Positions 1 to 64,000 of a DNA stretch of 64,000 nucleotides are shown here, in pieces. The notes under the pieces are model-generated. The model did not search any database, had not been told where the DNA came from, and worked only from the letters and a program-made list of their open reading frames with translations. Origin of the DNA: Ruditapes philippinarum. Taxonomy: Eukaryota. The stretch's first letter is position 1, and each line of letters starts with the position of its first letter. The stretch spans positions 62,001 to 126,000 of the forward strand of contig NW_026851668.1 in NCBI RefSeq assembly GCF_026571515.1, in the 5' to 3' direction. The translations under genes were made by a program, and so were the position numbers.

Positions 1-1398
1 ATATTCCCCCTTTAATGAATTTTGAGATGGATCTGCATTCGAAGCTATCTCGACATTCGTTCAAATATCTATCTCAAAGCTGGCTTTAGATTCAATGCGC
101 GCATGATATTTGCGTTATGTACAAAAGAAATTGAATACCTATGTTAGAGCCAGCTCTAAGTTTTAATGTATAAATGCTTTCTTGATGTTCGACCTTTAGA
201 AAAAAATCAATATCGATCTTAGAGCTGGCTAATACGATAGTCCTTAAAAATGAATATCGATCTGGAGTTAGATCGAAGCTGAGGATTTTGTTAACTTTTA
301 TTGAATTAAAATAACTCAGACCTAAGTCGGAGTTAAAATCTGGCTGGAAATTAATTGCTATATACAATTTCAGATCTCGGAGCTCTTAAAGTAAATAATT
401 TGTTTACAGGCTAGATTCTATATTGAGAAGATTTATTGTTAATTGCTAGAAAAGATGATAAAATTTCTTCTGGATAGTGCCCGGAATATGAACCCGGCTT
501 TCATTCTATAAATACTTTTCGCTATGGCCTGATAGAGTTGATTCACTCTTTTTCAAATCAACTTTTATACAAAACGTCCATATTAAACATATTACTGGTA
601 CCTTAATGAAATTGGATTTGTTCAATCCTCTTCGTCCTTACTCTTTTAAGTTTTATATTGAATCGGAATGCTGTGATATATGTTAAAGATAAAAATCTAA
701 AAAAAAAACACAATTACCATAGTAACAAATGCCCTTTGATCAAAATGATTTCTGACATTAAGGGAACGGCAATAATTCTGTTAAAATGATATGAAATGTG
801 ATAACACGAAACTGCACATTGTCATAAATAGTAATGGATTGTTTCGTTAGAATCAAAGATGTCCATTTACTTATCAACAGGAAACCATTTTAGTTGCTTT
901 TCATGTCAAAAATTGTACTTTGGTCGCTACAGAGAAAAAATGATAGATATTGTTTAATGCATTAAGGTAAAAAGAGAAAAATCTGTTTTTTATATTAAAA
1001 AAAGAGGGATTATTGGTATCATGTGTCGCCTGATGATAGCCAATTAAGCAGTTGTACTAAGCGGTGATTGACCAGTTTGTTCCATAAATGTCGTAGGCAC
1101 TTTGTAGCATGTTACAACTACTAAGTAGCAGGAGACACGAAGATTATTTACAAGCTAAAACGTTTTTGTTTTTTTTGTTGTTCAAGGGCAATAACTCGTA
1201 TCAGTCAATCTTGTAAAGTTTCACTCAAATTGATAAGTAGTATAAGACAAAACAAAACAAATAATAAATACATGTAATTTAAGAGTCATAACTCTGACAA
1301 AAACATAGAACTAGAAAATGCCGGAGATATGCACAACAAAACTTGATATTGATTATTCCTGTAAAGTTTTGATTGATTTACATCAGTAGTTTTTGAGG
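1..1398. repeat. Left arm of a large inverted duplication (may extend beyond the window start)
   Basis: Reverse complement of about 3991-5235; e.g. cagatctcggagctcttaaagtaaataatttgttt near 371 versus its reverse complement near 4898. Confidence 0.85.
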
Positions 1399-2119
1399 TA
1401 GTTGCATATTTGACTTTTCAAAGATAAATAGGTCGGATTTAGGGCAGACATCGCACACTTACCTCATTTCTGTTTGTAGTTTCTTTGCTTGTTATTGTAG
1501 ATAGAGAGATATTATGTTCTGGGATTGATGTAAACTGTGTTTGCAGAAATCATATGGTAGCTCTTACATTTTTTGTTTCTATGAACCCAAAATTGCTAAA
1601 TTCTAATAAATGCTTAGGCAGTAAATATACACTGTCGACGAAGTTTTGTTTTATACTACCTCTAAACATTCCTACTGCCAAGCGTTTGTGTTTCGAATAC
1701 ACATTTTTTCTTGCTACAAAGTTGTTAGCAGTCAACAAAAGTATGGAATTTTACTGACAAATAATGTTTCAATGCATGAAATGCCATAACAAAACTTGTC
1801 CGGAATACTCCTCAAAAGTTACTGGTGTAATTTCAGTACCAAGTCTTATTGTGCATATCGTCTCCATTTTACAGTTACGGCCCTTTGGTGATTTTTATTT
1901 TAAAAGTTTGTCCGCACTTCTTATATTGTACCAGTAATGTAATTTGAATGAAGCTTTTCAGAAATGATCGATAGCCTAGTTTCTTGCGCATATTACAAGG
2001 GTTTATAGATTTTTGGCTGAGTTTTGGCCCTTGAATAAAATAGGGTTTTGGCCGGTTAATAATTTTGTGTTTCCTGCTATACAGTAGCTAATACATGCAA
2101 CAAAGTAGCCACAACTTAA

Positions 2120-3914
2120 GGTGACAACGGAGTCAATTATCACTGAAAATACCTAAAATGAGATTTTTTGCTTAGTAGATTTATCAACCTTTTCTGAACA
2201 CATTCGTGATTTAATTTTGAAAGCAGTTAGTCCAAAAAATGTGTTTTTAAACGTTTTAAAACGGTACCTGTACCATTTTTATCTGCTATCGCGTAACCTG
2301 TCAATTATCGATAACGCTCCGCCCCCTGTTATGAAACATAAATAATAAAGCATAGCGACAAATCGCACGACCACGGGGTTGATTAAAAATATAGTTGCTA
2401 AAATATCCATAATGTGTGAAAATAATTTGTCTGTCCCGTTAATCTGATAGATATTACATTGAGTTTATGGACTTTTGTACGGATTCAAGGGCTTGCTTTA
2501 CATTCAACCTCGTTTTCTAACAATGTCAAGTAAAACAACAACAAAAACAGACAACATTTTTTATGTGAACGCCTATATGACTTGTGGTAAGGTGTCCCTG
2601 ACAAATTTCTAAACCATTTTAGGTTGTCTAAGGATGATTATTTCTCTATGAATCAATAAAAAAAGATAATAAAATAAATTATCAGTGAATGCTTTGAATA
2701 AATTGTTCGCTAGTAAATCGAACACAGTACTAATAAACCTGGGAGAAAGTTTGGAATTTCTTGTATATCCAAGCAGAAACTGGATCTCTATGCCGTGCAT
2801 AGATGATTTTCATGATAATAGAAGTCAAGAAGGTCAGATCATAATGATCGAGTGATACCTTTTATTTCTATTAAAATATGTGAAGCATTTATATCAATTT
2901 GGAGGAAAAAATTTATAATATCCCGTTCTTATTTGTACATCTACCATGGACTTTAAAAGACTATCAGAAGCTCCGGTTTTTTTGTTATTTTAATTTATAT
3001 TTTAACGGAATTTCATACACGAATACACATATAGAGTGACACTGGTATAATATAATAATGATGCTGATGATAATAATAATAAACTTCAAATGTGAAACAA
3101 TTAAATACCCCGCTAGCGGAGCACAAATACGTCCCATTTTCCCCCACCGAGTGCCTCAAATTTTTCACGTGACATGTGCGAACGATACCAGACTGACGGT
3201 AAATCACGTTAAGATTTGAAGAAATTTTTGTTATAAACTTATATTAATCAGCAACTTTTTAATTGGTCAGATGTCACTGGGTCATAAAATGTTGTTAGAG
3301 TATGTTATCGCAACTTGTGACCCTCTCTGGTGCGATATTTGTGTATTATGCAATTATTTAGCGTGAAACGTAGGGGTCCGAGAGAGAACAGCCGATTTAT
3401 GACACTTCGTTTGACGGGTCGGACTAACTTTGAATCGGCATAACTTTTTTAATAATCAAGCAATTAACATGCGGTTTAAAGCACATGAAAGGGAATTCAT
3501 TTACGGAGGGAACCGTGTCAGGGATTTTTGTTTGCTCAATCAGCGACTTAATTATCTTTAATTACGTAATATGTATGGTGAAAAAAGTCGCATAAAATGT
3601 TTGACGTTACGTAATATTTTTTTGAGAAAAGATAGAAAAAATTTGAGACACGGTTCCCCAGATATTATAAGTATGTTTATTTTCCAAAAGTTTGATGACA
3701 AAAAAAATAAAAAATGACTTTGATATGACGATTTAAAATTTTAGGATTTTTATTAAAAATCAATCATTTACAAAGGCATTTTTTCAAATATGTTATTTTT
3801 TATGATGATCAACGACATTTAATGCACAAAGATTAAATAAATAACAATTATTACTAAAATAAGTTGGTTTAAATGACATTTATGTGAGTACCACGGAAAG
3901 TGTCTGTTGTCACC
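2120..3914. mobile_element. Non-autonomous Kolobok-like DNA transposon (1.8 kb)
   Basis: TTAA-GGTGACAAC ... GTTGTCACC-TTAA: TTAA target duplication with purine-purine termini; no transposase ORF. Confidence 0.7.
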
Positions 3915-3990
3915 TTAAAAGGATTATTATTTTGTTTTCTGTCCGTAAGTCTATCCTTGTGTCCGTCTGTCCAAAATTTGTCCGGACTTC

Positions 3991-5235
3991 TCCTCATAAA
4001 CAACTAGCTCAAATCCATCAAATCTTTACAGGAATAATCAGTACCAAGTTGTGTTGTGCATATCTCCTGCATTTTTAATTCTATGTTTTTTGTCAGGGTT
4101 ATGCCCCTTAAATTATTTTTTTTTGTTCTGTTTTGTCTTATACTACTCATCAATTTGAGTGAAACTTTACAAGATTGACTGATACGAGTTATTGCCCTTG
4201 AACAAAAACACGTTTTAGCCAATAAATAGTTTTTGTGTCTCCTGCTATTTAGTTGTTGCAACATGCTACAAAGTACCTACGACATTTATGGAACAACTGG
4301 TCAACCACTGCTAAGTACAATTGCTTAATTGGCAATCATCAGGCACACATTATACCATTTATCTCACTTTTTTTAATTTTCTTCTTTTTTTTACCTAAAT
4401 GCATTAAGCAGTATCTATCTTTTTTTTCTCTGTAGCGACCAGAAGTACAATTTTTGACATGAAAAGCAACTAAAATGGTTTCCTGTTGATAAGTAAATGG
4501 ACATCTTTGATCCTAACAAAGCAATCCATTACTATTTATGACAATGTGCAGTTTCGTGTTATCATATTTCATATCATTGTAACGGAATTATTGCCATTCC
4601 CTTAATGTCAGAGGTTATTTTTATCAAAGGGCATTTGTTACTATGGTGATTGTGATTTTTTTAGATTTTCATCTTCCGATTCAATATAAAGCGTATTCAA
4701 CAAATCCAATTACATTGAAATATCCGTAATATGCTTAATATTAAAAGTTGATCTGAAAAAGACCTGATGCAACCTGTCAGACCGTAACGCGGAGTATTTA
4801 TAGTAAGAGCCACGGGTTCAAACTCCGGGCACTCTGTGGATTCTCCAGAACTTTTATCATGTTTTCTAGCAATTAACAATCAACTTTTTCAATATAGAAA
4901 CAAATTATTTACTTTAAGAGCTCCGAGATCTGAAGTCTTACATCGAAATAAATTTCCAGCCAGCTTTGAACTCCGACCAGGGTCTGAGATTATTTTTATT
5001 CAATAAAAGGTGACAAATCCCCTGCTTAAGTCTAACTCTGAGATCGACCAAGGGTGAATAGCGTATTAGCATCAAGCTAAGATCGATATTGATTTTTTTA
5101 CTAAAGGTTGAACATCCAGCTAGCATGCACTAATAAATTAAAACTCACAACTGGCTCTTACGTCGATATTACGATTCAATATCTTTTGTACATAATGCAA
5201 ATTCAAAGTCAACTCCGTGTTCGATATCAAAATTC
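3991..5235. repeat. Right arm of the large inverted duplication
   Basis: Collinear reverse-complement match to about 100-1398 with scattered substitutions and indels. Confidence 0.85.
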
Positions 5236-6585
5236 TCAAAAGATAAATATCGTTCAAAATATTAGAGAAGCAGTGTGCCAGCAAATTTAAGACAGTGCTA
5301 AGTTTTTATTTGCAAAAGGCAAATACTAGTATCGTGTTAACATCGAACACAGAGTAAGATTTGAGAAGGACTTTCTTGAAAATGGATATTGTCCTAGATC
5401 TTGTACTGAATCTCGCCACCAATCAGGTTACGACTAGTTTTGACTTCTAGAGACCTTTTTGGGGTCGCTTGCATTAGTCTACGTTTGTTCCTGTGACTAT
5501 CACAGGTTTCAAGGAATCACGATGCCTATGAAGATTATGGCATTCCTTTACTTCTATGGACACTTTCGGGTATAGTAATTGCGCGGACTCTTGCAAAGGG
5601 GTATTCTTTTTGTATGCAATTGCATTGCGTTCAACTCCTCTCAAATTTTTTAATTAAAAAGGCACTGTATGACCGAGATAACCGATATATGTCATGTATG
5701 TAGCTATGTCAGCGTTTTTTGTGTTGAATAAAGTGGTAAATAATAAAAGTATGCCATGCTTTCAAAATATACAGTTGCGTCCTCGGTTTTTTAAATTTAT
5801 GGCTTGTTTTAGGAGCCTTTATAGTGAGTACAAATATATAAATTAAGTTCTATGAATTCATACGAGTATAAAGACTTATTCACTATGTGCTTATAATAAA
5901 CATCATACAGATCATGCTGCGGAAATTATGATTTTGATAGTTATATAAATGTTCCGATTTATGCCCTTCATATCAAATAGTTTAGTAAGTAGATACTCGT
6001 TATTCATAATTCATGTTTCCCTATTCATATTCATATCATACAGCAAGTGGATTAAAAACCTTATAACACGCACGCTTGCGCAATTTTCACTTATATAAGT
6101 TAAAACAAATAAAAAAAACTCCACTGACTATTATAAAATGTGCACTCGTTAAGTAGTTGTTTATGCTTTATTACCATTAAATTCATTATATTTTTCATTT
6201 CACCAATATTTAATTATCTTTAAGTTATACATGTTAAACGTTAATCGTACACATAGTATAGTAAGAATTTTTATGGCCAAAAAATTATCATAATGTTTGG
6301 AGCATTCGGTATGTGGGGGGGGGTAATTCTAAAGCGTTCACGTTCAATTTTACTAAACGTCTTAAATTTTGGGGAACAACTTAATGATTATGTAATTACA
6401 TTTTTCTCTTATACAATTGTAAATTTCGAAATGAAGATAATTACTTCTTGGAAGTCCTTTTTGACAAAATAAACGAATACAAGAACCACAATAGGTAAAG
6501 CAAGGAAAAAAAACGTATGTGACGACGAGAGGAGCGGCGGGCGTGACCCGCATCGTCGGAAAGGTGTTGTTGAGGCGACTTGTCA

Positions 6586-6959
6586 TAGGCTTGTCTCTAT
6601 GAAAACCGGAGCTTATACATGTATATGCACTCCCTGTATTAAAAACTATACAAATCTTTCAAAAGAGATCGATTCATTTAACCTTTTTTCCAAAATTTCA
6701 ACTTTATTTTATGTTGAATTTCTTCCTGCTCTCATTAATATCAGTTTCAAATGCATGCTTTAATCTGTTTCCGATAAATAAAGATTCATTTGATAATTTC
6801 ATTCAGTGGGTTAACCTGTGTTTTATATAGTTTTAATAATTTGTAAAAATGCATGTTTGTTGTTTCTCGTGTGAAGAAAACTGCTTAGAAAGTGAATTTC
6901 TTTGTCATTAAAGTTGAAAATGGTGAACGGAGGTTTCCATAAAGAAATCAAGCCCTATA
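6586..6959. mobile_element. Degenerate MITE
   Basis: Imperfect TIRs ataggcttgtctctatgaaaacc / ggtttccataaagaaatcaagccctat. Confidence 0.45.
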
Positions 6960-9900
6960 ACTTTACTTATGGCCAAAAGCAAAATATTATATAGTTATAT
7001 AGCCAATTAAGTTAATACAGTTTTGGAGACAGGACACCAAAAAAATAATAACACACACACAAAATAAAACAACAGAAAAACCCTACAGATAAAAAGAAAA
7101 CATTATTTTGAGAAAGAAAAATAATGGTATTATTTTATTGTACTACTCGTATTTCACATTTGCCATTTAAATGAAGAAATAGAAAAAAGAACATACCAAA
7201 TTAATTTCTGATTAGTCTAGACACTGGGAAAGGTTACATAAGCATAGTGTATAAATTTGCAATAAAATATATTCATTCAAAATAAGATATATGCGGCCTT
7301 TTCGTAAAATACAATATTTGAGGTAGATTACAATGTACCTTGTGATCAGAAAATAACTATCAAGCAAGTGACATTGTTGCTATAAAATGATATATTCAAG
7401 TGAAAGTTGTGTAATAAGATATATCTAATAATTCCAGTGACAAATTGTATAACTATATAATTGGTAACATCATAAGAATACGTAATATTGTTGAACTTTT
7501 ATAATTGCGTGACCAATATTGTTGCTTTTTAATCTTTTTACAGTTCTCTTAAGTAGAAATTTAACATAGAATTCTGAATTTGGCCATTACAAAAAAGAAA
7601 ACTCGCAAAAATGTACGACCGGATTTCTTTACATATTCTGTAGCATAACCATAATAAATGTTGAAATGTGATAAGTTAGACATCGACATATGAATATGAA
7701 AGAGTTTTTTTAACATTTTGAATTGATAAGATAATACAAGGTTTCTCCCTAAAAAAAATCGTAAAAATTGGTGTCCATTTGTTATGTAAAATATATTTGC
7801 TTGTTTATTTGTGACTTTGTAATTTCAATAGAATTATATACTTTTTGTACACATTGCTGGCATCAGAATATAAGTTATTGTTTTGTTTTGTTTTGTTTTG
7901 ATTTTGCTTATCTATTTTCTCCTTGCTCCACGTTTGAATATTATTTTAATTTTAATTTTTACTTTATTTCAATCCTTTTGTTGAATCTTTTATGTCTTAC
8001 ATACTGTTTGGTTTTGATAACATTTGTCTCTAAGAAACTAACTATTGCATACATCTTTTTTTCCATTTTCAAATCTTGCCTTTCAAGCAGCACTAGAATA
8101 AAAGCTTAATGAGAAATTGTTATTTTTATGAATTTAAAGCATCCATAAAATGTGTCGTGCATGTTTGTATATGCCTTAAGAAATTTTAAAGTGCTCGTCC
8201 TTTTAATGCTGTCTTTCAATGTTGGGATTCACTTTCAATTTTACGGCATTCTTTTTCACATCCTTCCTTAGGTATTACATATATGAGAAAAGACAATGTG
8301 TATCAAAACATATTTTCTATCGAGATAATTAGCTTTCATTTTCCATAAAAAGATTACTACCTTCATCTGAGAAGTCAATCGAAGAAACATTTCGATTTGG
8401 AAATCAGATAAATGCTTAGCAGAAAAAATCATGAAATGTTAAAGTAATGTTATATGTTAAGTTGTACAGTGTTAACACCACATTCTAACAGAATAAAAAA
8501 TATAGCATAAAAATAACTGGTAAGGGAAATAGAAATGTGGAATTGCCGAGTTCAATGGTTACATTAAGATATTTCATTGAACAACAAATGATTAGATGAC
8601 ACGTTACAATAACAAGCACAAAACAAGCACAAAGCTTTTACAGCCAATTCCCTGGGCAACTGTGTTGGACAAACTTTCCTTCATTTGCTTGAGGAGCTCC
8701 TACTTTAATGAGAGATCAAAGTATGAATGTGTTCAATTTGTTGTAATTCTATATTAGCTAATAATGTATCTTTTACATTATGATAAACGTTCATTTCTTT
8801 AAAAAAATCCTTTGACGAAAGCACTTAAGTATCACTTGGTAATGAGAGTCCATTTAATTCATTCTTTCTTTAAGTAAAAATTGTGTTAAAAATATGTGGG
8901 TTGAGACGAAAAGCCAAAAAGTATAAACTCATACGCATTTGGGCTCCTTTGGTTTTCATTCTGCAGATAACATTTTACTATTTACGCGATTGCTCGCTTA
9001 CTATCGTTACTGTTCCGCTGACAACATTCTTTTCTCCGATCATTTTATCAATGTTGAAAAAATATCATTTAACTATGTTAACAAGTGATACTCGTTTAAA
9101 TAATGTTTTAAATAATCAAATAACATTAAAGAATAGTCAAGCAAAATTTCCTTTCTATAGTTATATAAGTGCTAATTCTTCTTTATAACTTTTTGAATAT
9201 ATTTCATTAAAGAATACTGTAGTCAAGAGAAACTTCTTCTTTATAATTTTATAATATTTTTGCTTGGATTGCTCTTTTAACATTTTAACTGTTCTAGTAT
9301 ATTTATATGATAAATATTTGTATATATTTCTTATCAAAACTTGTTTTTCATTGTTTTTACAAGATATTTTGGGAATTGTATTGTATTATTTTTCGGTTGC
9401 TAAGTAACAGGATTCAATATCACACTCGCAAAGTTGAGACTCTGATTAATATGAAACTTATCCCTCGACATTATAATGTTTATTATTGAATATATATTTG
9501 TTGTGATGGTATATAGTTAAAAATCACCTGTTCAAAATGTAATTTGTTGGTCGTATTTCCGATTATTGAAATAGCAGTGCATCTGAAAGATGTTGGCGTT
9601 TATTTACATAACCTTTGTATCATGTTAAGAGCTATTTCCAGTTAATGTTTCAGTTATCATTTCGATTCGGACAAGCACATGATACTTTGCATATGAACAA
9701 GAGGAATTAACAATTTTAAATTTCATGCCATTTCGGATAAAAAAAAATCAACATATGAAAACCATTAAATTGGGGGCGCATTTATTTTTATCTTAAAACA
9801 TATTAACTTTAAATTTGCAGCTTTGAACCCTTTAGCCTAGTAGCAGCAACAGAGTCTATCGAATTTAACAGATTCTATTGAAAGACGACCATGCCATTGT

Positions 9901-11077
9901 AAGGTATATAAGGTGGTAAGGGTTAACACCAACATCATTGCTTGCGTTCAAGGAACTTCTCAATATCGAGTATTTGGATGAGATTTTAATCGTAGGTGGT
10001 TTAATTAAAGACAAGGTTACACATTTGGCAATCTGTTTCTGTAAATGATATAAGCACAGATAATTAAACATGATGTTATTTGTTGACACTGTCTTAAAAT
10101 GCATGTAATATCAATAGTGCAAAGCATTATTGTTACCATCATTCTTGTTATCAATGTTTATGTATCATTTATGCAAACATTGAGTGTTGAAACGATTTTG
10201 GCGTCCGGTTTGGATTTGTTTTTCTATTTGTCCTACGTTCCTTTTAGATATCAAATACCTTTAATACAATTTTCATTTACAAATATACATGATAAACCCA
10301 TATCATCACCTACCAACACCTACCTACCCACCACCTACCAACACCTACCTGCCTAACCTACCAACCAACGAACCGTATCTCATTATTTTTAACAAACTGA
10401 TATGTATATGCTCTCATTTTGAATTATGCGGTACCATCAAAAGTGTTTCGTTATAGATTAAGTATCAAGTGCATGTGAATGGTTTACAAATATATCAATT
10501 GATAAAGCTATTAGATTTAAATTTCCATCGGTTATACTATGATACATTCAAATCGCATTTCGAAAATAAAGAAGACATTGTTGTTTTGACAAAGGGTATA
10601 ATATTTTGTAACACGCACATTTTGCCAACATATGATGCTGTGAATATAATTAAGCTTTCACATATGACAATAATGGTTAATTTCCCTCTGTGCAATTATT
10701 CACGCAATAAAGCGACTGTGAAAGCATCAATGCAATAAGTAATATTTTTTCTAACCACAGTCAAAACATTACAACATTTCTATATTTTATAATAAAAGTA
10801 AAACATCAATGTTCAGCCGCCTTAAAACCATTATAATATTCTGAGAATTTATTGGCTACAACTAAGTCTTCTGTCCTAAGTTTATCCTTTTTCTCGCTTA
10901 GTAATATGTAATATATCGAAACTTATTTTCAGCTACGAATCTATCCTATCTTTGTTTAACAATATTTTGGTGAATTTCTCTGTAATGGAGGGTATGTGAT
11001 TAAATAAATATTTTCTTCCACAGTATTTAGTGTCAGGAATAACAAGAAACCACGAAAGAATTATATATGAATGGTGT

Positions 11078-11312
11078 TGGTAAGTGTATGGTTAAGGTTG
11101 ACTTCAAACCACTTGCCCCTCACCGCTGTTGGTTCGAATCCCGACAGTTTGAATTCATTCATGTGAGGAATCTATCCAGCTAGGTTACGATTGTCGGTGG
11201 TTCTACTCAGCTGCTCGTTTATGCCTGAGAGCACCTGAGGTCTTCCTCCACCAGCAAATCTGGAACGTCGCCATATGGCATATACTGTGCCGTAAAACCC
11301 AATCAAACAAAC
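11078..11312 (+). mobile_element. tRNA-derived SINE (molluscan V-SINE/RUDI-like)
   Basis: A-box-like tggttaagg, B box ggttcgaatccc, body catgtgagga...cacctgaggtcttcctccacca, (aaac)n tail; same family at 21586 and 60483. Confidence 0.75.
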
Positions 11313-11694
11313 ATGGTTTTTGTGTTTTGTAGACTAATTCACTGGAAAATGTACTAATTGTAGACCAATTCAGTTTACATTACGGTTCAAACACACATGA
11401 TAGACAGCAAATCATTTCAAGTTAATTTACAATTTCATTTTACTTCTGTAAGTAACATTGTCTTTTGTTAGCGCTAGTAGCACTAACAGAAACATACTGT
11501 AGTATGAAAAGGCGTCTTTTGTTAGTGCTAGTAGCAGCCTAATAAGTCTAATAAAATTGTGCTAGTAGCAGCTAACAAAACAGGATCGGGTGTTTAGACA
11601 CATCGCTAAATAAAATGACGTGCAATAGTGCATCATCTTTAAAAAAAAGATTGTTTTTGTCGGTAATAAAAATTACAGCGGCAGCGTCAAATAA

Positions 11695-11820
11695 GTTTCG
11701 AAAAATAAAACATCATCATTTGGGGTATTAGAAATTAGAGTGGCAGCGGCACTTAAGTGTCGAAAAATAAAACATCATCATTTGGGGTATTAAAAATTAG
11801 AGTGGCAGCGTCAGATAAGT
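11695..11820. repeat. Tandem duplication of about 62 bp
   Basis: cgaaaaataaaacatcatcatttggggtatta...attagagtggcagcg occurs twice. Confidence 0.75.
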
Positions 11821-12520
11821 TTTATGGCTTCATTCATCATTTATGGACTAACGAAGCATTTAATTTTCATCTTGATTAGACGTCTCCATTTATTCATCAT
11901 TTATTAAGAAAGACCAACTTAAACTTTCGTTAATTTCATACTGAGAGATCTATCAATGATCTAAAAATCATCAGTTATGTCATTCATGATGAATTATGCA
12001 AATCATCAATTTATTTCTTTTCATCAATAATTAAATGATTAAAACAGAAATTGACTCAAGAAATTGACACGTGACTCTGAAGCTGAAATCAGATCATTAA
12101 AGCTGTCCGTGATTTGGTTCAAATAACAACTAAGAAAATCATACATATATCCCTTTAATAAGTATCTTAATCAATATGGTACGTGATATTTATTTCTTAT
12201 AATTAACACTTTTTTTCTTTATCACTCCGCGAGAATGATCAATATCAAAATGCCAATTAGGGCTAATTTCTAGAAAATTTATCGCATTTATAAGGAATGA
12301 AAGTGTAAAAAAATAATCCCTACCATTTTTGATTTGCCTATTTTATCTAATAAGAAGCACATGTCATGTATGTCCTCTAATTTAGAGTTCGTTAATGAAT
12401 AAAAACCATACGTAAGTTTCTGTCTTTAAGGGGTAATTATAAGTGAAACCTTACATAAGGATCAGTCTTTAAGGAGTGCAAGTTAATGAAAATTGTGAAC
12501 TCAATGTAACTGTACGTAAT

Positions 12521-12536
12521 TTGTTGTTGTTGTTGT

Positions 12537-12579
<43 letters not shown>
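12521..12579. repeat. Compound microsatellite (TTG)n(CTG)n
   Basis: Seen directly. Confidence 0.95.
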
Positions 12580-12580
<1 letters not shown>

Positions 12581-12742
12581 ATGAAAAATTGGTGATTGAA
12601 AAACAAAGTCCTGCCAGTTTTGAAATAACACGCTTTAGGGACAGAAGAGGAAACACTATTGGAAAAGAGAACAAATAAATGAAACAGAAATGTAATTAAG
12701 TAGAAATGTAACTTACACTACAAAAATCATAAAACAACTGGC

Positions 12743-12881
12743 ATGGTCTCAAGGTTATAAAACATTTTTGAAATCAAAGGATTTTCATTGGTCCGTTTAA
12801 ATCACGTCCCAGTTTCTGACCAATCAGATGCCTGAGATTAACATTGGAGGTGAGGTAATTTTTTTATAATCTCAGGCCCTG
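12743..12881. mobile_element. Short MITE
   Basis: Imperfect TIRs ggtctcaaggttataaaa / ttttataatctcaggccc. Confidence 0.5.
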
Positions 12882-13430
12882 AATTGAGATTTAAAAAGAA
12901 CTGAGTACTACGTCATAGGAATTGTGATCTTTCTTATTAAAATCAAGGTACAAAGGACATTGATACTGAGTTGTGTCATAGCTTGGGGACTTTTCTGTTG
13001 AAAATATGTCAGAGTTAAATCGTACACATATGCATGCACAGTGCGTTAACTGGGTTGCAGTTATAAATTACCCGCACTCCAGAGCATGTCCATTGATTGG
13101 CTCATTTTATCTGGGCTTAACTTTTTGTAACGACAGAGAAATAGATAGCGTAAGAAACATCATATTCATATGCTCGTTTATTGGTTACTTTTTTTCTGGG
13201 GTTTCATATTGTGACAACAGGGATCGTGTTTTTATTTGTGCCTATGATATAAAAGAGAAAGCACATAAAAACACTCTGCAGTTTTTTTTATACTCCTACT
13301 CGTACATATCAGATAGCCTCGTGTTTCGATGCTCTTTCTGTTATATATTATGAATATTACATATTATGAATATCACATATTATGAATATTACATATTAAG
13401 AATAATGACATCTAAACATCTTTATTTCAG

Positions 13431-39254
<25,824 letters not shown>

Positions 39255-39410
39255 ACACAACTCACCAGCTCAAAAAATTGTATTTTGTAGTTTCATTTTA
39301 GAAGTCAAACATTGTTATTTCACTGTAGTGTGTATATCATAGTAAGTGAAAATATTGTCAGGGGAGGTAATTAGTAAAAGTATTAATTTTTTGGAATACC
39401 TTCTTTTACA

Positions 39411-39416
39411 AATAAA
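39411..39416 (+). promoter_or_regulatory. Candidate polyadenylation signal AATAAA of the rGC gene
   Basis: AATAAA about 160 nt after the stop codon; the hexamer is common in AT-rich DNA. Confidence 0.35.
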
Positions 39417-39870
39417 TTTTGTCATACATTTAGAAAAACAATGTACGTGTATTGCATATATTTTATATATATTGTACCTTATAAAACATCTTGACTTGCA
39501 CCCATTGGTTTAGCATATCATTTCTTCATGTTGACAAATCATTAATCAATATTTTACTTTCATTTAGAAAACAATTCCAGGCATAATTTCCCTTTATATA
39601 AATGGTATATAATGGTATAAACACATGAACCATTCCCTTAAGAATATGTGCAAGGACTGGTGTCTTCTATACCACGTGACTTTTTAACGACGAAGTAAGA
39701 AAGATTATTTGTCTATATGAACGCTGCAGTCGTAGTTTTATGAATGTACACAAATAGTCCAATGTAGTTAAAACATGTTTTGTTGAAACCCATATCGGGT
39801 CCTGTCATAGAGTCATAGGTAAACACTTTCAATGTCTGAACTTTTGTCATTAGAGCATTTCATATCTTAA

Positions 39871-40134
39871 AGGAACTCTACGGAGGTCCAAAACCCTAAA
39901 AACACAATAAAAATGAATTTCTTACAGAGATCAGCTGGAGAATTTAAAAGAGAAAGATATGTAAAAGATAATGTAGAAATATACTCAAAAATAAATTAAA
40001 AACAATTTAATCAAGCTCGATTTGAGTGAAAAGCGTTTCAACGCAATTGTCTGGACCTATCTACATCAAATAAAATATTAATCACAAAAAATATGTTCAG
40101 TCCTATCAAGTCAAGAAACCTCAGTGGAGTCCCT
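39871..40134. mobile_element. Kolobok-like MITE (same family as 18580)
   Basis: TTAA-AGGAACTCTAC ... GTGGAGTCCCT-TTAA. Confidence 0.7.
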
Positions 40135-42519
40135 TTAACCAATAGCTATTTTTATACCCAGGCATCTATTACAAACCCTTTATCCTGTTTGATTGCAATA
40201 TGTTAGAAGACACAGTAAAAAAAATCTTACATGGGCACGTCCATTTTTGTCTGTCTGGACAACACGTACCACTCTGGGAAGTTTTCTATATGACCTAGCA
40301 CTGCTCAAAATGAATAGTGATAAAATGACCCGGATCGTGACCTGCACTGGTCGCATGGTATAATTTAATGTGCCCTTACTCCAAACCTTTGTAGGCTATA
40401 TTTTTAAACATAAATATTTTAAAGTTATAAGAGTGTCACGATGGTCCTTTCCCTTTTCGTTTTTATTCACAGGTCACATTTTGTATGATTGTGATTATTT
40501 CAGGGGAAAATGTATTATTTTATGGGTTTTTTTTTATTTTTACCTACGATTCGTACGTATAAACCAGTGAATTTTTTGTTTTGTTTGTCTTCTTTTTTTC
40601 CATCTAACTGCAAATTTTTTCCTCGTGTTTCTGTCAAGGATTATGTTATGTTTCATATTAAATTAATTAACATCATTCTATGAATGTTTATGTTTAACAG
40701 TACTCCGATTAAAAAGTTTTTTACTGAGATTTCTTAATAAGACGAAAATAACGTGATTTACGTGCAAAAAAAAAGAGAACGACATCGGTGATAATCGGTA
40801 AATGTTACTGCCGACACTCCTAAACTGACCATTGTGTATCATATAAAAAAAACTCCTGCCAAACTTGGATTACTTAGCTACAGACACTTTGGAGTTTTAT
40901 GGGACGTTTATGAGTGGGTTTTTTTACTGTTGGTAGTAATTCAAATAGGCAATTAAGTGTTGATATATGAATTTAGTTATCAAACAAATGTTACGTTACT
41001 AAAATCAGCTCCTAAATAATGCTAGGCATAAGGATCTGACGGTCAGCAATAGGTTGTCACCTTCTCCTGATTTTCAAACAGCCAATCATGGGCGAGTTTT
41101 CACAATTTTGAATGTGATGCGGTGTCTAATTTTAACCGCAGGAAAACCAATACTGAGTAGGTAATTTTTCACGATTTCGAGAACAAACATCGCTTTGTCC
41201 ATATTGCCTGCTTGTAAACTGGCAATGCAAGCTTACCCATTAAAAAGTGTGTCTATTATTTCCAGTTAACTTGTTTCAAATAACTTCAAACATTTTTTTT
41301 TCTTACAAAAAATCAACAATTTGTTTTACTTCCACGGACAATGATTTTTTGATATTCGTCTAATGCCTATCTTTAATAACCGGTTTGATTGCATGGCTCA
41401 AAATAGCTTTCTCGGGAAATCCGAATCATAATGAAGGCGAAACATATACGGTGGTTATCAGATCTACATGTAAGAAATAAGTAAATTTGAACTTTAGTCA
41501 GATTGTGTTGCCATGTGTTTTCCTACTGACAAAATAATGAAAGGGATATAACTCGTTTTGAATAAGTCGTCGATTGTCTCCCTTATGTTTAGGAATTGCA
41601 TTGTTAATTTCTTGTTGAAGAATTCTATATATTTTATCACCTTTGTCTTTTTGTTTTAAACCATAAATATAGATTTAATAAATGTTATAACAACAGTCTA
41701 ATTTTATTGTCATTTGCAAGATCACAAATATTCAAAACCTACGAACGACCTCTTTAGTTTAAGATCTGGGATCACATGTACATTTGTATCTGATAACAAA
41801 AAAACAAAAACAAAAACAAAAAAAGCAAAAAAATCAACAATGATGGCTATATTTTATTATTTGGAAAAAAAAATATATATAAAAAGGATATCAAATCGAT
41901 ACTGTATTTTATTTTAAAAAAGTTTTGATTAACATCTTTGAATGGTATATCGTATCAATGACACATTAATGGATTATCTCACACTTAAGATAAAATAAGG
42001 GGGTATTTCTGTTTCAGCATTTACTTACATTGAAAACTTTCTATTGAGATCTATAAAGTAAATTGGCAATATCGATAACTTACGATTGAATCTTTTTTGT
42101 AGATAAAGATTCCTTTTGAACGTTGCCATTAGATAGCTCACTGTGGACCTAGTAAGAGAGCCTTTTGCTACAAAAATACGTGAAGTTAATTAACTAGCTG
42201 AAAACATCGCCATTCGTGTTATTATAAACAATTCCAATGCCGGTGTAACGTTGTAAACTGACCCCCATAAAATAATGACACCCGGTCAATATTTTATATA
42301 AAATAATGACCCCCCCCCCCCACCCAGTCATTAATATTACGACCGGAAAGTCATAATATTATGACTCCCCTACACGTAGAACATGACCCTCGCATAGAAT
42401 AATGACCTCCTGTAGAATAATGACCCCCACCCCTCCAACCCTAACTATAAAGCCCTTGCTGGACTCTCCTTTCAAAGAAACACTGTCAATATAATTATCT
42501 CAGATGAGAAATATGGTTA

Positions 42520-43805
42520 TGTCACTTGTCCGTGCGGCCGTGCAACGATTCAGATTCTAGTCTATTTATTGATTTCTGATTAATCTCCCCTTAAGCTTAG
42601 AATTTTCCTTAAAAATATTAATTTTTACTGTTTCTTCTTTATTTCTAAAGGAATCAACTTCATACTTCAAATATATGTTCCAATCATTTACTACACCTTA
42701 TGTGATAATGTTCACAATTCTAGAACCAATATTTTCAGATTTATCTCCCATTGAATTTAGAATTTTCCTTAAATATTTATCAATTATTTACTGTTAATTC
42801 TTTATTTATTAAGAAATCAACTTCATATTCAAATATATGTTCCTTATCATTAACCACACCTTATGCAACAAGGTTAATAACTCTAGCACCAATATGTCAA
42901 GAATCGTCTCCCCTTGAACTTAGATATTTTTACTTGAAAGTGTTATTTTTTACTTACTTCTTTAGCTTTAAAGGTATCTATTTCAGTCTTCAAATTCATA
43001 TTCCTTATCATCAACCACATCTTATCTGACAAGGGTCATAACTCTTGAAGAAATATTTTCAGATTTATCTCCCCTTAAACTTAAAATTTTCTTTAAGAAA
43101 TATAACTTCTCTATTCTATAAGGTATCTATTTCAAACTTCAAATACATATTTTTTATCATTACCCACATGTTATGCGACAAGGTTCATAACTCTAGCATG
43201 ACTATTTCCGGTGTTATTTCCCCCTTGAACTTAGAATTTGTATTAACAATTGTTATTTTTACTATAACTTCTTGTCATAATTGGATAAGAGTTATAAAAC
43301 GCAAGCTCCTGTATTCCCAGAATTATCTTCAATTCATTTTTGAACGAAGAACTCAATTGTAAATTGATTTTTAGTATTATCTTTGTTATAATACATGGTA
43401 TCTACTCTAGACTTAAGATAATTAATTGTTCTTTGTCATTACTCATGCATGACAATGTTCATAACTCTAGCATCTTTTTTAAAGAGCTATTTCCTTTTTG
43501 AACATTTTTTTTTACTTTCAAATTTTCTTTTCGCCCTTATCATTTTTTGTATTTGAAGGGATTGACGTCAGATTTTAAATTGCTATCTTTTCCATTAAAA
43601 CATATAGAAATTTATGTTTAACATTTTTTGACAAGGCCATATACATATTATGTTGTGCAAAAATAAAGAACATTTGAGTGCTATCTCAGATACAGAGAGA
43701 TATTTATATCATAATTGATTTTACTTTCATAGTTATGTGTTCTTTATACGGCGTCTAGTATTTAATTAGTCGGACTTCGCTTTCTTCTGTGACAGCTCTT
43801 GTTTT
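42520..43805 (+). mobile_element. Degenerate HINE-like element with about 145-bp tandem repeats, nested in the TIR element
   Basis: Recurring tctccccttgaacttagaattt...ttcataactctag; ends gacagctcttgtt. Confidence 0.6.
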
Positions 43806-44529
43806 TAACTTAGAAGTTTATATAAAACTATTAGGCAATCCATCTCATCACTTCGCGCCTAATTTTAGGGGTATATATGAGTGTCTTATTGGTCACAAAA
43901 ATATAGAGGATTTTTGACATCACTTCCATAGCTGTCATTAAACATAGTCCTACATGCCTCAATCGCCTTATAACAATAAAAAATGAAATATTTTGCCGCA
44001 AGTTACATCTTTTTTAAATAAGACCTTGAGCCACTTTTTTTATTCAGACCAGATCACCGTTTCCTGTTTCAAAATTCTTACATTACACTGCACACATGGT
44101 ATACATTTGATGCTAATATGCCCTCTTAATGAGAAAGCAGGTATCATTAACAACATCAACCGAAGTCGGTATAGCTCCATTTTTTTTTTAAAAAATGCGT
44201 TATGCAAACGCAATTCAAGGACAGCGTTCCTTTATTGTGCGCAACTAAAATGTGTTATTTTTCTTTTATTAGCAACAATGAATGACACATTGAAGTATCT
44301 GGAGTGTCTAAGGGCATTAATTGTGAAAACAACATTCAAGAGCCGCCCTTGAAATAGCAATTAAAGTAACATGACTGTCTTGTAAGGCGAAATGTCATTA
44401 TTTATGACTGACGTTAAATTGTTTTAAAAATTCGCGATACTTTTATGATTAGAGAAGAACCATAGACGATTTTGTCGATGGAAAACTACAAACAACTTAT
44501 GCAGGTGAAAACTCAAGAATTAACAGGCT

Positions 44530-44910
44530 GCCAGGGGCGCGTAGTAAACTACGCTTAGTAGCGGGGGCGCGGAGCGAAGTTAAATAAATAAAACTTCGAC
44601 CCGCGGGGCGCGGAGCGAGATTTAAGAAATAAAATGGCGGGGTCGCGGGACGAAAACACGCTTAATAGCGGGCGCGGGGCGATGTTCAATAAATAAAACT
44701 AATAAGCGTGTTTTCAATAAAACTTCGCCCCGTACTCCTACCAAATTAGTGTGTTTCGACTATCGACCCCGCCAAGCAACAAGTCGAGATTTTATAAGAT
44801 GAATTGGCGGGGCGAAGAGCGAAAATACGCCAATTAGCGAGGGCGCGGGCGACGTTTAATAAGTAAAACTTTAATACTTTAAAATTCATTCGCTTATTCT
44901 TAGCGGGACC
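44530..44910. repeat. GC-rich palindromic repeat / MITE
   Basis: Repeated gggcgcggagcga and aataaaacttcg motifs in both orientations. Confidence 0.5.
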
Positions 44911-47149
44911 TCTGAATTTTACTTTTGTTTTGCTAGCTGTTATCGCGACAGTAGCAGCAGCAGTACCAGAAGCAGCAACAGTCACAACAACAGCACCAAC
45001 ACGTATACGCAATTGTAATATGACGTTGACTCTACAGATTATTTTAGGTGGGGTCAATATTTTATAGATAAAATAGGGGGTTACTATTTTATATATAAGG
45101 TGGTCACTATTTTACAGAAGGGGTCACTATTTGATATAAAATAATGACCGCGGGGTCATTATTCTATGGGGGGTCACTTTACAATGTTACACCGGCACAA
45201 CATTGCAATCTAATTATGGTAATGCGATTTTAATTTTGCCTTCTAAAATGATGAATGGTTTTGTCCTGATTGGAAGAAAGACAAACCCATTTAAGATATA
45301 TAGGAAAATCAAATTATAAGTGAATTTCGAACACGCACATTAACCGACCGACCCACACCTTTCTCCCTTGAACCTCATTTGTTAAGATACACGTAAACCT
45401 ACTGTACTGTTCATAATTGCTATATTTTAGTGTAAACTTTTTTTTTTATTTGCTCAGACTGAAAGATATGGATATTCCACCAATTATTTCTCTTTGTGAA
45501 AGTCTAAGTATGTGTAACATTTACATTAATCGACGTTTTTTTTCCCTATAAGTAGGCGCCTATAGAGTGTTCATACAATAATAAAGTCTGATAAAATGAA
45601 TCAAAAATTAAAGTTAAAATCTTTTCTAAGTAATGAGGTAACATTCTTTTATATTGACAGGATATACTCGAAAACACAGTTATTTTAAGACAATATACAG
45701 TTGAGTTCACTCTAAACTTCCCACCCTTTTGCACTTATAGAATAAAGTTACGTAATCTCCAACTTGATATACTTACTAACTTGCATTTCATTTTTTTATA
45801 CACGGGAAGACGAAGATTTATGACAGTGTCCAGGAATCTGACAAATAAGTTATGTAATATGAATGGTTAGTTATTCACAAGGTTTTTTTAGCAATTTTCA
45901 GAGTGGCCCACGATTATTGAAAACTCTTCATTTTCACGTATATGTAAGTATATAGAATATATCTTTAATTAAGGGCTATTTTTCCGTTTATATTTTAGGA
46001 TATTAAGTCTTTAAATCTATACGGTATCTTCAGAAATGTTTGAAATTGTATTGTCATAATTTTCCTCAATTTCACATAATATTTTTTTTGTCATCAGCGG
46101 ACATTTTATTTTTAAGGCTTTTGACGAACGTATAATTGGCTTCAAAGTGTTCATTGTTTTTGTGCAAATTAATTTAGAAACATTCAAATGACTTATGGGA
46201 CAGTCCAAATGCATGCAGTCAGCACTTTTTATTTTATCATTATTTCATGTTTAAAAAACACCGACAGCAAATGAAAAAAAATAGAGTTTGTACTTTGAGG
46301 TACCGTTTACATTTAAACTTAATGCATGGAAATATGTTTAATTTCGTTTTCAATACATGACAGTTTCTGTCTTTTTTATGTTATGGAACTGGAAAAATTA
46401 AAACGGACATGCTTTATTATTACGTTATTCTTGTGAAGATTTATACAGTTTTATTCCTCTATAAGTCCTTTTATCATATCTTTATGTCTTCTAATTTATT
46501 TCACTATATGATTTTTCCTAAATAGGATGTTAAAAGACTAACTTCGGAATGAACATATGAATATTTCGGGTTTTCCCAGCTAATCCGTAGGTAAAATCTT
46601 TTACAGTTACAGCTTCGAAAATAAGCGAAAGAGGTTTGCGGATAGTGCACCGTGAAGCCTCAACGTGTAATTATAGATCCACATTTGCCGAGTTCCGGAT
46701 AACATCTATTACTAACAGTTATTGTTTCCCCGCCTTTATATCATCTCCTAATCTTTGTTGTCTAACTGGGTACTGTATCGACAGTCATGCGTGGCTAGAT
46801 TACATATGGCCTGCATGTGTTCTATGGACGTCGCAATTGCCTTGTTCATCTTTCTCATATTTTATACACATATTTTAATTGACTTCTGTCGGTGATAATC
46901 AGTGAAATTATACTCATAAAAAGGTGAATGTCGGTGGAAACAAATAAATAACCCTTGCTTCCTGCTACGAGTTTTCAATATCTAGTATATAAAACTTGCT
47001 ATAAAGGACTTATTATCGCACACTGGTTCTCACTGGTTAGGATTACAGATTTTGTATCTGGGATAAAACATGTCATAATATTGAGATTGAAAAATATCTC
47101 GGTAAAATATCCCTGCGAATGAAGTATATAAGACATAGGTTTTGGACAC

Positions 47150-49318
47150 AGAAAAGTGCACCTCATGTAGCTTCAGAGTTATGTCCCAGACAAAGTTCAA
47201 AGAGCAATAATTCCATAATTAGGCATGGAGTTATTGCTCTTTGCACTGCACTTCTATTCAATAAGATCTATCTACCAACTTAATTTCTTGTTGACATCTC
47301 TTGTAGTTTCACACTTATTTCCCTCACTGTGTGAAATGGGCAATGATACCAAAATTAAGGAAGGCAGAATTACGGTTCTTTTGCGCTGCATATCTAAGCA
47401 ATGAGATCTATCTACCTAAAATGTTAATATCTCTTATACTTTCTGGGTCATGTCTTGGACAAGGTTTAAAGTGCAAAAAATGAACAACGGGCAATAATTC
47501 CAAATATTAGGCAAGGCAAAGTTACGTTTTTTTGCACTGATCATCTACCAATGAGCTCTATCTATATACAAAGTTTCTTTTTCATATCTTGTATAGTGTC
47601 AAAGTTATGTCCCTGACAAAGTTCAAAGTGTAAAAATAAACAAAGGGCATTAACTCCAAAATTAGGCAATGCAGAGTTACGGTTCTTTTGCACTGCACAT
47701 CTACCCCATGAGATCTATTTACATTCAAAGTGCCTTGCACATATCTCTTATTCTTTCAGAGCTATGTCTTGGACAATGTTCAAAGTATAAAATGAACAAA
47801 GGGCAATAACTCAATATTAAAGGAAGGCAGAGTTACGATTCTTTTGCATTGCACTTTTATGAGATCTATCTACCCACAAAGTTTCTTGTTGATACCTCTT
47901 ATTGTTTTAGAGGTATGTCCCGAATAAAGTTTAAAAAGTAAAAATGAACAAAGGGCAATTACATCAAAATAAAGCAAGGCAGAGTTACCGTTCTTTTGCA
48001 CTGCAGTTTAATTTCACGAGATCTATCTACCTACACATTTTGTTTTTGATATATATTATACTTTAAGAGCTGTGGTCCGGACAAAGTTAAAAGTGAAACA
48101 AGAGCGATCAGTGATCACACGTGTCGCCTCATGATGGCCAATTTCATGTTGGGACAAGTTTTGTGACAGACGGACAGACAGACGGACAGTGCACAACTAG
48201 ACTTGGTACTGATCATTCCTGTAAGGTTTGGATAAAATTGCACCACTAGTTTATGAGGTGTAGTCCGGACAAGATTTTGTGTATCTGGCAACACACAGAA
48301 AAAACACATTTTGATCAAAGGGCCATAACTCGGCCAAAAATCATTAATTCAGAAAACCCGTGCAATATGCGCAAGGACTGGAGCTACAGATCAAGCCTGT
48401 CAACTTTCATTGAAATTGCATTAGTGGTATAAGAGAAGTAGTCCGGACAAACTTTAAAAATAAAAATTATTAAATGGCCATATTAACTCTGACAAAAATC
48501 ATTGAACCGAAAAATGCTGACAATATGCACAACTAAACTTGGTACTGATCATTCCTGTAAAGATTGGATGAAATTGCACCAGTAGTTTATGAGGAGTAGT
48601 CCGGACAAGCTTTTGTGTATCTGCCAACACACAGAAAAAACACCTTTTTATCAAAGGGCCATAACTCGGCCAAAAATCATTCAACCGGAAAACCCGTGCA
48701 ATATGCGCAAGGACTTGAGCTACAGATCAATCCTTTAAAGTTTCATTGAAATTGCATTAGTGGTATAAGAGAAGTAGTCCGGACAAACTTTAAAAATAAA
48801 AATTATTAAAGGGCCATAACTCTGACAAAAATCATTGAACCGGATAATGCTGACAATATGCACAAATAGTCTTGCTACTGATCATTCCTGTAAAGTTTGG
48901 ATGAAATTGCACCAGTAGTTTATGAGGAGTAGTCCGGACAAGTTTTGTGACGGACGGGACAGACAGACGACGAAGAAGTGATCCCTATATGTCGCCACTA
49001 CTCCGTAGAGGCGACACAAAAAATGAACTGCACTGCACTTCTGCCCAATGAGATCTATGTATCTGCAAAGATTCATGTTGATATCTTTTATAGTATTAAA
49101 GTTATGTCCCGGACAAAGTTCGACAAAGGGCAATAACTCCAAAATTAGGCAAGGCAGAGTAATGATTCTTTGACACTGCAATCCTTTTCAATGCCCTCTA
49201 CCACTGTGTGCAGTTTTAACAAATTATGGCCAAGGGTTTTTAAATTTTGCTCCGGACAAAACGGACGGACAGACGGATAGGCCGGCGGCTGTATGCTCTC
49301 CGTTCGGGGATCATAAAA
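47150..49318 (-). mobile_element. HINE-like element with about 155-bp tandem repeats, split by a nested element
   Basis: Units aaagggcaataactcc...gcactgcac...atgagatctatctacc; ggac/agac microsatellite and terminal hairpin at 49260-49318. Confidence 0.75.
48097..49023 (-). mobile_element. Nested HINE-like element (second family)
   Basis: Ends aacaagagcgatcagtgatcacacgtgtcgcc and atgtcgccactactccgtagaggcgacacaaaaa; alternating tandem units with gtagtccggacaa; relics near 1790-2070, 3950-4120 and 61330-61626. Confidence 0.8.
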
Positions 49319-49638
49319 TAGAAGTATTTTAAAGTGAAAATCTAAAACTTCGGTCATTGTGATTCAATCATTATTTTACAGCTGTTGAATACAATACTCA
49401 ATCACAAAGATATTTGCCACATACGCCCTTTTTACATTGTTATTTTTCAAGAATGTCAATTTGACAAAGTTCTATTTTTTTTTTCAAATTTTATTCCCAC
49501 AAATACAAATCATATGATTATTTTGTTAACACTTTCATTTCAATACTTCTCATTTCAATACTTCTTATTTCAACTTCCTTTCATTATTTTGAATATCTTC
49601 CATTTCTTAATACGCAAATTGATTTGTTAACAAATTAT

Positions 49639-51213
49639 AAACAAGAGGGCCATGGTGGCCCTGAGGTCGCTCACCTGTATAAAGGCACCCAGAGCGGGGC
49701 AAGTTTAAACTCCAGGGCTTTTATTTGAACAAACTTGGAAGACACCCATTAGAAGATGTTTCACGATGTTAAGTTTTTACTACACACATAAAATGAAAAA
49801 CAACAATCTACCCCCCTCCTCCCCCCCCTCCCTGGCAGGGCCAATTTTAACCCAAGGGCTTTTATTTGAACAAACTTTGTAGACACCCATAAGAAGATGT
49901 TTCATGCTAAACATCTAAGCTCTAGCTCATTGGGTTTTTTTAAAAGAAGATTTTTTAAGTTTTTACTATACACATATAGTTAAAATCAATGACACCCCTG
50001 GGGCAGGGCCAATTTTGACCCCAGGGCTTTTATTTGAACAAACTTTGTAGACAATTACTAGAAGATGTTTCGTGCTTAATATCTTAACTCTAGCTATTTG
50101 GGTTTTTTCAAAGAAGATTTTTAAGTTTTTGCTATACAAATATAAGGAAAATCAATTACACATCAAGTTTTTACTATATGCATATAGGGAAAATCAATGA
50201 CCCCCTGGGGCAGGGCCAATTTTGACACCAGGGCTTTTATTTGAACAAACTTTGTAGACACTCATTAGAAGATGTTTCTTGCTTAATATCTAAACTCTAG
50301 CTATTTTAAGATTTTTAAGTTTTTACTATATGCAAATAGGGAAAATAAAAGACCCCCTGGGGCGGGGCCAAATTTGACCCAAGGGCTTTTATTTGAACAA
50401 ACTTGGAAGACACTCACTAGAAGATGTTTCATGCTTAATATCTAAACTCTACCTATTTGGTTTTTTTTTCAAAGAAGATTTTTAAGTTTTTATTATATGC
50501 ATATAGGGAAAATCAATGACCCCCTGGGGCGGGGCCAATTTTGACCCAAGGGCTTTTAATTTGAACAAACTTGGTAGACACTTATTAGAAGATGTTTCAT
50601 GCTAAATATCTTAGCTCTAGCTCTTTGGGTTTTTTAAAAGAAGATTTTTTAAGCTTTTACTATATGCATATAGAGAAAATCAAAGACCCCCTGGGGCGGG
50701 GCCAATTTTGACCCCTGGGCTTTTATTTGAACAAACTTGGTAGACACTCACTAGAAGATGTTTCATGCTAAATATCTTAGCTCTAGCTCTTTGGGTTCTT
50801 TAAAAGAAGATATTTTAAGTTTTTACTATATGCATATAGGGAAAATCAAAGACCCTCTAAGGCGGGACCAATTTTGACCCCAGGGCTTTTATTTGAACAA
50901 ACTTGGTAGACACTCATTAGAAGATGTTTCATGCCAAATATCTAAGCTCTAGCTCTTGGGGTTTTCTAAAAGAAGATATTTTTAGTTTTTTCTTTCGGTT
51001 GCCATGGCAACCAGAGTTCTGCATGGAATTAAATTCTTTGAACAATTTTTAAAGGTGACCACCAAAGGAACATTCCTGTGAAGTTTGGATGAAATTGGCT
51101 TAGTGGTTTATGAGGAGATGTCATTTAAAGTAAAAGTTTACGGACGGACGGACGACGGACGAAAAGCGATCACAAAAGCTCACCCTGTCACTTTGTGACA
51201 GGTGAGCTAAAAA
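49639..51213 (-). mobile_element. Helentron-associated interspersed element (HINE/DINE-1/pearl-like) with about 8 tandem units of about 167 bp
   Basis: Palindrome agggccatggtggccct, subTIR gctcacctg, tandem array, ggac microsatellite, hairpin agctcaccctgtcactttgtgacaggtgagct followed by aaaaa. Confidence 0.9.
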
Positions 51214-52190
51214 GTGCATAAATTAAAGATCAATAATAAGATAAAAATCTTCATTAAACAATAATTGGGAAAAAACTTGCATCCATATAAAATAGGATGA
51301 GGTTTAAAGTATATTATTAGCTGTCAATATTTATAACATGCTATATGACCCAGTATTAACTATTATAAGTTAAATCAGTGTCTCTTTGAAAGCTTATATA
51401 ACAAGCAGTCATATAACCTGAGAAAAGTGTTTATAATAAATTTATAATACAAATGCTTTCTTCAATTAAGATGTTACTTATTTATGAATTTGCAGCATCT
51501 GTGTATACAAATGTAACAAGTGTCAAATGAAAATCGATATTACAAACGTGTAAAACTCCAATTGTTGATACATTTTTAACAAAATAGTCATAACAAAGAA
51601 TAGTGATACTGCCTCTAGCGCTCTTAAAAGGGGTTTCATTGTAGGAAAAATACCTATGAAGTTTTAAAGGCACTCACAATGTTTTATGAGGAGATCCTGT
51701 GGACAGGCAAAACATTATTAATTCTTTTGGTCTCCTTTCGTTTTCCTCTTCATTTTTCCAACGTCTATGAATGTATAAATTTTTTGACACATTCGTAAAA
51801 ATCACACATGTTCTCTGATTAAAATGCCGTTAAATCCGAAGAAATTAATTCCTTCTTTCCCTTAATTGAATTTAAGTATAAGTATGTACACATACCAGTA
51901 AAATCTATAAACTATTCAATACAAAGAATAGTGTAGTAATCTTATTACCAGTATTTTTTTTATTTTCCTCACTCGTAGTAAATGTCTACGAGAATGATTC
52001 TTGCCGACCAGGTTCGTGTTTAACTGTGTCTGCATCATATTATTTGCTGCCATGGTAGACTGCATTACGATTATCAAACAAACAAACTACATTAAGTTTT
52101 ATATTTTGCTATAGGTTCTTGAGAATATTCTCCTTAGAATTTCTCGAATTTGTAATTTGTTGTTTGATGTATCAAAACAGTAACACAACT

Positions 52191-55100
52191 TTACCACGTT
52201 TGTAAAGGAGGCAAGTTGTCTGTATAGATACGAAGTACGCTGCCTTTACATTTATAAGAAGCCCAGCAAAACATTTTCTTAGTAGTGAATGTTGTTGCAG
52301 CCAGAACTCCACATTCAAAAACCAAATCACAAATTGCAGGACTTATGAAAAATACATCTAGTGTCTGTGTTTGGTCATACAGCCTTAAATCTTTGTTTGG
52401 ATTATATGATGTGTATTCTGTTCCTGATTGTACTTTAATGATAAATTTCTTTTCACTTAATTTGTCTGGAGGTTGACCTTTTCCTAAACCTGGTAACGGA
52501 GCATTAGTCCCCCGGACTACAGACTTTCCAGGACTGAGAAAATCGTTCCATTTCACTGTATTTACCATCTTAATATCTACTGTAAAGTTTTCAACAATGA
52601 GTCTGCATATTGACTTGTGTCGTTTCCAGTGATGTGTCTGACATTCCTTTGAACAGTAACTTGCCTTTTTACACTTCGCACAGTATTTTAATGTTTTGGA
52701 AATAGCATGACAGAAACAACAGGTTTCTAGAAGGACTGCCATCTTATTTGGATGTTGCTGGCCTCTATTGTTTTTCTCAAAAATATTCCTTGTAGTAATA
52801 ATAGGTGGTATTGAAAATCTAGTGTTCTCATCATCCAACATACCTTTACTTTTCATCATCGGACTTGCGGGAAATGACCTTCTAAAATGATTCTTCACAT
52901 CTGGTGTCAATGTGTGAATAGCAGGACCAGTATGATCCCGAATGGAATTTCCATCTAATACAACTACAGCAGAATAATTTATTCCAATCCTTATACCACC
53001 GCATTTATTCTCAAATATATCGTTGTTGCAAATATTTGCTGTTGATCTAGATTTTACCATCATTCCCCAAAGCCAGTTGTCAAAAATTTTGTTTCCGGAT
53101 ACATCATATGACCCTCCATCTAATGAAATTCCTGACATACCATTTTGATAGATCAAATTATCAAATATCTCGCATGTAGACCCACCTCCTGAATCTGTTG
53201 TGACTGCTAAACGTGATTTTCCTACAAATGTTATGTTGCCGCCACACCAGATACCTTCATTTTTGTTATTCTGTATAATACAATTTTTTATATGTCCTTT
53301 TCCCATTGGTCCTATAGCCACCCCGTGATACTGATTGTCACAAATTGAGCAATTTCCAACAATGGTAGTGCCACCATCTCTTGCTTCAATACCCATCTGT
53401 CTCATGTTACAAACAACACTGTTCTTGATCTTTAACACAGCCCCTCCTGTACTTACAGTTCCACCACCACCGCACCTATCAAGAAGACAATTGTCTATCA
53501 ATACATTTCCATTTTTAGTTGCACAAATGCCTGGAAAACCAACAACGCCACTGGGATGCGGAGCTGACAAATTCCTTTTTTTCAAAAATAAAGTACTGCA
53601 TTCGTCAGGATATGGATTGACACAACCGGAATTACCATCGCAAAATGGAAAGTTTTCGCATCCTTTTTTCCCGTTTGAGAATTTGCATTTGTAGAATATT
53701 GCATTAACATTAGTGTGGATTGTTATTTGACCAGTATCATTTGGAAAAGAGACGTTTTCAAAATAAACATTTATTTTTTGTTCGATCTGAAACTGGGGCA
53801 TAAACTGTTTCGGATTTATTAAAGCAACGCCCAATTCGCTATGAATTTCAACTCCATCCTCAATGCCAATGATCTGAACACTTTTTGTAGTGATCTGCCC
53901 TTTATCAAGCTTAATTTGGTATCTGCCTCTACGCAAAAGTAATGTCGTGTACGTCCTATTCATCATGGACGATATCTCCTCGCCAAGTTCAGATTCATTG
54001 TCAACAATTATGTATCGTACCACGGGATATTCAATTTTCATCCTGTATTCAAGTAAGCATTGTTTGTTTAGGTGTCCAGCAACAGCTGCTGCAGCTAACC
54101 CGGCAGACTCCCAGGATTTGGGTAAAACTTCAAGACGTATGAGATTACTTATTGCATAGGCTTTCCAACAATAGGCTTTGAATGATTTCGGATCAATTTG
54201 TATGCACTTATCTGCATCACGTAAAGCATTCTCATAGTCGCATATTCTTAAGTATGCCAGACTTCTGTTCGTAAGACACTTTGTTATGTCAATGTTTTCA
54301 TTACTTGCTGTGATCGCCTCAGAATAACATTGTATTGCAAGTTGATATCTTCCAGTCTTAAATGCATCATTTCCCATCTTGCGCAACGATTCTTTATCCA
54401 AAAGTGCGATAGTTTGGTCTTGACTTGAATCTGACGATGTATTCGATTCTGCTGGTATAACCATTGTTATGCTACTTTGAAGAATAAGTCTGTCATTCTG
54501 TAAAAGAGGTATCTTGATTCTAGTCAGATAATTATAGTCACGTTCTGAAATTGAAAGAGCCGGTATAATACTCAGCATTTGCGCCTGGCATGCTAAGGCC
54601 TCATCCTGCCTTTGGTACAAACTGTGATATATTGCACTAGTTTGTAAAATCCTTGTTGTTTCTATGTTAAAGCAGATGTGTTTCGATGTTTCATTTCTTT
54701 TTGTGTAGTCAAACAAATAAGTTTTGAGGGTGTTTGCATTGAGTGCTAACTTACTCCACATTTGCAAGGAAGCTCTGCCTATATTTTCCTCTTGTAATGC
54801 ATCCATTGGTGATTGTGTGTTTTCTAACGCCATATTGACCATTCGTGATGCACACTGTAGGATGAAAGCATTTCTGTCTGCATCTTTCATATTCTGTCGA
54901 ATTACCTCCTGAACTAATCGATGCACACTTATGCTATTAGTGGTACATCTGTTAAACAAAGAAAATCGTGATAGTATTTCGGCAACTTGCTTGATTCCCA
55001 ATTCTTCTTCAAAAGTGTCGAGTAGATCTTCGTCAAGTACGTTTGGCGAGCCAACATTCAAAAGAATCATAGGGATATCGTCAGCATATAGGAAGGCCGC

Positions 55101-55649
55101 AATTTCCATCACAGTTCTTGCTGAATTTCCAAGTCCATCTTCTTCAGATTGTTTTTGAATGTATTCAAAGTTTAATTGCCAAGTTGTTCGCACCGCTAAA
55201 CGTTCTTTTGACACTTCATATTGTGATCTTATTGCTTTGAGTACACCTAATCTCTTCCGATTAAATTTCTTCAGATACTCATCAAATGAACAGTGTAAAG
55301 CTTTTATATAAGCAGCTGCTTGTTCCAAAGCAAGTGGAAGTCCACCGAGCTCTTCTGCTAATTTTATGAGACTGTCGTCAATTTTACCATTCTGATCTGA
55401 ACGTATCATCAAAAATTTTACACTTTCATTTCTATTTAAAACATCTAAAGAGATGCAGTCATCCAATCTCACATAAAATGTCTCTTCTGCGTTCTCTGCT
55501 TTTCTCCGAGAAGTGATAATGATATGCCCCTTTGAACCCTTTTTCCAAGGTGAGAGAAGTATTTCTTTCACACTTCCCTGAATTTCCTCCATGTCTACGT
55601 TGTCGATTACAAGCAGCCATCTGTCTTGAACACAGCACAACCATTTAAG
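52191..55649 (-). CDS. STAND gene last exon, part downstream of the frameshift (Walker B, helical/winged-helix, TPR, beta-helix, zf-MYND, C-terminal domain)
   Basis: 1149-aa uninterrupted ORF with ordered domain motifs, TAA at 52191-52193. Confidence 0.95.
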   Translation of the reverse strand, partial: LKWLCCVQDRWLLVIDNVDMEEIQGSVKEILLSPWKKGSKGHIIITSRRKAENAEETFYVRLDDCISLDVLNRNESVKFLMIRSDQNGKIDDSLIKLAEELGGLPLALEQAAAYIKALHCSFDEYLKKFNRKRLGVLKAIRSQYEVSKERLAVRTTWQLNFEYIQKQSEEDGLGNSARTVMEIAAFLYADDIPMILLNVGSPNVLDEDLLDTFEEELGIKQVAEILSRFSLFNRCTTNSISVHRLVQEVIRQNMKDADRNAFILQCASRMVNMALENTQSPMDALQEENIGRASLQMWSKLALNANTLKTYLFDYTKRNETSKHICFNIETTRILQTSAIYHSLYQRQDEALACQAQMLSIIPALSISERDYNYLTRIKIPLLQNDRLILQSSITMVIPAESNTSSDSSQDQTIALLDKESLRKMGNDAFKTGRYQLAIQCYSEAITASNENIDITKCLTNRSLAYLRICDYENALRDADKCIQIDPKSFKAYCWKAYAISNLIRLEVLPKSWESAGLAAAAVAGHLNKQCLLEYRMKIEYPVVRYIIVDNESELGEEISSMMNRTYTTLLLRRGRYQIKLDKGQITTKSVQIIGIEDGVEIHSELGVALINPKQFMPQFQIEQKINVYFENVSFPNDTGQITIHTNVNAIFYKCKFSNGKKGCENFPFCDGNSGCVNPYPDECSTLFLKKRNLSAPHPSGVVGFPGICATKNGNVLIDNCLLDRCGGGGTVSTGGAVLKIKNSVVCNMRQMGIEARDGGTTIVGNCSICDNQYHGVAIGPMGKGHIKNCIIQNNKNEGIWCGGNITFVGKSRLAVTTDSGGGSTCEIFDNLIYQNGMSGISLDGGSYDVSGNKIFDNWLWGMMVKSRSTANICNNDIFENKCGGIRIGINYSAVVVLDGNSIRDHTGPAIHTLTPDVKNHFRRSFPASPMMKSKGMLDDENTRFSIPPIITTRNIFEKNNRGQQHPNKMAVLLETCCFCHAISKTLKYCAKCKKASYCSKECQTHHWKRHKSICRLIVENFTVDIKMVNTVKWNDFLSPGKSVVRGTNAPLPGLGKGQPPDKLSEKKFIIKVQSGTEYTSYNPNKDLRLYDQTQTLDVFFISPAICDLVFECGVLAATTFTTKKMFCWASYKCKGSVLRIYTDNLPPLQTW

Positions 55650-58600
55650 TGTTTAACAAGCGTTTCTTTAGCATTCTGTCCGACAGTATTTGTGTCTATA
55701 GCAAGGCGTTGTACAGAATCTTCCAATGCTTCATTTGTTTCTGCTGACATCCAAAACACACCTCCAGGATAAAATGTTTGAAATGTCCATGCATATTCCA
55801 CCGCCAGTGTTGTTTTACCTATTCCCCCTAATCCGCAAATAACTTGTGTATGTGTTTCACTACTTCGAATTTCAAACACTTCTTGCAGTTGTTCCAATTC
55901 ATCTTGTCGACTAACAAATGTAGAAACCCTGTCCGGGGGATAGAAGAATAATTTCCCATTTGGTCTTACATATGATAGGTATTTTGCTATATTAGCGATA
56001 TCCAAAGTATTTTTATCGACGTCCGATTTTGTACTTTGAAAGTTAAGTGTACTAATTTTAAGAGCTTCTTGTGTCCCCTTTAGTTCATTCTTCACACCAG
56101 TTACCTCTGTATCTATATTATGCAATTCAGTCTTCATCTTTTCAACACTTTCAAAATCTGCTTTATGTGAATCTTGCATACCTGTCACCGCATCTGTCAA
56201 CGACAGTATGTCCCCATTCATCTGAAGACTCTGAGTTTCAATGTTATTTATTCTTTCAAGTGTATTGTTTAACGAACTTTCTATTGACAGTATAGATTTG
56301 TGAACAACTTGAAAGCTCATATCATTTTTTGAAACAACATCTAAAATGAACTTACTTAATGCTCTAGTCTCATTTTTAAGTTCTTGCACCAGTTCAACTC
56401 CAAGTGTTGTCCCTTGCAAAAATTGCAGACCTGTAAGATAAATTATCTTTCATATTCCATAAGTACCCAAAGCTATCACACTTATAATTTCATAAATTGT
56501 TTAGATAATCGAAATTTGTATATAAATGTAAAAAATGTTTTAATAATTATGACCTCATTCATATTGTAAGAAAAGTAAATCAAAGTTCCTGCCATTAGCT
56601 TATCGAAAGAATATCTTAAATAAAACATGTCAAACGAACCATTTGTTTGCCACTGCATCAGTTGGGCAAGAATTTCTGTCTCATCTTGAACTGGAAGTAA
56701 CAGATTTTTTATGAACTGTTGCATCAGTTGGAATGAGTTTTGGTACTTGATCACGTCCCACTCGGAAAAGTTGCAGTGTGCCCAAGGATTTCGAATATCA
56801 GACCTTAACTGTAAAACAATTTTTTTATTTTCAAATATACCTTTATAAATGACAGGAGATCGTATAAATTAAATGTCTAAATGTATACTGTCACAGGCAA
56901 TGTATATATATGTATGTCTAGTGTTACTGTTGTAAACTTATAATTCGTTTGACATCATTAAACATATTTGCACGCCTTGTTTGTTTTATTTCAAATAAAT
57001 CAATGATTTGAATCGTTCGAAGATCCTTAAAGATTTTAAATAAAGTGATACAGTAATTTAAATATTTTTAAAAAAATAAGTACCTTTTTAGCCGTTTTTT
57101 GTGGTAGAACTGGGAAAGTATCTATATTAACAATGATCCCCAGGAGAGCTGAGGAGTCACACGTGTCATCGAATCCGGTATAGTGTGCCATGCTGGTAAT
57201 CATGAACAGTTTAGTCAGATCTACATCGTTTGTTACATCATAGTTGTATTTCTGTTCATCCTTTTTCCCTTTCACTTTTGGTATGGCACTGTTGTTATTG
57301 ATCGCCTCGTAGTTCAATTCTTTGTTTGTAGGTTTATAACGCTTCATGTGTTTAGCAAATGTTTGTGCGTCTATCTTGTCTGTTTGCTTCAATTTGTTGT
57401 AGAGTTGGCTTACAACAGGGGGGATATACTTTCTTAATGCAGGAGATATGACACTGTGTAGACATATTCCAACAATCAGCCATCTTTTTTGGTCATCTTC
57501 TATATCAGGTTTAACTACTGTATAAAATAAAAAAAAAAAAAAAGAATTTTAAATTACAATATGAAATCAAGTTCCGTGCTATACGGTTAGTTAGAAAAGT
57601 TTGTATGATATTTGTTGACATAAAACGTGTGAGTACCTACACTTACCTCAAGTCAGAATATTAAACCACTTATTGTTCGTTAGATATACAGTTTTCTATA
57701 GAAACAGAAAAGTTATAAAATGTTTTGGCCAATTAAAATGAAAGTTACTTTGTTTGCCAGACGCTAGAAAGATGCTAAAACTGCAGCTTGTAAGGTGACC
57801 TGATGTCAATTCTACAAATTTTCAAAACTGCTACAGAGCTCAAATTAATACGACACTATTTTATTTCCTACCATTGAATTGCCGTATTCCAAATAGCTTT
57901 ACATATCGTTTATTAGCACAGAGTGCTTTAAATTAATTCTTAAAACTTGTATTAAAATATCACATGTACGTTCACGACATTACTCTCCTGAAATAGCAAT
58001 AACTATTTGAATACCTAATTTTAATATATAAATACTATACAACAACGTTCGAACTGCTGCTGCTGTAACTACGTCAGTAAATTCCCGTAACCTAGTTTAA
58101 ACTCTAATGTTCATGCCTTCAGATCAACCACAATATATCCAAAAAACAACCTTGAGACAAATGAACTTAGACTTTTAAAAAGTAAAAAGTACTCACAATT
58201 CAAACAAGAGGGCCATGATGGCCCTTAAGTCGCTCACCTGTATATAGGCCCCCGGAGCGGGGCCAGTTTAAACCCCAGGGCTTTTATTTGAACAAACTTG
58301 GTAGACACCCATTAGAAGATGTTTCATGCTAAACATCTAAGGTCTAGCTGGTCAAGTTTTTTCTTTACACATATAGTTAAAAACAATGACACACCTGGGG
58401 CAATGCCAGTTTTGACCCAAGGGCTTTTATTTGAACAATCTGTGTAGACACTTACTAGAAAATGTTTCATGCTTAATATCTAAACTCTAGCTATTCGTGT
58501 TTTTTCAAAGAAGATTTTTAAGTTTTTTGCTATACACATATAGGAAAAATTAATGTCACCGGGGCGGGGCCAATTTTGACCCCAGGGCTTTTATTTGAAC

Positions 58601-61600
58601 AAACTTTGTAGACACTCACTAGAAGATGCTTCGTGCTTAATATCTAAACTCTAGCTATTTGAGTTTTTTCAAAGAAGATTTTTTAAGTTTTTGTTATACA
58701 CATATAAGGAAAATGAATGACCCCCGGAGCAGTGCCAATTTTGACCCCAGGGCTGTTATTACAACAAACTTGGTAGACACTCACTAGAAGATGTTTCAAG
58801 CTTAGTATTTAAACTCTAGCTATTTGGTTTTTTTTCAAAGAAGATTTTTTAAGTTTTTGAAATACACATATAAGAAAATCAATGACCCCCGGGGCAGGGC
58901 CAATTTTGACCCCAGGGCTCTTATTTGAACAAACTTGGTAGACATCCATTAGAACATGTTTCATGCTAAATATCTTAGCTCTAGCTCTTTGGGTTCTTTA
59001 AAAGAAGATTTTTTAAGTTATTACTATATGCATATAGGGAAAATCAATGACACCCTGGGGCGGGGCCAATTTTGACCCTAGGGCTTTTATTTGAACAAAC
59101 TTGGTAGACAACCATTAGAGGATGTTTCATGCTAAATGTCTTAGCTCTAGGTCTTTGGGTTCTTTAAAAGAAGATTTTTTTTATGTTTTTACTATATGCA
59201 TATAGGGAAAATCAATGACCCCCGGGGCGGGGCCAATTTTGACCACAGGGCTTTTATTTGAACAAATTTGGTAGACACCTATTAGACAATGTTTCATACT
59301 AAATATCTTAGCTCTAGGTCTTTGGGTTCTTTACAAGAAGATGTTAAGTTTTTACTATATGCATATATGGAAAATCAATGACCCCCTGGGGCGGGGCCAA
59401 TTTTGACCCCAGGGCTTTTATTTAAACAAACTTGGTAAACAACAATTAGAGGATGTTTCATGCTAAATATCTTAGCTCTAGGTCTTTGGGTTCTTTACAA
59501 GAAGATTTTTATTTTTTTTGCTATACACATATAAGGAAAATCAATGACCCATGGGGCGGGGCCAATTTTGACCCTAGGGCTCTTATTTGAACAAACTTGG
59601 TAGACATTCATTAGAACATGTTGCATGCTAAATATCTTAGCTCTAGCTCTTTGGGTTCTTTAAAAGAAGATTTTTTAAGTTTTTACTAAATGCATATAGG
59701 GAAAATCAATGACCCCTGGGGCAGGGCCAATTTTGACCCCAGGGCTTTTATTTGAACAAACTTGGTAGACACCCATTAGAGGATGTTTCATGCTAAATAT
59801 CTTAGCTATAGGTCTTTGGGTTCTTTTAGAGAAGATTTTTTAAGGTTTAACTATATACATATAGGTAAAAATCAATGACCCCCTGGGGCGGGGCCAATTT
59901 TGACCCCAGGGCTTTTATTTGAACAAACTTGGTAGACATTCACTAGAAGATGTTTCATGCCAAATATCTAAGCTCTAGCTCTTTGGATTTTTTGAAAGAA
60001 GATTTTTCTTTTGGTTGCCATGGTAACCAGAGTTCTGCATGGAATAAAATTATTTGAACAATTTTCAAAGGTGACCACCAAAGGAACATTCCTGTGAAGT
60101 TTGGATGAAATTGGCTTAGTGATTTATGAGGAGATGTCATTTAAAGTAAAAGTTTACTGACGGACGACGGACGGGCGGACGCCGGACGAAAAGCGATCAC
60201 TAAAGTTCATCCTGTCACTTTGTGACAGGTGAGCTAAAAATAAGTTACATGTTATGCGCAATTAAAGATGATTTTTTTCAGTATTTATCTTGATATTTTC
60301 ACTGCATGACTAAAGCAGTAAGGATTTTTTTTGCAAAATCTGATTTTTGTACATGTATATTTTATGTGTAAAAAACCCTGGACGTGAAGATCGTGGCGAA
60401 TTTGTGTTGGGTAATAAAATACTTTTAAAAGATTCTCAAGTTTCATCTTTTATTGTTCTTTTTCGGCTGAGGCCGTATGGTTTGGGTTGTTTGTTTTATT
60501 AGGGTTTACGTCAAACCGACACAGGATAGGTCATAAGGCGACGTTCCAGCTTTACTGGTGGAGGAAGACCTCATGTTGTGTGTTGAACTTCTTGTAAAAC
60601 TTACAGGGAAGAGCTTAATATTTGTAAACATTTCATTGGTCATTTTAAAATTACAATCTCGGAATCTGATAGGCCAATGTAAAATTGTTGTTAAAGTAAT
60701 ATATAAAGGATTTTTTCTGACATGGCAAACGCGTCCACTTTCAAATTGATCAAAAGGAGTTCTGGAAACGAACCACAATGTATCATACAGTTATAAGTTC
60801 TTTAACTATCAAGATAATGCATCCTCGTACAGATTATTTTTCGCTATAAATTTTGCCAAAAATTAACGAAACCACCACTTAAAATGCAAATAGAAAGTTT
60901 TTTCCCCAAACCAAATCTGTCCATGTGCAAAAATCGTTTTAATTCAGTCGAGTATCTTTTTTAAAGATCCTTCTTGTTTATTCTTTCGTAACGCCGTTTT
61001 TCTAACAGGAAAAGACACATAGGTCTAACATCTCTGAAACAAATCTTCTTTTACGATGGTTACTTCAATTGTACAACTGTGGTGTACTCTCCAGAACTTA
61101 TCTGACAATATTTTACTTTTAATAAAGTTTTAACAATTTCGTGAATGTTTACATGAATCTGGAGGCTTGTAGCTATAGATTATCAAAGTAAACTGCCGCT
61201 GTACTGGGATGAATCGGCGAAAATTTATGACTTTTTATGTCGGCTCTACAAAGTAGTGGAAACATCTAGGGCTCACTTCTCCGTCTTCCGTCTGTCCATC
61301 TGTAGGTCTGTCACACAACACTTGTCTATCCTTAAAACTACTAGAGCAAGTTCATCCAAACTTAACAAGAATGAATATTTGGATGAAATTGAACGTATAG
61401 TTTCTGAGGAGTAGTCCAGACAAGCTTTTGTGTAGCTGGCAACACCTCATAAAAACTCCTTTTTTATTTAAGGGCCAAAACATTCAACCGGAAAACCCGT
61501 GTAATATGCCCAAGTACCTAAGCTACAGATAAATCCTGTAAAGTTTCATTGCCAGTGCATAAGTGGTATACGAGTCCGGACAAATTCATTAGGCGACACA

Positions 61601-61801
61601 TGTGATCTCTGATGATCGATCGTGTTACCCCAAACGTTTCCATTGAATTCAAAAAAAATGTAATTTACTCTTACCTTGACTTGAAGATACTTCATTGGCA
61701 ATATCAACAATTATAAGTTCAGCTTCTGGCTCGTTCAATCGGGATGAAAAATCTTCAAAGTTGAAGGACGAAGAAAAGTTTCCAGTGTTGAAAGTCGTCA
61801 T
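52191..61801 (-). CDS. NLR-like STAND protein: HEPN-like domain, coiled coil, NB-ARC-type NTPase, TPR, right-handed beta-helix, zf-MYND (about 1656 aa; one 1-nt frameshift as assembled)
   Basis: Coding exons (minus) 61801-61675, 57517-57084, 56808-56640, 56430-52191 with GT-AG introns and matching phases (1,0,1). Total is 4970 nt, one short of a multiple of 3. Motifs: RNPWAH, Walker A GLGGIGKT (55811-55834), Walker B WLLVIDNVD (55593-55619), IIITSR, LGGLPLALEQA, SVHRLVQ, TPR (GNDAFKTGRYQLAIQCYSEAI; NRSLAYL...ALRDADKCIQIDP), repeated N..xxGI beta-helix turns, MYND CCFC...CAKC...YCSKECQTHHWKRHKSIC. Confidence 0.88.
55650..56430 (-). CDS. STAND gene last exon, part upstream of the frameshift (coiled coil and Walker A)
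   Basis: tcttacag acceptor at 56432-56431; heptad-rich helix; FVSRQDELEQL and VICGLGGIGKTTLAVEYA. Confidence 0.92.
56640..56808 (-). CDS. STAND gene exon 3, HEPN motif (LRSDIRNPWAHCNFSEWD)
   Basis: ttttacag acceptor, G|gttcgt donor, phase 0-1, RxxxxH motif. Confidence 0.85.
57084..57517 (-). CDS. STAND gene exon 2, N-terminal part of HEPN-like domain (DQKRWLIVGICLHSVISPALRKY...DLTKLFM...DSSALLGII)
   Basis: Strong polypyrimidine tacag acceptor, AAG|gtactt donor, 434 nt open. Confidence 0.88.
58202..60240 (-). mobile_element. Second copy of the same HINE, about 11 tandem units, in intron 1 of the STAND gene
   Basis: Same termini and unit sequence as 49639-51213, same orientation. Confidence 0.9.
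60483..60573 (-). mobile_element. SINE 3' fragment (11078 family)
   Basis: ggtcataaggcgacgttccagctttactggtggaggaagacctc. Confidence 0.7.
61675..61801 (-). CDS. STAND gene probable first coding exon (MTTFNTGNFSSSF...VSSSQ)
   Basis: ATG at 61801-61799; CAAG|gtaaga donor in phase 1 matching exon 2; upstream ttacag suggests a further non-coding exon. Confidence 0.6.
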
Positions 61802-63754
61802 TGTGAAATTGTTTGGTAAGTTGTTTCTTCTCTGTAAGCCTTTAAATACAAACACATACTCTCAACTTAAGAGTCTTACTTAAATTATTGTTTTAATTTT
61901 GTTTCAGAATATCCAATTGTGCAGAATGTTGAAATCAAAACATTCAGTAAAAGTTAACATATTGATCCTATAGTAAAATAAGAAGTGACAGATAAAACAG
62001 ACGACAGAATAACATGTTGAAATACTTAAATAAAATTTAATGTTAAACTGGTTACACATAATACGTACATGTACTACGGGATAGATAACAATTTATATAT
62101 CAAACTGTCATCGTTTTTGCCCTAACGTATCTCATAAATATTGATAAATTTAATATACAGGTAAAGTGAAATCGTATGACAGATAACACGTATTTAATTT
62201 CTAAATAATCATTTTATGTATGTACTTACATGATTATATATAATTCAGTAAGGGGGTATGTAGTAGATCATCAATCCGAAGTTTATTCTCTATCACCGCC
62301 TGCTTTTCTCACGAAACTTGTAAAGTGGACTGCCTTCTCAACAAAGAAATGACCACGTCTAAAAAAACACCACAAATAACAACAACCTCACAAACGTCTG
62401 AAATCATATACATGTACCTGAAATAAATACATTTCATACTAAATATTAAAAAACACATGAACCTCATTGTAAAAATCAATTTTACTTGTCTAACATTTAG
62501 TATTCTACTTGAAAATTTGAACACAATTGTCAAGAATAGCCAACTTTTCCAATCCTGATGAACATCATACGCTGTTGTGTATTCTTCTCAAACAGCAATC
62601 TGAAAATACGTCTTAAGTAAGTGTCGTGATTATAATCATTCTTTTGAATACCGTTTAGATGGAACAGCTGAATTCCGAGCTGACACACCTGAAACACTCA
62701 CACCTGGCACGTGCATTTTTACAACACATCAGTTGATATCATATATTAGATACTGAAACTTGAAAATAAAACAGTTCTAAATATTAAGAAGCGCAAATAT
62801 CCTCTTCAATTTTTTTTCTTATTTGTAAACTTGAACCTGGCAAGTTAGAAACTTACCGACTGAAAATATTTATACAAATTGCATTGTTTCGACATGACAC
62901 CGCTTGTTTGAAATGTACTTTAACCATTACACGTGTGATTTAAAGTCGGTAAGCTGCGAATGAAATTGGTAATTACTGGTTAGTTATGAAGGAAAACCGG
63001 TTTGATGGATTGTTTTCAGAGATATCACGAAATCGGCTAAAACCAGACAGTCAAAGAATCAAAACACCGTAAATATTAAAGGCATCATGTAAGGATATTC
63101 CAACCGGAGATATTACATCGGCATGTAAACATATCCAATATACATATCATATTACCTTCTTGTCTTATTTGGTGTAAATTCATTGACATAAAAATAAAAA
63201 TTATATTTTTTGCTGATAATTCCTAATACAACAATAAAAATGGTTCAATTATCCACTTCTTTTTCAAAATAATCTCTTATTTGATTATATAATCGTATGA
63301 CAAGTCGTATAATTAATTTGAGTCTGATTTTCGGACACCTTTGTAAATCATCATGTACATCTTATTTTCTCCAGGTGATAAAGATGACACACTCTGTGTG
63401 ACAAGTCACGTGGTAAACTACTCTCTTCTATCGTGATTGTTGGCTAGGTGTTCCGAAACGACACAGTTTTTTCTAGATTTGAAAAGCATAAACCGGATAC
63501 CTAGTGTTTCCACAAAAACAAATGTGTAACAGTTATTTGTCTTTGGCACCATCAACAATTAAAATAAAATAAACAAAATCTTGACAACTACGGTATTATA
63601 CAAATGCATCCAATTTCATATACATGTATTTCAACAGACTATTGTTGTATGTAGGAATGTATTTTGCTTGAAGAAACAATAAGTGTTTTATGAAATATTC
63701 TGAACATCGAACCCTTACATATCAATATCATCTAAAGCAAACCCAAGAACAAAC

Positions 63755-64000
63755 AAATGGACAGACACAAGGAACATACACAAGGAACATAGAACATACA
63801 CAATGGACATACACAAGGAACATACACAAGGAACATACACAAGGAACATACACAAGGAACATAGAACATAAACAAGGGACATAGAACATGCACAAGGAAC
63901 ATAGAACATACAGAAGGGACATACACAAGGAACATACACAAGGGACATACACAAGGAACATAGAACATGCACAAGGAACATAGAACATACACAAGGGACA
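63755..64000. repeat. Minisatellite of 14/21-bp units (acacaaggaacat / agaacat), runs off the window end
   Basis: Seen directly. Confidence 0.95.

Follow-up and report, generated by a model that had tools for sequence, protein, structure and literature searches.

A four-exon gene of the Manila clam encoding a predicted HEPN/NB-ARC/TPR/beta-helix/MYND protein of an old animal family

The window, the 64,000-nucleotide stretch of Ruditapes philippinarum (Manila clam) DNA analysed here, raises the question whether its minus strand encodes a single protein that joins a HEPN domain to a STAND NTPase and a sensor, and whether such a protein may act as an RNase-armed immune receptor. The gene spans positions 61801-52191 in four exons and encodes ~1,656 residues after correction for one base by which the assembly falls short. 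We regard it as almost certain that this is a genuine, transcribed gene with the architecture HEPN, NB-ARC, TPR, beta-helix and MYND. Sequence comparison makes it a paralogue of LOC132726094, with 81% identity (80% to the closest database protein).

The exon borders were set from the window sequence with the help of P0001, a RefSeq paralogue whose exons match the model and which aligns at 100% to contig C13053 in the same genome. Exon 1 (61675..61801) holds the ATG (61801-61799) and 42 codons plus one base, ends at the donor GTAAGA and is 79% identical to residues 1-42 of P0001. Exon 2 (57084..57517) lies between a CAGTAG tandem acceptor and the donor GTACTT. It supplies the first two thirds of the HEPN domain, with CDSSALLG at 57161-57138, and exon 3 (56640..56808) supplies the C-terminal third with RNPWAH at 56793-56776; the proposed split of this domain over two small exons is thus seen in the model. 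Exon 4 (52191..56430) runs to the stop codon at 52193-52191. The exons are covered by RNA contigs from three studies (X2, X3 and X19) and the introns by none. Contig cover of exon 2 extends over 57169-57514 with zero RNA depth in the neighbouring introns; RNA depth was zero in the three intronic bins, and the DNA run X13 spans all 30 bins. The gene is therefore expressed, at levels that cannot be read from contigs. The joint of exons 3 and 4 (56428->56638, GT..AG, minus strand) is present in two RNA data sets, and the letters at the loose end of an RNA contig at 56810 are compatible with the end of exon 2. The sequence-only reading had proposed one spliced gene in the order HEPN, coiled coil, NB-ARC, TPR, beta-helix and MYND and had named splicing to the NTPase exon and expression as tests; the RNA contigs and the exon 3/4 joint bear this out, and all the motifs that it listed were found at their positions on the minus strand.

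By its homology, the N-terminal domain is classified as a HEPN of the CXorf38/DZIP3 type with an intact RNxWAH motif. Neither the window exons nor P0001 reached the Pfam threshold for any HEPN family (exon 2 against DUF4559, E 0.0039; exon 3 against HEPN_Swt1, E 0.074, profile positions 80-112 of 115). The exon 2 query matched 281 representative clusters; among 30 short relatives, nine matched HEPN_Swt1 (best 1e-6), nine DUF4559, the CXorf38 family (1e-6), and one HEPN_DZIP3 (2e-14), and HEPN_DZIP3/DUF4559 were found at 0.96-0.97 on the nearest Atlas clusters. The N-termini of the coral members are homologous to the clam domain (BLASTP 2e-34, 42% identity; hhalign probability 100%), and RNxW[AG]H occurs in all ~30 homologue models that reach the N-terminus, from Oculina and Acropora to Branchiostoma. 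These matches and the conserved motif uphold the HEPN assignment. The AF2 model of the relative P0150 is all-helical (pLDDT 90). Its longest structural match is the C-terminal HEPN domain of yeast Swt1 (Z 7.8, 122 of 136 residues), and its top 50 matches also include HEPN-MNT, AbiA, Csm6, Cas13 and the sacsin HEPN. HEPN domains are enriched among the matches, a weak sign of the expected fold; all of these lie at Z <8, within the noise band for helical bundles, and a Foldseek search for the HEPN fold gave no match.

Exon 4 opens with a stalk (55943..56430) whose weak Pfam matches are to coiled-coil families only; it probably forms a coiled coil and is ~60 residues shorter than in P0001. The NB-ARC-type STAND NTPase that follows (55218..55942) carries the full motif set claimed for it: GLGGIGKT (Walker A, 55834-55811), WLLVIDNVD (Walker B, 55619-55593), IIITSRR (55523-55503) and GGLPLAL (55346-55326). 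The Pfam NB-ARC cut-off of 23.5 bits is passed by the intact relatives P0001 (28.0 bits) and P0003 (43.3 bits); the two frame-split pieces of the window gene score 12.9 and 17.7 bits. Downstream lies a winged-helix-type domain (Pfam DUF7779, 54876..55133, E 3.9e-10) with SVHRLVQ at 54929-54909, and HRLVQEV is nearly invariant in 51 homologues.

The C-terminal parts were searched against Pfam with the 1149-aa ORF as the query. A helical spacer separates the winged helix from the TPR module (54156..54428; TPR_1/TPR_2/TPR_BSK1_C). The repeats that the sequence-only reading had seen are present, but there are only three, Hop/STIP1-like, and they form no long sensor array. Among natural proteins in the PDB, the module is matched best by STIP1 (E 7.6e-26), SPAG1, RPAP3, TOM70, PP5, CHIP, SGTA and SGT1, which places it in the predicted peptide-binding class of the co-chaperones (Hop/STIP1, RPAP3, PP5, CHIP). 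The sensor is likely to be the part beyond it, beginning with a right-handed parallel beta-helix of the pectin-lyase-like type with a Cys-rich insert (52761..54023; Beta_helix E 1.7e-19, NosD E 3.2e-10). RDHxGP is nearly invariant in this domain and reads IRDHTGP here (52943-52923). The AF2 model (pLDDT 85.6) matches the AlgE4 epimerase at Z 31.1 (rmsd 2.4 over 307 residues) and tailspikes, AlgG and NosD at Z 26-30 (Foldseek E 9e-8). The MYND zinc finger (52605..52721) scores 31.2 bits with zf-MYND (E 2.3e-7; cut-off 22.7 bits), and none of its eight zinc ligands varies among 51 homologues. Both domains, noticed earlier from the letters, are thereby confirmed. The gene ends with a domain of ~136 residues plus the stop codon (52191..52604), which shows well-conserved columns in the homologue alignment and a confident fold in the AF2 model, with no Pfam match and no Atlas lead.

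Comparison of homologues indicates that the whole architecture is that of an old animal family and not a mollusc novelty. Its members come from cnidarians, bivalves, Limulus, hemichordates and amphioxus; those of cnidarians share ~33% identity with the 1149-aa ORF over 99% of its length and the same Pfam set. The family tree mirrors taxonomy, with lineage-specific duplications in addition. The family has been duplicated and has decayed repeatedly in bivalves: this genome holds about 8 loci, several with stops (C4356, C13063 and C10474). Both HEPN-NACHT and HEPN-NB-ARC-TPR proteins have already been published from oysters and corals (PMC3710099, PMC9646362, PMC10236652), as the sequence-only reading had allowed for HEPN-STAND fusions of invertebrates, and the NB-ARC/TPR/beta-helix/zinc-finger core was tabulated in corals as OG0000334 with the N-terminus 'noneDetected' (Noel et al.). 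The term 'undescribed' therefore does not hold for the fusion or for the core, but the placing of a HEPN domain on this ancient core appears to be new.

How might such a protein work? Taken as a whole, the gene as described together with a sensor-switch-RNase action in defence is the explanation towards which we lean; for that mechanism in that setting, taken separately, our confidence falls a little short of even. The protein would be a nucleotide-switched sensor-effector. The beta-helix/MYND module at the C-terminus would sense a trigger, and the short TPR might dock a chaperone or some other acidic C-terminal peptide; the trigger would free the NB-ARC switch, so that the protein could oligomerise. 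The N-terminal HEPN domains, held by the coiled coil, would then meet and, as in RNase L, Cas13 and Csm6, form a composite RNase site, with cellular or invader RNA as its substrate. We infer both the immune role and the oligomerisation-triggered cleavage; the setting that we find most plausible is defence or regulated cell death.

The same protein could instead be a conserved, stress- or proteostasis-linked RNA regulator and not a pathogen receptor, which we consider rather unlikely but the strongest of the alternatives. The TPR would bind the acidic C-terminal tail of Hsp70/Hsp90, and NB-ARC would couple the chaperone or stress state to RNA cleavage by HEPN; the KEN domain of Ire1, and sacsin with its HEPN and chaperone-type modules, offer parallels. 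The top natural PDB matches of the TPR are indeed EEVD-binding co-chaperones, and four of the five positions which we take to form the Hop TPR1 clamp are retained in the TPR alignment, although the fifth, W in the window gene, varies within the family. Some homologues bear the source names 'STIP1-like' or 'Hsp70-Hsp90 organizing protein'. The entire architecture is kept from corals to amphioxus, and comparison with three paralogues gives a dN/dS of 0.1-0.45 for each domain. Conservation over this range, purifying selection and the lack of a long variable repeat sensor would suit a cellular role as well as pathogen sensing. On the other hand, the bivalve duplications with decayed copies, and a beta-helix that differs more between paralogues than any other part (73-75% identity versus 85-97% elsewhere), form a birth-and-death pattern more typical of defence genes, and many NLR-like architectures of bivalves and corals begin with this type of HEPN (PMC9646362, PMC10236652).

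It is less probable still that the HEPN domain is no nuclease but, as has been suggested for that of Swt1, a module for binding RNA or interacting with proteins, the protein thus signalling by scaffolding and not by RNA cleavage. In structure, the C-terminal domain of Swt1 comes closest, and Anantharaman et al. consider it probably inactive (PMC3710099); 'RNA-binding' is the name given to the domain by the coral authors (PMC10236652), and R or H is lost in some family members (RSSWAR, QKPWTN, LNPWTH). Nevertheless, the window gene has R, N and H intact, as does every full-length orthologue examined across phyla, corals included, in line with the conservation that had been predicted. Among relatives, 72 of 96 anchor matches retain these residues as well, and of the remaining 24 many are false or lack a real continuation of the domain past the end of exon 2; the CXorf38 and DZIP3 groups are both listed as active or mostly conserved (PMC3710099).

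The sequence-only reading had not mentioned a frame break in the three-A run at 55652-55654, between Walker A and Walker B, where a 270-aa frame ending with a stop at 55610 overlaps the 1149-aa frame open from 55640. One extra base follows 55651 at full depth in RNA contigs of two independent studies (X2, 46.6/46.6; X3, 14.1/14.1), and in a third data set (X13) a DNA contig stops at the A-run with letters that, in our reading, fit a longer run; the assembly therefore probably errs here or carries a rare allele. Assemblies often err in homopolymer length. That the break is real in the sequenced animal and the locus a pseudogene yielding no full-length protein there is very unlikely: the stops in the three sister loci, an extra C after 53573 in the beta-helix part of one X3 RNA contig, and a database search whose closest protein is the paralogue, with none matching the locus itself, point that way, but the frame is open for 1,149 + 270 residues except at this one position and dN/dS is far under 1 in every domain.

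The sensor-switch-RNase protein that we favour is best compared with its own family. Its cnidarian proteins have similar lengths (1383-1606 aa) and similar source names (STIP1/Hop), but the coral orthogroup OG0000334 is given by Noel et al. in tables only, with 'noneDetectedN' where we find a HEPN with RNxW[AG]H, in coral members too. The DZIP3/hRUL138-like and CXorf38 (DUF4559) HEPN-NACHT proteins of oysters, corals and Nematostella (PMC3710099; PMC9646362; PMC10236652) have the same N-terminal HEPN type, with Rx4H and N after R, and share the order HEPN, STAND NTPase, C-terminal binding module; they and the window gene are alike proposed to be RNase-armed NLR-like receptors. The window gene differs in its NB-ARC-type NTPase, in a C-terminus of three-repeat TPR, beta-helix and MYND in place of LRR or WD40, in a HEPN too diverged for the Pfam HEPN models, and in belonging to an old, low-copy family without massive lineage-specific expansion.

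Bacterial HEPN-STAND-TPR proteins (Npun_F6454 group, PMC3710099) and Avs show the same order of nuclease effector, STAND switch and sensor, and activation by oligomerisation would be expected for them as for the clam protein. Their sensors are long TPR arrays, whereas the clam gene has three repeats and a C-terminal bulk of beta-helix; it is eukaryotic and intron-containing, and the likeness considered here is at the level of domain superfamilies. RNase L and Ire1 (KEN-type HEPN), Cas13 and Csm6, in which an Rx4-6H composite site arises when two domains meet, provide the mechanistic model, although they belong to other HEPN families with other regulators (2-5A, kinase, crRNA, cyclic oligoadenylate) and the structural similarity of the HEPN model to Csm6 and Cas13 is only about Z 6. 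With the NB-ARC of APAF-1, CED-4 and plant R-proteins the gene shares Walker A, Walker B, the sensor arginine, GxP (GLPLAL) and a histidine-bearing winged helix, but it lacks CARD, TIR or CC-type signalling domains, WD40 and LRR, and its predicted effector is enzymatic. The beta-helix has, with high confidence, the fold of the AlgE4/AlgG epimerases, phage tailspikes and NosD (Z 26-31), at about 11-16% identity to pectin-lyase-like proteins. Among its pectin-lyase-like kin are the CASH domains of FBXO11/DRE-1, one Exaiptasia homologue even bearing the source name 'F-box protein dre-1', and in FBXO11 CASH-type repeats are likewise paired with a zinc finger. The N-terminus of the clam protein is not signal peptide-like, because it is occupied by the HEPN domain, and the clam beta-helix would thus act in the cytosol.

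The gene lies on the minus strand at 61801-52191 and, according to six-frame translation and motif mapping, consists of four exons: exon 1 (61801-61675), exon 2 (57517-57084), exon 3 (56808-56640) and the large exon 4 (56430-52191), all of them minus-strand and all placed by splice signals and by comparison with the intact clam paralogue P0001 (LOC132726094). The exon phases are compatible: exon 1 leaves one codon base for exon 2, the border of exons 2 and 3 falls between codons, and the single codon base left by exon 3 is completed by exon 4. The same mapping recovered every motif listed in the sequence-only reading, namely CDSSALLG (57161-57138), RNPWAH (56793-56776), GLGGIGKT (55834-55811) and WLLVIDNVD (55619-55593), all on the minus strand, as well as IIITSRR, GGLPLAL and SVHRLVQ. 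A 1149-aa frame matched the Pfam families Beta_helix (E 1.7e-19), NosD, DUF7779 (3.9e-10), TPR_1/TPR_2 and zf-MYND (2.3e-7). Among the database matches listed, none corresponded to the window's own locus.

The proposal of one spliced gene was borne out by public sequence data, which were aligned over 52100-58000 (6,000 letters; the exon 1/2 joint lies outside). RNA depth was confined to exonic bins in two RNA contig sets of different studies (X2 and X3) and in a declared RNA-seq run (X19), and it was zero in all three at 56434-56630, 56828-57024 and 57616-58000; a DNA run (X13) which covered 30 of 30 bins served as the control for these silent stretches. The exon 3/4 joint, 56428->56638, was found in both X2 and X3 (209 bases skipped, GT..AG, minus strand). 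The exon 2/3 joint was represented only by a 21-letter loose end at 56810, which, two differences aside, fits the end of exon 2. The gene is thus transcribed, as the exonic contigs in X2, X3 and X19 document, these contigs giving the presence of transcript rather than expression levels. A tandem acceptor CAGTAG precedes exon 2 (57515-57520); the RNA contig alignments end at 57514, and the choice of AG adds or removes one Val.

Unmentioned in the sequence-only reading is a break of the frame between the two Walker motifs: the first frame closes at 55610, and its successor is open from 55640. Comparison with P0001 (LVKTLKWL) traced the interruption to 55652-55654, where the window has three A in a row and a fourth is needed. 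An extra base after 55651 was present in the sole covering contig of X2 (46.6/46.6 depth) and likewise in that of X3 (14.1/14.1). The X13 DNA had no aligned depth at the A-run; an X13 contig breaks off at 55652, leaving 17 letters unaligned, which by our reading fit a longer A-run and one synonymous change. With the added base, the coding sequence comprises 4,971 bases (1,656 codons and the stop). The gene is under purifying selection, its dN/dS ratio being 0.1-0.45 in every domain in comparisons with three paralogues. Since the added base occurs in RNA contigs, the X13 letters agree with it and the dN/dS ratios are low, the break is probably not the mark of an old pseudogene but either a rare allele or an error of the assembly; the clam assembly probably contains a one-base error in this gene. 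An intron at 55.6 kb in place of the break was rejected: the two frames share only some 30 bases, and the sole GT..AG pair spans 33 bases, which is too short for an intron and whose removal would leave the frame unchanged. An X3 contig (643 letters, depth 9) carries an extra C after 53573, in the part coding for the beta-helix, which is absent in X2 (0/28.8); either the animal sampled for X3 had an allele that breaks the frame, or the contig is in error.

P0001 (Ruditapes philippinarum, 1716 aa) was the best database match. It maps with 100% identity to the assembly from which the window comes, on contig C13053, which identifies the genome as that of the Manila clam; the window gene, on contig C155, is its paralogue, with identities of 81% in the large exon and 91-92% in exon 2. 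About eight family loci were found in the clam genome, on C155, C13053 (intact), C907 (at the contig end), C4356 (with stops), C12318, C8009 (one stop, several pieces), C13063 (decayed) and C10474 (decayed, dozens of stops). The C4356 copy, 90% identical to the window gene and broken upstream of Walker B, might be taken for the other allele of the window locus; its dS of about 0.15-0.28 and its stops identify it as a decayed paralogue. Over window positions 52194-55619, dS against the C13053 and C907 copies was 0.15-0.26 in the stretch that begins with the NTPase and includes the TPR, and 0.43-1.2 in the remainder, beta-helix onwards. Such a mosaic points to gene conversion, or to a swap of the N-terminal half, among the copies. 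At the protein level, divergence is greatest in the beta-helix (73-75% identity between paralogues).

A tandem satellite of 165-166 bp occupies 58354-60007 in intron 1 (about 10 copies) and recurs in the same orientation at 49694-51200 (at least 4-9 copies), about 1 kb downstream of the stop codon. Both arrays end in a shared unit of about 350 bp (50850-51200 and 59877-60227, 88% identical), and the main exons appear to be flanked by two copies of one satellite-bearing element. At 48190-48949, also downstream of the gene, there is a distinct tandem repeat of 336 bp (2.3 copies, 92% matches), and a run of 133 N at 32016-32148 is an assembly gap or mask.

The N-terminal domain had been assigned to the HEPN ribonucleases, and this assignment was supported by transitive sequence homology and by the conservation of RNxW[AG]H. 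The RNPWAH motif (56793-56776) conforms to the Rx4-6H pattern with N following the R. The window's HEPN was searched exon by exon, intact database relatives standing in for the joined form. Exon 3 alone matched HEPN_Swt1 with E 0.074 at the motif-bearing end of the profile, and exon 2 alone matched DUF4559 with E 0.0039, both under the Pfam cut-offs; the scan of P0001 gave no HEPN match at E 0.01. DUF4559 is the CXorf38 family (PMC4554924), which was classed as an active Swt1-like HEPN by Anantharaman et al. (PMC3710099). In a full HMMER scan, exon 2 matched 281 representative clusters, and among 30 short whole-domain relatives HEPN_Swt1 was detected in nine (best 1e-6), DUF4559 in nine (1e-6) and HEPN_DZIP3 in one (2e-14). 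Residues 40-245 of P0001 also adjoin mollusc clusters bearing HEPN_DZIP3 and DUF4559 (0.96-0.97) in the Atlas protein-cluster resource. Because the window's own exons stay below the cut-offs while the relatives of exon 2 match HEPN families, the assignment is a transitive one; membership of the N-terminus in the HEPN superfamily is, on this homology, well supported.

Structural comparison was less conclusive. The AlphaFold model of a short HEPN relative (P0150) is all-helical with pLDDT 90, and the Foldseek check which had been proposed for the fold, carried out on this model, gave no match in the PDB at E 0.001 or better. An exhaustive structural aligner ranked the yeast Swt1 HEPN third (Z 7.8, 122/136 residues) with the longest alignment among the top-ranked chains, although within the helical-bundle noise band, as were the HEPN-MNT toxin, AbiA, Csm6, Cas13 and sacsin HEPN (Z 5.8-6.5). 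A profile of the 30 short relatives, searched against PDB sequences, produced chance matches in the coiled-coil tail only. The modelled fold is thus consistent with HEPN but not decisive.

The RxxWxH residues were retained in 72 of 96 anchor matches among relatives with at least 50 residues past a DxSAxL anchor. Many of the remaining 24 are false anchor matches or have no real continuation of the domain past the end of exon 2. There are genuine losses of the motif as well, such as RSSWAR, QKPWTN, LNPWTH and KNPWAH. In all full-length orthologues examined, RNxW[AG]H was present, so the R and H, on whose conservation the HEPN assignment had been staked, are kept. The motif stands about 220-310 residues before Walker A in every homologue model that reaches the N-terminus (about 30, from Ruditapes, Mercenaria, Mya, Mytilus, Branchiostoma, Oculina and Acropora), and it was also found in N-terminally incomplete Limulus and Actinostola models. 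Proteins of about 1,380 aa from environmental assemblies lack the upstream exons since they begin within the large exon. Both the catalytic-type HEPN residues and the NTPase motifs are conserved.

The NTPase motif set of the NB-ARC type reported from the sequence proved complete: Walker A (GLGGIGKT), Walker B (LLVIDNVD), the sensor arginine (IIITSRR), GxP (GGLPLAL) and a winged helix with His (SVHRLVQ; covered by the DUF7779 match) are all present and nearly invariant across 51 homologues. Three intact relatives exceed the Pfam NB-ARC gathering score of 23.5 bits (P0001, 28.0; P0003, 43.3; P0017, 41.8). The two NB-ARC pieces of the window gene score 12.9 and 17.7 bits because the frame break splits the domain. 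Neither NACHT (E 0.01) nor LRR was matched in the scanned clam, Mercenaria, Mya and Mytilus members, and the Limulus homologue showed only a weak NACHT match (20.5 against a cut-off of 26.7 bits). The gene is NLR-like in logic only and is not a canonical NACHT-LRR animal NLR. Its putative coiled-coil stalk (55943-56430) is about 60 residues shorter than that of P0001, so stalk length differs between copies.

The TPR region consists of three repeats only, and it was rejected as the main sensor on this ground. Its best natural PDB match was STIP1 (7.6e-26), followed by SPAG1, RPAP3, TOM70, PP5, CHIP, SGTA and SGT1, the matched domains being of the EEVD-binding co-chaperone type. In the alignment to Hop TPR1, whose carboxylate clamp consists of K8, N12, N43, K73 and R77, the window gene keeps four of the five positions (R, N, N, K and W, respectively), and the fifth is variable in the family. 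Given the three repeats, the co-chaperone matches and the clamp positions, we read the TPR as a putative peptide-docking module and not a sensor.

The last 650 residues were modelled with pLDDT 85.6 and pTM 0.86 as a right-handed parallel beta-helix, in agreement with the beta-helix proposed earlier. The fold is pectin-lyase-like, with Z 31.1 to the AlgE4 mannuronan epimerase (rmsd 2.4 over 307 residues), 30.3 to a phage tailspike, 29.6 to AlgG and 26.4 to NosD; 169 chains were matched at Z >= 8, and Foldseek gave E 9e-8. The RDHxGP motif at the helix end is nearly invariant in the 51 homologues. The MYND finger was likewise confirmed: zf-MYND scores 31.2 bits (cut-off 22.7), and its eight C4-C2HC ligands (seven Cys, one His) do not vary among the 51 sequences. 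The final 136 or so residues are conserved and confidently folded in the model; they matched no Pfam family and had no usable match in the Atlas.

The complete arrangement is ancient. Proteins of cnidarians, amphioxus, hemichordates, Limulus and bivalves can be aligned to 99-100% of the 1149-aa ORF and have the same Pfam set. NB-ARC, DUF7779, TPR, Beta_helix/NosD and zf-MYND are co-linear over the full length, as in the family typified by the coral orthogroup OG0000334, whose composition is tabulated in the supplements of PMC10236652. The N-terminal part, too, has coral homologues: exon 2 is 42% identical to an Oculina protein (E 2e-34), and the profile of the 30 HEPN relatives matched an Acropora protein with 100% probability. 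A FastTree phylogeny of 51 sequences separated the cnidarians, amphioxus, the hemichordates and the bivalves into clades of their own and placed Limulus as sister to the bivalves; it grouped the window gene with P0001, adjoining Mercenaria. Judged from this tree, the pattern of the family is one of vertical descent with lineage-specific duplication.

Proteins of this general kind have been reported previously. Animal DZIP3-type HEPN domains fused to TPR, NACHT, Death and LRR, with expansions in oyster and Nematostella, were described by Anantharaman et al. (2013; PMC3710099), whose lists further include bacterial HEPN-STAND-TPR proteins and CXorf38-type HEPN joined to NACHT. A pearl oyster has more than 50 HEPN-NACHT proteins, and Rx4-6H is present in 194 of 202 HEPN proteins there (Takeuchi et al. 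2022; PMC9646362), and many coral NACHT/NB-ARC proteins carry an N-terminal DZIP3-like HEPN (Noel et al. 2023; PMC10236652). In the literature searched, the combination of NB-ARC, MYND and beta-helix occurred in no main text and the architecture only in supplementary tables; neither the HEPN identity of the N-terminus of the OG0000334-type family, nor the sharing of the complete architecture by cnidarians and bilaterians, nor any experiment on the family was found. The description of the system as undescribed hence stands only in part: the kind was already known from the published HEPN-NACHT/STAND fusions and the family core had been tabulated, whereas the HEPN N-terminus and the cnidarian-bilaterian sharing appear to be new. 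The predicted N-terminal effector of OG0000334 has gone unnoticed in domain annotation.

Composite active sites form on dimerisation in the HEPN nucleases RNase L, Ire1, Cas13 and Csm6, and STAND NTPases undergo nucleotide-dependent oligomerisation. By analogy, a trigger read by the C-terminal module would release the NB-ARC switch, and the ensuing oligomerisation would pair HEPN domains on the coiled-coil stalks, resulting in RNA cleavage. The setting may be infection, cell death or proteotoxic stress. The sequence-only observation is confirmed, and its interpretation as an RNase-armed immune receptor is supported in part. The beta-helix fold is otherwise used for binding or cutting polysaccharides. 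A speculative and rather improbable extension is that the family constitutes an unrecognised pre-bilaterian class of cytosolic receptors, in which the beta-helix and MYND would read a microbial or damaged-self glycan or polymer and NB-ARC would assemble the HEPN RNase. If true, an animal STAND receptor would combine a sensor that lacks repeats and derives from an enzyme with an effector that is itself an enzyme, and it would have been conserved between corals and amphioxus but lost by vertebrates.

The family is a tractable case since it is low-copy, fully conserved from cnidarians to cephalochordates and expressed, and its parts can be tested separately: the HEPN domain (a predicted RNase), the NB-ARC switch, the Hop-like TPR and the beta-helix. 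Demonstrating a ligand of the beta-helix and oligomerisation-triggered RNA cleavage would provide the first mechanistic anchor for the 'NB-ARC-TPR' inventories of corals and bivalves. Bacterial STAND proteins armed with an RNase have been studied in depth, and those of animals are, to our knowledge, known from domain censuses only; the same two demonstrations would directly probe whether the bacterial logic of sensor, STAND switch and nuclease also works in animals.
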